From contig JBHLON010000004.1 of NCBI GenBank assembly GCA_048940445.1, positions 1 through 64,000 on the forward strand: DNA of 64,000 nucleotides, given 5' to 3'. The translations under genes were made by a program, and so were the position numbers. The stretch's first letter is position 1; each line of letters begins with the position of its first letter. Below, one piece after another: positions 1 through 64,000 of this stretch. The notes below the pieces were generated by a model that searched no databases, had not been told where the DNA came from, and was given only the letters and a program-made list of their open reading frames with translations. This stretch comes from Promethearchaeota archaeon (GTDB taxonomy: Archaea; Asgardarchaeota; Lokiarchaeia; Sigyniarchaeales; SOKP01).

Positions 1-144
1 ACGTCCCATTGTATAATAAAACTCCTTAATAGTTCCTCCAAGGGATTCAGTTAAATTTTTTGCTGCTTCAAAACGTTTTGGAGATTCCTTAATATTAGTG
101 ATACCTTCTTGAGTAAAGTTACCTAGGACTATAAAAAGCGCCAT
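1..144 (-). CDS. GYD-domain protein (5' part; runs off window edge)
   Basis: Not in the ORF track. Manual translation from ATG at 144 gives MALFIVLGNFTQEGITNIKESPKRFEAAKKLTESLGGTIKEFYYTMGR, typical of the GYD family; SD GAGGTGA lies just upstream. Confidence 0.75.
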   Translation of the reverse strand, partial: MALFIVLGNFTQEGITNIKESPKRFEAAKNLTESLGGTIKEFYYTMGR

Positions 145-310
145 TATCTCACCTCAAATATTTATTTAATGTGCAAAATATGCTATGTTTAAGGTATATT
201 TAAATGTAACTTATAGTTTTTTCGCAGAAATAAATTGAATTTGAAAAAATGGGAGGAGCTTTTCATTTTAAAGTTTTGGTACTACAAAATCGATTTAAGA
301 ATATTTTGCT

Positions 311-380
311 TTTTCAAAGGAATTTTCATTGAAATCAGACGCTGTATTTACCTTTCCATCCAATTTTCAAAGAAAATTGG
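311..380. repeat. Dispersed intergenic repeat, copy 1 (AATTTTCATTGAAATCAGAC..TTTACCTTTCCA), followed by the dyad CCAATTTTC-aaa-GAAAATTGG
   Basis: Near-identical to 1781-1835 and 2231-2261; partial copy at 1161-1195. Confidence 0.85.
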
Positions 381-777
381 GACAAAATTTAAAAAGGCTC
401 GAACCGTGCGTCTCCTAAAAAGGAGGAAAATATGTATAAGTGAAATTATAAGTTATTTGCTATATTAAATATTTACAGAATTATCTGGTGGTGGAGTGTT
501 GTATGTCTTCTATAGTTTGGTGGCCTAGATTAGAAGCTTCCACTAGTATTATAAAAGATCTAAATTGTATGGAGCTTTTAGAAAGCTAAAATACTTTTAG
601 TTTTTTATTAAATTTTATCTGAATTATCTTAATTCTTCCATGTTTCTTTCTTTTAATTAACCCAAAATCTTCTAACTTCTTTAAATGACATGAAACGGTC
701 TGTCGTAAATATTAAATACTTCTTGAAGATCTTTTGAGGTTATAGGAAGTTCTCGCTCTTCATTAGCTTAAAATACT

Positions 778-1032
778 TCAACCAATTCCAAGTATCATTT
801 TGCAATGATTACACACAATTATTTGGATGAGTGCCTTACGCCATTTTTCTCTCTTCTTTATAGTGTGTCCACGTACGGGAACATCAAGTGTTAACGTAAA
901 TAAATCTTCGGAGTTCCCACCTACCAAGAATCCCTCTCCCCTTGTGTTTTCTTCGGTTATAAACTTACCTTGTATTTTTATCTCTTTCTTACAGTATGGG
1001 CACAATATATGCTCTGGATATTCCGTTATAAT
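778..1032 (-). CDS. Small Zn-finger protein (CPYC...CNHC)
   Basis: ORF 778..1005 has two CxxC pairs. The frame stays open to 1038, and SD GAGGTGA at 1039-1045 favours an ATT start at 1032 (or ATA at 1029). Confidence 0.65.
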   Translation of the reverse strand: MITEYPEHILCPYCKKEIKIQGKFITEENTRGEGFLVGGNSEDLFTLTLDVPVRGHTIKKREKWRKALIQIIVCNHCKMILGIG

Positions 1033-1213
1033 TACAAATCACCTCTTTGTGCTATCATAGAAATGTTAAATACGTAATAGACATATTTATATTTTGATAT
1101 TTTAGAAATCTTGCATTTCCTATTTATGTGATCATAACATCTGTAAAATATAATAATCAATACCTTTCCATTCCAATTTCATTTGAAATTAGGAAAAAAT
1201 ATATATATACTAT

Positions 1214-1257
1214 TGATCATAATGATCATAATGATCATATTGATCATAATTAGATCA
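1214..1257. promoter_or_regulatory. Tandem 9-bp-period TGATCA array upstream of the RHH gene; probable autoregulatory operator
   Basis: TGATCA at 1214, 1223, 1232 and 1241, a degenerate AGATCA at 1252 and an isolated copy at 1129. Confidence 0.7.
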
Positions 1258-1264
1258 GTAATAG

Positions 1265-1648
1265 GTGTTTAAAATGAGGGATGAAAAAAAAGAGAAATTT
1301 ATTAAAGTCATGGTATCCGAAAAATTATACAAAAAAATAGATAGATATTCACACTTACAACTACAAACTAAGTCTGAATTTATTAGATCTGCAGTAAGGA
1401 GAAGGATTGCTGAAATTGATAAGTCAATCTATCCTAACAAAACAGATCCACCGTTTAAAAAGAACGGTGATCTTAGACGCGATGTCCTGAAAGAACTAAA
1501 AACTTCGCAATCCGCTCACGAGAAAGGAGCATTTCTAAAGAAACCAAGTGAGCAAGAACTCAAAGAACGAGAATTTTTGCTTCAAAAACGGAAGAGGGAA
1601 TTAGAAGAGGAATTAAATAATATAGAAAATGCATTAACAAAGCAATAA
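1265..1648 (+). CDS. Ribbon-helix-helix (CopG/MetJ-like) DNA-binding protein with C-terminal coiled coil
   Basis: FIKVMVSEKLYKKIDRY...TKSEFIRSAVRRRI fits the RHH pattern; the true start may be ATG at 1274. Confidence 0.75.
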   Translation: MFKMRDEKKEKFIKVMVSEKLYKKIDRYSHLQLQTKSEFIRSAVRRRIAEIDKSIYPNKTDPPFKKNGDLRRDVLKELKTSQSAHEKGAFLKKPSEQELKEREFLLQKRKRELEEELNNIENALTKQ

Positions 1649-1780
1649 TCAATTTTATTTATCAGATATTTATACTGAACCTTGAACTCGTCTTTCAAGT
1701 ACTACACACTCGCGTTGTTAAGAAAATGAAATAACAAATAATTTACTAAACCTAATCTTTATCATTCTTTTCTATTTCGT

Positions 1781-1835
1781 TTTTTAAAGGAATTTTCATT
1801 GAAATTAGACTCTGAATTTACCTTTCCAACCCAAT
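1781..1835. repeat. Dispersed intergenic repeat, copy 2
   Basis: TTTTTAAAGGAATTTTCATTGAAATTAGACTCTGAATTTACCTTTCCAAC matches 311-360. Confidence 0.85.
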
Positions 1836-2230
1836 GTTAAAGGGATTTAATATTGTAATTTATGAAAAATATAAGAAGAAGAGACCGTGGATTGATCTTT
1901 CAATCAAGGTAAATGTGAAACAAAATTAGGAAAGTTTCGGAACACTACTCCCCTAAAGCTGTATAGCAGGGAATTAATAAGGTCCTAAGATATTTAATAA
2001 CGCGTGACAGTGAGGGCATGAAAACGCGTAAAATCTCGATAATTTTAACTTAAATTTTTCTTTTATCACAGTATTAGACTCGTTTTCTAGAAATGAAATC
2101 TCTTTCTTACAAAATCCACAAATAAGAATGTAATTTCACCTTCATTGTAATTTTTTTATACAAAGAAATATATCATACTATTTAAGTGAGTAGTATTTCA
2201 GTAATTTATCTTTCAATAATTATTCTACCA

Positions 2231-2261
2231 AATTTTCATTGAAATCAGACTCTGAATTTAC
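2231..2261. repeat. Dispersed intergenic repeat, copy 3 (31-bp core)
   Basis: AATTTTCATTGAAATCAGACTCTGAATTTAC. Confidence 0.85.
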
Positions 2262-2417
2262 ATTTTGTGTAAAACTAATATTAAAGAAAAAATAAAAACT
2301 CTATTCAATATCCATAAGAAACTTTTATCAAATTTGTAAACTTTAAATTCTTAAATAATTGTTTGGATAATTTTAATCATAAGGAACAGATATTTAATAA
2401 AATTTGATGAGTCAAAA

Positions 2418-3008
2418 ATGTTTCATAATATTCCAGAAGTAATAAAGGAGAGAATGAACTACTTGGAAGAATTAGATTCGCAAGATCGCCTGGATGGGAC
2501 CCTGAGAATGGCGAGACTTCGGCAAATCCCTCCTGAAACAGGTAGATTTATTTCAATTTTGGCAGCTATGGCTCCAGAAGGTGTATTTTTAGAAATTGGA
2601 ACCAGTGCAGGATATTCTGCACTATGGATATCATTAGCATGTTTAATTCTTGGAAGAAAGCTAGTAACCTTTGAGATTTTGGAAGAAAAAGCTAAGTTAG
2701 CCCGAGAAACCTTTGAAGCAACGAATTTAGGGGATATAATCGAATTGATTGAAGGTAATGCACTTAATTATATTGTTAATTATGAAAACATCTCATTTTG
2801 CTTTTTAGATGCTGAGAAAGAAATTTATGGAGAGTGTTATGATCTTTTAGTACCAAATATGGTTAAGGGTGGTATTTTAGTTGCTGATAATGCAATTAAC
2901 CATTATGAGACTTTGAAACCAATGTTAGATAAAGCATTAGCTGATAAGCGAGTAGATGCTTTAATTGTACCTATCGGAAAGGGAGAATTGGTTTGTAGGA
3001 AAATTTAA
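2418..3008 (+). CDS. Class I SAM-dependent O-methyltransferase (Methyltransf_3-like)
   Basis: [19 protein letters not shown] and GGILVADNA motifs. Confidence 0.9.
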
Positions 3009-3035
3009 TTTTGGTTTTAAATTCATTTAAATCTT

Positions 3036-3587
3036 TTAGATTTCATTTTTTAGAGGGGTACCACAATAGCTACAAATTAGAGCATCAGGATCAAGTTTAT
3101 TACCGCACACACTACAGAAATAAGGTTTTCCCTTATTATCTTTCTCAATTAATGGAGAATTTATACTTTTTAAGAACTGATCTTTTTTGGAATTAAGTTC
3201 GCTCATCTTCTTGGGCTTTCTAACAAATTGGAGGTACCCAAATATAATACCCCCTATTATTATTAAAGCTAGCAGAAAGATTATAGGAAAGTAGGTAGCG
3301 GGGTAAGTATAAGCTTTACGAGGTAGTGAAAAGGTAAAGATAAAAAATGAGATTATTAGGACGCTGAGAGCAATAATACCACCTATTGAATTGATTTTTG
3401 ACTTTTTAATTTGTGTGTCATAGTAGCATATAGGACAATACTCATACCTTTTTGTGTAAGCATACCCACTACCACCATGCACAGTCTGGTGATAAACCAT
3501 CTTACATTCAAGGCATATTAGTTTAGAGCACTTCTCACATTTAGAATTAGCCTCTCGCTCTGGATGGTAGAAACACTTTAGACTCAT
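3036..3587 (-). CDS. Membrane protein with N-terminal B-box-like Zn finger, 2 TM segments and C-terminal zinc ribbon
   Basis: CFYHP...CEKC...ICLEC, two hydrophobic helices, CSVCG...CSYCG. Confidence 0.8.
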   Translation of the reverse strand: MSLKCFYHPEREANSKCEKCSKLICLECKMVYHQTVHGGSGYAYTKRYEYCPICYYDTQIKKSKINSIGGIIALSVLIISFFIFTFSLPRKAYTYPATYFPIIFLLALIIIGGIIFGYLQFVRKPKKMSELNSKKDQFLKSINSPLIEKDNKGKPYFCSVCGNKLDPDALICSYCGTPLKNEI

Positions 3588-3780
3588 ATTAGATCATTCC
3601 TAAAATATTGGAATTAACCATCTAAAAAGAAGAATAAGATAAACTATTTAACTCTTCTTTTTTGAAAATTATTGATAGGTTAATCCAAAAGCTTATCATC
3701 GCTATATATTGTAATATATTCTACTTTTTTTCTAGTATTTAAGCCTGACTTTAAATACATATTTTTTAATTAATTTACGG

Positions 3781-4383
3781 ATGAGTTTACTATCAAAATT
3801 AATTGAAAATTCTCAAAACTTTGATTGGGGTGTTGATTGGATTATAGAGCTCCTTTCAATTATGTTTATGTTTCTTAAATATATTCTATCTTTTATTTTA
3901 ATCATCTTGGGTGTGTTAGTCTTATTCCGATTTAAAAAAAACTATGCTAAGTATGGTTTTAATGGATATGAAACCAATGGGGAACAGAAAATAGTAGTAA
4001 AGTTTTCCCATGTAATTTTGGGAACGTTTTATATCATTTTTGGAATTGGAATATTATCAACTCTTCTCACGTATTTATTAATTTGGGTGCTTGATCCTAT
4101 TCCAGATAGATATATTTTTATTTATATTAATTCACTTGGTATTTTTAATTCATGGAATACAAACGGCATTATTAACATCAGCAGTTTAACATCAATTGAG
4201 AGATTAATTTTCTATGCCATTGCTTTAGGGTCATTTTTTTCATTATTAGAGATATTAGTTAGTATATGGTTAATTGTAAGCTATAACAGGTTCTATATTA
4301 AGGCTGCAATTACCAACTTAATCATTGGTTTCTCTATTGGCATTTTAACAGGGTTTACAACCTGCCTTCCTCTTCTGTTATAG
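3781..4383 (+). CDS. Hypothetical multi-pass membrane protein
   Basis: 200-aa ORF with ~4 hydrophobic segments. Confidence 0.7.
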   Translation: MSLLSKLIENSQNFDWGVDWIIELLSIMFMFLKYILSFILIILGVLVLFRFKKNYAKYGFNGYETNGEQKIVVKFSHVILGTFYIIFGIGILSTLLTYLLIWVLDPIPDRYIFIYINSLGIFNSWNTNGIINISSLTSIERLIFYAIALGSFFSLLEILVSIWLIVSYNRFYIKAAITNLIIGFSIGILTGFTTCLPLLL

Positions 4384-4471
4384 GGATGTTCATCATCATT
4401 TTTTTATAGAAATTTCGATCTTAATTTTTATTAGGCTAAATATTAAAATTGATTCGGGATGAGAGATTATT

Positions 4472-5275
4472 ATGAAATATATTGATTTAAGTATTCCAAT
4501 AATTAATCCCGAGGAATTGATATTTGATCCGCCATTAACACAACCTCATATCGAATATAGAAATCATGACCGAGGCGCTGAAGAAATGGGATTTGTTTTT
4601 CCTAAATTAAAACCGGAAGAACATTTACCTGATGGGAAAGGTTGGGCTACAGAAACTCTTACTTTAGGAACTCACTCTGGAACGCACATGGATGCCCCAT
4701 GGCATTATGCTCCTATTCAAGATAGAGAAATTTTACAGAAAAAAGCTCTAACAATTGATGAATTTCCATTAGAATGGGGGATTGGTAATCTAATAATGCT
4801 GGATTGCACCGATTATGAAGAGGGATATGTGATGAATCCTGAAGATATTGATCATAAGTTAGAAGCTATCGGACATCAGTTAGGGGAAGGTGATATTGTA
4901 TGTATACATACGAATGCTCCAAAGCATTATGGGACAAAGGAGTATATTACTCATGGGGTTGGAGTCGGAAAAAAGGCAACATTACATATTATTAGGCAGG
5001 GCGTTCACGTTGTTGGTATAGATGCATGGTCGTGGGATGCTCCATTTACTATCACAGCAGTTAAATGGAAAAAATCAATAAAAGAAAAAACACCTAATAA
5101 ATCCTTGATTTGGGAAGGGCATTTTGCAGGTATTGATAGAGGGTATTTCCAAATGGAAAAAATGATAAATTTGGATAAAGTTCCAGCTATTGGGGCTACC
5201 ATTTACTGTTTTCCCATTAAAATTGCCAGGGCGAGTGCTGGTTGGGTAAGAGCAGTAGCTACGATACCAGAATAA
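4472..5275 (+). CDS. Cyclase family metal-dependent hydrolase (kynurenine formamidase-like)
   Basis: HSGTHMDAPWH signature, GIDAWSWD, C-terminal PIKI...VRAVA. Confidence 0.9.
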   Translation: MKYIDLSIPIINPEELIFDPPLTQPHIEYRNHDRGAEEMGFVFPKLKPEEHLPDGKGWATETLTLGTHSGTHMDAPWHYAPIQDREILQKKALTIDEFPLEWGIGNLIMLDCTDYEEGYVMNPEDIDHKLEAIGHQLGEGDIVCIHTNAPKHYGTKEYITHGVGVGKKATLHIIRQGVHVVGIDAWSWDAPFTITAVKWKKSIKEKTPNKSLIWEGHFAGIDRGYFQMEKMINLDKVPAIGATIYCFPIKIARASAGWVRAVATIPE

Positions 5276-5307
5276 TAACAAAAAAAAAGATGTAATAAAG
5301 TATTTTA

Positions 5308-7551
5308 TTATTCTTGAAAGATTTCCTCAACCATAGAATGATCTTCTTTAAAGTGTACCAAAGCTCCGCTCCAATCTTCTAAAATTGTCTGATATTTTGA
5401 TTCAAATTTCTCAACAAATGCTTTTAATCTAGTACGAACTTCTGCGGTTTGCTTTCCTTTAATAAATAATACCCCAAAGATTCGTTTTCCATATTCAATT
5501 AATATCGTAATATCTCCATGATCAATTGTTTTCAATAGGTCTTGTGATTTGGTAGCCTCCTTGATAAACGAAGTAATAGCAGAAATCATCCCTGAAATTA
5601 ATCCAGGATCATGAAAAACTTCTTTAACAAAGCTATAGTCAAATATACCTCTCCCATCATCATAGATTATGTAGAGTCCTTGTTTTTCAACTCTTTCGAA
5701 AATGTAGCTGAACTCAGGTTTTAAGATATCCACATAATTATTATTAAAAAGATATTTTAAGGTAAAGTAAAACCTTTGTTTCTCTTTTTCTTCAAATGGA
5801 ATTATTTCATTCAAAAGTTTATCTTCTCCAAGAGAATTAAGTATATTTTGCACTTCTTCCCTTTCTGAATTTATAGTTTCTTGCGTGATATCTTCATTCT
5901 TTGTTATTAGATATTGTATTTCTCCTCTCTTATAATCATCAATAGTAATATAGTCAGAAATTGAAGAGAAAACTAGTTTCTCCAAATGTTTTTCATCTAG
6001 TTTTAAGTTCTTTGTTTTAAATTCTTTTCGAAGGTAATGAATGATTAAGCCCCAAACAATTATATTAAAAATATATCGAGTAAATATGTAAGGAACTGCT
6101 AAAATTCCCAATACAGGTCCGAGATTCGCCTCTAAACCCGCCGTTCTTAAAGTAAAGAACAAGAATCCAAAGATATCGGTATAACTCGTTTGTCCTGTTA
6201 TCCAATATGTATCAGGTTCAAAATTTATTAGTGCATTTGGACTTCCAGGGAGAACAAAAAACAAAATTGAAAGTCCTATAATAATAGGCATAAAACTTAA
6301 GACTGCTGTAAAAATACTGCGTATATATTTCAAACTGTAGACCATAAAGAATACAGCTATGAGAAGAGAAGCTACAATCAATGTGATAAAAGAAAATATA
6401 TTCATCAGATCAAATCCAAGAGAATAACCTAAACTATGAGTTGGTGAATTGAAGTTAGCAGAATTCCATATATCTGAAGCGTTAGGAAAGATGAAAGTAT
6501 AGAGATTACCGAATAGTAGATAATTAATAACAAAATATATAAAAAATGCCAAGCAGGCAAATACAATACCGTAATACCAATTTTTAGTATCAAATGTTTT
6601 GCTTTCTTGTTTCCTTTTTTTCCACCAGTTTATTATTTTAATAAAGATTAGAATTGAGATAGGCTCAAAGATTTTTAAAAATAAAATGAATATAATTGAA
6701 GCCATTATAAAGTAAGCAAAGAAATAAAAAATAACTAGAATAGATACAACCGATCCAGCTTGAATACCTTCAACGACAAATAGTATTATTGATAATATAG
6801 ATATTGGAGCACCCACAGTATAGAGACTCTTATAGGTTTGAGTCCTTATAGATTCTCCAAAATATCTCCCTTTCAATGCAATTTGAGAACTAAATAGCAA
6901 TTCAATACTAAATATAAAAGTAGCAAGATACACAAATAGTATTTCTAGAAACCACCCAAGGGCGGTTTCACCATTAGTTAGAGAAACTGTTTCTAGATTT
7001 GTTATTCTGAGAATTAGTTGAAGGAGAAATAGAGAAATTGGAAGTAAAACGATAAGTAGTTTTAAAATTTCTTTTTCTCTACTCCAATTACCCTTAATGA
7101 GTTCATTTCTTATTTGCTTAAAAGGACTTTCTTCTAAATGATAAGTTAATCCAGAAAGAGATTCCTTAATAGATGATTTCTCTTTCCGTAATCTATTCCA
7201 AACCAATATGATCGAAATGAAAGGTGCCACAATGAATATGAAAGGAAGGGTAACTAGAGGGTAAGAAGCAAATAATGAGAGGAGTGAGATAAAATGAGTA
7301 ATTATGTAACTAACTCCCAAAGTCGTGTTTCCTTCTTCTCCAGATCCAAGTGTAAGCTCTATTGGAGCTTGTCCTAATTGAAATATTATAGGTAATACCC
7401 AATAAACTATATAAAATACAATTATTCCAAGCAAAATCCGCCCATATAACTTTCCTATTACTCTTTTTTTAATAAAGAAATAGGGAATAATAATTACAAT
7501 AATGGGAATAATATTAAATAAGATAGTTGAGACAATTTCGATGACAGCCAT
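5308..7551 (-). CDS. Polytopic membrane protein with C-terminal cytoplasmic longin-like domain
   Basis: About 11 TM helices, then GLYIIYDDGRGIFDY...LISGMISAITSFIKE...FVEKFESKY, a pattern typical of Asgard longins. Confidence 0.75.
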   Translation of the reverse strand: MAVIEIVSTILFNIIPIIVIIIPYFFIKKRVIGKLYGRILLGIIVFYIVYWVLPIIFQLGQAPIELTLGSGEEGNTTLGVSYIITHFISLLSLFASYPLVTLPFIFIVAPFISIILVWNRLRKEKSSIKESLSGLTYHLEESPFKQIRNELIKGNWSREKEILKLLIVLLPISLFLLQLILRITNLETVSLTNGETALGWFLEILFVYLATFIFSIELLFSSQIALKGRYFGESIRTQTYKSLYTVGAPISILSIILFVVEGIQAGSVVSILVIFYFFAYFIMASIIFILFLKIFEPISILIFIKIINWWKKRKQESKTFDTKNWYYGIVFACLAFFIYFVINYLLFGNLYTFIFPNASDIWNSANFNSPTHSLGYSLGFDLMNIFSFITLIVASLLIAVFFMVYSLKYIRSIFTAVLSFMPIIIGLSILFFVLPGSPNALINFEPDTYWITGQTSYTDIFGFLFFTLRTAGLEANLGPVLGILAVPYIFTRYIFNIIVWGLIIHYLRKEFKTKNLKLDEKHLEKLVFSSISDYITIDDYKRGEIQYLITKNEDITQETINSEREEVQNILNSLGEDKLLNEIIPFEEKEKQRFYFTLKYLFNNNYVDILKPEFSYIFERVEKQGLYIIYDDGRGIFDYSFVKEVFHDPGLISGMISAITSFIKEATKSQDLLKTIDHGDITILIEYGKRIFGVLFIKGKQTAEVRTRLKAFVEKFESKYQTILEDWSGALVHFKEDHSMVEEIFQE

Positions 7552-7655
7552 ATTTGATACTCAGGTTTTTATAATTAAAATTATATTACTTTTAAATTAA
7601 TTTAAGCAATTTCAAATATATTATTCTAGGTATTTTTTAAAACGTACAAATCAAT

Positions 7656-8759
7656 ATGATGAATATGAAGAAAAAATTAGGGTTAATTATTGATGACGAT
7701 TTTACATTAAAGCATGTTCCATTATATCCAAAACCAAGTTTCATTTCTTTTGAAACTCCATTAAGAATTAAATGTGTTATTGACTATTTAAATAAGAAGG
7801 GGATTTTTCAAGATGAGAAGATTGTTAAGATAGAACCAAAAATTATAGATGAAGGTATTCTCTCATTCGCTCATAGTCAATATCACATTGATGCTGTTAA
7901 GCGCCTTTCGAAAATGGGTGGTGGTTTGATTGATGAAGAGGTATTTATCACTCAAGATACCTTTGAATTAGCTAAGAAAGCAGTTGGAGGAACAATTCAA
8001 GCACTTAAGAATGTTATTGAAAATAAAGTAAATCATACATTTGCTCTTATAAGACCTCCAGGACATCATGCGTTCAGAGAAAAGTCTACTGGATTATGCA
8101 TTTTTAATAATATTGCCACCTCCATTTTGTATCTAAGAAATGTCTTAAATTATAAAAAGAAAATTGCGATAGTAGATATTGATAACCACTTTGGGGATGG
8201 TTTGGCTCATTATTTTTATGAGGATCCAAGCGTACTTTACTTTTCAATTCATGAATATGATTTCTCGCAAGCTGACTTGGGATTTATTGATGAACTTGGG
8301 TATGGAGAAGGTATGGGTAAAAATGTCAATTTCCCCGTGCCTGAGGGATTAATAAATGAAGACTTCTATTTATGTTTCGATTTAATCGAATTATTATTAA
8401 ATGAGTTCAAGCCAGACATCATTATTGTAGCAGCAGGGTTTGATATGTACTTTGCTGATCCTATTGGTAACTGCTTTTTAACTAGTGAGGCATATTATAA
8501 ATTTGCTGAATTTATTCTGCAGATTTCTGAAAAAGTTTGTGATGGTAGAATTGCATTTATATTAGAAGGGGGATATAGTTTAATCGGTTTACCGCATTGT
8601 ATTTATGCTACATTAAATGCATTATTAAAGAATGATTTTGAACTTGTTGATTTTGAAAGTTCTGATCTTTTTATAGAATCTAAAAAGGAGCAAATTTTGA
8701 AAATTAAAAATATGTTAAACCAATTGTTGGCTAATCATTGGAATAACTTCTCTCTCTGA
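7656..8759 (+). CDS. Histone deacetylase family (Zn-dependent) amidohydrolase
   Basis: RPPGHHA, DIDNHFGDG, GFD...DP and LEGGY motifs. Confidence 0.92.
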   Translation: MMNMKKKLGLIIDDDFTLKHVPLYPKPSFISFETPLRIKCVIDYLNKKGIFQDEKIVKIEPKIIDEGILSFAHSQYHIDAVKRLSKMGGGLIDEEVFITQDTFELAKKAVGGTIQALKNVIENKVNHTFALIRPPGHHAFREKSTGLCIFNNIATSILYLRNVLNYKKKIAIVDIDNHFGDGLAHYFYEDPSVLYFSIHEYDFSQADLGFIDELGYGEGMGKNVNFPVPEGLINEDFYLCFDLIELLLNEFKPDIIIVAAGFDMYFADPIGNCFLTSEAYYKFAEFILQISEKVCDGRIAFILEGGYSLIGLPHCIYATLNALLKNDFELVDFESSDLFIESKKEQILKIKNMLNQLLANHWNNFSL

Positions 8760-8788
8760 GTATAAAGAAATAGTTAAAATTTATAATA

Positions 8789-9157
8789 CTAAATGTCTCT
8801 ATGTGGTCTATGGGTTTTATATATTAGGTAAATTGCCAAGAATAGTAGAATCTTACTAGAAACCCCAAGAACCAGAAAAAAAAGGCTTAATATGCTTAAT
8901 ATAATAGCCACCGTAGAGCTAGGAAAGCCATAGACTGCTTGTAGCGTATATCCTAAATAAGGATAATTAATTGCAATAATAATTACATTTGACACTATAG
9001 AAATTATTGATGAAATCATTAGATATAATCCATATTTATATGAGTTTTTCTTGTAAATGAAGATAGCAAAAATGAGTATCGCAATATCAAAACTCAGAAA
9101 TATTATGAGGGGTCCATATGTAGAAAACAAACTTATAAAAGGTATCTGTAATATCAC
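8789..9157 (-). CDS. Small hypothetical membrane protein (3 TM)
   Basis: Hydrophobic ORF; SD AAGGAGG upstream of the GTG. Confidence 0.65.
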   Translation of the reverse strand: MILQIPFISLFSTYGPLIIFLSFDIAILIFAIFIYKKNSYKYGLYLMISSIISIVSNVIIIAINYPYLGYTLQAVYGFPSSTVAIILSILSLFFLVLGVSSKILLFLAIYLIYKTHRPHRDI

Positions 9158-9242
9158 GTTTATGCCCTCCTTTTTTAAGGAAATTAATTCTGTTAATTTA
9201 AGTATAGGTATTCAAAATAATATAAAAAGATTAAGAATAATA

Positions 9243-9647
9243 TTAAACCAAATTTTGAAGTTTTAATGCATATGATTGTACTGCAAATAGGGCATCCCGT
9301 GGTCCTACTTGTGGGTTTATATAACAAATTAACGCACCAGTACCTCCAACTGGAACAGGAGCAATTATTATATGTCCTTTACCTGTAATATTAGTACCAA
9401 TTTTACGTTCTTCTGTATTTTCCACAATCATATACTTAAGACCTTGGATTGAAATGCTAGACATTCCTTTTTGACCCAATTCTAATTTAGTTTGCAGTAA
9501 TTCGTTAATAGTTCCAAGATCATGAGATATATCCCAATTTTCTGTTTGAGTAATTAAGCTTCCAGATTGATTTATGACTGCAATGCCAAAAACATTCTGT
9601 TCTTCGTTTAGAAGATCATTTATTATTGATTGTATTTCAGATGACAT
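9243..9647 (-). CDS. Profilin (Lokiarchaeal profilin-1 type)
   Basis: ITQTENW...GLKYMIVENTEERKIGTNITGKGH...INPQVGPRD closely matches Loki profilins as I recall them. Confidence 0.92.
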   Translation of the reverse strand: MSSEIQSIINDLLNEEQNVFGIAVINQSGSLITQTENWDISHDLGTINELLQTKLELGQKGMSSISIQGLKYMIVENTEERKIGTNITGKGHIIIAPVPVGGTGALICYINPQVGPRDALFAVQSYALKLQNLV

Positions 9648-9735
9648 TTTTTCCCAAAACTTTTATTGTCATTTTATTATATAACTGTACAAACAATTCA
9701 TATAAAAAATTAATTTTTACAGATCGGTGAAGTAA

Positions 9736-10296
9736 TTGGCATTTAGATTATTCAAAAAAGCAATTTTAATGGTGTTACGTGAAAAAAGACAATTTATTGT
9801 TTTTTGTTTGATGTATACAATTTTAATCTTCTGGACGAGCTTTTCGGTTGAATTAATAATTAGTGAAGGTTTAGGAATTGCTTCTGTATCTTTTTTCATA
9901 GCGTTAGGAGTTGGAATATTTTTATCACTCCTCTATGCTTGGATTATCGTTAGAAGGAACTCCAAGACCATTGCAACCCTGAAATGCATTGGTTGGACAA
10001 ATAGAGATATTAATTCCCTTGTTTCTGGATTTATTTTATTTACTACAATTCTTGGTTTTATTTTAGTTATTGAAGTCTTATTTCATTATGTAGCAATAGT
10101 TGGGTATTGGGAAGCGTGGGTAGCAGAAGTATATGGGAGTTCATATAATATTGCAAATTTACCATTAGTTAGTTTACTACCAGTTGTAGTTACGTTCATT
10201 ATATTTTTGTTCTTTCAAATAATTGCTATTTTATTGGCAAATAGAAAAGTTTTGAAAGTACGACCTATAGTAGCATTAAAAAGGGTGGGTGAATAA
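9736..10296 (+). CDS. Minimal FtsX/MacB-type ABC permease (4 TM, no large extracytoplasmic domain)
   Basis: RRNSKTIATLKCIGWT and C-terminal KVRPIVALKR are FtsX-domain motifs. Confidence 0.8.
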   Translation: MAFRLFKKAILMVLREKRQFIVFCLMYTILIFWTSFSVELIISEGLGIASVSFFIALGVGIFLSLLYAWIIVRRNSKTIATLKCIGWTNRDINSLVSGFILFTTILGFILVIEVLFHYVAIVGYWEAWVAEVYGSSYNIANLPLVSLLPVVVTFIIFLFFQIIAILLANRKVLKVRPIVALKRVGE

Positions 10297-10331
10297 AGAG
10301 GTGATAAAAGATTCCAGTAGATAAGGATACC

Positions 10332-11003
10332 ATGATTGAAGCCATTGATGTAAATAAAGAATATCGCAGAGCAGGAGCTATTATTCGTGCATTAGCAGAT
10401 ATTAATTTAACGATTAAATCAGGAGAATTTGTGATCGTGCAAGGTCCAACTGGTTGCGGAAAATCAACCCTGTTAAACGTGATTTCTGGTTTGGATCTCC
10501 CAGATAGTGGGAGAATTATCTTTGATGGAGAAAACATCGCTCGTGCGACTGAGGATAGACTAAGTAAAATAAGAAGACAAAAAATTGGATTTGTATTTCA
10601 AGATTTTAACTTAGTTCCTACTCTAACAGCTATAGAAAATGTTATGGCTCTTTTATGGCCAACGGTCCTCCGTGAAAAAGAGATAGAAAATCGAGCAATA
10701 GCTGCTTTAAGAGATGTAAATCTGCTTGAAAGAAAAGATCATTACCCCGTACAAATGTCAGGCGGTGAGAAGCAACGGTGTGGTTTAGCGAGAGCTATCG
10801 TCCATCGCCCAAGAGTAATACTTGCAGATGAGCCAACAGGTAATCTTGACCCACAAAGCGAAAAAGATGTAATGGACTTATTAAAACAAATAAATAAAGA
10901 TATGGAGACAACCGTCATAGTTGTTACACATCGTGGGTCGTTAGCATCATATGCAAATAAAGTAATTCAGATGGAAAAGGGCGCAATATTAAACATTAAG
11001 TAA
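10332..11003 (+). CDS. ABC ATPase, LolD/MacB/FtsE type
   Basis: GPTGCGKST, GFVFQDFNL, MSGGEKQR, LADEPTGNLD, VVTH. Confidence 0.95.
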   Translation: MIEAIDVNKEYRRAGAIIRALADINLTIKSGEFVIVQGPTGCGKSTLLNVISGLDLPDSGRIIFDGENIARATEDRLSKIRRQKIGFVFQDFNLVPTLTAIENVMALLWPTVLREKEIENRAIAALRDVNLLERKDHYPVQMSGGEKQRCGLARAIVHRPRVILADEPTGNLDPQSEKDVMDLLKQINKDMETTVIVVTHRGSLASYANKVIQMEKGAILNIK

Positions 11004-11205
11004 ATTTTATTTTTTCAATTTTTATGAAATTAGTAATAATTTAGCATTATCTAAATCCAAAATATTAATAGCATTAATTTAGATATTTCAGTTAATAAAA
11101 ATTGGACTAGAACAAAATTATAAATATAAAAATCAAGTTTGATTTAGTAAGAGAATATCAAATATATTCAAATTAACTTTAATACATCTAATTGAGGACA
11201 TTAAT

Positions 11206-11949
11206 ATGGGATTTGGTCGAGTTGTATGGAGTGGAATCGTGGGCATGATTTTGTTAGCTCTCTTTTCTTGGGTTTCTTTTAGTTTATTAGATTTAACGAG
11301 CAGTATTACAGGGGGATTAATTGATGACTTAAACGTTGCGCTTTCCTCATTAGGTACACTTTTACCCGGGGGGGGCTTTTTATCGATTTTATTGAGTATG
11401 TTTTTAGGGCTTATAATGATATTACTCTTCCCAATACATTGGTGCCTTTATTATCGCCCAGATGATGTTTTATTACTAGTTTCAGTGATTCTTCCGTGGA
11501 TTTTAGCTTGTACTGTAGCTAGTGCACTTTCTGCTAAAACTCCTAAAAAAGCAATTCACACCAGTTTAGCTATTGGGATAGGGTTTATTATTGTAACTTT
11601 TGTAATTTACTTTCTAATACCTTTAATTCTCGGGCGTATTGCTGGAATAGGGTCATTAGTTGTAAGTGTAATAGATGGATTGTCAGAAGGATTAACGGAT
11701 TTGCCTTTTCTCCTAGCTTCTTTTACAGCAATTCTAGAAGGATGTTTAGTTGGGACTGTTTTTGGAGCATTTATAGGTAGTTTAAGATACAAACCCGCAG
11801 GAGGGAAAAAGAAAGTAAAGAAGAAGGAGAAGAAAGTTGAAGTTTCAAATGAGCCTACATTGGATAGCGCAGCTATTTGTAGCAATTGCGGAGCAAAAAT
11901 ACCACCCGGAGTTGATTTTTGCACAAATTGTGGAGCTAAAGTAAATTGA
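11206..11949 (+). CDS. Membrane protein with C-terminal zinc ribbon
   Basis: About 5 TM segments, a Lys-rich linker, CSNCG...CTNCG. Confidence 0.8.
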   Translation: MGFGRVVWSGIVGMILLALFSWVSFSLLDLTSSITGGLIDDLNVALSSLGTLLPGGGFLSILLSMFLGLIMILLFPIHWCLYYRPDDVLLLVSVILPWILACTVASALSAKTPKKAIHTSLAIGIGFIIVTFVIYFLIPLILGRIAGIGSLVVSVIDGLSEGLTDLPFLLASFTAILEGCLVGTVFGAFIGSLRYKPAGGKKKVKKKEKKVEVSNEPTLDSAAICSNCGAKIPPGVDFCTNCGAKVN

Positions 11950-12090
11950 TAAATTATTTAATTAAAAATTTTTTTCCCCATTATTTGTTATTAGGAAAAT
12001 ATGAAAATTCAAATTGCTTACTCTAAAAAAGACATTTTAAATTAGTAGATCATTATATATATCATAATAAATTCATAGTAAGGTTAAGAG

Positions 12091-13101
12091 ATGTCAAAAC
12101 AAGTTAAAGGGGTTATAGTTTCCCGTTTAATTGTACTCTTGGCAATTATTCTAGTTCCTTTGAGTATCTTTTTTATTTATGCTTTAGTAGATTTTAGTTT
12201 ATGGTATACTGGAGACCCGATTTTTACCTTCTGGATGGTAAAGTTAGTATGTCCATTAGTTTTTAGTATTTCTTGGTTATTTTTCTTGATATTATTTGCT
12301 AATCGATTTGCTAATACTATGGATTCATTTGATGACATCATTAGTGTTGTCCCATCAAGATTAAAATTTTTCTACGGAATTAATGCGATTTACATTTTAT
12401 TTATCTTTGCGTTTCCCTTGATTACCCCTGTAATTTCAATTTTGAGTTTTGCTTCTTTTGCTTGGCGTTTGACTACATTCAGAAAAGAAAGTTGGGAGGA
12501 AAATACTAAAATATCTTTTTTTACAAAATTCATGATAGTTTTTGCAGCATTAATTCCACTTTTCTGCACTATCAGCATAGTTCCCCAATATCTAGATTTA
12601 CCATTATTCTTATGGAATAAGATTTGGTGGCCAAATATTGATTATATTTTTATGATTTCTTATTCATTATTCACTGCTTTAGCTATTGGATCTTTAATAA
12701 TCTTATTTTCAAATAAAGGTGTAAGTGAATATGAGCAAATTTTTGTCGATACAACAGAAAAGAAGAAATATTGGAATGTAAGAATTTTAGAAGTTATCCT
12801 CTTTGTATTCTTTTTTTGGTTAGATTATAGTAATTTTTCAATCATCCAAATGTTTTATATTGCCGGTTTTGTTATAATCATATTCATATCTATTGTGAAT
12901 TATATTCGTGGAAAATCTAAATATAAAGGCTTTAAGAGCCATATGTTTGGATATTTCGTAGCTGCAGTCTTTATTGCCTCAAATTTTGTCTTTACAGCTG
13001 ATGCTGAATTTTCGTTGTTTATAAGAACTGCAAGTCTACTTGTGTCCGCAATATTGTATATAAGCGTCTTGTTATATACTTTTTACCGTATTGAAGATTA
13101 A
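12091..13101 (+). CDS. Hypothetical polytopic membrane protein
   Basis: 336 aa with ~9 hydrophobic segments. Confidence 0.75.
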   Translation: MSKQVKGVIVSRLIVLLAIILVPLSIFFIYALVDFSLWYTGDPIFTFWMVKLVCPLVFSISWLFFLILFANRFANTMDSFDDIISVVPSRLKFFYGINAIYILFIFAFPLITPVISILSFASFAWRLTTFRKESWEENTKISFFTKFMIVFAALIPLFCTISIVPQYLDLPLFLWNKIWWPNIDYIFMISYSLFTALAIGSLIILFSNKGVSEYEQIFVDTTEKKKYWNVRILEVILFVFFFWLDYSNFSIIQMFYIAGFVIIIFISIVNYIRGKSKYKGFKSHMFGYFVAAVFIASNFVFTADAEFSLFIRTASLLVSAILYISVLLYTFYRIED

Positions 13102-13388
13102 GTACCAAACAAAAATAGAGCAAAAATAATTTATACTCTTAAATTGGTTTGACTTATTTGGTTAAGTAAGCTTCTTTACTACTATCATTGTTTCAAAACT
13201 GCTGTCTTCGATATCTTTCTAATTCCATGTTAAATAGGCTAACTTTTTATAAAAAAAATAGTAAATTTGCCAAGAAATAATCAAAAAGGTTTCAAATTTT
13301 TAATTTTCTATTCAATTAGAATATAAATTATTAAAAATCAAAAATTTAATTATTATTTTAAGAATCAATTTATCTATTAAAATTACTA

Positions 13389-15515
13389 ATGTGTGAGAAG
13401 ATGAAAAAAATAAATGGAAAAGCCTTAATGGTTATTACATTGTTTCTCGCATCAGTAGTCGCAACACCTGTCATGGTTACTGGATCCACTAATACTTTTG
13501 ATGATGGGATTAATTATAAGCAAGATGGAGAAAGTTTAATTCGAGAATTTCAAAAAGGTTTTGGTTCATTATTTGGGGGTATGGGTTACGGGGGACAGTT
13601 AATAGGTACTGTTTTTCAATTAATGTTATTACAAGTCTTTACTGATTTTGAAAGTACTGAGATACTTCCCGGTGTTTATGCTATAAGTGCATCATTAGAG
13701 GACTCTATAAATGGGACAAGACCTGCAGCTGGAACAGAATATTATATGGTACCCTTCTCCTATTATTTAAGTGCTTCTGATATTGCAAATAATGCTTCTA
13801 AATTTGGTTATGCTTATTGTGAAGTCACGAAAACGGGATTATATGATTTAAATTACACCGTAGGAGTTGGAATAACATTAATAATTTGGGATCATGATGG
13901 CTCATTTATTAATGCCCTTACAAAAGTACTAAATTTTTTCCGTACTCTCTCTACATATGAAGGAAGCTCTGCAGCAATACCTGAGGATTTAATTAAAGAA
14001 GGTGTGGAATTAATAACATGGTTTTTAATCCATATTAATGACATATTTACTGGAGATGAACTATTTATTCTTAACCCAATTACATGGCAAAAATTAGAAA
14101 TAACTCCGCACTCAGGTTTTAGTATTACAAAAACTATGAAAATCACAGGTTCGGATTGGAGTATTGATCCTTTAGATCAGGAGATAGATAATCTTACTTT
14201 GGGTAGTGATGGGGTTAATGGATCTGCTGTGTTAGATGATTGGAATGCTATCGCTAAAGCAAGAAAAGATAGTTATATGGAATGGTTATTAACTGAAACT
14301 GATAATATCGAGCTTGTTAAGACCGTTTACACTTCTTTTACATTTGATGTTATTCAATTATGGATTAAAAATTTTGAAATTCATATTAATGTTGCTGAAG
14401 CCTTAAACTTACTAAGCAATAATGATTCTGGTCCAATTAATCCTGCAAGTATCTTTCAAGGATTGGATATTGAATTTTATTTATTCACTCATCATTTAGC
14501 TGGGGCTTTCTTATACGACGATATCATTCCTGATGGAAAAGTTACAGTAGGTGATTATGTCAGAGTGAACAAAACTAACGGCGATCCAGTTTTGGTGGAT
14601 GGTGAAGAAGTTTTTGTACCTCATACGAATGAAATTACACATCGGATAATGCTCGGTTCAGTCGGTAGCTTTACTTTTGAAAAACCACATATTACAGGTA
14701 CAAATAAATTCTCTTGGGGATTAACTTTGAATCAGGCGCAAATTCGACCAGTTCCAATTGGAGTTGATTTAGCTTCATATTTAGGAGCTCAACCAGAAAA
14801 CCTTGCTTATATACACTTTGGATTTACATTTGAACCTAAAGAGATTGAATTACCCACATCTGGTGGAGGTAAGGTTCCTGTTTTATATGGGGCTCTAAAA
14901 GTGGATCAATTATTTGCTCCTTGGAATAATAACAGTTCACCATATGCAAATAATATTATAGATAATCTAGATCTTGCAATTTTATATGTATCGAGTGTTT
15001 TACATTTCCACTTGACAGTTGACACTCTTAGTGGTGAAGGAAATGAAATTTTAGATCCTTCACAGGATTATCAAGATGTACAACATAAGTTAACCATTGG
15101 AAATTATCTTGGAGAAGATATTGTTGGGAAGCTTGATTTTGTAGATATTGCAGGACCTTATTATGAATATGGTTCAGAAAGTTCAAGACTTCAAGCCAAT
15201 TCAACCACAGCAATTTTACCCTTAGCTCTTTTTAAAGCTGAAGTAAATGCGCATGAAACTTATGTGGGTAATCCTGGAGAAATAGAAACGTTTGCTGCTG
15301 ATATTCGTCTAAATATTTCCTATAATGTTATGCTTTATGCTGTTTGTTTCCCTGAATTTGAGGATGGTACTGGAATATGGAATGATCCTACATTCTCCGT
15401 ATATATGATTTTTGAGGCACAAGGATTTTGGGCAATAATTCTGTTAGTTGCAGGTGTTGGATTAGTTGGTGTAGCTACGATTTTAATCAAAAGGCGTAAA
15501 GACGCCCGTTTTTAA
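13389..15515 (+). CDS. Secreted, C-terminally membrane-anchored cell-surface glycoprotein
   Basis: Signal peptide MKKINGKALMVITLFLASVVATP (start probably 13401), ~11 N-x-S/T sequons, terminal TM helix followed by KRRK. Confidence 0.8.
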   Translation: MCEKMKKINGKALMVITLFLASVVATPVMVTGSTNTFDDGINYKQDGESLIREFQKGFGSLFGGMGYGGQLIGTVFQLMLLQVFTDFESTEILPGVYAISASLEDSINGTRPAAGTEYYMVPFSYYLSASDIANNASKFGYAYCEVTKTGLYDLNYTVGVGITLIIWDHDGSFINALTKVLNFFRTLSTYEGSSAAIPEDLIKEGVELITWFLIHINDIFTGDELFILNPITWQKLEITPHSGFSITKTMKITGSDWSIDPLDQEIDNLTLGSDGVNGSAVLDDWNAIAKARKDSYMEWLLTETDNIELVKTVYTSFTFDVIQLWIKNFEIHINVAEALNLLSNNDSGPINPASIFQGLDIEFYLFTHHLAGAFLYDDIIPDGKVTVGDYVRVNKTNGDPVLVDGEEVFVPHTNEITHRIMLGSVGSFTFEKPHITGTNKFSWGLTLNQAQIRPVPIGVDLASYLGAQPENLAYIHFGFTFEPKEIELPTSGGGKVPVLYGALKVDQLFAPWNNNSSPYANNIIDNLDLAILYVSSVLHFHLTVDTLSGEGNEILDPSQDYQDVQHKLTIGNYLGEDIVGKLDFVDIAGPYYEYGSESSRLQANSTTAILPLALFKAEVNAHETYVGNPGEIETFAADIRLNISYNVMLYAVCFPEFEDGTGIWNDPTFSVYMIFEAQGFWAIILLVAGVGLVGVATILIKRRKDARF

Positions 15516-15710
15516 ATTAACTTCAATTCTTTTTTTTATTATTTTTATTTTTGATTAGTTTTTTACCTATACCTAATGCAAAATCATTAATTCGCCAAAA
15601 AAGATTGAGGAAAAATTCCTTAATTAGATTTATGATCAAATCAAATTGAGGAGATACCGAAAGTAATAATAGGATGATGCATTAACACAATTACATTTTA
15701 ACAAAAATGA

Positions 15711-17552
15711 GTGAGGAAAATGCCAATTAAAAAGGATGATAAATATCAAGTTGATGAAAGTAAATTATGGTTTAAAAAATGGTGGCCAATCAATGTTCCC
15801 AAAAATGTTACCTTTGAAGAACAGACACTTAGCCAGTTTTTAGAGGAGCAAGTTAAAAAATATGGAGATAATAATTTTATTTGGTTTTTAGAAACATGGG
15901 TGACGTATAAAGAGTTTCATAATTATGTGGAAAGATTTGCTACCGCATTACATAATCTCGGAGTAAAGAAAGGTGATGTTGTTGCCATACTTATGGGAAA
16001 TTGCATTCAATATGCTGTTACATATTTCGCAACTGTGAGAATTGGAGCTATAGCGACAGGAGTAAATCCAACTTATAAGCCATTAGAAATTTTACACCAA
16101 TTAATATTAACCAATGCGAAAGTATTAATTACATATGATGCCTTTTTTGATGAAACAAGTAAGTCTCGCATAAAGAACAATTTACCTTATATTGGTGATA
16201 TCTTAGATAAGTCAAATTTAGAAATATTCATATATACGAATCTTGCTGACTTAGCACATGGTCTTGGTTTTAAAAGGGGATTAGGTAAAATGTTAGGAAT
16301 GATTCCTAAAGGAAAAGTAAAAGTAACTGGAGCGCACAAGTTTATGGATTTGCTTAAGACCGAACCTAATGTCCCACAAGTTGATATTGACGTAAAACTA
16401 CATCCAGCAACCTATATTATGACTGGAGGAACAACAGGATTACCTAAAGCTGCTGTATTGACTCATTTTAATTGTGTTTCTAATGCAAAACAATGTATGT
16501 ACTGGTTAGGTGGTGAAAAACCAGGAATTGGAAATGTAGGAGTTCTTCCATTTTTTCACAGTTTTGGTCATACAGTTATCATGAATACAACAATAGCATT
16601 TGGAGGATGGATTATGTTGTTCCCAACTCCGCCTCCCACTGAAGAATTATTAGAACATATAGAAAAACTCCCTGCACCAGAAGGTTTAATATATGCTGGG
16701 GCTGAGATCTTATTCAAAAGAATTGCTGATTTTCCACATTTAGAGAAATTTCCTAATCTCATGGGAAAATTAAAGTTAAGTATATCTGGAGCTGGTCCTT
16801 TACATGCTCCGGTGAGAGATTCTTTTGAAAAGAGTACTGGTGGTAGAATTGTCGAAGGATATGGACTTTCAGAAGCCAGTCCTGTTGTAAGTGCTGGAAA
16901 TTTATTTGGAAAAAGTCCTATTGGCACAATTGGTATGCCATTTAGTGGTACGGAATGGGGTATTTGGCCAACAGAAGATTTCAATGAAGGTCCCATTTGT
17001 TTAGGAAATCCAAATGAAACAACATTTGGAGAGGAACATACTGGTGAGATTTGTGTTCATGGTCCTCAAGTTATGTTAGAATATTTTAATCAGCCCGAAG
17101 AAACTGCTGATACAGTTAAAGAATATAATGGCAAATTATGGTTATTAACTGGCGATATTGGTTTTATGAATCCAGATGGGACTATCGAAATTCGAGATCG
17201 TAAAAAGCAACTAATTAAAGTAGCAGGTCATTCAGTATTTCCAAAGGAAGTTGAATCTATTTTGATGAAAAATGAAGCTGTTTCTGAAGCTGCTGTTTCA
17301 GGATTGCCTGATCCTGCTGGTAAAGTTGGAGAAATTGCAAAAGCTTGGGTAGAAATTAAACCAGAATATATCGGAAAAATAACTGAAGAAGAATTAAAAG
17401 CATGGGCTGAAGAGAATATGACCCATTGGAAAGTTCCAGCAATTATTGAGTTTATAAAGGAGGTACCTAAGGACGTACTTGGCAAAGTTCAACGCAGGAT
17501 TTTACAGATCAACGATCCCATATATAAAGATAAGTTTGGAGAACCTAAATAA
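15711..17552 (+). CDS. Long-chain fatty acid--CoA ligase (AMP-binding family)
   Basis: MTGGTTGLPK, EGYGLSEASP, TGDIG, DRKK and GKVQRR motifs. Confidence 0.92.
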   Translation: MRKMPIKKDDKYQVDESKLWFKKWWPINVPKNVTFEEQTLSQFLEEQVKKYGDNNFIWFLETWVTYKEFHNYVERFATALHNLGVKKGDVVAILMGNCIQYAVTYFATVRIGAIATGVNPTYKPLEILHQLILTNAKVLITYDAFFDETSKSRIKNNLPYIGDILDKSNLEIFIYTNLADLAHGLGFKRGLGKMLGMIPKGKVKVTGAHKFMDLLKTEPNVPQVDIDVKLHPATYIMTGGTTGLPKAAVLTHFNCVSNAKQCMYWLGGEKPGIGNVGVLPFFHSFGHTVIMNTTIAFGGWIMLFPTPPPTEELLEHIEKLPAPEGLIYAGAEILFKRIADFPHLEKFPNLMGKLKLSISGAGPLHAPVRDSFEKSTGGRIVEGYGLSEASPVVSAGNLFGKSPIGTIGMPFSGTEWGIWPTEDFNEGPICLGNPNETTFGEEHTGEICVHGPQVMLEYFNQPEETADTVKEYNGKLWLLTGDIGFMNPDGTIEIRDRKKQLIKVAGHSVFPKEVESILMKNEAVSEAAVSGLPDPAGKVGEIAKAWVEIKPEYIGKITEEELKAWAEENMTHWKVPAIIEFIKEVPKDVLGKVQRRILQINDPIYKDKFGEPK

Positions 17553-17766
17553 AATTTTAATATCTCTATTTTTTCTATTTTCATTTATTTATTAGTTGTA
17601 TAAAATTTTTGCTTTTTAGTCTAAAATTTTTGTAAGAGACATCAATTAGATTAAAGAAGTTAAAAGTTCTATTTTATTAGAATATTAATTATTAAATGTT
17701 TACATTTTTTCTATAATGGTATACAAAAAATCTATTTTAATTTAAACTATACGAGGATCTTCAAAT

Positions 17767-18657
17767 ATTACTGAACTAAATATTTTTATCTTAGATAAAG
17801 TAATTCAAGAGTTTGCTCCTGAGCTTGCTGAGCTCTACAATATCAGAGAAGATGAATCAGAAGAACAGCAAGTAAAAACAGGGCGTCTTCATGAAAATAG
17901 AATTTTAGGAATTCTATTAAAATTTTATCTTGATGGAAAGAAAAAAGTGACCACACGAGAAGTAGAACTAGAATACCAAAAATATTTTAAAGAAATCGCC
18001 AGATCGACTATCTCTACCTATCTTAATATGTTAAAGAAAGAATCTACTTTATGTAAAGAGAGGGATGGGAGATTAGTATATTATAAATTCTATGAAGAGC
18101 CTCCAGTCAATATCAACCCTTTTTGGTTTACTAGACTCTTTTGCGTAGATCCGGTTTACTTTTTTAGAGCAATCTACTTTTCGAGTATTTATTCAATAGC
18201 AGAAAAAATAGTCCAAGAATATATAAGTAATGGAAACTTTAAGGAAGTTTTAATTAATTTCAAGTACATACTCGGTCTAATAGTACTTTGCATCCTTAAG
18301 AATAAGGTTAATAAATGTGTTTTATGTCAATTTGGAAAACATGAAAAGTATGATGAATTAAATGAAACCTTAGCTATTGCATTAAAAGATAGAACTGATG
18401 TATTACCTGATGAATTAATTATAAATCTGAGAGAAAACTATTCAGAGATTCCTCTTTTTGGCGGAATCAATTTCAGCATCACTGAGAAAGAAATTGATAT
18501 GATAAAACAGTTAGTTAATTACGCGAATATATATAAGAAGGATCTAGATTTTCAATTTATGGTATTAAACAGGAGAATCGAAACAAGAACTCTAGAAAGT
18601 ACTCATATTGAAAGCACTGAATTAGATTCAAAAGAAGAAAAACAATTAATCAATTAA
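17767..18657 (+). CDS. Winged-helix domain protein, putative regulator
   Basis: VTTREVELEY...IARSTISTYLNMLKKE...RDGRLVYYKF is a wHTH. The frame is open upstream of GTG 17947 to a stop at 17743, and GAGGA at 17753 precedes ATT at 17767. Confidence 0.7.
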   Translation: MTELNIFILDKVIQEFAPELAELYNIREDESEEQQVKTGRLHENRILGILLKFYLDGKKKVTTREVELEYQKYFKEIARSTISTYLNMLKKESTLCKERDGRLVYYKFYEEPPVNINPFWFTRLFCVDPVYFFRAIYFSSIYSIAEKIVQEYISNGNFKEVLINFKYILGLIVLCILKNKVNKCVLCQFGKHEKYDELNETLAIALKDRTDVLPDELIINLRENYSEIPLFGGINFSITEKEIDMIKQLVNYANIYKKDLDFQFMVLNRRIETRTLESTHIESTELDSKEEKQLIN

Positions 18658-18663
18658 AAACTC

Positions 18664-19191
18664 TTATATATGAGAATTATCTAACATACTTTTTGTCAAT
18701 GCCTCAAATGTTTCTTCAACATTTTCTCCGGTTTTACTTGAACATTCGATAAATCCATCAACACCTCTTGATCTAGCAATTTTAATACCTTCTTCTGAAG
18801 AAACTTCACGATTTGAACTGAGATCTGCTTTGCCTCCGACAACAATAATGGGGAATTCATCCTCTGCTTTAATTTCTTTTCTTATGACTGTTAACCAATC
18901 ATCTATATGTGCTATTGATGAGTAATTTGTGATATCATACATGAATAAGCCCCCTTTAGCACCTCTTACGTATGTAGGAAGTAAAAATCTAAATCGTTCT
19001 TCTCCACCAAAATCCCAGATTTGTAACTTAACTTTTTTAGTATCAATTTCGAGGCTTTTTACCTCAAAATCGACCCCGATTGTCATCTTAGAATCAGAAA
19101 CAAACAGATTTGTTAGAAATCTTTGAGTTAGGGTGGTTTTCCCGCAACCAGCATCGCCAAAAATTACAATCTTAAAAGTAGCATCGTACAT
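18664..19191 (-). CDS. Rab-like small GTPase
   Basis: GDAGCGKT, IGVDF, KLQIWDFGGEERF, GGKAD, CSSK. Confidence 0.93.
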   Translation of the reverse strand: MYDATFKIVIFGDAGCGKTTLTQRFLTNLFVSDSKMTIGVDFEVKSLEIDTKKVKLQIWDFGGEERFRFLLPTYVRGAKGGLFMYDITNYSSIAHIDDWLTVIRKEIKAEDEFPIIVVGGKADLSSNREVSSEEGIKIARSRGVDGFIECSSKTGENVEETFEALTKSMLDNSHI

Positions 19192-19401
19192 TTTTTCTTT
19201 TTACCTTTACAAGTTGTATTACTAGCTCTTTTTTATACTCTTTTTGAAATTTGAATATATTTTATGAGATTTTTAATTCGATTTCTATTATAAATAATTT
19301 TATTCACATATATAAATCTTTAAATAGTCAATTAAAAAAATATGCTATACTCTTAAAAATTTATTAAAAGTTTCCATTAAAAAAATTATCGGATTTGAAA
19401 A

Positions 19402-19986
19402 TTATTTAATGGGTGAAAAATTATTTTTTATCTCGTCATATCTAAAACAATCAATAATGTGATCATTCACCAAGCCAACAGCTTGCATGAAAGCATATAT
19501 TATGGTTGAACCTATAAACTTGAATCCTCTTTTTTTTAAATCTTTACTTATTTTGTCTGATAATTCTGTGCGGGAAGGAAGCTCATCTAATGATTGCCAT
19601 GTGTTAAGTATAGGAATATTATTAGCAAAACCCCATAAATAATTATCAAAGGATCCAAATTCCTCCTGTATCTTTATAAAGGCTTTAGAATTAGTAATAA
19701 CTGCTTGAATTTTTAACCGATTTCTAATAATACCTTTATTTTGAAGAAGTTTCTCTAATTTACCTTCATTATATTCGGAAATCTTATTATAATTAAAATT
19801 ATCAAAAGCGTTTCTAAAATTTTCTCGTTTTTTAAGAATAGTACTCCAACTTAATCCTGCCTGCATTCCTTCTAAGGTCAAGAACTCAAACAGTACGATG
19901 TCATCATGCTGAGGGACTCCCCATTCATTATCATGATATTTTGTCATTAAGACATCATTATAAACCCATTTACATCTTCTTACCAT
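19402..19986 (-). CDS. tag: DNA-3-methyladenine glycosylase I
   Basis: RCxW...YHDNEWG, LEGMQAGLSW, IIRNRLKI, VNDH...C. Confidence 0.95.
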   Translation of the reverse strand: MVRRCKWVYNDVLMTKYHDNEWGVPQHDDIVLFEFLTLEGMQAGLSWSTILKKRENFRNAFDNFNYNKISEYNEGKLEKLLQNKGIIRNRLKIQAVITNSKAFIKIQEEFGSFDNYLWGFANNIPILNTWQSLDELPSRTELSDKISKDLKKRGFKFIGSTIIYAFMQAVGLVNDHIIDCFRYDEIKNNFSPIK

Positions 19987-20074
19987 AAGTATCTCGAAAA
20001 TTCCTTTCTTTAAATTATTAATATATTTTAATTAATAGAAAATAAATATATATTTACCTTGAATATCGATCATT

Positions 20075-20530
20075 ATGAATTATTGTCTAGATTTTGGGTC
20101 AAAAGTAAAGTCTTTTTGGAAAGTTTGTGCGAAATGTGGTCATTACTTACCTAGAGAAGGAAGATTTATAACTACACATAAGAAACCCGAAATTCAAATT
20201 AAAAAGGTAGAAACTGCGATCTCAACAGATAACTATCCTAATTTTAAGCCAAAAAAGACTTATGGTCCTTTTGCTTTAATATTTGGAATGATAGGACTTT
20301 TCTTATCACTTGTAATCATAATTATTAGAATTAAGCAAATAATTTTAATTTCTACTGGATTACTCATTAATAATTTTTTTATAATTTTCATAGGATTATT
20401 AGCGGTTATTTTTGGTATTGTTGGAATTTTCAAAGATGATTCACAAGATATGGCGATAGTAGGATTGGTTTTTGGAACATTTATCTTTGTATTATTCTTT
20501 TTTAGGGTTGGATTGTATATTAGATCCTAA
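20075..20530 (+). CDS. Zinc-ribbon + 3-TM membrane protein, paralog 1 (first CxxC degenerate)
   Basis: MNYCLDFGSKVKSFWKVCAKCG versus MNYCPNCGTKVESFWNVCANCG in its neighbours. Confidence 0.75.
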   Translation: MNYCLDFGSKVKSFWKVCAKCGHYLPREGRFITTHKKPEIQIKKVETAISTDNYPNFKPKKTYGPFALIFGMIGLFLSLVIIIIRIKQIILISTGLLINNFFIIFIGLLAVIFGIVGIFKDDSQDMAIVGLVFGTFIFVLFFFRVGLYIRS

Positions 20531-20788
20531 ATCTTCATTTATCCACCACTTCCACCCTGCGATTTTTCTTTATTAAAAAAATTTATAAGATTTTTTGATA
20601 TATTTATCAATTTTTGAATAATATTTTAATTCAGAAGTACAATTGATTTTATGATTAATTGCTTTTATTATACACTAACTTAGAATTGTTTTGAATATTA
20701 GAGGGCAAGTACTTGGAGAGTGTTTTTCTTTTTTTTATATAGTTTAATCTTTAGGATAAAAAATATAAATTAATGTTGAATATTGTGA

Positions 20789-21259
20789 TTGATGAATTAT
20801 TGTCCAAATTGTGGAACTAAAGTAGAGTCTTTTTGGAATGTATGTGCTAATTGTGGGTATCGTTTATCAAAAGAAGTGAGTTCAACTATTATTGAGAAAA
20901 AGCCTCAAAAAGAAGAGATACAAATTGCTACTACTAAAGAAAGTTATAATTATTTTAAACCCCAAAAAAAACAGGGGCCTTATGCATTAACCTTCGGAAT
21001 CATTGGTTTTGGTTTATCAATTGTAACTCTAATTCTTAGAATTAATCCTATATTGACTTTTATTGCTATTTCCTTAGTGATCAATAATTTATTTATATTT
21101 GTGATGGGGATTACAGCTGTTATTTTCGGTTTCATTGGAATTTTCAAAGATGATTCAAAAGGAATGGCAATAGCAGGATTGAATTTAGGTGCTGGAATTT
21201 TTATATTATTTTATATTAGATTTGTAATCTATCTCAGATACTCTATTATTCCCATCTAA
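20789..21259 (+). CDS. Zinc-ribbon + 3-TM membrane protein, paralog 2
   Basis: CPNCG...CANCG, three TM helices, GIFKDD motif. Confidence 0.8.
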   Translation: MMNYCPNCGTKVESFWNVCANCGYRLSKEVSSTIIEKKPQKEEIQIATTKESYNYFKPQKKQGPYALTFGIIGFGLSIVTLILRINPILTFIAISLVINNLFIFVMGITAVIFGFIGIFKDDSKGMAIAGLNLGAGIFILFYIRFVIYLRYSIIPI

Positions 21260-21376
21260 CCGCCGTATATATAATATAATAGCTTGTAAGGCCGTTTTAA
21301 CTTATAATCTCAATTTTACTGCTTTTTATGAAAATTAAATAATTTTTAGAAAAGAAATATAAATGTACTTTTTCTA

Positions 21377-21883
21377 GTGATACATATGAATTACTGCCCG
21401 AATTGTGGCACTAAAGTAGAGTCCTTTTGGAATGTTTGTGCTAACTGTGGTTATCATATATCAGAAAGAAGCATCCCTACCCTCATTCAAAAGGAACAAG
21501 AAAAGCAGTTTACACAAGTAAGGACAGCAACTCCTAAACCAGTTAAAACTTTAGCTTCAAAACCACCTGAAGGCTATTTTGAACCCGAAAGAACATACGG
21601 AACTGTTGCTTTAGTCGCAGGAATTGTTGGTTTGGGCCTAACCTTTTTAATTATATTCCTACGAATCATTGGGACTTTTACATTACCATTACTCACATTT
21701 AATAATGTGATGATAATAATTTTAGCTATTTTGGCAATTATTACAGGCATAATTGGAATTATTAAAGATAATCCAAAGGTAATGGGCATTATTGGTCTAA
21801 TCCTGGGAGTTACTGGACTAATAGTATTATTTATAAGAGCAGTGTTTTTTATAGTAAACTTATTTATCCCATTACCACTGTAA
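21377..21883 (+). CDS. Zinc-ribbon + 3-TM membrane protein, paralog 3
   Basis: Same N-terminus as paralog 2; GIIKDN motif. Confidence 0.8.
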   Translation: MIHMNYCPNCGTKVESFWNVCANCGYHISERSIPTLIQKEQEKQFTQVRTATPKPVKTLASKPPEGYFEPERTYGTVALVAGIVGLGLTFLIIFLRIIGTFTLPLLTFNNVMIIILAILAIITGIIGIIKDNPKVMGIIGLILGVTGLIVLFIRAVFFIVNLFIPLPL

Positions 21884-22026
21884 GCTTTAAATTAATACTG
21901 AATTTTATCAATAATCTTTTTCAATAATTAATTTGTTATACTTATTTTTATATTATTTAAATTGATTTTAAATTATATTTAGGATTCAATTTTTATTTTA
22001 TAAGCAAAATAAATTATTGATTTAAG

Positions 22027-23142
22027 ATGAAAAAAAAAACAGAAATCCCGTATGAGATAGATGAGAAAGTTTATAACCGTTTCGAAGAAAAGTATCACAT
22101 GATTTATCGACGTCTATGGGATAAAACTTTGACAACATATCGTAAAATGTTTGAAGAAAACATAGAAAAACACATAAATTCAAAGAGAGAAGGATACTCT
22201 AGAATTGATTTTGCTACGGTAGCTGCTGGATGGACCGTATATGAAAGATTTCCCTTTGCTTTTACATGGCAAAAAAATAATGATTACGATATAGGTTATG
22301 GTCTAAATTGGATTAGAAAAAGATATGAAATTACAAATCCTCAAGATTTTTCTTTAATTCTAAAAAAAGTAGCAAAATTTTACGGAGCTTCTTTGGTTGG
22401 TATTACAGAAGTTAACGAGAAATGGATATACAAATCTGGGTTTTTAAGGTCTGGTATGACTAGTGAAGCTGATTCAAAGAAAGAACTTAGAGAAGGAAAA
22501 TTATGCGATAATATATTAGACAATCTTATCAGCTTACCCAAAGGAATAAGTAGAGTTATCGTTATGGCTATTGAAATGGATCATGATGCAATATCAACAG
22601 CACCAGCTCAACCTGCTGCTGCAGCATCAGCTATAGCCTATTCGAAAATGGCTTTTGTAATTTCTTGTCTTGGTGAATTCATTAGAAATTTAGGGTATCG
22701 AGCAATTCAATGCGGCAATGATACTGCTATAAGTATTCCAATAGCGATCGATGCAGGACTTGGAGCTATTGGAAGGAATGGATTATTAATTACTCCTGAG
22801 TATGGATCTCGTGTAAGAATTTGTAAAGTATTTACAGATATCCCTCTTGCTATTGATAAACCTAATTTAGAATTCATAAAGAAAGTAAATGATTTTTGTA
22901 CTAAATGCTATAAGTGTGCCGATATATGTGAAACTAAAGCTATTTCAAGAGAGAAAGAACCATCTTTTAAACCACCTACTATATCTAATAATCCAGGAGT
23001 TAAGAAATATTATGTAGATGTTGAAAAGTGTTTCGAATTTTGGATTGAAAATTCAAGTGATTGTGGAAATTGCATTGCTATTTGTCCATTTTCTAAATTG
23101 AAAACCCTTCTTTCCGCTACTGATTTTTGGAGAAGCTTCTAG
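22027..23142 (+). CDS. Reductive dehalogenase / QueG-like cobalamin- and 2x[4Fe-4S]-binding protein
   Basis: KKVAKFYGASLVGIT, AGLGAIGRNGLLITPEYGSRVR, FCxxCxxCxxxC and CxxCxxxCP; no TAT leader seen. Confidence 0.85.
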   Translation: MKKKTEIPYEIDEKVYNRFEEKYHMIYRRLWDKTLTTYRKMFEENIEKHINSKREGYSRIDFATVAAGWTVYERFPFAFTWQKNNDYDIGYGLNWIRKRYEITNPQDFSLILKKVAKFYGASLVGITEVNEKWIYKSGFLRSGMTSEADSKKELREGKLCDNILDNLISLPKGISRVIVMAIEMDHDAISTAPAQPAAAASAIAYSKMAFVISCLGEFIRNLGYRAIQCGNDTAISIPIAIDAGLGAIGRNGLLITPEYGSRVRICKVFTDIPLAIDKPNLEFIKKVNDFCTKCYKCADICETKAISREKEPSFKPPTISNNPGVKKYYVDVEKCFEFWIENSSDCGNCIAICPFSKLKTLLSATDFWRSF

Positions 23143-23256
23143 TTTAGCAGATTTAGATTTCATAATAATTAAAATGTGAATTACATAAATTTTTGAATTG
23201 CTTTAAATATAATTACTAAAGCAGATAAAATTTTCATGTAAACAATATTTCTGAAA

Positions 23257-24972
23257 ATGAAAGCTATTGATAAAGCAACAATTGCGGAATTTCTACATGA
23301 CTATATAACACGACTTACAATTGACGAAATTACATCTCTTATTGAAATACCACCTCCCGAAATCGAGTATACCTATGCCTTTCCTTGTTTCAAACTAACT
23401 AAATGGGAAAAAGCAAAGAATCCCAATATAATTGCTACTGAATTGAAAAAAAAAATTAAACTTCCGAAATTTTTGGAACAGATTGAAGCAAAAGGACCAT
23501 ACTTAAATATGCAAGTTAGTAGAAGTTACATTCTCAATGAGATTTTTAGTTTAAAAGAAGATTTTGGGAGAATAAGATTAAAATTGGGACACGAAAAGAA
23601 AAAAATCCTAAAAATTGTAATTGAATATCCCTCTCCAAATACTAATAAGCCATTGCACTTTGGACATGTAAGAAATATGTTATTGGGGCAGTCTATTTCT
23701 AATTTACTTAAGTACAAAGGACATCAAGTATTCCAAGTTAATTTATATAACAATCGGGGCATTCATATTTGTAAAAGTATGTTAGCATATAAGAAATGGG
23801 GGAGAGGCAAAAAGCCTGATAAAAAAAGCGATCATTTTGTAGGAGATTTTTATGTACTATATAATGAAAAAGAAAAAGACCAAAATGAATTAGAAAAAGA
23901 AGCTTATGAATTATTGAAGCTATGGGAAGCTGGTGATAAATCAACGGTTATGTTGTGGAATAAGATGAATCAGTGGGCTTTAGATGGTTTTAATGTAACA
24001 TATAAAAAGTTAGGAATCTCGTTTGATAAAGTTTATTTTGAATCTGATCTGTATTTGAAAGGTAAAGAAATCATCAATGACGGACTAAGAAAAGGTATTT
24101 TTGAAAAACTCGACGATGGAGCCATTATTGCTAGATTAGGGGATTATAATCTTGAAGACAAAGTGTTAATACGTCGCAATGGCACAGCAATTTACATAAC
24201 TCAAGATATATATTTGGCTTATAAAAAGAAGGAAGATTTCAATTATGATAAATCTATATATGTGGTTGCGGATGAACAAATACAACATTTTAAATGGTTG
24301 TTTGCAATTCTAGATAAACTAGGATTTAAGGGAGATAATTTTCATTTGTCTTATGGAATGGTAGATCTACCCAGTGGAAAAATGAAAAGTAGGGAAGGAA
24401 CGATTGTTGATGCTGATGATGTCATTAAGGAAGTGGAAGAACTTGCTTTTAAAGAAGTAGAAAAAAGATATCATGATATTTCATTATTTGAAAAAAAGCA
24501 GAGAGCTGAAATTATTGGTTTAGCAGCTTTAAAATTTTATATCTTAAAGTATAATCCAACAAAAGGATTTGTCTTTAATCCCGAAGAGAGTATTTCTTTT
24601 GAAGGTGAGACCGGACCATATATTCAATATTGTTATGCACGAATCTCTTCGATAATTAATAAATCTAATCTTAAGATTGGATCAGATATCAATTGGGATT
24701 TATTAAACCATAAAAATGAGTTAGCTTTAATCAAATGGTTAACTTATCTTCCCGAGAATATTAACGATTCAGAAGCAACATATGATATTCATTTGATTGC
24801 ACAATATTTACTCACACTATGCCAATATTTTAATTCATTTTATACCTCATGCCAAGTAATTTCTGATGATAAGGAATTGGAATATGCTAGATTATTTTTA
24901 ATACATTGTGTACAAATAGTAATAAAGATTGGATTAAACATTTTAGGAATTGAAACTTTAGAACAAATGTAA
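23257..24972 (+). CDS. argS: Arginyl-tRNA synthetase
   Basis: SPNTNKPLHFGHVRN (HIGH), KMKSREG, FEGETGPYIQY, C-terminal LEQM. Confidence 0.96.
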   Translation: MKAIDKATIAEFLHDYITRLTIDEITSLIEIPPPEIEYTYAFPCFKLTKWEKAKNPNIIATELKKKIKLPKFLEQIEAKGPYLNMQVSRSYILNEIFSLKEDFGRIRLKLGHEKKKILKIVIEYPSPNTNKPLHFGHVRNMLLGQSISNLLKYKGHQVFQVNLYNNRGIHICKSMLAYKKWGRGKKPDKKSDHFVGDFYVLYNEKEKDQNELEKEAYELLKLWEAGDKSTVMLWNKMNQWALDGFNVTYKKLGISFDKVYFESDLYLKGKEIINDGLRKGIFEKLDDGAIIARLGDYNLEDKVLIRRNGTAIYITQDIYLAYKKKEDFNYDKSIYVVADEQIQHFKWLFAILDKLGFKGDNFHLSYGMVDLPSGKMKSREGTIVDADDVIKEVEELAFKEVEKRYHDISLFEKKQRAEIIGLAALKFYILKYNPTKGFVFNPEESISFEGETGPYIQYCYARISSIINKSNLKIGSDINWDLLNHKNELALIKWLTYLPENINDSEATYDIHLIAQYLLTLCQYFNSFYTSCQVISDDKELEYARLFLIHCVQIVIKIGLNILGIETLEQM

Positions 24973-25003
24973 TTGTAAATAAAGAAGAGGGTAATCAAAT
25001 TTA

Positions 25004-25912
25004 ATGACGTTCTTCGATTTTGGGCAAGTTATTGATTTTGAAAGTAAGTTTGTGATATTTGGTATTCCATGGGATTATTTAACCTCAATAAAGGCACCTA
25101 ACTCTGCTATCGCACCTCGAAAAATACGTGAAGTTACTAAGAATTTAGCTTTAACTACAGAGATGGGTTATGAAATCCCAGAGTTAGATGCTGTCGATTT
25201 AGGGAATGTCAAAATAGATACTCCTAAAGTTGATAAAAATCTTAAAGAAATCCAGAAATTTGTTAAACAAATTTTCTCCCAAAAAAATGAGATTATTCCT
25301 GTAATGATTGGAGGAGATCATTTCTGTTCATTTCCTGTAATAAAAGCAATTGGAGAACATTTTAAGAAAAAGGAGGAATTAGGTTATTTGATATTTGATG
25401 CTCATCTTGATTTCTATGAACAATGGGATAAAGGAGTATATTCACATGCTACCACTTCTCACAGAATTTATGATTTAGATTTCGTAAACAAAAATAATAT
25501 CTTAATTGCTGGGACTAGAGATATTGACATTCCTGAAAAACAGAATGCTGATCAGGAAAATATAACATTTCTAAATGCATTTAAATTACAGGATTATGGG
25601 TTAAATTCATATATCGAAGAAATTATTGATTTCTTTAAAAGGTCAAAAATCAAATACCTTTATATATCAATTGATATTGACGTTTTAGATCCTTCAATTG
25701 CTCCTGCTACAGGCTATGCAATTCCTGGAGGATTATCATATCGAGAATTGTGGAAAACTCTCAGAGAAATAACAAGAGAATTTAAAGTAATCGGCTTTGA
25801 TTTAGTGGAAGTAGCTCCAAATTTAGATCTTCCAAATAATTTAACTAGTAATTTAGCTGCTAAATTAATTATAGAACTTATTTCATTTATTTCGAATAAT
25901 ATATACTTTTAA
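25004..25912 (+). CDS. speB: Agmatinase (ureohydrolase family)
   Basis: GGDH, FDAHLD, SHAT, DIDVLDP, PGGL and DLVEVAP motifs. Confidence 0.88.
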   Translation: MTFFDFGQVIDFESKFVIFGIPWDYLTSIKAPNSAIAPRKIREVTKNLALTTEMGYEIPELDAVDLGNVKIDTPKVDKNLKEIQKFVKQIFSQKNEIIPVMIGGDHFCSFPVIKAIGEHFKKKEELGYLIFDAHLDFYEQWDKGVYSHATTSHRIYDLDFVNKNNILIAGTRDIDIPEKQNADQENITFLNAFKLQDYGLNSYIEEIIDFFKRSKIKYLYISIDIDVLDPSIAPATGYAIPGGLSYRELWKTLREITREFKVIGFDLVEVAPNLDLPNNLTSNLAAKLIIELISFISNNIYF

Positions 25913-25916
25913 TTAT

Positions 25917-26867
25917 ATGTCGTTTGAAAATTTTAAAGATTTTTTGAAGAAGGTAAATCAATTTAATATAAGAGAAACAGATGATATATTAAAACTTATA
26001 GAAGCATTCGCAGAAACAGGTTTTAATGCTAAAAGATTAGCTAGAGCGTGCCATATTTATAAAGAGATGGTTGATGATAGGGATTGCACAAAATTCTTTG
26101 GATTAGCAGGAGCTTTAGTCCCTGTTGGTATGCAGGGAGTAGTTCATGATTTTTTAGAAGATGGATTTATCGATATTCTTGTTACTACTGGAGCTAATCT
26201 GACTCATGATCTTGCAGAATCTCTAGGATTCCATCATCTACAAAGCGAAATGAATTTAAAAAATTTCGATGATGCTAAGCTTTATGAAAATAAATTAAAT
26301 CGAATTTATGATGTCTTTTTGCCGAATAATGTTTATGAAGGAATTGAGGAATTCATATCTAGTTTGGAGATTCCTGATAATAGTATGCCTGTGAGTGATT
26401 TCTTGCAGTTTTTAGGAGAACAGTTACCTGACAATCCAAATTCAATATTAAAGTTGTGTGCAGAAAAGCGGATTCCCATTTTTTGTCCAGCTTTCACTGA
26501 TTCGGGATTAGCATTGCAATTGGGATTTCATAACCGCAATTTAAATCTAAATCATTTCAAAGATATGTTAAAAATGGTAGATTTAGCATGGGATTCCAAA
26601 CATGCAGGGGTTTGTATTGTTGGAGGAGGTGTTCCAAAAAATTTTATTTTCCAATCACTTCAGTTTTGTCCCACATCAGCAATTTATGCGATACAAATTA
26701 CAATGGACCGCCCAGAGACTGGTGGATTAAGCGGAGCAACATTGGAAGAGGCTATATCATGGGGTAAAGTTAATGAAAAAGCAAAATATTCTACAATTGT
26801 ATCAGATGCAACTATTGTATTACCTTTAATATTGCTTTATCTGAAAAAAGCTTTAAATTTAAAATAA
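25917..26867 (+). CDS. dys: Deoxyhypusine synthase
   Basis: TTGANLTHD, GGGVPKN and GGLSGATLEEAISWGKV with the catalytic Lys. Confidence 0.92.
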   Translation: MSFENFKDFLKKVNQFNIRETDDILKLIEAFAETGFNAKRLARACHIYKEMVDDRDCTKFFGLAGALVPVGMQGVVHDFLEDGFIDILVTTGANLTHDLAESLGFHHLQSEMNLKNFDDAKLYENKLNRIYDVFLPNNVYEGIEEFISSLEIPDNSMPVSDFLQFLGEQLPDNPNSILKLCAEKRIPIFCPAFTDSGLALQLGFHNRNLNLNHFKDMLKMVDLAWDSKHAGVCIVGGGVPKNFIFQSLQFCPTSAIYAIQITMDRPETGGLSGATLEEAISWGKVNEKAKYSTIVSDATIVLPLILLYLKKALNLK

Positions 26868-26883
26868 TTTGAGAAATAGTTTT

Positions 26884-27348
26884 TTAATAAAAAAGTCCTT
26901 TTAACTTTTGATCGATATTTTTAGTATCTGAACCAAAAGTATAATCAAGGACATCCTTAAAATATTTAAATTGAGTAACTTCAGACAGATTTTTTCCTTC
27001 ATTAGATTTTTTAAATTCATTAGCAACGCTAAATAATAGAGGTTGAATTACCTTGTGGATATATTTTTCAATCTTTTTTTCTTTATCTATGATTGCATAA
27101 GAGATTAATGGCTCAGGTTCGCTGCTATCTTCTGAGCGAATCACACTATTTGTAAATGCAATTACAAATTTCTTTCCTTCAAAGTATTCTATTGAATTAT
27201 ATGTAAAAGCCGTATCTGCGAAATTTAAAAGTGCTGTTAATAAACCACTTCTTAAATCCGTATCAATTCTTCCAAAAGTTGATTTATGATAACTTTTTTT
27301 AACTAACGTAAATCCTCTGAATAATAAACCAACTTCACGAATTACCAT
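26884..27348 (-). CDS. Longin-like domain protein
   Basis: DLRSGLLTALLNFA helix after an N-terminal beta-hairpin, typical of Asgard longin-like proteins. Confidence 0.6.
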   Translation of the reverse strand: MVIREVGLLFRGFTLVKKSYHKSTFGRIDTDLRSGLLTALLNFADTAFTYNSIEYFEGKKFVIAFTNSVIRSEDSSEPEPLISYAIIDKEKKIEKYIHKVIQPLLFSVANEFKKSNEGKNLSEVTQFKYFKDVLDYTFGSDTKNIDQKLKGLFY

Positions 27349-27550
27349 TTTTAGATATTGGTTCTGTATTAAATATTATGTAACTTAAAAGTTTAAAAAG
27401 TAATTTCATTCTAGTTTATTTAAAAAAACCTAATCTAATAAACTCTTTGATTAACCATTATCTTATGATAAAATTTTCTTTGTTTAGAGCTAATTATTTC
27501 CCTTGAAATAAAAAAAAAGAATTAATATATAGACAACATTTTACAGAATT

Positions 27551-28738
27551 ATGATTACAAAAAATCAAATCAAACTATGTGCTGAAAATATCGCTAGAAG
27601 CATTAATATAAAGAAAGAGGGCGAATGCGTATTTATAAGGGGTGGACTTTATTCTCATGAATTATTAGAAGAAATTGGCTTATCTGTTTTAAGGCAAGGA
27701 GCAACTCCTTTCATTTCATATACGAGTGATTACTATTCAGAACAACTCTATCAAGATGATTTAATTAAAACAGAAACTTTAGAGAAAAAAGGTTTACATT
27801 ACATCAAAATGATTGAAAATATTGATGCATATATAGTAATTGAACCATTAGCAGATCTTTCTATAAAAAATAGGGCTCCACGGGAAAAGGTAGATGCCGT
27901 ACAAAAAGCCAATTTACCTATTAGAAATATTTTATATGGTTTCAAAAAGGAATATGCTCCAGGTAAAAAATGGTGTTATGCTGCCTGGCCATCTAAGGAA
28001 GCTGCTAAGTTTTTTAATATTGATTATGATCTATATGAAAAATTTATTGTTGGAGGAATAAGCATTCCTTTAAATGAAATGACTAAAATGACTCAAAATT
28101 TAGGACACTTTTTTGAAAATGCGAGAAAAGCCTACGTTTCTGATGATTATGGAACTGATTTTTGGGTCTCAATTGAAGATAGAGTTAGGATTCTTGATGA
28201 TGGGATTCTTTCTGATGAACAGATTGCGTTGGGTGATTTAGGGGGAAATTTACCAGCAGGAGAGGTGTTTTTTCCTCCTCATGAAACACAAGGGGAAGGT
28301 ACAATTTTTTGTCCTCTAACTAAAGACAGAATTAGCGATAAAATATTAAAAAATGTTAAACTTTCATTCAAAAAAGGAAGATTATTGATTGATAAAGTCA
28401 CTGCTGATACTAACCTGGAAGATTTAATTAACTCATTTAAAAAATGTGAAGAATTAGATAAGCAAAATGAAGTTCCAGAACTAAGAACTTATAATGTGGC
28501 TGAACTCGGAATAGGGTGTAACCCAGAAATTACAAAAGCTATAGGATATATTCTTACTGATGAAAAGATAATTGGGAGTGTTCATCTGGCTTTTGGATTT
28601 AATATCTCTTTTGGAGGAACTTCCGCATCGCAGATGCATTGGGATTTTGTAACTTACCCAAAAGCAAATATTACAGTTGAATATAAAGATGGAAAGAAAA
28701 AACAAATAATGGTAGAAGGAAAACTAATTGAAGAATAG
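27551..28738 (+). CDS. M29 aminopeptidase (AmpS/aminopeptidase T family)
   Basis: NLPAGEVF, AELGIG, DEKIIGSVHLAFG, HWDFV. Confidence 0.9.
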   Translation: MITKNQIKLCAENIARSINIKKEGECVFIRGGLYSHELLEEIGLSVLRQGATPFISYTSDYYSEQLYQDDLIKTETLEKKGLHYIKMIENIDAYIVIEPLADLSIKNRAPREKVDAVQKANLPIRNILYGFKKEYAPGKKWCYAAWPSKEAAKFFNIDYDLYEKFIVGGISIPLNEMTKMTQNLGHFFENARKAYVSDDYGTDFWVSIEDRVRILDDGILSDEQIALGDLGGNLPAGEVFFPPHETQGEGTIFCPLTKDRISDKILKNVKLSFKKGRLLIDKVTADTNLEDLINSFKKCEELDKQNEVPELRTYNVAELGIGCNPEITKAIGYILTDEKIIGSVHLAFGFNISFGGTSASQMHWDFVTYPKANITVEYKDGKKKQIMVEGKLIEE

Positions 28739-28765
28739 CATTACTTAAACTTTTATTAAATTTTC

Positions 28766-29242
28766 TTACAATGAAATGTTTTCTAAATATTCCAAAACCT
28801 TTTCTAGAACTAATTCTTTGAAATGAATTCTGTCTGTATGAAAATTATACTTCTCTATTTTTATTTCTTCTCTTGTAGAATACCCTATATAGACCAACCC
28901 AACAGGTTTATCTTGAGTTCCTCCTGTTGGTCCAGCAATTCCAGTAATTCCTATTCCAATATCAACATTTGATAAAACTCTAACATTATGAGCTAATTGT
29001 TGTGCCACCGTCTCAGAAACTGCCCCAAATTCTTCAATGCTTTTAGGATTCACTTTTAATAACTCTATTTTTGATTTATTACTATAGCAAACAATCCCTC
29101 TCTCAAAAACGTTTGAAGCTCCAGAAACATTAGTAAGCATATGGGAAATATATCCTCCCGTACATGATTCTGCTATAGCAATTAAAATTGTTTTCTTAGT
29201 AAACTTTTTGATGAGAGTTATTATTCTTTTTAAGGTACTCAT
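28766..29242 (-). CDS. pncC: CinA C-terminal domain / nicotinamide-nucleotide amidase
   Basis: AESCTGG, GAVSE and TGIAGPTGG...KPVGLVYIG. Confidence 0.9.
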   Translation of the reverse strand: MSTLKRIITLIKKFTKKTILIAIAESCTGGYISHMLTNVSGASNVFERGIVCYSNKSKIELLKVNPKSIEEFGAVSETVAQQLAHNVRVLSNVDIGIGITGIAGPTGGTQDKPVGLVYIGYSTREEIKIEKYNFHTDRIHFKELVLEKVLEYLENISL

Positions 29243-29406
29243 TTTTCTACAAATAAAGTAGATTATTTTAATATACTTTAAAGATTAAAAGAACTTAATG
29301 TTAATATAAACTCAATATAAATATAATTATTAATATTAATAATTAAGGTTGTAAAGAATAATTTTTAAAAAAAATAGAATACGCGGAATAACTATGGAGT
29401 GATTAA

Positions 29407-29952
29407 ATGAACGACAGAGAAGAAAGGAAAGATTTTGTATTTAAGATCACGGTAATTGGAGATGGAGCTGTTGGTAAGACATCTTTGATCAAGAAATACA
29501 CTCAAGGATCATTTCAAAAACAATATATTAAAACTTTAGGGGCTCAATTTTCGAAATACGATGAAAAAGTAGAGGGTAATACGGTAAAGCTCTTTTTCTG
29601 GGATATTGCAGGTCAAGCAGAATTCAGCTTTATGAGACCTACATTCTATAAAGGAAGTAAAGCAGCAATAATCGTATTTTCACACGCTCCAGGGGAAGAA
29701 GAGAGTTTTAATAATATAATTGAATGGCATGAAGATATTAAGAAATATTGTGGAAATATCCCAATAATATTATTTGGGAATAAAATTGATCTCATTAATT
29801 TAGAAGAATTAGATGAGAATAAAGCAGAAAAACTTGTTGAAGATCGTAAATTTATGGGATATTTTAGAACAAGTGCTAAAACAGGAACAGGTGTATATGA
29901 AGCTTTTCAAGCCATCATAAGGAAGTTATATCTTAAATTTAAAGACAAATAA
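29407..29952 (+). CDS. Rab-like small GTPase
   Basis: GDGAVGKTS, WDIAGQ, NKID, TSAK. Confidence 0.93.
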   Translation: MNDREERKDFVFKITVIGDGAVGKTSLIKKYTQGSFQKQYIKTLGAQFSKYDEKVEGNTVKLFFWDIAGQAEFSFMRPTFYKGSKAAIIVFSHAPGEEESFNNIIEWHEDIKKYCGNIPIILFGNKIDLINLEELDENKAEKLVEDRKFMGYFRTSAKTGTGVYEAFQAIIRKLYLKFKDK

Positions 29953-29985
29953 TTATTTCCGGTCATAATACCGCATTGATTATTT

Positions 29986-30279
29986 ATGATTGATGCATTT
30001 AAAGAAGGTTATCCAAAAATCTTGCTATTCTCATCAGCTCATTGTGCGCCTTGTAAACCAATAGAAGAAATGCTAAAGAGGATAAATATTTCAATGTTTG
30101 GAAAGAAATTATATATAAATAAAATAGATGTCGAAAAAAATTACAAATTGACAAAAGACTACAAAATCACCTCCTTACCTACGATTATCATTGCAGATCG
30201 CCGGCTTTCAGTAAATATTCAAGAAGAAGATATAATTGATGCCATTTTATATGGATTTATTTCTTCAGTTAAAATATAA
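29986..30279 (+). CDS. Small thioredoxin-fold protein (CAPC)
   Basis: FSSAHCAPC and the cis-Pro loop ITSLPTIII. Confidence 0.85.
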   Translation: MIDAFKEGYPKILLFSSAHCAPCKPIEEMLKRINISMFGKKLYINKIDVEKNYKLTKDYKITSLPTIIIADRRLSVNIQEEDIIDAILYGFISSVKI

Positions 30280-30328
30280 AAATTCTTAAAAAATATAAAT
30301 ATAAAAGATAAAAAAAGGAGAATATAAT

Positions 30329-30808
30329 ATGGATCGCCAATTACTCTCAAAAATTTTAACCCAGATGAGAGATCATTTAAAAAGAGGGAAAGAAATTGGT
30401 GATATGAAAGTAGGAGCTCTACTTGCTCTCGGTCACCAATTAGAAGCTATTTTTTATTATTTAGGTCATGAATTAGGGACCACTCTAAAAGTAAATCAAG
30501 TTGAAGATGTTTCAAAAATACCTATTCTTTTAAAAGAGACGATTGTAGAATATAATATAGGTAAAGTTGAAATCTCAGAAAGCTCAGATGAGATAGTACA
30601 GCTTAAGTTAAAGGATCACTCATCTATTAAGGATTTAGTTGGTAAAAATATTAGAACAGAGGGAAGTTTTTGTTCTTTTGAAGCAGGAATGTTAGCGGGT
30701 ATAGTTGAAAGAATGAGTAATGTTCATTGTTTTGCTCAAGAAATTAATTGCAGTTTACAAACAGGTAAAGATTATTGTGAATTTATGATTGTCTTTCAAA
30801 AAGATTAA
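30329..30808 (+). CDS. V4R-domain protein (Bet3/TRAPP-related fold)
   Basis: FCSFEAGMLAG...EINC....GKDYCEF Zn-binding V4R signature. Confidence 0.88.
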   Translation: MDRQLLSKILTQMRDHLKRGKEIGDMKVGALLALGHQLEAIFYYLGHELGTTLKVNQVEDVSKIPILLKETIVEYNIGKVEISESSDEIVQLKLKDHSSIKDLVGKNIRTEGSFCSFEAGMLAGIVERMSNVHCFAQEINCSLQTGKDYCEFMIVFQKD

Positions 30809-30848
30809 ATTAAAAGAGTCTTCGAAAAAAAATAGAAGTATATTAGAT

Positions 30849-31523
30849 TTATATAAAGGTTATATCTTGATAATCTGTATCCGTTAATTCCTTTTTAGCT
30901 ACTCCTAATTCTCGAACTTGCTGATTGAGTTTCATAACTGCGTCTCGAACTATCTCTTTCTTTTTTGCTCCCGTGCAGACAATTCTTCCGGTAGAAAAAA
31001 TTAAAAATACTGTTTTTGGATCCTGCATTCGATAAATTAAACCTGGGAAAACTTCTGGTTCATACATAGCATATTCCATAACAATAGCTGCCATGTTTAA
31101 ATCTATATTTGTATGTAAATCACCACTAGCAACAATATTTTGAATTGTTATTTCAGGATTGGCTAATTTAATTCCTGCTTTTCGAATATTTTTTACTACT
31201 TTATCTACAACACGCTCTGCCTCTGAAGCCTTACGCAGTCCAGTTACAACCATTTTTCCTGTTGAAAATATTAGAATCGTTGCTCGTGGTTTTTCTATTC
31301 TCATCACTAATCCTGGAAATCGTTCCGGATTATATTCTACCTCAGCATGTTTCCGAGCAATTTGGTTAAGATCTATTTTTTCTGTTATCTCTACTGTAAC
31401 TGTAGCAACAACATTTTCTATTTTATAATCTAGATCGCTTTCATAATCAAATTCTTCTTCGTCTTCATAATCTTCTTCTTCCTCATCTTCTAGATTGTCA
31501 TAATCGTTTTCTTCTTCTGGCAT
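30849..31523 (-). CDS. tbp: TATA-box binding protein with acidic N-terminal extension
   Basis: Two repeats of IxNxVA...YxPExFPGL...LIFSTGKxVxTG. Confidence 0.97.
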   Translation of the reverse strand: MPEEENDYDNLEDEEEEDYEDEEEFDYESDLDYKIENVVATVTVEITEKIDLNQIARKHAEVEYNPERFPGLVMRIEKPRATILIFSTGKMVVTGLRKASEAERVVDKVVKNIRKAGIKLANPEITIQNIVASGDLHTNIDLNMAAIVMEYAMYEPEVFPGLIYRMQDPKTVFLIFSTGRIVCTGAKKKEIVRDAVMKLNQQVRELGVAKKELTDTDYQDITFI

Positions 31524-31709
31524 ACTACATCATAAAGATAAATGTGATTTATTAAAAAGTGAACAAATTAAATTAGGTAAAAATCGAACTTTTTATATAA
31601 TTTTATTTAAATAAATTATCATTTATAAAGGCATTTATAAATAACTCATTTAACCTAAAATATTTTATTATATAAAATAGATAAAATAAGATTCTTCTTC
31701 GGAAATTGC

Positions 31710-32240
31710 TTATCTGCCGAGACTTTTATTTAATATTCGCTTTGTGATTTCATTAAAAGCTTCTTCTACATTTGAGCCTGTTTTAGCTGATGTTGAAATA
31801 AAAATCATATTATTTTTTTTAGCAAATTCATTACCAACAGAATCTGTTACCTTAATTTTATCCTCTAAATCGTTCTTGTTTCCTATTAAAATAAGGGGTT
31901 CATTTCCTCTAGCTTGCTTGAAATCTTGTATCCAATCGCTAAGTTTTTCGAATGTTTTCTTCTTTGTACAATCATATATCACTAAGGCTCCGTTTGCTCC
32001 TTCTAAATACAGCTTTCGTAGACTTTTAAAGCTTTCTTGTCCTCCAAGATCCCAGATTTGAGCTGAGACCTCACCAAATTCTTCAAGTTTCATATCTTTT
32101 TTCAATAAGTTAACACCTAAAGTACTTTTATAGTTCTCTCTGAATTTATTTTCTATAAATCTGTATACCAAAGACGTTTTTCCAACATTTGCTTCGCCAA
32201 GTAAAACTATTTTAATGATATAATGACCTTGTGAATTCAC
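31710..32240 (-). CDS. Rab-like small GTPase
   Basis: GEANVGKTS, WDLGGQ, NKND, TSAK; SD GGAGG upstream. Confidence 0.93.
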   Translation of the reverse strand: MNSQGHYIIKIVLLGEANVGKTSLVYRFIENKFRENYKSTLGVNLLKKDMKLEEFGEVSAQIWDLGGQESFKSLRKLYLEGANGALVIYDCTKKKTFEKLSDWIQDFKQARGNEPLILIGNKNDLEDKIKVTDSVGNEFAKKNNMIFISTSAKTGSNVEEAFNEITKRILNKSLGR

Positions 32241-32381
32241 CTCTATTTTACCTCCTAAAACTTATTCTTAGTTCATTTTGATCTAACATTAATTCTAGAT
32301 ACTTTCATAGTAACGTTTATCCTTATTAATAATTTTCTTCTTAGTTAATTACTAAATTAATCTGAAGAAATTGTTTTAAAA

Positions 32382-32729
32382 TCAGATATTTTTTGTATCA
32401 ACTTTATTGCAGATTGCATTAATTGAAGTAATATATTCGTTGTATAGGCCTTTTAACATATTACAAGATCTAGCTTTATGAAACGCAAACAGAAACAATT
32501 GATTCAAACTGTAATGGTGATTTGAATCATAAATATCTTTCTTTAAACCAAATAATTCACTATTTTGGTCTAAAAAATTACAGAGGATATACCTATTTTC
32601 ATTTGTTAAGTTTAAATCATTTAAAAGACCAAAGATTTTTAGGATGAGAGGTCCTTGAAATTTAATATTTTTCGTATTTAACATATGAAAAAGCTCAAAA
32701 AATTTGTTTTTCTTAAGTACGAACGACAT
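32382..32729 (-). CDS. Hypothetical protein
   Basis: 115-aa ORF in a run of co-directional genes. Confidence 0.55.
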   Translation of the reverse strand: MSFVLKKNKFFELFHMLNTKNIKFQGPLILKIFGLLNDLNLTNENRYILCNFLDQNSELFGLKKDIYDSNHHYSLNQLFLFAFHKARSCNMLKGLYNEYITSINAICNKVDTKNI

Positions 32730-32785
32730 AAATAATTAAATTAAGAAAATGCTTATGTTCCATAATAATATCCAGATATTATGAT

Positions 32786-33058
32786 TTAGTAAGAATATTC
32801 AAAACCTTTATATTTATTTTCAGGTTCTCCAAATTCAAATTCTACTTGTTTCACATAAGCGTATTTTGGCCCTACTTTTGAGAATTCTAATAAATCGTAT
32901 AACTTTGCTTCAGGGCCCTCAGCTTCTATATAAACGCTTCCATCAGGCATGTTTTTAACAAAACCAGTTAACCCTAATTTTCTTGCTAACTTTCGTGTAG
33001 TATAACGAAAAAAAACTCCTTGAACTTGCCCGTAGACTTTTATATTAATTTTTTTCAT
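32786..33058 (-). CDS. acyP: Acylphosphatase
   Basis: GQVQGVFFR...GFVKNMPDGSVYIEAEG. Confidence 0.95.
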   Translation of the reverse strand: MKKINIKVYGQVQGVFFRYTTRKLARKLGLTGFVKNMPDGSVYIEAEGPEAKLYDLLEFSKVGPKYAYVKQVEFEFGEPENKYKGFEYSY

Positions 33059-33082
33059 ATAAAAATAAAATCTAAAAAATAT

Positions 33083-34216
33083 TTAATTTTTAACTAGACG
33101 TTTCATAATCATAATATAATCATCAAGATCTTCTTTAGTAATCTTTGGATGAATATCTAAAGCAAATATTTCTTTAGTTATTCTTTCCACATTTGGTAAA
33201 TTAATTTTAGTATAATCAATTACTTTTCCATAAAATGGACAAGACCAAGGACAACCTTTTGGGTAAGCAATTTTATTTTGAAAAAGTTTGGTTTCATAGA
33301 GCGGTTTTGGATAAAGGACTTTACTTTTTGGAAATTTTTCAATAAATTGTTTTTTGTTTAATCCGATAATTTCAGGATTTATACGCCCAATCCAATAATT
33401 GAAAGCAGGTTTACAATAGTCGGGAACATAAGGAGGGCTTATTCCTTTTAAATCACGTATACCTTCCGATAGGTATTGGGCATTTATATTGCGTATATCA
33501 ATGAATTTGTTTATTTTTTTTAACTGAACCTTACCAATAGCACCTTGAATTTCAGTCATCCTATAATTATAACCAAGTCGGTTGTATACATACCATGATG
33601 GTTCACCATGATGCCTTAATAGTCGACATTGTTCTGCAATATTATCATCATTAGTTGTAATCATCCCCCCTTCGCCAGTAGTAATGTTTTTAGATGGATA
33701 AAAGCTAAAGCATCCAATATCACCAATTGAACCAACTTTTGCATTATAACATTTTGTACCAATAGATTGAGCTGCATCCTCAATAATGAATAAATTATTT
33801 TGCTCTGCAATTTCCTTTAAAGCATGCATATCAGCACTTATTCCGGCTAAATGAACTGGAATTATTGCTTTTGTATTAGGTGTAATCTTTTCTTTTACAG
33901 ATTCGGGATCTAAGGTATAACTCTTATCATCTATATCTGCAAAAATGGGGATTGCATTGTTGTGTAAGATTGAGCTCGCCGTAGATATAAAAGTGAATGG
34001 AGGTACAATTATTTCATCTCCAGGTCCAATATTTAGAGCTGCTATTGCAATGTGCAAAGCTGCTGTACCAGAATTAACCCCAATTGCATGCTTAACACCA
34101 ATATAATTTGCAAACTCCTTTTCAAAATTTTTAACGGCTTCACCGTGAAGTAAGGTCAGCATCTGGGACTTCATGACTTTAATTACTTCTTTTTGTTCTT
34201 CTTCCGTAAGATTCAT
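33083..34216 (-). CDS. DegT/DnrJ/EryC1/StrS PLP-dependent sugar aminotransferase
   Basis: NSGTAALH, EDAAQS, SFYPSKNITTGEGG, GYNYRM. Confidence 0.95.
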   Translation of the reverse strand: MNLTEEEQKEVIKVMKSQMLTLLHGEAVKNFEKEFANYIGVKHAIGVNSGTAALHIAIAALNIGPGDEIIVPPFTFISTASSILHNNAIPIFADIDDKSYTLDPESVKEKITPNTKAIIPVHLAGISADMHALKEIAEQNNLFIIEDAAQSIGTKCYNAKVGSIGDIGCFSFYPSKNITTGEGGMITTNDDNIAEQCRLLRHHGEPSWYVYNRLGYNYRMTEIQGAIGKVQLKKINKFIDIRNINAQYLSEGIRDLKGISPPYVPDYCKPAFNYWIGRINPEIIGLNKKQFIEKFPKSKVLYPKPLYETKLFQNKIAYPKGCPWSCPFYGKVIDYTKINLPNVERITKEIFALDIHPKITKEDLDDYIMIMKRLVKN

Positions 34217-34302
34217 AGCAATATAAAACTTAATTTAAATTGAAATTGTTGAAGATAAAAATAGTTTGTTTCTTAAGAATCTGATTATTCTATACGAATA
34301 CT

Positions 34303-34941
34303 TTAAAATATTAAATAATAAGTTTCATTGGACGTATTATATCCAATTATATTATTTTTAATTAAAGTCTCAATTACAGTAGTTAACCATCTTTTACTGG
34401 TTTTTATAGAAGTTAATAGCTGTTTAAAGCTTAATTCATCATTAATAGTCAGTAAAAATTGAATCTTACTTTTTACTTGTAAATGATTTGAATTAGCAAT
34501 TTTTTCAAATTTCTTTCTCAGATCATATTCTTTTGTTTTTAGATTTGCAACTTCATTACTAAGCTTTCCAATAACCTCATCTCGAGTCCTGAAAACATTT
34601 AATACTTTTTCTAAAAACATACGTTCTAGATGTTCTTTTAATTCTTCTTCTGTTATTTCTAATTCCAAAGTTTTCTTGAAATCATCTAAAATTACAATAT
34701 AATCTTGACTCTCATCATACTTATCCAATACCAATACCAAGATGATATCTTTTTGTTCATTGTAATAAGAAATAGAATTCCAATTTTTTTCTTCAATAGT
34801 TATATGAGATTCTACAAAATTGTGAGAGATCTGAATTTGTTGCACTACATTATCTGGGATTAACATATCGTCTGGATATTTCATATAAATAACACCTCCA
34901 GCAATTTCATCCCATTTTATCAAAAATATCCCTAAAGGAAT
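34303..34941 (-). CDS. uDENN/longin-like domain + coiled coil + C-terminal winged-helix protein
   Basis: Extended N-terminus (I/M)PLGIFLIKWDEIAGGVIYMKYP from ATT at 34941, behind GGTGA; wHTH-like C-terminus ending IIGYNTSNETYYL. Confidence 0.6.
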   Translation of the reverse strand: MPLGIFLIKWDEIAGGVIYMKYPDDMLIPDNVVQQIQISHNFVESHITIEEKNWNSISYYNEQKDIILVLVLDKYDESQDYIVILDDFKKTLELEITEEELKEHLERMFLEKVLNVFRTRDEVIGKLSNEVANLKTKEYDLRKKFEKIANSNHLQVKSKIQFLLTINDELSFKQLLTSIKTSKRWLTTVIETLIKNNIIGYNTSNETYYLIF

Positions 34942-35113
34942 AGAACCTCACCAAACCAAACTTAATTCTTACTTTAAAATTATAAAAATAGATCTTAATA
35001 AATTTAATTTGAAAATCTTAATTTATCCTACGGAGATGATATAAAATTTATTGAAAAATCTTGACTTAAAAAATAAATAGCAAGAAAGTTACTTTATAAA
35101 TAGTGAATTTGAA

Positions 35114-35389
35114 TTGGCTATTTTTTACGTTTACATATTAGAAACAATTTCTAAAAAGAATCGGAGAAGATTTTATACGGGATACACCAATAATTTAAAA
35201 AGAAGATTAAATGAGCATAATAAAGGCACAGGAGCTAAATTTTGTCGTGGAAAAAAGGTAATTAGACTTAAATATTTTGAATCATTCACAGAAAGAAAGG
35301 AAGCTATGAGAAGGGAATTGGAAATTAAATCTCTTCCAAGAAAGGAAAAAATAGAACTGATAAAAAACTTCAATCATATTGAAAATTAA
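35114..35389 (+). CDS. GIY-YIG nuclease (UPF0213-like)
   Basis: YVYIL...YTGYTNNLKRRLNEH...GAKF...AMRRELEIK. Confidence 0.9.
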   Translation: MAIFYVYILETISKKNRRRFYTGYTNNLKRRLNEHNKGTGAKFCRGKKVIRLKYFESFTERKEAMRRELEIKSLPRKEKIELIKNFNHIEN

Positions 35390-36188
35390 TTTGATCAATC
35401 GAAATTTTTTAATAATATTAGTAGGTTTACCAGCATCTGGTAAAAGTACAATTGCTACAATATTAAAGCATATAATAGAAAAAAGGTATGAGAATGTTAA
35501 TGTAGAAATAATAGACACAGATCAGATTAGATATTCGATAAATCCTAATAAATTTAACTATAAAAAAGAACAACTAGTTAGAAAAAAAAGTTTAAATAAG
35601 GTTAAAAATGAGTTAAAGAGAGGTTCAATTGTAATTAGTGATGATTTAAACTACTATACTAGTATGCGTCATGATCTGAAACAAATTGCTGAAAACTATA
35701 AAAAAAAGTATTTTATTATTCATATCGCAACTCCCTTGGAAAAATGCATTGAATGGAATAAAAATCGAGGATTTTTTATTCCACAAGAAGTCATTTTTAA
35801 TATTAGTAAAAAATTTGATCACTTTGATAATTACAATTGGGATAGCCCCCTTATTTCAATAGATCCATCTAAATCAATGAATTTGAAAGGGGAGTTAGAT
35901 AAATTAGTCATTCTTATAGAAGAGAAATTAGCAATCGAAACTACTAGAAAAGATCCGAAAAGAAACCGAATCTTAAAACAAAGAAACCATGAGAAATTAG
36001 ATAAAATTACACGAGATTTAGTTAGAAAAATTAGTCAAAATGATGAGTACCATCCTTTAATGAAAAAAGTCTCTAAATTAAGAAAAGAGTTTATCAGAAA
36101 AAATATTGATAATTTAATTGATAAGACTCAAATTAAAGAGGAATTTTTAAAATTCTTAAATAAAAGCCTAAATTTTGAATGTTCTTAA
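35379..36188 (+). CDS. pstK: O-phosphoseryl-tRNA(Sec) kinase (PSTK/Kti12 family)
   Basis: GLPASGKST, DTDQIR, DDLNYYTSMR, WDSP and a helical C-terminal domain. Confidence 0.8.
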   Translation: MKINLINRNFLIILVGLPASGKSTIATILKHIIEKRYENVNVEIIDTDQIRYSINPNKFNYKKEQLVRKKSLNKVKNELKRGSIVISDDLNYYTSMRHDLKQIAENYKKKYFIIHIATPLEKCIEWNKNRGFFIPQEVIFNISKKFDHFDNYNWDSPLISIDPSKSMNLKGELDKLVILIEEKLAIETTRKDPKRNRILKQRNHEKLDKITRDLVRKISQNDEYHPLMKKVSKLRKEFIRKNIDNLIDKTQIKEEFLKFLNKSLNFECS

Positions 36189-36222
36189 TTATTATTATAA
36201 ATAATAATAAAAAAGAAAATAA

Positions 36223-38544
<2,322 letters not shown>

Positions 38545-38665
38545 AACTTATTTATTTTTTTCTTATGTCTTAATATTATTTAATTAAAATTTTAAATTAA
38601 ATAAGATCAAATAAGAAAATTAAATTTGAAGTGGATTATCTATAACTAATTTTACGCGATAAAAA

Positions 38666-39799
38666 ATGAAATCTACCCATAACAAAGAACTTACTAATAT
38701 ATTAAGAAACTTAGTCCAAATTCCAACAGAAAATCCACCGGGGATCACAAAAGAGATTGTGGATTATCTAATTTCTGAGGTATTTCGAGAAGAAGATGGC
38801 TTTAGGAATGAAATTATTACTCATAAAAAAAATAATTTTACTCTCCATAATTTAATAACTAAAGTCGGATTTGGAAACAAAAAAATCATATTATCAGGGC
38901 ATTTTGATGTAGTTCCTGCAGGAGATTCATCTAATTGGAAGTATGATCCTTTTTCAGCAGAAATAAAAAACAATAAACTATATGGAAGAGGATCATCAGA
39001 TATGAAAGGTGGATTAACAATGTTGATTGGGGTTATGAAAAACTTAAAAGAAAACATTACACTTTTACAGAAGTACAGTATTATTTTTGCAGGTACTGCA
39101 GACGAAGAGGACGGAATGACTGGAGCGGCAACATTATACAAACATAGATTGCTGGATAATGCTGAGCTATTAATTATCGCTGAACCAACCGATATGAACA
39201 TCGGGATTGCAGAAAAAGGGTTATTATGGATTAGATTAAAAATATATGGAAAAGCAGCTCATGGAGCAATGCCTGAAAAGGGTATTAATTCTATTCTAGC
39301 AGTATCAAACCTTATTCCAAAACTATATACTTTACTAGATAAAGAAAGTAATGAAATCTTGGGCTCATCTACCTTAAATGTTGGGAAAATAATTGGAGGG
39401 ACGCTTATTAATGTAGTACCAGAAAAAACAGAATTAGAACTTGATTTTAGATTAATTCCCGAACAAGATCCCGATAAACTGATTAAAAGGATAAAAAATC
39501 TTAATATTGAACTTTGTAATTTTAGTTTTGATATACTTAAAAAATTACCAGCTCTTCAATGTAAGACAAATCATCCATTCATACAAACTCTTTGCAAAAT
39601 AAGTGGTAGAAACCCAGTGGGTTTGCCTTATGCTACTGATGCTGCTCAGTTACTCACTCAGAATAATAAAATTCCTTTTGTTATTTTTGGCCCTGGGAAT
39701 CCACAGGTTGTGCATTCTATAGATGAATATATAGAACTAGATTCAGTATTTAAATCAACAGAATTACTTACAGAATCAATTTTACAAACCTATTCTTAA
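38666..39799 (+). CDS. M20 metallopeptidase (ArgE/DapE family deacylase)
   Basis: GHFDVVP, GRGSSDMKGG, DEE, AEPT, HSIDE. Confidence 0.92.
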   Translation: MKSTHNKELTNILRNLVQIPTENPPGITKEIVDYLISEVFREEDGFRNEIITHKKNNFTLHNLITKVGFGNKKIILSGHFDVVPAGDSSNWKYDPFSAEIKNNKLYGRGSSDMKGGLTMLIGVMKNLKENITLLQKYSIIFAGTADEEDGMTGAATLYKHRLLDNAELLIIAEPTDMNIGIAEKGLLWIRLKIYGKAAHGAMPEKGINSILAVSNLIPKLYTLLDKESNEILGSSTLNVGKIIGGTLINVVPEKTELELDFRLIPEQDPDKLIKRIKNLNIELCNFSFDILKKLPALQCKTNHPFIQTLCKISGRNPVGLPYATDAAQLLTQNNKIPFVIFGPGNPQVVHSIDEYIELDSVFKSTELLTESILQTYS

Positions 39800-39804
39800 A
39801 TTTT

Positions 39805-40956
39805 TCATAATGTATTTATAAAATTTTCAATCCTATTCATTGCTTCTTTAAGTTTATTTATCTCTGTTGCATATGATATTCTGATTCTATAATCAGAATA
39901 TGATCCAAAAGTATTTCCTGGTACTACCGCAACTCCTTGTTTTTGCATCAGTTCTTGAGAAAAGTTAGATCCTGTCATACTGAAGTTTTCCACTGAAGGC
40001 ATAAGATAAAAAGCTCCTTTTGGTTTTATTACATTAAATCCAAGCTCTCGTAGTCTACTAAATACTAGTAATCGTCTTTGATCAAAACTTTTTAAAATGT
40101 CAACAAAAAAGTTATTATTCATTTTTAATGCTTCAATAAAACCATATTGGGCAGCATGATTTGCTCCAGCAGCAGTATATTGATGAACCTTTTCCATCAT
40201 ATCAATGATTTTTTTACTCGCCACAGCATAACCCAATCTAAAACCTGTAGCTGAAAATAATTTTGACATAGCATTAGTTGTTATCGTTCGTTCAAACATT
40301 CCATCCAAAGAAGCAAAACTAATATGTTTCGCTCCATCATATAAATAATTTTCATATACTTCATCAGTAATTAAGTATAAATTATTTTCTTTTACAATAG
40401 TAGCAATTTGGCTAACTTCTCGAGGTGTTAACACATATCCAGTTGGATTATTTGGAGAATTAATCAAGATAGCTTTTGTATTCTTTGTAATTGATTTTGT
40501 TATTTTTTCTAAATTAGGGCTAAAATCATTATTCCTTTCAACTTCTATAGTCTTTATACCAGAAAAGACTCCCAAGTAGAAATAAGAGATAAAATTTGGG
40601 GATGAGATAATAAGTTCATCACCTGGATTAAAAATAGATGTAAATGCTAGATTCAGAGCTTGCGATCCACCATTCGTAACAATAATGTTTTCATCCCAAT
40701 TACATTTAATATTATTAAATTTTCTAACTTTATTTTGTATTAATTGTAACAATTCAGGTACACCCTTAGTTGGCGCATAATATGTAATTTTTTTTTTAAG
40801 AGCTTTAATAGTACCTTCAATTGCAGGATCTGGAGTGCTAAAGTCAGGTTGTCCTATACCTAAGCTAATAATATTGGGGTGTCCTGCAGCTAAATCCATT
40901 AATTCTCGTATTTGAGATTTAGGGGTTTTAGCAACATTATAGGATAATTCTTTCAT
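39805..40956 (-). CDS. Class I/II PLP-dependent aminotransferase
   Basis: GQPDF, NSPNNPTG, DEVY, SKLFSATGFRLG. Confidence 0.93.
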   Translation of the reverse strand: MKELSYNVAKTPKSQIRELMDLAAGHPNIISLGIGQPDFSTPDPAIEGTIKALKKKITYYAPTKGVPELLQLIQNKVRKFNNIKCNWDENIIVTNGGSQALNLAFTSIFNPGDELIISSPNFISYFYLGVFSGIKTIEVERNNDFSPNLEKITKSITKNTKAILINSPNNPTGYVLTPREVSQIATIVKENNLYLITDEVYENYLYDGAKHISFASLDGMFERTITTNAMSKLFSATGFRLGYAVASKKIIDMMEKVHQYTAAGANHAAQYGFIEALKMNNNFFVDILKSFDQRRLLVFSRLRELGFNVIKPKGAFYLMPSVENFSMTGSNFSQELMQKQGVAVVPGNTFGSYSDYRIRISYATEINKLKEAMNRIENFINTL

Positions 40957-41044
40957 AATTTACTAACTCTTCATTTATATTTAAAACATTTGATTTTAAA
41001 ATCAATCAATTATAAATGAAAAAAATGTCAAAAATAAGAAAAAA

Positions 41045-41593
41045 CTAAACTTTCTCACCATAATTTCTTAAAATTTGAAAGACCAAGTTTTTAAATGCTT
41101 TCTCAACATTCTCCCCATATTTAGCACTTGTTTCAATAAAATCACTTGCTTGTATTTGTTCAGCTAATTCTTTTCCCTTTTCTTTAGTTACAGCTCTTTG
41201 TGCTTCTAAATCAATCTTATTGCCTATTAATACATATGCACCTTCTTTTTTAACATACTTCTTGAAATCTTTTAGCCATTTTGTTTCTACATTTTCAAAG
41301 GTTTGATATCGCGTGATATCATAGACAACTAAAGCCCCAACACATCCCTGAAAATACATTGAGCGAATTACATTATACTTTTCCTGGCCAGCTAGATCCC
41401 ACATGATTAAGCGAATTTGAGCATTAATTTCACTCAAATCTACATCTTTACGGACAATATTTGCTCCTAAAGTTGGCTTATAATCTTCTTGAAAAGATCC
41501 TTCAACGAACTGGTTTATTAAAGATGTCTTACCTACTGCTGCATCTCCTAATATTGTGATCTTAAATACGTATTCTCGTTCTTCGTTGGTCAT
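41045..41593 (-). CDS. Rab-like small GTPase
   Basis: GDAAVGKTS, WDLAGQ, NKID, TSAK. Confidence 0.93.
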   Translation of the reverse strand: MTNEEREYVFKITILGDAAVGKTSLINQFVEGSFQEDYKPTLGANIVRKDVDLSEINAQIRLIMWDLAGQEKYNVIRSMYFQGCVGALVVYDITRYQTFENVETKWLKDFKKYVKKEGAYVLIGNKIDLEAQRAVTKEKGKELAEQIQASDFIETSAKYGENVEKAFKNLVFQILRNYGEKV

Positions 41594-41671
41594 TGATGAT
41601 TAAAAATATTGGATAGTAGGATGTAACAATATTTTGATTTTTGATCTATTTAATTGTTTTCCTTTTTTATC

Positions 41672-42253
41672 TTAAAGCTTTCTTTTTATCTTCAATTTTA
41701 AAATGAATGAATTATGTCGAGGGTCATTCACATTCTCTTCTTCTCCATAATAAACTACATCATGATTCGATGATAATGTCTTTTCAACTGAATGTACAAT
41801 GAAACCTTTAAATAAATCGCAACTCACTCCAATTTCAGAACAGAATATACATTTGTCTACCCGAACAACGATTTGATCGTCAGAAATTTCAACTATTTCA
41901 ACGTTCCAATCAGTTTGGATATATTCATTAATTTCTTTAATGATATCCTCAAAACTCTTCCCATAGGGAAAAAGATAAAAGCAAAATTTACGCCCAATTT
42001 CAAACAAAAGCTTTGTAGAATCAAATAATAAACAATTCTGAGCTGTAATTATTTTTTTGAAAGAAAAAAAGTCAATAGTTCCATCGGGGTCTACATCTCT
42101 CATATCTTTTAATTCTAACATTCCTGCCTCTCTCAAAATAGATTTCATACCATCATAATCGAGATTATCAAGATATGATTGTAAAAGAGCTGTAACTACT
42201 CTATTTCTAACTTTGCCCCTATATTCCCCAATTAACTCGGAATTGTTTGACAT
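41672..42253 (-). CDS. V4R/HNOX-like domain protein
   Basis: GMKSILREAG...LFEIGRKF...VDKCIFC....CDLFKGFI, a V4R-like pattern that lacks the last Cys pair. Confidence 0.7.
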   Translation of the reverse strand: MSNNSELIGEYRGKVRNRVVTALLQSYLDNLDYDGMKSILREAGMLELKDMRDVDPDGTIDFFSFKKIITAQNCLLFDSTKLLFEIGRKFCFYLFPYGKSFEDIIKEINEYIQTDWNVEIVEISDDQIVVRVDKCIFCSEIGVSCDLFKGFIVHSVEKTLSSNHDVVYYGEEENVNDPRHNSFILKLKIKRKL

Positions 42254-42288
42254 AAATCGGTGTATATTGACTTTGTTTAGATGAATTA

Positions 42289-42310
42289 ATAGTAATCATC
42301 TGATTACTAT
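42289..42310. promoter_or_regulatory. Perfect 10-bp inverted repeat ATAGTAATCA-tc-TGATTACTAT upstream of the V4R-GTPase pair
   Basis: Read directly; lies 36-57 bp upstream of the 42253 start, in a divergent intergenic region. Confidence 0.6.
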
Positions 42311-42546
42311 ACTACTTCACAGTTTAATTTCCAATCCTAAAATAAATACGCTTATAATTTTAGAAAATTCAATGCTTATAAGTTTTGTTTTTGTGAAATA
42401 TTTCCTAACTTAAAAGATAATTCATTTGAATTCTTTTTAAAAATTGGACTAATAATGTTTTTAATATTGCCCTACCTCTCATAAATTAATATAATAAATA
42501 ATTCTCGAAGAAAATTATAACAAGTCATGATTATAGGTGTAAAAAA

Positions 42547-43104
42547 TTGTCTCATGATAGGTACTATACGAAGGAAAAGTATGAAAGTACTTATGGATCA
42601 TTTTTCTGTGGTGCTGCGTTTTTAATTGTTGCTATTGTGTCTTTGGTTTTATTGACTCTTAAAAATGATTTCATAGGATTATCTGGGTGGGGGTACTGGA
42701 TGTTTATTCCTGCATTCTTTATCTTATTTTTTGGTGGATTTCAACAACTCTATACAAATATGAAATTTAAGAGAGCTGTGAAAAATGCACTCTTAGATCG
42801 AGGCCAAGATACAGTTAAGCTTGAAGATCTTGCTCTTGAAGTAGGCATTAAACCCAATGATGTATTAAGAGTTCTAGTAGATCTAAGATCAAGTGGACAC
42901 ATAAATTATAAGTTCAATTCACAGACTGGAGAAATCATTTTGGGAGAAAAAGTTCAATATGCTCCGGCTGAAAGTTATGTAGCCCCACCAAAAAATCTTC
43001 ATGAGCCATTATCAACAGAAGACAGAAATTTTTGTGTCTATTGTGGACATAAACTTAGAGAAGGAGCTAACTTCTGCGAAAATTGTGGCTCTAGCATTAA
43101 ATAA
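42547..43104 (+). CDS. Membrane protein: 2 TM + winged-helix-like domain + zinc ribbon
   Basis: TM pair, VKLEDLALEVGIKPNDVLRVLVDL, CVYCG...CENCG. Confidence 0.75.
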   Translation: MSHDRYYTKEKYESTYGSFFCGAAFLIVAIVSLVLLTLKNDFIGLSGWGYWMFIPAFFILFFGGFQQLYTNMKFKRAVKNALLDRGQDTVKLEDLALEVGIKPNDVLRVLVDLRSSGHINYKFNSQTGEIILGEKVQYAPAESYVAPPKNLHEPLSTEDRNFCVYCGHKLREGANFCENCGSSIK

Positions 43105-43222
43105 TCTAAGTAAATATTATTTCTTTTTTATTTTTTTTAGCACCTTAGAAATACATTAAGAAAATCAATAGGTTAAAAATTTATTATCTTAATAGAAAAA
43201 AGGAAAAAACAATTAAAATAGA

Positions 43223-44932
43223 TTAATCTTTCACGGTTTCTAAAAGTTCCTCTATTTCAGACTGGATAACTTCTGGCTTTTTAGCTTCTTCCCCTTGAAT
43301 TGCTAATGCACGCTCTAAACGTTCCCGATGCAATGTATTCATTGCACAAAAGGGAACCTCTAATACCTTACTATTATCCTCTGGATCAATTACTCCATAG
43401 TGAACAAGACATCTACACACTCTATCTAAATCGAAATTATATGAATCTTGAAAATGCATCGAGGAGATTAGTAGGTTCTTCTCGTGGAAGAACATCCCAG
43501 CCGATTGTAGGTTAGGGAATGCAATTAAGCGAGAAAATGCTATTAATGTTTTGCTATCCATAATCTTTGTAGGATTACGCACGTATCTCATTGCCCCAGC
43601 AAAATAGTAAGCTTTCATTAATTGTCGATAACCTAGATTAGTCATATCGTCAACAAATTTACCTATTGTAGTTGCAACGCTGCCAAATTGTTCTAGATTG
43701 ATCCCCTTAAGAAGTCCAGTAGGTTTTGGAATTTCTTGTTTCATAGCCATGTCATATACTTTATTTGACCAGCTGATAAGTCCTTCTGCATCGAAGTAAT
43801 TTTCAATGGGTTCATATTCACCGTTTTTGTTTACCACGACGATGGTGGCAAATCCACAATCGGCATGGCTAGTTGGGCTCCATTCAGGCACGTCATCAAA
43901 CCATGCCAATAATCTGGTCATTTTGGCAGTGGTAGCTAATGGATAGAAATTATGTATAGCGTTATTGGTATGTTCATTTAGCGCTATTTTCAAATCCGAG
44001 GTTGTATAGCGTATATCCATTAAATCCTCAAAACTTATACGTCCACATAGAGATACTGGCTGATAGATTACTCCTGAAATGACATCATTGTTATCTCTAG
44101 CAAAATCCATAATTTTACCAACTTCTTTATCATTTACACCTTTAGCTATAACTGGAACAAGCATTACACCATAAAAACCGAGTTTACGGGCATTCTCAAT
44201 AACTCTTTGTTTTAAAGGCCAGAGATTTACACCTCTTATTTTTTTCCATACTTCAGGGTTATCGGTTGCATCAAATTGTAAATATACAGCATCCATTCCA
44301 GCATCTTTACATTTTTTCATAAATTCAATTGATTTAGCAAATCTAACTCCATTAGTAGTCACCATAACTTCGATAAACCCTAACTCTTTACCTTTTCGAA
44401 TGATTTCGGGTAAATCATCTCTAACAGTTGGTTCACCACCGGAGATTTGTAATAATACTGCTGGTGTGGGTTTCATAGATCGAAAATGTTCCATAATTCG
44501 AACAATTTCATCGTAAGTTGGTTGGACAACATATCCCTTTGCGCTGGCATTAGCAAAACAAATTGGACATGCCAAATTACATCTATTTGTTATATCAATT
44601 AGACATATATTGGGAGCACTTTTATGATTTTCACAAAGTCCACAATCATAAGGGCAACCTTGAGTACATTCTTTTATTCCTGAAGATACATATTCAGGTT
44701 TTGTTGTATGATTCACTGTTGAGCCAATATCATCAGTAAACGTTTGTTGCCATTTATAATCTTCTGGATCTATGCTAAGCTTATCTTTAAATTCACCGTG
44801 TTCTTTACATTTTTTTCTCATCATTACCCAGTTTTTGCTGTCATCAACGTAAATTTCTGCAGGAATCGGCTGTAGGCATTCTGGACAGATACTTGTAGTG
44901 CGTCTTATAATTTCTTCTGTCATATTAATCAA
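43223..44932 (-). CDS. tes: Tetraether lipid synthase (Tes/GDGT-MAS, MJ0619 family) radical SAM enzyme
   Basis: N-terminal CPEC...CKEHG, CPYDCGLC, NRCNLACPICFA, HADCG, MHFQDSYNFDLDRVCRCLVHY, PFCAMN. Confidence 0.88.
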   Translation of the reverse strand: MINMTEEIIRRTTSICPECLQPIPAEIYVDDSKNWVMMRKKCKEHGEFKDKLSIDPEDYKWQQTFTDDIGSTVNHTTKPEYVSSGIKECTQGCPYDCGLCENHKSAPNICLIDITNRCNLACPICFANASAKGYVVQPTYDEIVRIMEHFRSMKPTPAVLLQISGGEPTVRDDLPEIIRKGKELGFIEVMVTTNGVRFAKSIEFMKKCKDAGMDAVYLQFDATDNPEVWKKIRGVNLWPLKQRVIENARKLGFYGVMLVPVIAKGVNDKEVGKIMDFARDNNDVISGVIYQPVSLCGRISFEDLMDIRYTTSDLKIALNEHTNNAIHNFYPLATTAKMTRLLAWFDDVPEWSPTSHADCGFATIVVVNKNGEYEPIENYFDAEGLISWSNKVYDMAMKQEIPKPTGLLKGINLEQFGSVATTIGKFVDDMTNLGYRQLMKAYYFAGAMRYVRNPTKIMDSKTLIAFSRLIAFPNLQSAGMFFHEKNLLISSMHFQDSYNFDLDRVCRCLVHYGVIDPEDNSKVLEVPFCAMNTLHRERLERALAIQGEEAKKPEVIQSEIEELLETVKD

Positions 44933-45127
44933 ATCTTAAATTACATCGTTAAAGAAAATTACGATTTTTTTATATAAAAAATTATTTAATTAAAAGGTTA
45001 GTTAACTTTTCTATAAAAATTTTTTATGCTAGATAATACTTGGAATAGTATTATTATTGTAGAATCTCAAATATTTTAATTTATTTAAAAATAAATTTAT
45101 TTTAATAAAATCAGCTATTAGTAATTT

Positions 45128-45883
45128 ATGATTTATCTAGTATTTCTCGAATTAGACTCTTTAAGCCAACTTTCTGGAGTTTTCGGAATAATCAGTCTAT
45201 TTGTAACATTTTTCTACGGAATCTTAGTCTTGATTAAAGCATATCAATTAAAATACAAAATACTTTATTATTTTTTCTTTGCAATAATTTTTACGATGTC
45301 TCCTTGGTATCCTAGCGGATTTGGTTACATTTATTGGCTGATAACTCATGAAGTTATTCCTTATCCAGTTTATGTATTATTAGGGACATTAGGAGTACCG
45401 ATTGCTTTATTTGCTTGGTTTCAGATTTATATTCCTGCATTACATCCTAAGCTTAAATATCCCTTACTAATAGGCACAGCAATATTATCACTATTATATT
45501 ACGCGTATGTTTTCTTCTTTTTATTTCTTGCTCCAGGTGCTCCGGTTGATCCATTCATAGGAATAAAGCAGAGTGCCATAGACATTGAATACAGGGGATT
45601 CGCTTTAATCTTCTTAGCTTTTTCACTATTAGTAAGTACTATTACTGGTAATGATTTTTCCATCCAGTCATTAAGAAGTGAAGAGAAGGAAATTAAATGG
45701 AAAGGACGTTTTCTGATAGTTTCATTTAATTTTTTTGCAATTGGTGCTATTGGAGATGGATTCCTAGAACTTAATCCCTTTACTTTGATATTTTTTAGAG
45801 TTTTTATGCTATTATCAAGCACTTTTTATTATATAGGGTTTATTCTACCAAAATGGATGAAAAAATTATTGAAATTAGTTTAA
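45128..45883 (+). CDS. 7-TM membrane protein of unknown function
   Basis: Seven hydrophobic segments, C-terminal GFILPKW. Confidence 0.75.
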   Translation: MIYLVFLELDSLSQLSGVFGIISLFVTFFYGILVLIKAYQLKYKILYYFFFAIIFTMSPWYPSGFGYIYWLITHEVIPYPVYVLLGTLGVPIALFAWFQIYIPALHPKLKYPLLIGTAILSLLYYAYVFFFLFLAPGAPVDPFIGIKQSAIDIEYRGFALIFLAFSLLVSTITGNDFSIQSLRSEEKEIKWKGRFLIVSFNFFAIGAIGDGFLELNPFTLIFFRVFMLLSSTFYYIGFILPKWMKKLLKLV

Positions 45884-45929
45884 ATTAAAATTTTTTTTTT
45901 TTTTGGTAATCAATACAAACTCAGTTTAT

Positions 45930-46056
45930 AAAAGGGAGACTCCTGCCACCAAGACCTAAAAGCAAGGTCAAAAACAAAATAGGGGGAGGAGGGCGAAATC
46001 AGAGTGTGTTTTCACACACTACCAAAAGACAAAAATCCAGGGTGGTAGCAGGAGTC
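45930..46056 (-). ncRNA. Putative structured non-coding RNA (~120 nt), family unknown
   Basis: 14-bp terminal helix that needs a G.U pair only on the minus strand, 7-bp stem with a GAAA tetraloop, a second hairpin, a 3' CCCUUUU tail, and local GC enrichment. Confidence 0.6.
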
Positions 46057-46375
46057 ATAACTTATACTTTTTTTTATTCCCTATTTTGATTTTGGTTTGT
46101 ATTTACTATGCTTTTTAAATTTTTATCTTCTTTATGAATTAATATTGGATACAATTGTATTTTTAATTTTTATCTTATGCATTATATAATTGCGGATATA
46201 TTTAAAATAATTGTTGATACGTCATAAATTTTATACATAAAAGAGAATTTTTGTTAGTTTCTTAAGTCTTGCATCTCTTATTTTATACGATTTCAAAGAA
46301 TTTGCAAAAATGATGAACTTAAAATCAAAATTACATTCATAAAGAATAATAAAATGAAATTAATATAAACTTATT

Positions 46376-46759
46376 ATGACTTTAAATCACTCATCTGAAA
46401 AAAAACAATCACATTTTAAATTATATCTATTTTCAGTTATATTTTCCATAATAGGTTTCATAGTTTCATGGTTTAATATGCTATTAATATTAGAAAGCTC
46501 CAAATACATTGAGGTTCTTGCCTACTTATCAATAATACTTACAACCATGATTCCAGGAGTAATAATTGCTTTAAAAAAAAGATATTGGGGATATTCTTAT
46601 CTTTCGGGATTTTCTATTGCTGGAATTCCTTTTATGATATTGATAGATTTATTTATCGGGGCGTATACGTGTATTACTACTATTTTTATATTTGCTATTT
46701 TATGGTTAATATTTTGGAAAGCTTGGCGTTCTCTTGATTCAATAAAGATAGAAGAATAA
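46376..46759 (+). CDS. Small 4-TM membrane protein
   Basis: Hydrophobic 127-aa ORF. Confidence 0.7.
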   Translation: MTLNHSSEKKQSHFKLYLFSVIFSIIGFIVSWFNMLLILESSKYIEVLAYLSIILTTMIPGVIIALKKRYWGYSYLSGFSIAGIPFMILIDLFIGAYTCITTIFIFAILWLIFWKAWRSLDSIKIEE

Positions 46760-46774
46760 AGAAAAATAAATCAT

Positions 46775-47260
46775 TTATTTGGAATGTATTGGTATATCTT
46801 CTATAGTAACATCGTTGACTCTTTTTATCTCAAAAAACTTGTTCTTAATTGTTTCTATGTTAATATTCCCCGATTCGAGAGAATCTCCTATCAAATATGT
46901 TTCATAAAAGCATTTTTCTAACTCATAGCAGATTCCAGTCGTATGTAATATATCTTTACTTAAATTTAGTTTATTTAAAACTTCCGAAATCCCCTTCACT
47001 ATTTCTGGGGAGAATTCTTCTAATTTAATTAGTATTTTTTTTATTACATTTGTATTTATAGGGAAGCAACTTACTTTTATAACATCTTCTCTTGAAATAA
47101 ATATTAATAAATAGTATGGTGATTCCGTAATTTCATCTTTTACTTCATCGGGGAAAATGGTGGAATTTAAATCTTCTTTTGTTATTATCAAGCCTATAGA
47201 AATTTTATTTTTATTTTTACTCTCAGCATTATAAGAAACCATAAGTATCAAAAACTCCAA
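46775..47260 (-). CDS. Hypothetical protein (start probably ATG at 47242)
   Basis: Plausible soluble ORF with an HTTGIC motif; possibly an ACT-like C-terminus. Confidence 0.65.
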   Translation of the reverse strand: MEFLILMVSYNAESKNKNKISIGLIITKEDLNSTIFPDEVKDEITESPYYLLIFISREDVIKVSCFPINTNVIKKILIKLEEFSPEIVKGISEVLNKLNLSKDILHTTGICYELEKCFYETYLIGDSLESGNINIETIKNKFFEIKRVNDVTIEDIPIHSK

Positions 47261-47487
47261 AGAAAATTCAAATATATGTCTATTAATAAAACTTGTTTGT
47301 TTTTAATATTTATTTTTTTTTTATTTTTTTTTTATGATAAGTATTGAGAAAATTAAAGTTAGGTTAGTTTTTGTATAAGGAAAAAAATGTGTTTAAAGAT
47401 GTTACAATGATAACATATGTATTTTAAATTATTAGTTAAAGTTTCTTAATTATGTCATTTTGATTATTAAAAAGATACTTCTAAATT

Positions 47488-47982
47488 ATGTCCTTTAATT
47501 CTAATGATAATTCTGAGAAAGATAATTTTGGTTTTAAGATCAGAAAAATAAACCAAAGTGATTGCTATTTTCATGCAATTTACTTTTTAGATAATATAAC
47601 AGGATCTTTACTTATAAGCAAGCAATATTCGGAGAATACAAAAACCTCATCTAACGGAGATTTAATTAGTGGTTTCTTAAATGCTCTAAATTTGTTTATA
47701 AAAGAAATAAGGCCAGGCGAAACAGATGAGGAAATTCAAGAAATTAATTTTAGAGAAACAAGAATTTTATATGAGCGATTAGGGCGTCTTTCTGTAATCG
47801 CAATAACCAAAAAGTTAAATTTGAAATTTGAAAGACATTTGTTGCATTATATTATAAATGACTTTTATAGTCGATATGAAAGTTCAATTAATCATTTTAA
47901 TGGTATAATTGAACCTTCCATTTTAAATTATGAAAAGAAACTAGAAATGCTTAATTATTACAATTCTCACTTTGAACTATAA
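47488..47982 (+). CDS. Longin-like domain protein
   Basis: AIYFLDNITGSLLISKQY...DLISGFLNALNLFIKE...IINDFYSRY. Confidence 0.75.
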   Translation: MSFNSNDNSEKDNFGFKIRKINQSDCYFHAIYFLDNITGSLLISKQYSENTKTSSNGDLISGFLNALNLFIKEIRPGETDEEIQEINFRETRILYERLGRLSVIAITKKLNLKFERHLLHYIINDFYSRYESSINHFNGIIEPSILNYEKKLEMLNYYNSHFEL

Positions 47983-47998
47983 TTCAAACAATAAGATT

Positions 47999-49258
47999 TT
48001 AGATTTCATCTTTCTTCTTTTTCTCCTCGATTTCTTTTACCTTATCTTCTATCTTTTCACTTATACCTTGGATATCAGGTTTAATTTGCATTCTTTTGGT
48101 ATCTTCTTCTCGCTGTTTTTCCCGTATAAATGCTTTTTCGCTAATAGATTTCTCAATAGCCTGCCCTGCCTGCTCTAAATCTGGTTTAATCCTTTTTAAT
48201 TCTTCTCTGGTTTCTCGTTGTTTATCTAATCTAAATGCTTTCTCATCAACAGATTGACTTATAGCCTCTCCTGTTTTCTCTATATCTGGTTTAAGTGTTT
48301 TCATTTTTTGCGTTGCTTCGCGCTGTAGATCAATCCGAAAGGCTTTTTCACCAACACTTTTCTCAATAGCTTCTCCGACTTTTCTAAAATTAGGCTTTAA
48401 TTCCAATCGTTTAGTATCTTCCTCTCGCTGTTTTTCCCGTATAAATGCTTTTTCGCTAATAGATTTCTCAATAGCCTGCCCTGCCTGCTCTAAATCTGGT
48501 TTAATCCTTTTTAATTCTTCTCTGGTTTCTCGTTGTTTATCTAATCTAAATGCTTTCTCATCAACAGATTGACTTATAGCCTCTCCTGTTTTCTCTATAT
48601 CTGGTTTAAGTGTTTTCATTTTTTGCGTTGCTTCGCGCTGTAGATCAATCCGAAAGGCTTTTTCACCAACACTTTTCTCAATAGCTTCTCCTACTTTTCT
48701 AAAATTAGGTCTTAATTCCATTCGTTTAGTATCTTCCTCTCGCTGTTTTTCCCGTATAAATGCTTTTTCGCTTATAGATTTCTCAATAGCTTGTTCTATT
48801 TGTTCTTTATTAGGTTTTACTCCAAGCCTATGTGCATCAATTTCTTTTTTTTTTTCGATTAAGAAAGCCTTTTGATCAACTGATTTACTTATTGCTTCAG
48901 TGGTCTTTTCTAAATCTGGCTTAATCTTTAATCTTAGAGCATCACTTTCTTTTTTCTTTTCGATCATGAATACTTTTTGATTAACAGATTTACTTATTGC
49001 TTCTCCAGTACTTTTAATATCCGGTCTAAGTTCTAATCTCTTCTTATCCTGTTCCCGTCGTTTTTCTCTTATAAAGCTTTTTTCTGAAATTAAATTTGAA
49101 ATCAATTTTTGACTTTCTTCAAAGGCTTTTTTTCTCTGTTCTTCAAATTTTCTGAGATATTCTTCTCTCTCTTCTTTTTCTTTCTTATAAAGTTCATCGA
49201 CGATCTTCTTTTGCTTTTCGATCTCTTCAGGTGTTAAAGGTTTTTCATTTTCTTCCAA
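47999..49258 (-). CDS. Charged helical protein with ~10 tandem 35-aa repeats
   Basis: Module [KR]P[DN]xxxxxxAIxxS[VI]x[EQ]KAF; SD GGAGTGA upstream of the TTG. Confidence 0.85.
   Translation of the reverse strand: MEENEKPLTPEEIEKQKKIVDELYKKEKEEREEYLRKFEEQRKKAFEESQKLISNLISEKSFIREKRREQDKKRLELRPDIKSTGEAISKSVNQKVFMIEKKKESDALRLKIKPDLEKTTEAISKSVDQKAFLIEKKKEIDAHRLGVKPNKEQIEQAIEKSISEKAFIREKQREEDTKRMELRPNFRKVGEAIEKSVGEKAFRIDLQREATQKMKTLKPDIEKTGEAISQSVDEKAFRLDKQRETREELKRIKPDLEQAGQAIEKSISEKAFIREKQREEDTKRLELKPNFRKVGEAIEKSVGEKAFRIDLQREATQKMKTLKPDIEKTGEAISQSVDEKAFRLDKQRETREELKRIKPDLEQAGQAIEKSISEKAFIREKQREEDTKRMQIKPDIQGISEKIEDKVKEIEEKKKKDEI
48100..48792. repeat. 315-bp near-perfect intragenic tandem duplication (3 x 105-bp units per copy)
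   Basis: CCCGTATAAATGCTTTTTCGC recurs at 48121, 48436 and 48751. Confidence 0.92.
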
Positions 49259-49425
49259 TTATCTCACTCCATAAAAAATAAAATACCTCTTGATGAATAT
49301 AAAATCAAACTTTGTATTTATTAATTTATTTATCGAAGAAATAATAGTTTGGATTTTTAGGTAAATGTTTCGCTTAAATAATAAAAATTGAAACAAAATT
49401 AAAGGTTTTTCGTCATAATATTCTT

Positions 49426-50169
49426 CTACCTTATTGGTATCGACTCAAATGATTCATCAGACACAGAATCCGTTAAACTAATCATTGTGAGCTTCATTGT
49501 AAGCATTTCCATGACATCCATCAATAATTTTCGATAATATTTAGATTGTTTATCAATACTATTTTGAGAAATGATCTCATCAAATTTTCTTTTTAATACA
49601 AGTCTCAGAGTTTCTTGATTATCTAAATCTAAAACCTGAGTTTGAAACCAGTGATCTATTTCACTTTTTATTTGAAGAGCAAGTTTGTCATCTTGGTTAT
49701 AGGCAACTTCAACTGCTTCTAGATACTGCATATTTTCAAGATATTCTTTATCTTGATACATTGGTTTTAATAGGAGCCCTAAGTTAATTATTAAAGGCTG
49801 TATCTGAAGTTTATCTAAAGAATCTGATAAAAGTTTTAATACTTGTCGTTTTTGAGTAAGTTTTGCATAATGGATATATTCTTGAATGAAGTTTAATATG
49901 GTGTTCTTTATTAATAATTCTTGAAAATCATCTACTGATTCAAATTTCATTTCAATTGTTTTTTCGATACAACTATATACAGAACTCATAAAAGGTGTTA
50001 GATTTTTAAACATAGAAAAATAATAAATAAACTGAGTAATTCTCGCCAAAATCTCTTCCTTAAAGCTATCAGACTCAATAAGTGAATCTATTTTTTTTTT
50101 AAGTAAAAATGAATCATCAGGAATAGACAAGAAAGTTTTAATGAAAGAATATTTAGATTGAAACTTCAT
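49426..50169 (-). CDS. Hypothetical helical protein
   Basis: 247-aa ORF with no recognisable motif. Confidence 0.7.
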   Translation of the reverse strand: MKFQSKYSFIKTFLSIPDDSFLLKKKIDSLIESDSFKEEILARITQFIYYFSMFKNLTPFMSSVYSCIEKTIEMKFESVDDFQELLIKNTILNFIQEYIHYAKLTQKRQVLKLLSDSLDKLQIQPLIINLGLLLKPMYQDKEYLENMQYLEAVEVAYNQDDKLALQIKSEIDHWFQTQVLDLDNQETLRLVLKRKFDEIISQNSIDKQSKYYRKLLMDVMEMLTMKLTMISLTDSVSDESFESIPIR

Positions 50170-50255
50170 TAATTAATGTTATTACACCATAATATTAATA
50201 AAGGTTTATTTTATTAGACAAAAAAGTCAAAGAAAAAATTAAACATACTATCATT

Positions 50256-51587
50256 TTATAACGGAATTAGAGCAGTACTTCCATTTTTTTGAGCTTTATT
50301 AATTAGAGTCATAAGTTCCTCACTTGAAATAGGAACAAGGTCAAATACGTTCATCCCAGATAGTTTAAGTTCCGCTCTGAGAGTCTCTGCAAGATTATTA
50401 CAATCTCCAGAAAAGAAAACTTTTCTCTTTCCAAATGCCTCTCTTAATTTATTACCTACTTCATCAATAGCACAATATCCTGCTACAAGTCCTTTAGTAT
50501 AACCTTCAGCTTTTAAGTTATCTATCAAATTCGTATCATGACCTTTACCCATTACTATAAACCAGCCTCCTCTAAATTTATTGGGGTAATCGTAAGCTAA
50601 AAATTGTAATGTAATTAATGGGTTGTTCTGACACCCCTCTATGCATAATAATTCCTTTCCTTTAACGATCTTAATATTGTTAGGAAATTGTTGTAATAAG
50701 TTCCATTGATATTTCTCTTGGTATTTATTCAAACTTTGTCCAATAATTTCGATTTTATTCAGATCACCTTCCCCTAAATTTCGCTCATAAGCAATTTTTA
50801 AATGAGGGACTTCATCGATCGTTAAACCGAAAATTTTTGCTCCCACCACATCTACTGATAAAGTATCTCTCCCTCCAATTAAGATATTAAAAGGGATGAC
50901 TTGTTTATCCACCCAAGCAGTGATAGGATAATGGCCATAAATAATCCCTTCTGTACCATCAATGATCGTGATATCTGGTCTAATTAATTCATATATATCT
51001 ATGAGTTTAGAATGTAAATTGTAATTATGGTCCTTTCCCCGATCAGCATGTTGAGGAAAACCCCATTGATTTTTAATTCCCAAAGTGACCCTTGTCATAG
51101 AATGAGTTTTTAATTTAGGAAGGTTAATATAAGTAACTTTTTCTCTATTTTTTATGATATAAACTACTGTCATTGGTAATCTGAACTTTTTTAGATTATA
51201 GCCTTTAACATCTACTTTTGTAGAAGGTTTTCCTTTAAACTCAAAATACGTGGATTCTTCCTCATCTAAATATTTGATTTCTACTCCGTTGTCTTCACAA
51301 ACTTGTTTATAACCATTAATTGCAAAAACAACCCTAGTCATGTTTGCTTGCGTTGAGTTTTCCATAACATAAATTTCAGCATCTTTTTGTTTAAGATATT
51401 TTATAACTGCCTTAAGAACTAGCGGAGATGTATATGAGTGCTTTTTAAAATCAATTCCATTCACTTTTATATAGACTTTTTTCGAACTTTTTAATATCGA
51501 TCCCGATTTTTCAAGTTCAGTGAACATTTGATTTACAGTTGTCTCTATGCCACTTCTTGTTGAATAAATAAATACCTTAGACATCAT
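50256..51587 (-). CDS. DUF362 domain (Fe-S-associated) protein
   Basis: VYIKVN, INLPKLKTH...TLGIKNQWG, PDITIIDG and a C-terminal Cys cluster (CIEGC...GYC...GDC). Confidence 0.85.
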   Translation of the reverse strand: MMSKVFIYSTRSGIETTVNQMFTELEKSGSILKSSKKVYIKVNGIDFKKHSYTSPLVLKAVIKYLKQKDAEIYVMENSTQANMTRVVFAINGYKQVCEDNGVEIKYLDEEESTYFEFKGKPSTKVDVKGYNLKKFRLPMTVVYIIKNREKVTYINLPKLKTHSMTRVTLGIKNQWGFPQHADRGKDHNYNLHSKLIDIYELIRPDITIIDGTEGIIYGHYPITAWVDKQVIPFNILIGGRDTLSVDVVGAKIFGLTIDEVPHLKIAYERNLGEGDLNKIEIIGQSLNKYQEKYQWNLLQQFPNNIKIVKGKELLCIEGCQNNPLITLQFLAYDYPNKFRGGWFIVMGKGHDTNLIDNLKAEGYTKGLVAGYCAIDEVGNKLREAFGKRKVFFSGDCNNLAETLRAELKLSGMNVFDLVPISSEELMTLINKAQKNGSTALIPL

Positions 51588-51687
51588 TTTTCAATAAAAT
51601 AAATAAGTTTGCGATTATTTTTTATTTTCATTACAACTATTTTTAGTTTTTTTAGATAAAAACATTATTTTTTATAATAAAAAAACT

Positions 51688-51712
51688 TATATCGATTGTT
51701 GATATATATCAA
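51688..51712. promoter_or_regulatory. Probable PadR operator (TATATC-N7-GATATA overlapping the palindrome TTGATATATATCAA)
   Basis: Dyad sequences 50-75 bp upstream of the padR-family gene. Confidence 0.55.
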
Positions 51713-51762
51713 TAAGTGAGATATGCTAATATTAGAAAATATCCTTAATAGGGCAAATTGAT

Positions 51763-52317
51763 ATGGCAGAAAAAATTGCTGAAGAATTAGAGAATGCAAT
51801 GAAAAAAGGATTTATTAGCGCTCTTATTTTATTAGTCCTTGAAAAAAGTCCTTCTTATGGTTATAAAATTGGAAAAGAGATTGAAACACGTACGTTAGGT
51901 ATCTGGGAACCACCCTCATCTACAATGTATACTGTTCTTAAAAATATGTTAGAAAAAGGCTTAATTCAATTTACTGAAGAACAGAAAGAAGGGCGAATCC
52001 GAAAAGTATATCAAATCACAAAAAAAGGAAAAAATGTATTAAAAATGATACTTAATAAGCAGAGAGTCATAGAAGATTCTTTAAAAACTCTAAAAACTGC
52101 GATGTTGGATGAAGAAAAAAGCTTAGTTTCTGAAAAATTCCATAAATTTAATCCTATAAATCTAATATTAGCAAAATTGGATGAAAAATCTAATGATGAA
52201 AAATTAGAGTTCCTTGAACTTCAAAAACTCAGGATCTCACATGATATAAAGAGATTAAATAAACAGAAAGAGAGAATTGAAGAATTAATTTTACAATTAA
52301 ATAGTAGAAATAAATAA
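51763..52317 (+). CDS. PadR family transcriptional regulator
   Basis: YGYKIGKEI...STMYTVLKNMLEKGLI...RKVYQITKKG. Confidence 0.93.
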   Translation: MAEKIAEELENAMKKGFISALILLVLEKSPSYGYKIGKEIETRTLGIWEPPSSTMYTVLKNMLEKGLIQFTEEQKEGRIRKVYQITKKGKNVLKMILNKQRVIEDSLKTLKTAMLDEEKSLVSEKFHKFNPINLILAKLDEKSNDEKLEFLELQKLRISHDIKRLNKQKERIEELILQLNSRNK

Positions 52318-52338
52318 TAATGTGAAAAGAGATTTTAA

Positions 52339-53661
52339 ATGAATGAAAATATTGTTGAAGTAAAGAATCTTACCAAAATATATGATCAAGGAAACATTTT
52401 AGCTGTTGATGGTATAACATTCAATATCCAGAAGGGAGAAATTTTTGCTCTCTTAGGACCAAATGGAGCAGGAAAAACTACCACAATTTCAATTTTATCG
52501 ACATTATTAAATCCCACAGAAGGAGAAGCTTTAATAAACTCATATGATGTTAAAAAACATCCTGAGAAAGTAAGGAAGAGTATAGGAGTTGTATTTCAAG
52601 AACCTTCTTTAGATAATGAAATGAAAGGAAAAGAGAATTTAGAACTCCATGCCATCTTATATGGGATGCCAAAATCAGAAAGAAAAGAAAAAATTAACGA
52701 AGTCCTCAAATTAGTTGATTTACAAGATAAATCAAATACATTTGTGAAAAACTATTCCGGCGGAATGAAAAGGAGGCTAGAAATAGCTCGGGGATTGCTA
52801 CATAGACCTAAAATGTTATTTCTAGACGAGCCGACTTTAGGATTAGACCCTCAAACCAGAAGGAAAATATGGGGTAAAATAAGAGAATTGAATGAGGATT
52901 TAGGAATAACTATTTTAATAACAACCCATTATATGGAAGAAGCTGATGAATTAGCAGATCGGATTTGTATCATGGATCATGGAAAAATTATTGCTTTAGA
53001 TACGTCAGAGAATCTTAAGAAACAAATTTCTGGAGATATAATTGAAATAAAATTTGAAAATGTTGATGATAGAATGAAAATTGTGGATTTGATTTCTCAA
53101 GTTAGAAAACTACCAAGCATTAAAAACGTCTCATTTGGACGTTCGGCAGGTGATAGTGAATTTCCGATGGATTTGAATCTTCCAAAAAATATGCCCAACA
53201 TTAATCCTGAAATGATTAAAGCTCAAATGAGAGAGATGATGTCCGACCCAAAAAAGATCATTACAGCCATAAAGCGATTCCCTATGGCATCACAAATGAT
53301 CCTAAATGCTCCTTTCAACGTAAAAAAGAGGATTGCTGACCTTTTTACCGACGAACTTCTCGAACAAATTCCAGATGAGATTAGACAAGTGTTAGTTAAA
53401 ATCAAAAAAGGAGAAGTCTTAGAGCAAAAAAGTGATTCTGAACCAGAAATATCAATCTCATGCGAACATGGAGGTGCTTGTCTTTCAGAAGTCATTAGAA
53501 AGGTTGATGATAGTAGTCTCATCATAAAAACGGTAAATGTTCATGAGCCAAAATTAGAAGATGTGTTTTTACATTTTGTTGGAGCAGAGATAAGAGAAGA
53601 ATCCTCCAATCTTACCAAGACTATAAAAAGTCGTATACAAATGAGGCAATTAACGAGGTGA
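52339..53661 (+). CDS. DrrA-type ABC ATPase with an internal insertion in the C-terminal domain
   Basis: GPNGAGKTT, YSGGMKRRL, LDEPTLGLDP, THYMEEA, PKLEDVFL. Confidence 0.92.
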   Translation: MNENIVEVKNLTKIYDQGNILAVDGITFNIQKGEIFALLGPNGAGKTTTISILSTLLNPTEGEALINSYDVKKHPEKVRKSIGVVFQEPSLDNEMKGKENLELHAILYGMPKSERKEKINEVLKLVDLQDKSNTFVKNYSGGMKRRLEIARGLLHRPKMLFLDEPTLGLDPQTRRKIWGKIRELNEDLGITILITTHYMEEADELADRICIMDHGKIIALDTSENLKKQISGDIIEIKFENVDDRMKIVDLISQVRKLPSIKNVSFGRSAGDSEFPMDLNLPKNMPNINPEMIKAQMREMMSDPKKIITAIKRFPMASQMILNAPFNVKKRIADLFTDELLEQIPDEIRQVLVKIKKGEVLEQKSDSEPEISISCEHGGACLSEVIRKVDDSSLIIKTVNVHEPKLEDVFLHFVGAEIREESSNLTKTIKSRIQMRQLTR

Positions 53662-54464
53662 TTAAAGTATCTGATTTAAATATTATTGAAAGTAAATTGA
53701 ATCTTGAAGCTGTATGGATATTAGCCAGAAGAGAAGTTTATGAATTTTGGAGAAATAAAACTAGATTGATTTCCTCATTAGTGCAAGGGGTACTTTTTTT
53801 ATTTGTTTTTAGTGCTGCGCTAACAACAACAAGTTCAACTATTGTAATAAATGGGATAAATGTTGATCCAAGAGCTTATGCTGCTTCAGGAATCTCTGCT
53901 ATAGTTATCCTATTTACTGGAATTTTTGGTGGCATGGGGGTTATGAGAGATAAAATGTTTGGTTTTATGAAGGAGTTAATTGTTGCCCCGGTAAGCAGAA
54001 GAACATTAATGCTAGGAAAAACTTTAGGAGTTGCTTTACAAACACTAACCCAAGTATTTATCATTGTTATATTAGGTTTAATTTTTGGTTATTATGGTTA
54101 TGACTTTAGTATAATCTGGAAAATTCTGTTGATTCTTCCTGTTGCTTTATTAGCAAGTGTTGGTATTGTGGGTATGGGACTAACAATCAGTACACGAATG
54201 AGAGACTTCCAATCTTTTGGATTAATTCAAACATTTATTGTCATGCCTATGTTTTTAATATCAGGAGCTTTTTACACTTTAAGTGGACCCATTGGATTAG
54301 TTTCCATGTTTAATCCATTTACTTACAGCGTGGATCTTTTCAGGGTAGTATTAGTAGGGGCTTCATTCTTCCCCATCTGGCTTGATCTTTTGGTTGTAAT
54401 AGCATTTGGAACTGTACTCATTTTATTAGGAGCACGATCTTTTAGCACGATGGAAGTAAGTTAA
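53658..54464 (+). CDS. ABC-2 type permease (DrrB-like)
   Basis: DKMFGFMKELIVAPVSR, PMFLISGAFY, NPFTYSVD; overlaps the ATPase stop codon. Confidence 0.92.
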   Translation: MIKVSDLNIIESKLNLEAVWILARREVYEFWRNKTRLISSLVQGVLFLFVFSAALTTTSSTIVINGINVDPRAYAASGISAIVILFTGIFGGMGVMRDKMFGFMKELIVAPVSRRTLMLGKTLGVALQTLTQVFIIVILGLIFGYYGYDFSIIWKILLILPVALLASVGIVGMGLTISTRMRDFQSFGLIQTFIVMPMFLISGAFYTLSGPIGLVSMFNPFTYSVDLFRVVLVGASFFPIWLDLLVVIAFGTVLILLGARSFSTMEVS

Positions 54465-54574
54465 AAAGAAAGAGATGATTATATAATTTTTTATCTAACT
54501 ATTATAACAAGTACGTTTATAAGGGTAATTAAGGTTTTAAAACAACAATAATAAAGCAAAGACCTTGGGGTGAC

Positions 54575-56368
54575 TTGAAAAAAATGAATTCACTGCAAAT
54601 GATCGTGAAGTATTGGCTAAAAAGTAAAGGGATTTTTGCTAAAGCTATTATCCTGCAAATTATATCTACGATACTTCAACTTATGATACCGATCTTTATT
54701 GGACAACTTGTAGGTCGCTTAGATCCTGACGCACCAAACCCTATGAGTGTGAGTGAATTATTTTTTAACTATTTTATGATAATTATCCTTGGTTTAGCAG
54801 TATTTCTCATCTTTCGCTATTCACGTATTTTAGGAGCACGAGTTTCAACGAATGCCTTATATTATGTAAGGAAAGATATACACAATGCGATAAACCGCCA
54901 ATCATTTGCTTATTTTGACCAAATGGAAGCAGGAAATCTAGTAGCGCGGGCTACATCAGATGTAGAACAGACAAATATGATCTTTGGCTTTGGATTGGCG
55001 GTAGGAGTCCAAGGGATTATCCAACTATTCGGAGTACTGATTGCTGTATCAGTTCTTAAAACCCAAATGATGTGGATTTTCGCAATCCTTATCCCCTCAT
55101 CACTCTTAATCTCGTTAATTATTACGCATAAACTCCGTCCAATTTATTATGAAAGTCGGGAAGCTTTTGGAGAACTCACCAATACAATTCGAGAAAACAT
55201 TGTAGGATCACAAGTTGTTCGGATGTTTAGTATGCAAGATAAAGAGTTTCAGAAGTTCAATATAAATAACAAAAGATTTTATAAGGCTAGCGTACGCTCG
55301 GTGAAAATTAATTCACTTTATATGCCAATCAACTTTGTACTGATGGGATTGATGATCGTTCTTACTTTATTTGTTGGGGGAAACTTAGTGGTACAAGGCA
55401 TTATGTCTCTCTCAACACTCATCACGTTTCAATCCTATATTGGTCTAACTACGTTTCCTCTTGTCATTCTAGGGCAAATAATGATCATGTATGTCCAAGC
55501 GGATGCTGCCTTACGTCGAGTGCGAGAAGTGATTGAATCCGCTCCAGAAATCATAGAAAAGGCGAATCCTATTAGTGGGAAATATATCAAAGGAAATATT
55601 GAATTTAATCACGTTTCATTTGGATATACTCCAAGTAACCGGGTACTCAAAAATTTAACATTTAAAGTACCCGCAGGACGAAAAATTGCTATTTTAGGGA
55701 CTACTGGTTCAGGAAAGTCAACTATTATTAATCTTATTCCCAGATTTTATGATGTGAGTAATGGTTCCATCAAGATTGATAATGTAGATGTTAGAGACTA
55801 CAATATCGCTGAGTTACGTTCAAATATAGCCATTGTGTCACAGGACACATTTCTATTCAACAAAACTATTAAAGAAAATGTAACTTATGGTAAAGAAGAA
55901 GCAACAATGGACGAAGTGATCGCTGCTGCACGTAGTGCAAATATTCATGATTTCATAACTGGATTACCAGACGGATATCAAACTTTTGTGGGAGAACGTG
56001 GTACGCGGCTTTCTGGAGGTCAGAAGCAACGTCTAAGTATTGCTCGTGCTATCATTATTAAACCAAAAATCTTAATCTTTGATGATTCTACTAGTTCTGT
56101 CGATGTTGAAACTGAGTATAAAATCCAACAAGCACTCGAACAAATTATGAAGAATACAACAACGTTCATTATAACACAAAGGATCTCTACTATTCGGAAT
56201 GCAGATGAAATTCTTGTATTGGATAAAGGTCGTATTGTAGGATATGGTACTCATGATACCTTGATCCAAGATAATGTCCTCTACCGGCAGATATTTGAGA
56301 CTCTCTATCGCAAGCAAAAAGAACTTATCGAAAAATCAGTAATAACCAAAGAGGAGGTTCATGGATGA
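54575..56368 (+). CDS. ABC exporter, fused TMD-NBD (heterodimer subunit A)
   Basis: 6-TM TMD, GTTGSGKS, LSGGQKQR, and the degenerate site DDSTS/TQR. Confidence 0.93.
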   Translation: MKKMNSLQMIVKYWLKSKGIFAKAIILQIISTILQLMIPIFIGQLVGRLDPDAPNPMSVSELFFNYFMIIILGLAVFLIFRYSRILGARVSTNALYYVRKDIHNAINRQSFAYFDQMEAGNLVARATSDVEQTNMIFGFGLAVGVQGIIQLFGVLIAVSVLKTQMMWIFAILIPSSLLISLIITHKLRPIYYESREAFGELTNTIRENIVGSQVVRMFSMQDKEFQKFNINNKRFYKASVRSVKINSLYMPINFVLMGLMIVLTLFVGGNLVVQGIMSLSTLITFQSYIGLTTFPLVILGQIMIMYVQADAALRRVREVIESAPEIIEKANPISGKYIKGNIEFNHVSFGYTPSNRVLKNLTFKVPAGRKIAILGTTGSGKSTIINLIPRFYDVSNGSIKIDNVDVRDYNIAELRSNIAIVSQDTFLFNKTIKENVTYGKEEATMDEVIAAARSANIHDFITGLPDGYQTFVGERGTRLSGGQKQRLSIARAIIIKPKILIFDDSTSSVDVETEYKIQQALEQIMKNTTTFIITQRISTIRNADEILVLDKGRIVGYGTHDTLIQDNVLYRQIFETLYRKQKELIEKSVITKEEVHG

Positions 56369-58800
56369 AAAAGAAAGGCATTCAAGAGAAATTAGAACAA
56401 TCTGAACAGGAGATCAACCCAGAAGAAGCAAGAAAATTAGAAGAAATAGACAAAGAAAGACAGCTGCGACCAATAGGTCCTACAGTTGGTCGTCATCGTG
56501 GTCCTATGATGTTTATGGATGATAAAGCTAAACTTGAACATAAACGACGTGTTTTATGGAGATGGATTTTCTCTTATCTTTTTCGACATAAAAAGTCGTT
56601 TATTTTCTATGCTATTTTAATTGCAGTGGGAACTATAATAAATATAGTCACACCACTGTTGACAAGGAGTCTAATTGACGCTGGAATAATTCCGAGAAAT
56701 TCTCAGGTGATATTAAACATTACTCTCCTTTACATATCTCTTTTGATAATCATGGCTTCAGGAAATTATATTGGTTCTTATGGTTTGGGAAAAATTGGTC
56801 AAACAGTAGTTTTTTCGATGCGTAATGATGTTTTCGAACAACTCCAGAGGATGTCTATGTCCTATTTTGATAAACATCCTTCAGGTGATTTGATCTCACG
56901 TGCTACTAACGATATTGATCAGATAAATCTACTAGTAGGAGGACAATTGGTTCAGATTATAACGAGTATAATCAGTCTTGGATTAAGTGTCACATTTATG
57001 TTTATACTAAATCCTTTCCTTGCACTATTTGGATTAATTGCTTTCCCTGTCTTTTTTATAATGTCTAGATGGTTCCGGAATCGTGTTATTGGTGCTTTCA
57101 AAGAAACTAGAAAAAAAATTAGTAAGGTTACTTCTTCAATTGAAGAAAATATCACAGGAGCAAAAACTGTAAAAGCATTCGGACAGGAAAAGAAAGCAAG
57201 GAGTGAATTTGATCAAGCGAATATGGAGAATGCCGAAGCTTCATTTCGAGCACGGCGAATATTTGCAACTTTCTTCCCATTCATAACTTTTTTATCTTCA
57301 ATCATAACAGCAAGTGTCCTCACAATCGGAGGATATGTCAGTTTAATAAATTTTGCACCTTTTGGAATAGCCATTACTGTTGGGGTACTAGCTGCATTTA
57401 TACAATATATGTCAAACTTCTTCCAACCTTTTATGACACTTACCCAAATTCAGCAGGTTATTGAAAGCGCAATGGCCGCTGCGGATCGAATCTATGCTGT
57501 CTTAGATGAAGAGGTTGATCTTCCTGATCCAAAATATCCTGTAACAATTGAAATTCCTAAAGGAATGATCGAATTTGAGGATGTGAGTTTTGGCTATAAA
57601 TTCAATGAAACACAAAAAGTAAAAGCTGTCTCTACTAAAAAAGCGTTTAAAATTCCAAACCCTAAAGGACTATCGGTTAAGTCTAAAAATGAAGCTCCAC
57701 AAAAAATAGATACCACATCTATTTCGGATAGGGGTAAAAAGTCTGAATTAGACAACGTACCTCCGTTCTTACAAAGGATGTTAAAAAATCCCGAGGCAAT
57801 TAATAGAATGCTTCGGGAGTTGGAAAAAGCACTTAAAGGTCAAGTGAATATATCAAGCAGTAGTGGTAGCGGAAGTGGAATGGGTGGTGAAACTGGTGGG
57901 ATGATGGGTGGCAGAGGAGGAATGGGAGGTAGAATGAATCCAAGGCAACTTCTTCGAATGTTAGCCATATTACCTCTTCCTGAAGTAACTACTAAAAACT
58001 TTCCCGAAATAATAAAGAAAGCAATTGAAGAAGAACGAACCCTTATGGAACACGAGGCAATGATAGGTTTTGTTTTAAAAAATGTAAAGCTCAAAATCGA
58101 TGAGGGTAAAACTATAGCTATAGTTGGCAGGACTGGTGCTGGTAAAACGACATTTATCAAATTAACGTGTCGGTTTTATGATGTTACTGATGGAAAGGTG
58201 TTGATCGATGGTGTGGATGTAAAAAGATTGGGTAAAAAAGATCTTCGCAATTTAATTGGTCTTGTTCCCCAAGATTCATTTCTATTTACTGGTACTATCA
58301 GAGACAACCTATTGTATGGATATGATAATCTTACTCCTGAAATGAAAGAAAAATTAGAAGCTAAAATGATTGAAATCTCAAAATTCTTAGGTCTCCACAA
58401 TTTCATTGAAGCACTACCAAAAAAGTATGATACCAAATTAAAAGAAAATGCATCTAATATCTCCATTGGGCAGCGTCAACTCATCGCCTTTGCTCGTGCT
58501 TTGATCCAAAATCCCAAGATACTAATTCTTGACGAGGCAACTTCTTCTGTAGATCCCTATACTGAGTCATTAATTCAAGACGCCCTGGATCGAGCTAGAG
58601 AGGGAAGAACAACTATAATAATTGCTCACCGTTTATCTACAATCAAAAATGCGGACTGGATTGTTGTGCTTGATCAGGATAAGAAAGGTATTGTAGAGCA
58701 AGGTACCCATGAACAACTGATAGTAAAGGAGAATGGGGTATATAAACACCTTCTAGACATGCAATATAAAGATATAGAAGTAGAAAATATTGAATCTTAA
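56365..58800 (+). CDS. ABC exporter, fused TMD-NBD (heterodimer subunit B) with ~155-aa insertion in the NBD
   Basis: GRTGAGKTT, ISIGQRQL, LDEATSS, AHRL; the insertion lies between FEDVSFGY and VLKNV. Confidence 0.92.
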   Translation: MKKKGIQEKLEQSEQEINPEEARKLEEIDKERQLRPIGPTVGRHRGPMMFMDDKAKLEHKRRVLWRWIFSYLFRHKKSFIFYAILIAVGTIINIVTPLLTRSLIDAGIIPRNSQVILNITLLYISLLIIMASGNYIGSYGLGKIGQTVVFSMRNDVFEQLQRMSMSYFDKHPSGDLISRATNDIDQINLLVGGQLVQIITSIISLGLSVTFMFILNPFLALFGLIAFPVFFIMSRWFRNRVIGAFKETRKKISKVTSSIEENITGAKTVKAFGQEKKARSEFDQANMENAEASFRARRIFATFFPFITFLSSIITASVLTIGGYVSLINFAPFGIAITVGVLAAFIQYMSNFFQPFMTLTQIQQVIESAMAAADRIYAVLDEEVDLPDPKYPVTIEIPKGMIEFEDVSFGYKFNETQKVKAVSTKKAFKIPNPKGLSVKSKNEAPQKIDTTSISDRGKKSELDNVPPFLQRMLKNPEAINRMLRELEKALKGQVNISSSSGSGSGMGGETGGMMGGRGGMGGRMNPRQLLRMLAILPLPEVTTKNFPEIIKKAIEEERTLMEHEAMIGFVLKNVKLKIDEGKTIAIVGRTGAGKTTFIKLTCRFYDVTDGKVLIDGVDVKRLGKKDLRNLIGLVPQDSFLFTGTIRDNLLYGYDNLTPEMKEKLEAKMIEISKFLGLHNFIEALPKKYDTKLKENASNISIGQRQLIAFARALIQNPKILILDEATSSVDPYTESLIQDALDRAREGRTTIIIAHRLSTIKNADWIVVLDQDKKGIVEQGTHEQLIVKENGVYKHLLDMQYKDIEVENIES

Positions 58801-58914
58801 TTTTAAGTTATTGAATTCCGAATTTAAATATTGATAGAGTTAATTTTAAAATTAGATAAAATTATTTTGTCTCCTTTTATTTAACATATTTAAGTATAAT
58901 TTTGGGGATACAAT

Positions 58915-59676
58915 ATTCCTTATTACGATTATTTAACAAAAAAGATATATTATAAAGTAAATGGCCCAGAAACCTATAAAGCAGTAGTATTCATCCATGG
59001 CTCTGGTGGAAACTCGGATATTTGGAAAGAACAACTCAATATCGATATTAACTACAAATTAATTGCATTAGATTTACCATCACACTGCAAATCTGATGAA
59101 TTTGAAGAACTTAATTTAGGTTTATATAGTGCGATTGTTGAACAATTAATCGAAGTGTTAAAGCTACGAGAAATAATTTTAGTTGGGCATTCATTAGGGG
59201 GAGCTATCGCTCAAAATTTATTCTTTAGGAGTCCTGAAAAGCTTTTGGGTTTGATTTTAATTGGTACAGGAGCGCGATTAAGAGTAAGTTCTAATATTCT
59301 TGATACATTAAAATATAATTACAATAAGTACTTAGAAACATTATTTGTCGGAGCTTTTTCTCAATTGACCAATCATGAGTTAATTAAGAAAGCAATGAAA
59401 GAAGCATCCAAAGTTAGTAATAAAGTTACCTATGATGATTTTTCTATCTGTGATAAGTTCGATTTATTAGATAAGATACATTTGATTACAATTCCTTGCT
59501 TAATCATTGTTGGAAATGAAGATAAATTGACACCTGTTAAATATTCTGAATATTTTAATAAAAAAATAAAAAAGTCAGAACTGCACATTATTAAAAATGC
59601 GGGGCATATGGTGATGATTGAACAACCAAAAGAAGTAAATACAGCAATAGAAAATTTTATTAAAAAATATTTTTAA
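58915..59676 (+). CDS. Alpha/beta hydrolase
   Basis: GHSLGG, D and H catalytic motifs. The oxyanion motif FIHGSGG lies upstream of the listed GTG at 59155, so the start must be earlier; ATT at 58915 gives (M)PYYDY. Confidence 0.88.
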   Translation: MPYYDYLTKKIYYKVNGPETYKAVVFIHGSGGNSDIWKEQLNIDINYKLIALDLPSHCKSDEFEELNLGLYSAIVEQLIEVLKLREIILVGHSLGGAIAQNLFFRSPEKLLGLILIGTGARLRVSSNILDTLKYNYNKYLETLFVGAFSQLTNHELIKKAMKEASKVSNKVTYDDFSICDKFDLLDKIHLITIPCLIIVGNEDKLTPVKYSEYFNKKIKKSELHIIKNAGHMVMIEQPKEVNTAIENFIKKYF

Positions 59677-59783
59677 TTATATTTTTCTAATCAAACTTAA
59701 TAGCATATTATAAATATATTAACATCTCTATACTCAATAGAACTTCTTAATAAAATAAAGAAAAAAATTTACTTAATTTTGTT

Positions 59784-60569
59784 ATGCGTGAATATACTTA
59801 TGGACCATTCCCTTCCAGACGATTGGGATTATCACTTGGGATTGACGTATTACCTAAGCAAAAAATTTGCACTTTTAATTGTGTTTATTGTGAAATTGGT
59901 CCAACAATTGAGTTAGTCGCACCTGAATTTAGATTCAGATCACCTCCTAATCATAGATTTAGAAAAGAGTTAAAAGATATTTGTAAACATTTTCCGCATT
60001 TAGATTCAATAACTTTTGGATATAATGGCGAACCCACATTGAATGACAATTTATTAGACTTTTATAAGATCACTACAGAAGTTAGAGCAGAGATGAAATG
60101 GGATATAAATCAACCAAATCTAACTATTTTTACAAACTCAAGCACTATATACTCACAAGAGATTCGTGATAGATTATTGAAATTTGATTTTATTGTAGCT
60201 AAATTAGATGCAGCATTACAATCTGATTTTAAGAGAACCAACCAGCCCCATCAGGATTTGAGAATTGATAATATTATAAATTCTCTTATTCAATTAAAAA
60301 GAAGTATGAAAAAATCTAAATTAGCTATTCAATGTTTAATTTACAATTCTTATAGGAAAGATTTTAAATCAAATGATCATAATGCAAATATAAAAAAATT
60401 AGCCTTAGCTATAAAAAAAATAAATCCTGATATTGTTCAAATCTATTCTATTGCGCGAATTCCAGCACAATATTTTGTATATTCAATTGATGACGAGAGA
60501 AAAAAGGAAATTGTAGGAAGTTTTAAAGAAATTGTAAATAATGAACAAATAAAAATAGAATATTATTAA
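59784..60569 (+). CDS. Radical SAM protein
   Basis: YGPFPSRRLGLSLG, CTFNCVYC, NGEPTL, TNSS, KLDA. Confidence 0.9.
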   Translation: MREYTYGPFPSRRLGLSLGIDVLPKQKICTFNCVYCEIGPTIELVAPEFRFRSPPNHRFRKELKDICKHFPHLDSITFGYNGEPTLNDNLLDFYKITTEVRAEMKWDINQPNLTIFTNSSTIYSQEIRDRLLKFDFIVAKLDAALQSDFKRTNQPHQDLRIDNIINSLIQLKRSMKKSKLAIQCLIYNSYRKDFKSNDHNANIKKLALAIKKINPDIVQIYSIARIPAQYFVYSIDDERKKEIVGSFKEIVNNEQIKIEYY

Positions 60570-60602
60570 ATTTATTAAAAAATTATATTTTGTTAACTTA
60601 TT

Positions 60603-61616
60603 TTGGTGATTAATGTGGTTAAATATATTATAGGAGTTGATATTGGAGGCACATTAATTAGAATAGCAATATGTTCCACGGAGCTAGATGAAAAAAGTAT
60701 TAAAATGAAAACTGTAAAAACTCCAAAGGAACATGAGTACTCAATTGTTAACTCAATTATTATTTTGATTACAGAACTCTTAGTTGAAAATGATATTACT
60801 AATGAAGATGTTATTGGTATTGGTCTTGCTTCAGCAGGACCTTTAGATATGAAAAAAGGGGAAGTTTTCAATAATGCGAATTTAGGATTTAAAGTTATTC
60901 CATTAAAGCAACCACTAGAAGATCGTTTTCCAGGAATTCCAATTTATTTGATGAATGACTGTAATTCTGCGGTTCTTGGTGTTCACTTTTTTGAAGCTGA
61001 AGAATTTGAGAAAGAGGACCTAGCTTATATTACCATGTCTACTGGAATCGGAGGTGGAATGATATGTAATGGCCATTTATTAATTGGTAAAGATGGAAAT
61101 GCTGCAGAAATAGGTCATGCGATAGTTGAACCACATAGTGATCATCAATGTAATTGTGGAGCTTATGGGTGCTGGGAAACTTTTAGCTCAGGCACAGGTA
61201 TAAAAAATCGAGCTTTAGAAGCATTAGAAACCACTAGTTTAAACTCAAAAATATTAATGTTTATGGTAGATAATGACTCATCTCGCATAACAACAAAGGA
61301 AATTTTTCAAGCTGCTAAAGGAGCTGATAAATTTTCTAAAAGTATTATTGAAATGAGCACATATTATAATAAGATTGGAATTGGCTTAGTTAATAATTTT
61401 TATGATTGTTCTTCAATTTATTTTGGAGGTTCTCTGTTGAAAGATCAAGAGTTAATTATTCCACCACTAGTTGAGCAATTTAAGAGAGATCCAATCCAAT
61501 TTACGATAAATCATCCTCCTAATATTAAAGTAACAAAATATTTAGATGATATTGGTGTGAGGGGAGCTCTGGTTTTAGTAAAGTACAAGATAGAAGGAAA
61601 TCCAGTAATTGCTTAA
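60603..61616 (+). CDS. ROK family sugar kinase (glucokinase-like)
   Basis: GVDIGGT, NDCN, STGIGGG, EIGH...CNCGAYGCWE. Confidence 0.92.
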   Translation: MVINVVKYIIGVDIGGTLIRIAICSTELDEKSIKMKTVKTPKEHEYSIVNSIIILITELLVENDITNEDVIGIGLASAGPLDMKKGEVFNNANLGFKVIPLKQPLEDRFPGIPIYLMNDCNSAVLGVHFFEAEEFEKEDLAYITMSTGIGGGMICNGHLLIGKDGNAAEIGHAIVEPHSDHQCNCGAYGCWETFSSGTGIKNRALEALETTSLNSKILMFMVDNDSSRITTKEIFQAAKGADKFSKSIIEMSTYYNKIGIGLVNNFYDCSSIYFGGSLLKDQELIIPPLVEQFKRDPIQFTINHPPNIKVTKYLDDIGVRGALVLVKYKIEGNPVIA

Positions 61617-61638
61617 AGATTGATAGTTCTGAAAAAAA

Positions 61639-63069
61639 ATGGAAAAACATAATCTTATTTTTACTTTTAGCGGAATTCGGGGAATCGTTAAAAAGGATTT
61701 TAGTTACAAACTGGCTAAAAAAATAGGTGTAGCATTTGGATTATTCCTTCACGCAACTGATAAAAGAGTAATTATAGGTAGAGATTCTCGACCAAGCGGA
61801 GAAGAAATTGAGAAAGGTATTATTGAGGGATTAATATCAGTAGGATATAATATCATTAAGGTGGGTATTTGTCCCTCACCCGTAATTATCCATGCTAAGA
61901 AAAATCTAAGAGTTCCTGCGGGTATAATAATAACAGGATCTCATAATCCACAAGAATGGAATGGCCTAAAACTGCTATCGGGTCATTCTTTTTTAAGTAA
62001 TATAGAATTAGAACAAATAAGTAAAAATATAAATCAAAATGATTTAGTTGATCCAAAAATCAATTTTGAAAACCTACAAAATAATATCGTCGAATTAAAT
62101 CCTATTCCTGATTATATTACACAGTTGTATGAAAATATAGATTATAATAAAGTTAAGGATAATAATAATTTACGAGTAGTGGTTGATACTGGAGCAGGTG
62201 CAGGTAAATATGTCACTCCTCAGATTCTTGAAGGGCTAGGGTGTAAAGTGAAAATTATAAATAACGAGTTTCTGATTAACCAAGTTTTTCCAAGAGAGAT
62301 TGAACCTATAGCACAAAATCTCCGTGATTTAATAATGGAAGTATGGCAAGGAAAATATGACATTGGTTTTGCACACGACTCTGATGCCGATAGATTAGCA
62401 TTAATAGGAGACACTGGTATTTGTTATCCCGAAGATGTAGGATTAGCTATAATAGCAGATTATTATCTAAAAAATTTCAGTCTTCAATATGAGAAAGCGA
62501 TATTTGTTACTAACTTAGCATCCTCACTTATGTTTGAAGTTTTAGCCAAGAAGTATAATGTTCAAATAATAAGGACTCCAATAGGAGAAAAATTTCTAAT
62601 GGAAGAGATTAATAAAATAAGACAAAACAACGAAAATTGTTTAATTTTAGGAGGAGAGGGTTCTTGTGGAGGTATAATGTTGCCAAGTTTCAATAATACC
62701 CGAGACGGAATTTTTGCAGCAGCTAAAATTGTTGAGATTTTAGTTTTAACTCAGCAAAGAATATCAACATTAGTTTCTCAGCTTCCAAAATATTTTTCAT
62801 ATAGGAGAAGTATCGCAATTAAAAATGGTGATGTATCCAAAATAATTAATGGTATTAAAAACGAATTAAGTGATGAGGGCGAAAAAGTTATCAAGGTCAA
62901 TAATGATTTAAGATTTGGTGAAGGAATTGAGTGGTTTGTATTAATTCATCCCTCTAATACTGAACCTATAATTAGGGTTATTAGTGAAGCAAAGACTGAT
63001 TCTGCAGCCAGAATGTATTGTGAAGTTACAGCAGAATTAGTAAAATTAGTAATAGCAAGTTTAATCTAA
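61639..63069 (+). CDS. Phosphohexomutase (PMM/PGM or phosphoglucosamine mutase)
   Basis: GRDSRPS, TGSHNP, DSDADR, GEGS, PSNTEP. Confidence 0.93.
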   Translation: MEKHNLIFTFSGIRGIVKKDFSYKLAKKIGVAFGLFLHATDKRVIIGRDSRPSGEEIEKGIIEGLISVGYNIIKVGICPSPVIIHAKKNLRVPAGIIITGSHNPQEWNGLKLLSGHSFLSNIELEQISKNINQNDLVDPKINFENLQNNIVELNPIPDYITQLYENIDYNKVKDNNNLRVVVDTGAGAGKYVTPQILEGLGCKVKIINNEFLINQVFPREIEPIAQNLRDLIMEVWQGKYDIGFAHDSDADRLALIGDTGICYPEDVGLAIIADYYLKNFSLQYEKAIFVTNLASSLMFEVLAKKYNVQIIRTPIGEKFLMEEINKIRQNNENCLILGGEGSCGGIMLPSFNNTRDGIFAAAKIVEILVLTQQRISTLVSQLPKYFSYRRSIAIKNGDVSKIINGIKNELSDEGEKVIKVNNDLRFGEGIEWFVLIHPSNTEPIIRVISEAKTDSAARMYCEVTAELVKLVIASLI

Positions 63070-63196
63070 ATTTTTTATTAGAGATTTTCCTTCCCATTTA
63101 TTTCCCATTCTTTTTTAACACTGGAGTCAATATAACAGTAAATTTATAAATTATTATATAATAATTAAATATATTAAAATTTTAGTTGATTTTTCC

Positions 63197-63337
63197 ATGG
63201 TAATAAAAGTAAGAATAAGGATGTGGATTAAAGAGATACAAAATATAGTCCATAGTCCGCGTGTTTATTCGATTACAGCCATGATCACCAATTTATTAGG
63301 GTTTATAATCTCCATTCCTATTAAATTACGCTTTTAA
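63197..63337 (+). CDS. Possible 46-aa small membrane peptide
   Basis: Manual translation MVIKVRIRMWIKEIQNIVHSPRVYSITAMITNLLGFIISIPIKLRF fills an otherwise empty gap. Confidence 0.25.
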   Translation: MVIKVRIRMWIKEIQNIVHSPRVYSITAMITNLLGFIISIPIKLRF

Positions 63338-63526
63338 TATAATCAACAATCTTAGACTCTTACTCTTTTGATTTTTATCTTTCTCACTAACAAGTTTTCT
63401 TAGAATTCTCTACTAATTCTTTTTTTCGCAAATTCTCCTAGATTATGCCATTAAAATTTCAAAATCAATGAAATTTTTGATATTTTAAAGTCCAAATTAT
63501 AGTTATAAATAGTATTGGTGGAAAAA

Positions 63527-64000
63527 ATGTCAGTATTAAAAAGGCTGTTAAAAAAACAGCTCCAGTGGCCTCAAAAAGAGGAATTCAGGTTAAATCAATC
63601 TAATTTAGGTCAATGGAAGTTGAATATATGGAAGTCTTATTCATTTCATTTTTTTATGGGGTTTCACTTCATTTCAGGAGTACTATTGCCTTTTTTCATG
63701 ACTTGGGGAAAATTAACTTTCATAGAAGTTATGTTCCTTGAAAGTTATTTTACAATGATGATTTTGGTTTTTGAGATACCCTGTGGTGCTATAGCAGATT
63801 ATTTGAGTAGAAAACTTTCTTTGACAATGGGAGCAATTTTTTCAGCCTTGGCAGCATTAATTTATGGATGTTATCCACACATAGTTATTTTTGGCGTTGG
63901 TGAAACTTTATGGGCTTTAGGAGCTGCTTTAATGTCAGGTTCTGATCAAGCTTTTATCTATGATACTCTAAAAAAATTAGGGCAGGAAAATAAAATATCA
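63527..64000 (+). CDS. MFS transporter (5' part; runs off window edge)
   Basis: Not in the ORF track. Manual translation gives ...FEIPCGAIADYLSRK...SGSDQAFIYDTLK, MFS motif A-like. Confidence 0.85.
   Translation, partial: MSVLKRLLKKQLQWPQKEEFRLNQSNLGQWKLNIWKSYSFHFFMGFHFISGVLLPFFMTWGKLTFIEVMFLESYFTMMILVFEIPCGAIADYLSRKLSLTMGAIFSALAALIYGCYPHIVIFGVGETLWALGAALMSGSDQAFIYDTLKKLGQENKIS

Follow-up and report, generated by a model that had tools for sequence, protein, structure and literature searches.

What kind of gene, if any, occupies the spacer between positions 45884 and 46375 of the window (the whole 64,000-nt stretch of archaeal DNA that was analysed), in which no open reading frame of at least 40 aa is present? 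Within this interval a 119-nt element on the minus strand (45938-46056, from the first to the last base of helix P1) forms a GC island, with a GC content of 0.40-0.44 against 0.14-0.23 in the surrounding spacer. The predicted minus-strand fold (46056-45938) has an energy of -44.5 kcal/mol (z = -6.05), equalled by none of 200 shuffled sequences, and the plus strand of the element folds more weakly (-38.8 kcal/mol, z = -5.0). Read 5' to 3', the RNA consists of the first P1 strand, a single strand termed J1/2, hairpin P2, a pyrimidine-rich strand J2/3, hairpin P3, the second P1 strand and a CC-UUU tail (Table 1). An earlier note on this DNA had described a structured RNA here, and we recovered all of its parts at their positions: P1, P2, P3, the unpaired tract, the tail, the upstream complement and the flanking inverted repeat. 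In the minimum free energy fold J1/2 is single-stranded save for a weak GGAU/GUCU mini-stem. We also considered a competing stem at the U-rich strand, CUACCA/UGGUAG, and set it aside; this copy has the pairing, most copies are without it, and it has no covariation because one of its sides is invariant.

Table 1. Positions of the RNA features and flanking elements in the window.
Feature	Sequence	Position	Strand	Remark
P1 5' strand	GACUCCUGCUACCA	46043-46056	-	pairs with 45938-45951, 14 bp including one U.G
P1 3' strand	UGGUGGCAGGAGUC	45938-45951	-	partner of 46043-46056
J1/2, invariant single strand	CCCUGGAUUUUUGUCUUUUGGU	46021-46042	-	contains the Sm-site-like GAUUUUUGU
P2 hairpin	AGUGUGU-GAAA-ACACACU	46003-46020	-	covarying stem, variable loop
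J2/3, pyrimidine-rich single strand	CUGAUUUCGCCCUCCUCCCCCUAUUUUGUUUUU	45970-46002	-	variable among copies
Unpaired tract	CCCUCCUCCCCCU	45981-45993	-	unpaired in the predicted fold
P3 hairpin	GACCU-UGCUUUU-AGGUC	45953-45969	-	99% of cells paired
3' tail	UCCCUUUU	45930-45937	-	likely terminator or 3' U-tail
Upstream element	CAAAAUAGGG	46079-46088	-	complementary to CCCUAUUUUG, 45975-45984
9-bp inverted repeat, upstream arm	AAUACAAAC	46095-46103	-	probably incidental
9-bp inverted repeat, downstream arm	GUUUGUAUU	45912-45920	-	partner of 46095-46103

The fold is strongly supported by comparison among copies. In an alignment of 62 same-genus copies, which were gathered by BLAST and not by use of the motif, 90.6% of the cells are paired and double changes occur at 22 of 25 pairs, while slid controls give 28-44%. 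Conserved, covarying homologues extend well beyond the genus: over 79 diverse copies 88% of the cells are paired, double changes are seen at each of the 25 pairs, and covariation reaches 0.51 as compared with 0.02-0.07 in slid controls. In P1 the outer 9-10 bp are paired in 94-97% and the inner part in 79-82%, with double-sided changes at every pair (alignment A5); the P2 stem occurs as GUGUGU/ACACAC, GUGCG/CGCAC, GCGUG/CACGC and AACGCG/CGCGUU; and all five pairs of P3 are doubly changed, for example to GACGC/GCGUC, GGCC/GGCC and GGUUC/GAACC. The minus strand had been proposed from a wobble pair and from the GNRA loop of P2. The first argument holds in the well-aligned helices, the only place where the strand signal is clear (G.U against A.C, 76:14; over all pairs a weak 139:112). 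The second fails because the P2 loop varies: its sequence and length differ among copies, and only this copy and those most closely related to it have GAAA. We also examined a coding reading, given that an ATG lies 5' of P1 in 76 of 112 copies, but the length of P1 varies by 1-5 nt, which shifts the frame relative to the invariant block, and the coding reading was therefore rejected.

No Rfam 15 family matched at its gathering score anywhere in the window, and searches at E up to 10 returned only noise around the element; the RNA of 15 diverse members of the family was equally without a match. A tRNA or tmRNA identity was dismissed after a scan that gave none, and a full-text literature search found no paper on this RNA. 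The proposal of a novel Asgard small RNA is thus borne out, in the form of a covarying, strand-specific and multi-copy family that matches no known one. We consider it very probable from these comparisons that the element belongs to a real and independent family of small RNA genes, and we stress that the expression, the ends and the strand of the gene are predicted from sequence alone.

Using covariance model R1, with which the window copy scores 145.8 bits, we found the RNA in 123 of the 131 genomes of the window's GTDB family, which belongs to the Loki-type Asgard archaea, at 1-18 copies each, and in one genus of a sister family. None of 121 genomes from 24 other Asgard families contained it in the covariance-model search. 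The RNA family is limited to one archaeal family and one genus, and is not a general Asgard feature. NCBI labels naming Hermod-, Hod-, Thor- and Odinarchaeota might have suggested an Asgard-wide range; we rejected them as such a sign because the 'Odinarchaeota' contig belongs to the window's own GTDB genus and because the other Asgard families gave no copy. A viral origin was likewise set aside, as only one of five exact motif matches in IMG/VR, on a 225-kb contig, is a member of the family, and a weak and partial one.

That partial copy, the number of copies per genome and the 9-bp inverted repeat around the window copy could be taken to indicate a MITE, as the earlier note had suggested, or another mobile element, or else the cis-regulatory leader of a neighbouring gene. 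The genomic context speaks against all of these. The divergent 132-aa neighbour is common to 42 fetched loci, the open reading frame after it to 39 and the downstream radical-SAM gene to 38, and from this shared locus we take the window copy for a stable gene rather than for a MITE. Each paralogue subfamily has its own conserved neighbours, which are unrelated between paralogues. The copies are 70-98% identical and are separated by compensatory substitutions, rather than being nearly identical, and we saw no transposase-like open reading frame beside the element. Nor is the inverted repeat conserved or beyond chance: its length was reached in 46 of 500 shuffles of the flanks, a 9-bp repeat of another sequence stands at roughly this place in the closest orthologue (L009), and four further orthologues lack one. 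Since the open reading frame downstream of the RNA is convergent and the neighbours of the paralogues differ, a leader or riboswitch is also disfavoured, and we regard this whole group of explanations as very improbable. The neighbouring open reading frames of 127, 161 and 251 aa had no RNA-related Pfam match and resemble membrane or unknown proteins; they were accordingly dropped as candidate partners of the RNA.

The probable ends of the transcript can be placed from the flanking sequence. Most copies have the pattern N(1-3)-CC-UUU after P1, and TTT follows within 8 nt in 82 of 112 copies. The upstream element CAAAAUAGGG sits at -32..-23, where a TATA box is expected, and the RNase P RNA gene of the same genome has TTTTTATA upstream at the equal position; the 10 tRNA genes detected in the genome were too few for a promoter consensus. 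The same element is the upstream complement that had been thought to allow an alternative fold, and it may serve as a promoter element at the TATA position or, as the arm of a leader, pair with J2/3. In the second case the RNA would be a longer precursor or a pseudoknot, in which AAAAUAGGG of the leader and CCCUAUUUU of J2/3 form a helix P0 that crosses P1, so that the pyrimidine strand would be masked until processing, or P0 would be part of the mature fold. The complementarity is real and partly covarying. RNAduplex energies are -12.7 kcal/mol between the upstream sequence of a copy and its own J2/3 and -10.8 kcal/mol with the J2/3 of others (0 of 5000 permutations); the best Watson-Crick run scores 18.1 against 13.1-14.9 in reversed, far-upstream and downstream controls; and 75% of the cells pair in an unfitted MAFFT alignment, against 52-58% in slid controls. 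Compensated variants occur as UAAUAUAGGG/CCCUAUAUUA in L057, AGAAAGAU/AUCUUUCU in L037, AACUAAA..GGGAGA/UCUCCC..UUUAGUU in L047 and GGCAAGAAUUUUC/GAAAAUUUUUGCC in L079 and L111, and in five copies an insert puts GGGG beside CCCC. However, the signal is weak among 46-47 representatives (Wilcoxon p = 0.006-0.47; permutations 37-60/5000) and is strong in only about 6 of these 46-47 clusters, the count of doubly changed pairs does not exceed that of shuffles (231/500), and an upstream complement is absent from many copies whose J2/3 is the same, the C105 copy of the window's own genome included. In the window copy and the main subfamily, moreover, the element lies exactly at the TATA position, and if it is a TATA box there it would not be transcribed. 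The alternative fold therefore concerns a subset of copies only, and we judge it unlikely as an account of the family.

The part of the RNA under the strongest constraint is J1/2. In the alignment of the 62 same-genus copies 16-17 columns are invariant, with just one or two of these outside J1/2, and the 22-nt strand is essentially invariant over 12 genera while all three helices drift by compensatory substitution; the rare variants are transitions (G->A in L061, L033, L041 and L053, and U->C in the second L130 copy). Sm rings contact about 7 nt of RNA. The Sm site has the consensus RAU3-6GR with stem-loops on both sides (PMC2582628), and single-stranded RNA rich in U is a ligand of archaeal Sm proteins (PMC3710371). 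The invariant GAUUUUUGU, located between P1 and P2, agrees with eight of the nine consensus positions and has U in place of the 3' purine. We also observed three matches to the LSM domain (PF01423) in the window's own genome, and 80 of 81 genomes of the order encode such domains, with 3-4 each. Sm-like genes are present in every family of the order and their presence is not discriminating, as it extends to lineages that lack the RNA. We considered an Sm paralogue specific to the RNA-bearing lineage and find no support for one: the LSM counts are 3-4 versus 3 per genome, and the one paralogue that was traced, of 142 aa, is present in each family of the order. That the invariant J1/2 strand binds an Sm ring is a tentative reading, somewhat less likely than not, for which the match to the consensus argues. 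The 22 invariant nucleotides exceed what such a ring needs, and a second constraint may act on the strand as well, be it tertiary contacts, a further protein or a conserved RNA with which it pairs.

Pairing with a conserved cellular RNA is the core of a different explanation, that of a guide-type RNA whose J1/2 would pair with an rRNA, pre-rRNA, tRNA or other non-coding RNA and take part in processing or modification or in control at the ribosome, whether or not an Sm ring is bound. An invariant strand of 22 nt between drifting helices is typical of RNA-RNA interfaces, its few variants are transitions, and the genome contains 80 complements to the strand, somewhat more than the 6-60 for shuffled queries, most of the 80 being A-rich and of low complexity. 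Against this, we found no convincing complement to J1/2 in the window's own genome; that MAG and two single-contig relatives lack assembled rRNA genes. The RNA also has no C/D or H/ACA boxes. The established archaeal guide sRNAs of these two classes are similar in being small, abundant families with conserved protein boxes beside variable strands. They differ from the present RNA, which lacks the RUGAUGA of C/D box sRNAs (a CUGA at 46002-45999, after P2, is unconserved and reads CUCAUUU or CUUAUUU in other copies) and has neither the ACA of H/ACA sRNAs after its terminal helix, where most copies have the tail pattern described above, nor a K-turn motif. We therefore regard a guide function as unlikely, at about the level of the P0 precursor.

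The second single strand, J2/3, is on average 75% pyrimidine and varies between paralogues within one genome. CCUCC occurs in 61 of 112 copies and is absent from 51, CCCUAU occurs in 67 of 112, the strand is replaced in some whole subfamilies, and in five copies it is split by an insert of about 30 nt with a hairpin. The earlier note had seen an anti-Shine-Dalgarno-like tract here and had offered an SD-targeting regulator as one reading, and one can imagine an RNA that mimics the anti-Shine-Dalgarno sequence or acts as a sponge, its CCUCC strand repressing translation at ribosome-binding sites and its J1/2 serving structure or stability only. The exposure on which this rests stands, as CCCUCCUCCCCCU is unpaired in the predicted fold; furthermore, GGAUCACCUCC forms the 3' end of 16S in one family member, and the SD-like motifs GGAGG, AGGAG, GAGGT and GGTGA are enriched 3-5-fold in the 20 nt before the open reading frame starts of this genome. 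The conservation does not fit: the pentamer, to which the likeness is limited, is missing from nearly half of the copies, whole subfamilies have replaced the tract, and the strand that is truly conserved is J1/2. Perfect complements of at least 11 nt to J2/3 number 83 in the window's own genome, inside the range of 18-149 for shuffled queries, so that complementary sites are not in excess genome-wide and no trans target stood out by perfect complementarity. We consider the mimic or sponge quite improbable. As regards a pairing seed in the pyrimidine strand, its composition and variability are suggestive, and this role appears somewhat doubtful.

Several known classes of RNA were compared with this family. 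The Y RNAs, including the bacterial Yrl RNAs, are alike in their paired ends, pyrimidine-rich internal loop, 3' U tract and several paralogues per genome, and a Y-RNA-like RNA of a Ro60 particle had been put forward on the basis of this layout. Y RNAs carry the Ro-binding site as a conserved bulged helix in the terminal stem. No such helix exists in P1, whose outer part is without a conserved bulge and whose irregularities are confined to its variable inner part. The TROVE domain (PF05731) was not found in the window's own genome (93% complete) or in 60 more of the family (36 of the 61 are of high quality) in a search whose positive controls, Deinococcus and Bacteroides, both matched; the Y RNA reading fails on this result. 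The Y RNA models of Rfam gave no match either, even at E up to 10. The resemblance is one of layout only, and we find a Ro60 particle scarcely credible. Searches for the La and Vault domains, run without a positive control, found neither in the window's own genome.

Among the closest known counterparts are the eukaryotic Sm-class snRNAs (U1, U2, U4, U5, and U7 with its variant site). The U-rich single strand GAUUUUUG fits RAU3-6G, and human U2 has UGGAUUUUUGG and U7 AAUUUGUCUAG, both near UGGAUUUUUGUCU of this RNA. The snRNAs are also small, have several gene copies and are accompanied by genome-encoded proteins of the Sm family, and their Sm site is held between two helices in 'domain A' as J1/2 is here (PMC2582628). 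Unlike in snRNAs, the base after the G is U, the invariant block spans 22 nt with a second U-run, and the RNA has no recognisable sequences for pairing with splice sites or branch points; the snRNA models of Rfam gave no match at E up to 10. The range of the RNA, one archaeal family and one genus, argues against descent shared with snRNAs. The bacterial Hfq-dependent sRNAs are alike in the proposed logic of a U-rich platform for an Sm-fold protein beside a stem, and in their 3' GC-rich helix with a U tail, exposed variable candidate seed and paralogues per genome. They belong to another domain of life and show no homology, and the present RNA differs in that its ends are paired in a closed three-way layout, conservation peaks at the presumed protein site and not at the seed, and no target stood out among perfect complements.

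Taking these observations together, we hypothesize that the locus is a vertically inherited small RNA gene whose product forms a ribonucleoprotein with an Sm-like ring and carries a pairing strand, an overall reading to which we assign a probability of roughly 0.45. The stand-alone gene at 46056-45938 (minus strand) would be driven by a promoter of its own, with AAAAUA near -28 as the TATA-like box; transcription would begin at P1 or slightly 5' of it and stop at the CC-UUUU tract that follows P1, giving a structured product some 120-130 nt long. The RNA would act as a ribonucleoprotein in which the U-rich J1/2, kept open between P1 and P2, offers a dock to protein; a ring of archaeal Sm-like proteins is the most probable occupant. 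The variable pyrimidine strand would be the specificity part, pairing with purine-rich RNA such as SD-like GGAGG or GGGGA; paralogues, in which this strand varies, would therefore address different targets. The fuller notion of an Sm-core particle of a Loki-type Asgard archaeon, i.e. a stable Sm-like ring on RNA with the pyrimidine strands of the paralogues aiming at different purine-rich RNAs, seems doubtful as a whole. If it exists, such a particle most likely arose independently, or as an offshoot specific to this lineage, rather than being ancestral to the snRNAs.

Asgard archaea are the closest known relatives of eukaryotes. To our knowledge almost no structured non-coding RNA has been described for them beyond the universal RNAs and guide sRNAs, and a full-text literature search found none. 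The present family is uncatalogued, with textbook covariation, near-universal occurrence in one lineage, up to 18 paralogues and an exposed, invariant strand that resembles an Sm site, and model R1 together with alignments A4 and A5 would permit its annotation in roughly 95% of the family's genomes. If the RNA binds an archaeal Sm ring, it would supply a defined natural ligand for the SmAP proteins, whose function stays obscure, and a simple system for studying how Sm-core RNPs assemble in a prokaryote; a true Sm-core particle would be the first snRNP-like Sm particle, stable and RNA-specific, outside eukaryotes. If the partner is another one, the family would still mark a strongly selected RNA-protein or RNA-RNA system in these archaea.

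The elements that the earlier note had listed for 46056-45938 are all present on the minus strand, where it had placed them (see the table). On that strand the 131-nt stretch has a folding energy of -44.5 kcal/mol, where dinucleotide shuffles give -24.4 ± 3.3 (z = -6.05; 0/200), while the plus-strand fold is weaker (-38.8, z = -5.0). The GC content of the element, 0.40-0.44, makes it an island in a spacer of 0.14-0.23; no ORF of at least 40 aa lies between 45884 and 46375, and neither a tRNA scan nor an Rfam search of the element gave a match.

Elements of the small-RNA gene copy in the window
Feature	Coordinates	Strand	Basis
P1 terminal helix, 14 bp including one U.G	46056-46043 with 45951-45938	minus	sequence read
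P2 hairpin AGUGUGU-GAAA-ACACACU	46020-46003	minus	sequence read
P3 hairpin GACCU/AGGUC	45969-45953	minus	sequence read
Unpaired tract CCCUCCUCCCCCU	45993-45981	minus	
3' tail UCCCUUUU		minus	
Upstream CAAAAUAGGG, complement of CCCUAUUUUG	46088-46079; 45984-45975	minus	
Flanking 9-bp inverted repeat AAUACAAAC/GUUUGUAUU	46095-46103 / 45912-45920		

The genome from which the window derives (3.64 Mb, 93% complete) carries three copies, on contigs C59, C80 and C105, and all 24 of the same-genus genomes first searched contain between one and nine, at 70-98% identity. Sixty-two copies were aligned (A2, A3), a covariance model, R1, was built with P1, P2 and P3, and the copies were re-aligned. In this re-alignment (A4), which like A5 is fitted to R1 and so favours the model, 90.6% of cells pair and two-sided changes occur in 22 of 25 pairs, compared with 28-44% pairing for slid structures and 0 of 500 shuffles as good. 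When one genome per GTDB species was scanned for the exact motif, more than 114 stretches matched, almost all from Asgard MAGs, and R1 recognized 79 elements among the 80 loci returned. Across these 79 diverse copies (A5), 88% of cells pair, two-sided changes occur in all 25 pairs (384 cells), and covariation scores 0.51, where slid structures reach 0.02-0.07. Individual helices change in compensated fashion: in P3, GACCU/AGGUC becomes GACGC/GCGUC, GGCC/GGCC or GGUUC/GAACC, and in P1, GACUCCUGC becomes GAUCCUUCC, CCUUACUU and others. Because of the size of the effect and these plainly visible swaps, there is no doubt, despite the model-fitted alignments, that the RNA structure is under selection.

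The earlier note had assigned the RNA to the minus strand from a wobble pair and the GAAA loop. G.U outnumbers A.C by only 139:112 over all pairs, the A.C cells being concentrated in four badly aligned columns, and by 76:14 in the well-aligned helices, which supports the minus strand for the window RNA. The loop does not generalize in the same way: GAAA is confined to the window copy and its closest relatives, and elsewhere the P2 loop is AAU, UCU, UUU, CUUAA etc.

From 5' to 3', members of the family consist of the P1 5' strand, J1/2, the P2 hairpin, J2/3, the P3 hairpin, the P1 3' strand and N(1-3)-CC-UUU. J1/2, CCCUGGAUUUUUGUCUUUUGGU, is the sole fixed part: among 62 copies found by BLAST, without use of the motif, 16-17 columns are invariant, and J1/2 holds all except one or two. 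J2/3 spans ~30 nt with a mean of 75% pyrimidine; CCUCC is found in 61 and CCCUAU in 67 of 112 distinct copies, and the 5' half of the pyrimidine tract is substituted in some subfamilies. Five copies (L028:1505-1664, L029:1414-1573, L031:1498-1656, L060:1415-1571 and L068:1485-1650) have a ~30-nt insert in J2/3, a covarying hairpin (CCGUG/CACGG or CCAUG/CAUGG) followed by GGGGAAU immediately 5' of CCCCC, whose GGGG could pair in cis with the C-run; these five lack the upstream AUAGGG. At another locus (L014:1485-1676, minus strand), ~24 nt 5' of P1 duplicate the start of the RNA (AUGACUCCUAAA AUGACUCC...), shifting the AAAAUAGGG element out to -54..-38.

The proposal of a novel Asgard sRNA holds: the family is covarying and multi-copy, Rfam 15 contains no such family, and full-text literature searches returned no paper on it. 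A Y RNA, the layout that the earlier note had likened it to, is rejected, as no Y RNA model matches and TROVE/Ro60 was not found in the source genome or 60 further genomes of the family, in searches whose positive controls matched. The C/D and H/ACA sRNA readings are rejected as well: the RNA has neither RUGAUGA nor a conserved CUGA, and it lacks an ACA tail. The downstream ORF is convergent and neighbours differ among paralogues, which argues against a leader or riboswitch, and P1 varies in length by 1-5 nt, which puts the invariant block in different frames and argues against a coding reading. The element represents a genuine family of small RNA genes, lineage-specific and not yet catalogued. 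As a separate observation, the SRP RNA of the source genome (G000:C101:170391-170669, minus; L203) scores 75.7 bits against an Archaea_SRP gathering score of 96.5, and would therefore be missed by standard annotation.

A MITE-like element had also been suggested. Clustering of the ORFs that surround the copies places the window copy at an orthologous locus: a divergent 132-aa membrane-protein gene (46376-46759) is common to 42 loci, the next ORF (46775-47260) to 39 and a downstream radical-SAM gene (43223-44932) to 38, and each other paralogue subfamily has conserved neighbours of its own. No RNA-related domains were found in the neighbour genes. The length of the flanking 9-bp repeat is reached by 46 of 500 shuffles; in the closest orthologue, L009, another 9-bp repeat (UUAAAACAA/UUGUUUUAA) stands in roughly this position, and in four more orthologues there is no such repeat. 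We therefore discard the MITE-like reading and treat the repeat as incidental, although the flanking repeats might conceivably form a short leader-trailer stem in the window and L009 species. The RNA is a gene, not a mobile element.

Within the window's GTDB family, R1 finds the RNA in 123 of 131 genomes and 12 of 13 genera, at 1-18 copies per genome. Elsewhere in the order the only carriers belong to one genus of a sister family, the order's three other families giving 1/14, 0/1 and 0/4 positive genomes. A phylum-wide draw gave 29 of 29 genomes in the window's family and 0 of 121 in 24 other Asgard families. Loci from the motif scan, L113 and L123 among them, lie on records labelled Candidatus Odin-, Hermod-, Hod- or Thorarchaeota. 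A wider Asgard range based on these NCBI labels is rejected: the 'Odinarchaeota' contig L113 belongs to genome G021, of the window's GTDB genus, and the submitter labels look wrong, at least for the 'Odinarchaeota H3B.4' contigs, which are of that genus. IMG/VR yielded five exact motif matches, one of them a weak partial member (L189:39-144, IMGVR_UViG_3300029288_000001, 225 kb; 37 bits) with the invariant strand, P2 and CUCCCCCUAU, a weak P1 and no P3; this contig, filed as viral, is perhaps archaeal and misfiled, or else a very large mobile element. A 20-nt exact J2/3 match, GATTTCGCCCTCCTCCCCCT, lies at L034:1501-1520 in G026, a genome of another family of the order without the RNA, within a GC-richer unannotated stretch with no Rfam match.

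An alternative fold, in which CAAAAUAGGG pairs with CCCUAUUUUG, had also been proposed. In many copies 10-16 nt upstream complement the 3' portion of J2/3, with compensated variants (UAAUAUAGGG/CCCUAUAUUA; AGAAAGAU/AUCUUUCU; AACUAAA..GGGAGA/UCUCCC..UUUAGUU) and, in a divergent subfamily, an unrelated pair (GGCAAGAAUUUUC/GAAAAUUUUUGCC). Upstream sequences pair better with their own J2/3 than with those of others (-12.7 vs -10.8 kcal/mol; 0/5000 permutations), the best Watson-Crick run scores 18.1, as opposed to 13.1-14.9 in the reversed, far-upstream and downstream controls, and in the unfitted alignment A2 75% of upstream/J2/3 cells pair vs 52-58% when slid. The match is no accident of the window copy. 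The signal shrinks, however, when close relatives are collapsed to 46-47 representatives (p = 0.006-0.47; permutations reach the observed value in 37-60 of 5000); only about six clusters show it strongly, and many copies share the same J2/3 without the upstream complement. The window element lies at -32..-23, the position of TTTTTATA upstream of this genome's RNase P RNA gene; if it is a TATA box it is untranscribed, and the complementarity then needs another explanation. We consider pairing between J2/3 and a transcribed leader unlikely.

The GAUUUUUGU within J1/2 departs by one base from the Sm-site consensus RAU3-6GR (PMC2582628), and Sm sites likewise sit between helices (PMC2582628). U-rich single-stranded RNA is a ligand of archaeal Sm proteins (PMC3710371), and the carrier genomes encode 3-4 LSM-domain proteins. 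J1/2 may bind an Sm ring; against this reading, Sm genes also occur in lineages without the RNA, the 22 invariant nt exceed the contact of one Sm ring, and a search for an Sm paralogue specific to RNA-bearing lineages found none. J1/2 might instead pair with a conserved RNA; the rRNA genes are unassembled in the source genome. Two observations concern the Sm-like genes themselves. One in the source genome (L184:1483-1774, G000:C26, minus; compared with L194:265-525) is split into an N-terminal 33 aa (MERRPNRPIDYLKNS...RGK) and a C-terminal 46 aa (MNLYLEGTSQIF...), ~49 nt apart with stops and a frame change, where a same-genus orthologue is an intact 86-aa ORF; this may reflect a misassembly, pseudogenization or a small insertion. 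In G011 (L193:282-826, C22) another lies immediately upstream of a ribosomal protein L37e-like gene, and this paralogue was not found in the source genome (93% complete).

Targeting of SD sequences by J2/3, as the earlier note had suggested, is a candidate role. The source genome uses SD-like motifs, which complement the 16S 3' end read in a member of its family, GGAUCACCUCC; against a mechanism of Sm platform and pairing, no targets stood out when that genome was searched for complements. Its longest trans match to the window J2/3 is a perfect 15-nt complement, AACAAAATAGGGGGA, at G000:C112:3420-3434 (plus; L005). The family's RNA is closed, has three helices and leaves two strands exposed, an invariant U-rich one and a variable pyrimidine one; we infer that the invariant strand, J1/2, would serve as a platform for protein binding, and the variable strand, J2/3, could pair with purine-rich RNA.

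What the first reader, a model, noticed from the sequence alone, without database searches (positions are those of the whole stretch)
47999..49258. Nebulin-like 35-residue repeat protein with a super-repeat in an Asgard genome
Seen: nine complete and two partial modules of exactly 35 aa, e.g. KPDLEQAGQAIEKSISEKAFIREKQREEDTKRLEL. The later modules follow an A-B-C cycle, i.e. a 105-aa super-repeat. Established: nebulin/nebulette/LASP modules are ~35 aa, bind one actin subunit each, have a consensus like P-x4-A-x2-A-x4-S-D-x-x-Y-K, and form super-repeats. Here the A modules read P-x4-A-x2-A-x5-S-E-x-x-F, which matches in period and hallmark residues to within one position. Inference: this could be an archaeal actin-filament side-binding or ruler protein. 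I know of no such class described in Asgard archaea, which do have actin and profilin (a profilin is in this window). The similarity may be convergent or coincidental.
Basis: partly seen in the sequence, partly recalled or inferred. Interest (0 to 1): 0.85.

Follow-up and report, generated by a model that had tools for sequence, protein, structure and literature searches.

The report
Lokiarchaeal 35-residue helical repeat protein
This is a real, conserved but unnamed gene of one family of Loki-type Asgard archaea that encodes a chain of about ten 35-residue single-helix modules; it resembles the muscle protein nebulin in design only, with no detectable sequence relationship, and its binding partner (actin or anything else) is untested.

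Summary
The ORF at 47999-49258 (-) has 419 aa and a TTG start. It consists of a conserved head, one degenerate and nine canonical 35-aa units, and a half-unit cap. In 79 full-length relatives, 674 of 740 motif spacings are exactly 35.

The nebulin reading is not supported as homology:
- Pfam Nebulin does not match the protein or 57 single units, even at E<=10.
- A unit profile run against 1.84 billion proteins and against the PDB finds only this family.
- The conserved motif is E-K-A-F, not SDxxYK.
- The 105-aa "super-repeat" is a recent 315-nt tandem duplication. It is one of several lineage-specific duplications and is absent from the commonest 490-aa forms.

AlphaFold2 (two runs), the ESM Atlas model and covariation all indicate one roughly 31-residue helix per unit, broken at K-P-D, with no confident packing between helices.

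The gene is single-copy. It was found in 109 of 134 genomes of one Promethearchaeota family. It is cleanly missing from the same syntenic slot in two genera, and it is not linked to actin or profilin genes.

My best guess, at low confidence, is a multivalent side-binder of a periodic polymer, with Lokiactin as one candidate. The co-folding test with Lokiactin could not be run.

The scan noted this family before in other genomes; one follow-up (e1-5564563) reached the same verdict.

The parts
47999..49258 (-). Coding sequence of the repeat protein (419 aa plus stop; TTG start)
   Evidence: The TTG/ATG start and the N-terminus LEENEK... are conserved in 43 genome loci.
49133..49258 (-). Head, aa 1-42 (MEENEKPLTPEEIEKQKKIVDELYKKEKEEREEYL...). 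It is the most conserved part among orthologs and reads like an old, degenerate unit.
   Evidence: Invariant columns E3, E11, Q16, K17, K18, L23, Y34 and R42 in alignment A2. It forms part of helix 10-77, pLDDT 83-90.
49028..49132 (-). Degenerate unit 0, aa 43-77 (no Pro; motif ISEKSF)
48083..49027 (-). Nine canonical 35-aa units, aa 78-392. Family consensus: KPDIEKTGEAIsKSIgEKAFrIEKQRExDxKRxEL.
   Evidence: There is one helix per unit, broken at K-P-D.
48002..48082 (-). C-terminal cap, aa 393-419 (KPDIQGISEKIEDKVKEIEEKKKKDEI), a conserved half-unit
   Evidence: The same tail, KPDIKGIxxKIExxIEKIExKKK, occurs in most orthologs.
48080..48790 (-). Recent tandem duplication of a three-unit (315-nt) block, 2.3 copies, 97% matches.
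   Evidence: TRF; 16 of 315 nt differ between copies 1 and 2; unit pairs three units apart (lag 3) are 100% identical in nt.
49264..49270 (-). Shine-Dalgarno-like GGAGTGA, 5 nt upstream of the TTG
   Evidence: Read from the sequence.
49296..49304 (-). TATA-like TTTTATATT about 40 nt upstream of the start, in the 167-nt gap to the upstream gene. It is a possible own promoter (inference only).
   Evidence: Read from the sequence.

Best explanation
The gene encodes a cytoplasmic, slightly basic (pI about 9.2) protein. It is a chain of about ten to twelve single alpha-helices of roughly 31 residues, each started by K-P-D, between a conserved head and a conserved tail. It belongs to an undescribed family that is not homologous to nebulin at any detectable level. 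The most likely mechanism is inferred, not shown. Each 35-residue module would be one binding unit. Its contact surface would be the Ile stripe (I4, I11, I15, I22), the conserved Phe20 on the opposite face, and fixed charged positions (E17, K18, E23, K24, R26, E27). The chain would lie along a periodic cellular polymer and bind one subunit per module, stabilising, bundling or measuring it. The Lokiactin filament is the leading candidate. A helix of about 31 residues plus a 4-residue linker spans about 5.5 nm, which is the axial spacing of actin subunits along one strand.
For: Shown: the gene is real, conserved and single-copy. It occurs in 43 genome loci and more than 80 metagenome loci with the same head-units-tail layout and no domain fusions. 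Unit length is held at exactly 35 aa in 674 of 740 spacings, across orthologs down to 43% identity, and total length changes in steps of 35 (385/419/455/490 aa). Specific residues, including charged ones, are conserved in every unit: I11 99%, F20 97%, E17 91%, E27 88%, A19 86%, K24 85%. This argues for a site-specific function per unit and against a mere spacer. AlphaFold2 on the whole protein gives one helix per unit with no confident tertiary packing (pTM 0.19). AlphaFold2 on four units with a 125-row alignment gives the same (pTM 0.24), as does the ESM Atlas model (pTM 0.14). Covariation among 762 two-unit windows shows only i+3, i+4 and i+7 helix pairs and i+35 pairs, with no hairpin pattern. 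Residues 3-22 form an amphipathic helix, and F20 lies opposite the Ile stripe. The host has a genuine Lokiactin, about 60% identical to eukaryotic actins. Inferred: the 5.5-nm module length and the choice of partner.
Against: There is no direct evidence of any partner. The gene is not linked to actin, profilin or gelsolin genes: the actin-family genes lie on other contigs and the profilin-like ORF is 38 kb away. The gene is confined to one family, although all Asgard archaea have actin. It was found in 109 of 134 genomes of that family, in 3 of 19 genomes of three sister families, and in 0 of 246 elsewhere in the phylum sample. It is missing from the intact syntenic slot in genera g17 and g23, so it is dispensable. 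The period drifts in distant relatives: 37 aa without Pro in G030 and about 40 aa in G029. Conserved residues are spread around the helix rather than on one face. The low-confidence models may simply reflect a shallow alignment from a single family.
Confidence: 0.3

Rival explanations
1. Self-associating structural protein. The chains pair or bundle with each other in register through the Ile stripe of each unit and the long head helix. This would form a segmented coiled-coil rod or higher-order scaffold, a cytoskeletal element in its own right.
For: A period of 35 equals 5 heptads. Positions 4, 8, 11, 15 and 22 follow an a/d-like spacing over the first 22 residues of each unit. The head is one long, confidently predicted helix (aa 10-77, pLDDT 83-90). 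Hydrophobic residues sit on two faces of the helix. Monomer predictions cannot show intermolecular packing.
Against: A Pro occurs every 35 residues. Gly/Ser and Lys sit at would-be core positions 8 and 18. The last 13 residues of each unit are almost wholly charged. No coiled-coil family or solved coiled coil matches. No oligomer test could be run.
Confidence: 0.25
2. Semi-rigid charged single-alpha-helix (SAH/ER-K-like) spacer or tether. Only the head and tail bind partners, and the units merely set a distance of about 5 nm per unit.
For: The units carry an i to i+4 salt-bridge ladder (E9-K13-E17-R21, E27-K31). The composition is 26% K+R and 23% D+E. Isolated helices are predicted without packing. 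Unit number varies between species. Head and tail are conserved separately.
Against: A pure spacer needs no invariant Ile11/Phe20/E-K-A-F motif and no exact 35-aa length in every unit over deep divergence. Regular Pro breaks are unusual for SAH domains.
Confidence: 0.2
3. Alpha-solenoid of the PPR/TPR type (35-aa helical-hairpin repeats) that binds RNA or a protein.
For: The period of 35 equals that of PPR. There is a weak phmmer match to a designer PPR protein (6EEN_B, E=0.004). Gly is frequent at position 16, which could be a turn.
Against: No PPR or TPR Pfam family matches at E<=10. Both AlphaFold2 runs give one helix per unit, not two, and no solenoid. There are too few hydrophobic residues for a core. 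There is no intra-unit hairpin covariation. Foldseek finds no PDB match.
Confidence: 0.05
4. Nebulin homologue: common ancestry with the nebulin/nebulette/LASP repeats of eukaryotes.
For: Only the same modal period (35), a Pro near the module start, and [S/G/D]-E-x-x-F resembling S-D-x-x-Y.
Against: PF00880 does not match the protein or 57 single units. The exhaustive profile search and the PDB search find no nebulin-family protein. Nebulin's D3, K11 and K30 and its invariant Tyr are not matched. The range is restricted to one archaeal family. The super-repeat is not conserved.
Confidence: 0.02

Closest known systems
Nebulin simple repeats (Pfam PF00880; nebulin, nebulette, LASP, N-RAP)
   Same: Modules of about 35 aa (31-38 in nebulin). 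A Pro lies near the start of the module helix and one conserved aromatic lies mid-module after an acidic residue. The protein is highly charged and basic, is helical but not self-folding, has specialised terminal modules, and varies in module number between species.
   Different: There is no profile similarity. The motif is E-K-A-F, not SDxxYK, and nebulin's D3/K11/K30 are not conserved here. The models show one continuous helix per unit rather than H1-kink-H2-loop. The protein has 10-12 units rather than about 180. There is no conserved super-repeat. Actin binding is untested. It is an archaeal, family-restricted gene.
GvpC of gas vesicles (33-aa helical repeats that tie GvpA ribs) and tropomyosin (about 39 residues per actin); comparison from my own knowledge
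   Same: The design principle: tandem helical modules whose length matches a lattice spacing, laid along a polymer to strengthen it.
   Different: There is no sequence match to either. No GvpA (PF00741) was found in this genome, although the control genomes did not ring either. The Pro breaks exclude a continuous tropomyosin-type coiled coil.
Charged single alpha-helix (SAH / ER-K) domains and Pro-punctuated amphipathic repeats of exchangeable apolipoproteins; comparison from my own knowledge
   Same: Isolated charged helices with i to i+4 salt bridges, and a proline at each helix start as in the apoA-I 22-mers.
   Different: The units carry an invariant hydrophobic/aromatic motif and an exact length. 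The period is 35, not 11 or 22. No Pfam apolipoprotein match was found.
Pentatricopeptide (PPR) repeats
   Same: The 35-aa period, and a weak match to a designer PPR protein (E=0.004).
   Different: There is one helix per unit, no solenoid and no Pfam PPR hit.

Membership tests
Nebulin repeat family (PF00880) | Significant match to the Nebulin repeat profile | tested here: not met
   hmmscan of the whole protein and of 57 single units at E<=10 does not list PF00880. HMMER's filters may hide matches above about E=0.1.
Nebulin repeat family (PF00880) | SDxxYK motif at module positions 18-23 with an invariant Tyr, plus conserved D3, K11 and K30 (10.1101/2021.10.06.463400) | tested here: not met
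   The family motif is x-E-K-A-F followed by R/M/L. It has Phe (97%) rather than Tyr, and Ser precedes it in only 24% of units. With F20 aligned to Y22, the K11 and K30 equivalents are Glu or variable.
Nebulin repeat family (PF00880) | Modules of about 35 aa (31-38) | tested here: met
   674 of 740 spacings equal 35 in 79 sequences.
Nebulin repeat family (PF00880) | Conserved super-repeat of several differentiated modules | tested here: not met
   The 3-unit block is a duplication with 97% matches here. Unit pairs at >=90% nt identity occur three units apart (lag 3) in 12 of 33 orthologs. In others they occur at lags 1, 2 or 5, and in the 490-aa forms they do not occur at all.
Nebulin repeat family (PF00880) | Reciprocal relatives among eukaryotic nebulin/LASP proteins | tested here: not met
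   The unit profile against 1.84 billion representatives gave 35 hits, all fragments or members of this same archaeal family. The PDB profile search gave none.
Nebulin repeat family (PF00880) | One module binds one F-actin subunit | not testable with these tools
   The only co-folding job was returned unfolded for a reason unrelated to the pair. It needs biochemistry.
PPR/TPR alpha-solenoids | Two antiparallel helices per 34-35-aa repeat, stacked into a superhelix, with a Pfam PPR/TPR match | tested here: not met
   There is one helix per unit, no Pfam match and no hairpin covariation.
Charged single alpha-helix (SAH) domains | A long isolated helix stabilised by i to i+4 E/K/R pairs, without conserved hydrophobic positions | tested here: inconclusive
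   Salt-bridge ladders and unpacked helices are present. The invariant I11/F20 and the Pro breaks do not fit.
GvpC-type gas-vesicle ties | Co-occurrence with GvpA | tested here: inconclusive
   PF00741 was not found in the genome, but no control genome rang either.

The most novel reading that the evidence does not exclude
An archaeal, convergently evolved nebulin-like protein. Each 35-residue helical module would bind one Lokiactin subunit along the filament, giving a family of Asgard archaea a filament-stabilising or length-setting side-binder. That class of actin regulator is so far known only from animals, and it would have been invented independently of nebulin.
Probability: 0.15. Interest if true: 0.85.

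Novelty: new variant of a known kind. Interest (0 to 1): 0.45.

Why it matters
According to a 2026 paper on Lokiarchaeum motility (PMC13716822), the known Asgard actin regulators are essentially profilins and gelsolins. A modular side-binding protein would add a new class and show that filament "ruler/stabiliser" designs arose outside eukaryotes. Even if actin is not the partner, this is a clean, undescribed protein family. It is abundant in sediment and mangrove metagenomes, has an unusually strict repeat length and shows active repeat turnover. It is easy to express and to test against Lokiactin and other Asgard polymers. Three limits temper this. It is restricted to one family. It is absent from the closed genomes of the sister family that were searched. 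It is dispensable in two genera.

Tried and rejected
It was returned NOT FOLDED, because the tool does not pair eukaryote-like chains with microbial ones.
- The search for homologous proteins found nothing, either with the whole protein or with the 4-unit alignment in 'longer' mode. The likely cause is that low-complexity words crowd the candidate list, so this is not evidence of absence; other searches found more than 120 relatives.
- The exact-sequence look-up of three orthologs found none on record. The likely cause is different called starts.
- No RNA holder was listed among public runs, so expression could not be addressed.
- Contigs of four DNA runs do not bridge the duplicated block.
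- The ESM Atlas feature and structure searches and Foldseek against the PDB with the 4-unit model gave nothing usable.
- NCBIfam has no family for this protein or its neighbours.
- No relatives were found in viral contigs.
- No Rfam family lies in 45500-51000.
- The Pfam 'Entericidin' hit (E=5e-9) is an 11-residue low-complexity match (GEAIEKS...) repeated in the units, and I rejected it as spurious.
- Neighbour genes gave no functional lead. These are p247, p164 and p161 (the ORFs of 247, 164 and 161 aa) and a DUF362 gene. Pfam, NCBIfam and PDB gave nothing significant. The syntenic block persists without the repeat gene. p247 has a wider range than the repeat gene and is unlinked to it in G030.
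- I considered and dropped a resemblance, recalled from memory, between KPD..IEK and beta-thymosin/WH2. Neither Pfam nor the PDB listed such families at E<=10.

Full report
**1. Observation**

The minus-strand ORF 47999-49258 encodes 419 aa from a TTG start. GGAGTGA lies 5 nt upstream, and a TATA-like TTTTATATT lies about 40 nt upstream in a 167-nt intergenic gap.

Written in a 35-aa register, the protein has four parts:
- a head (aa 1-42);
- a degenerate unit without Pro (aa 43-77);
- nine canonical units (aa 78-392);
- a half-unit tail (aa 393-419).

Tandem Repeats Finder reports 105-nt periods across the gene. It also reports a 315-nt period with 2.3 copies and 97% matches at 48080-48790. 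Copies 1 and 2 differ at 16 of 315 nt, mostly at the block edge. The small + strand ORFs inside the gene are shadows of the repeat, and no Rfam family lies here.

**2. The gene is real and conserved**

The protein is single-copy in its genome. Relatives occur in 23 of 24 sampled genomes of the same genus. They also occur in 43 loci of named Promethearchaeota MAGs and in at least 80 metagenome contigs.

All relatives share the same start (mostly TTG) and the head LEENEKPLTPEEIEKQKK... They also share a run of 35-aa units and the tail KPDIKGIxxKIExxIEKIExKKK. No domain fusions were seen among the complete ORFs.

In 79 full-length sequences, the E-K-A-F anchors are spaced as follows:
- exactly 35 residues apart in 674 of 740 cases;
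- 70 in 50 cases, where one degenerate anchor is skipped;
- 32 in 5 cases.

Lengths cluster at 385, about 420, about 455 and 490 aa, and 490 aa is modal (38 of 79).

The unit consensus is KPDIEKTGEAIsKSIgEKAFrIEKQRExDxKRxEL. Conservation per position is I11 99%, F20 97%, E17 91%, E27 88%, A19 86%, K24 85% and P2 77%.

**3. Distribution and context**

I ran a profile of 57 units (A1) against 400 genomes of the phylum:

| Group | Genomes with a match |
|---|---|
| Own GTDB family (f1) | 109 of 134 |
| Sister families f2, f3, f4 | 1 of 14, 0 of 1, 2 of 4 |
| Rest of the phylum sample | 0 of 246 |

The block DUF362 - p247 - repeat gene - p164 - p161 - TM127 - radical SAM is collinear in all family loci. 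Here p247, p164 and p161 are the ORFs of 247, 164 and 161 aa, and TM127 is a 127-aa ORF with a weak transmembrane-domain match. In genera g17 and g23 the block is intact but the repeat gene is missing, and p247 abuts p164. The gene is therefore dispensable, and its neighbours do not depend on it.

p247 has a wider range than the repeat gene (8 of 14 genomes in f2) and is unlinked to it in G030. The neighbours match no informative family.

The genome has four actin-family genes, all on other contigs. The best one is a genuine Lokiactin. A profilin-like ORF lies at 9243-9647 (-), with PF00235 E=1.8e-4, below the cut-off. It is 38 kb away.

Distant relatives in sister families keep the head and the AIEK..G.KAF motif but change the period. 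G030 has 37 aa without Pro, and G029 has about 40 aa.

**4. The nebulin hypothesis, tested**

- Pfam Nebulin (PF00880) matches neither the protein nor any of the 57 single units at E<=10.
- The only 'significant' Pfam hit, Entericidin, is a repeated 11-residue low-complexity match.
- The unit profile against 1.84 billion representative proteins returns 35 hits. All are fragments or members of this same family. None is a nebulin, LASP, thymosin/WH2, apolipoprotein or other family.
- The PDB yields nothing with the profile. With the whole protein it yields only a designer PPR at E=0.004.

The native-nebulin structure paper (10.1101/2021.10.06.463400) defines the module by D3, P5, K11, S18-D-x-x-Y22-K23 and K30. 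It describes two helices with a kink and a loop, and 7-module super-repeats. If F20 is aligned to Y22, only three positions correspond: a Pro one position off, E for D19, and F for Y22. K11 and K30 do not correspond. Homology is not supported.

**5. The super-repeat**

Unit pairs with at least 90% nt identity occur as follows:
- three units apart (lag 3) in 12 of 33 orthologs, in at least three separate lineages;
- at lags 1 and 2 in other orthologs whose units are homogenised;
- at lag 5 in one ortholog;
- not at all in the common 490-aa forms, whose 11-12 units have all diverged.

The 105-aa cycle is therefore repeat turnover (unequal crossing-over or gene conversion). It is not a conserved structural period like nebulin's. 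An earlier scan note on another genome (e1-5564561) also reports a three-unit duplication.

**6. Structure**

- AlphaFold2 with 32 orthologs gives one helix per unit, broken at K-P-D: H81-111, H116-146 and so on. The repeats have pLDDT 50-70 and pTM is 0.19. The head helix 10-77 has pLDDT 83-90.
- A second run on four units with a 125-row alignment of unit windows gives four helices (3-35, 38-70, 72-105, 107-139) with pTM 0.24. There are no two-helix hairpins and no solenoid.
- The ESM Atlas's own model is also unconfident (pTM 0.14).
- Foldseek finds no PDB match.
- Mutual information over 762 two-unit windows (Neff about 219) shows only i+3, i+4 and i+7 pairs and i+35 pairs, the latter from concerted evolution.
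- Residues 3-22 form an amphipathic helix whose stripe is I4, I11, I15 and I22. F20 lies on the opposite face. Residues 23-35 are almost wholly charged.
- In an antiparallel zigzag the Ile stripe would face the charged half of the next helix, which fits the lack of predicted packing (inference).

**7. Mechanism**

The strict unit length and the per-unit conserved motif argue that each unit is a functional site. The predictions and the covariation analysis indicate no self-fold. The protein also has a mildly basic charge and a specialised head and tail.

I therefore rank the explanations as follows:
- a multivalent lateral binder of a periodic polymer (confidence 0.3);
- a self-associating rod (0.25);
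- a spacer or tether (0.2);
- a PPR-like solenoid (0.05);
- true nebulin homology (0.02).

A helix of about 31 residues (about 4.6 nm) plus a 4-residue linker gives about 5.5 nm per unit. This matches the actin subunit spacing along a strand. The 37-residue Pro-less units of G030 would give 5.5 nm as a continuous helix. This is arithmetic on established helix geometry, not evidence of binding.

Several points count against actin specifically:
- the narrow taxonomic range;
- dispensability in two genera;
- the lack of linkage to actin, profilin or gelsolin genes;
- conserved residues that lie all around the helix.

I give the convergent 'archaeal nebulin' reading a probability of about 0.15.

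**8. What could not be done**

The co-folding job with Lokiactin was returned unfolded for a policy reason. No RNA run holds the locus. Public short-read contigs do not bridge the duplicated block, so the unit number in this MAG is uncertain by three.

**9. Relation to earlier scan notes**

The same family was flagged in several other genomes. One follow-up (e1-5564563) concluded 'resembles nebulin in design only'. My independent tests agree. They add the phylum-wide distribution, the empty syntenic slot, the period drift in distant relatives and the repeat-turnover analysis.

Noticed in passing
window 9243-9647 (-): A 134-aa ORF matches Pfam Profilin at E=1.8e-4 (22.1 bits, below the 25-bit cut-off). 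It is probably one of the divergent Asgard profilins. It lies 38 kb from the repeat gene.
   Followed up: partly
L030, L035, L036, L046, L133; proteins P0002, P0003: A subset of more distant family members carries an extra C-terminal motif, T-D-x-E-K-W-L-x-Q-x-K-K-x-R-K, after the cap (twice in P0003). The window protein lacks it. It looks like a short helical docking motif, but its partner is unknown.
   Followed up: no
L070 3181-4538; L071 6329-7707; L072 6263-7553: In two genera of the same family the conserved block DUF362-p247-p164-p161 is intact but the repeat gene is absent, and p247 and p164 are only 40-145 nt apart. This is a clean presence/absence polymorphism at a fixed locus.
   Followed up: yes
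window 47488-47982 (+): The convergent 164-aa neighbour has a motif ...DLISGFLNALNLFIKEI... that recalls longin/roadblock-type regulatory domains (from memory). Pfam, NCBIfam and PDB sequence searches gave nothing significant.
   Followed up: partly
window 48113-48457 (run X1): A 345-bp unitig inside the duplicated block has about 2.6x the depth of the flanks in run X1 but only about 1.4x in runs X2 and X4. The copy number of the 315-nt block may differ between populations, or the MAG may misstate it.
   Followed up: partly
L068 7027-7914 (-) (G030): A sister-family relative has six 37-aa units without any proline (motif AIEK.VG.HAF/KAY). The repeat period of this family is therefore not fixed at 35 over deeper divergence.
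   Followed up: partly
window 47999-49258 and orthologs L009-L051: The start codon is TTG in most orthologs and ATG in a minority, always preceded by the same N-terminus. Exact-sequence look-ups of three orthologs found no record, which suggests that public gene calls use other starts.
   Followed up: partly
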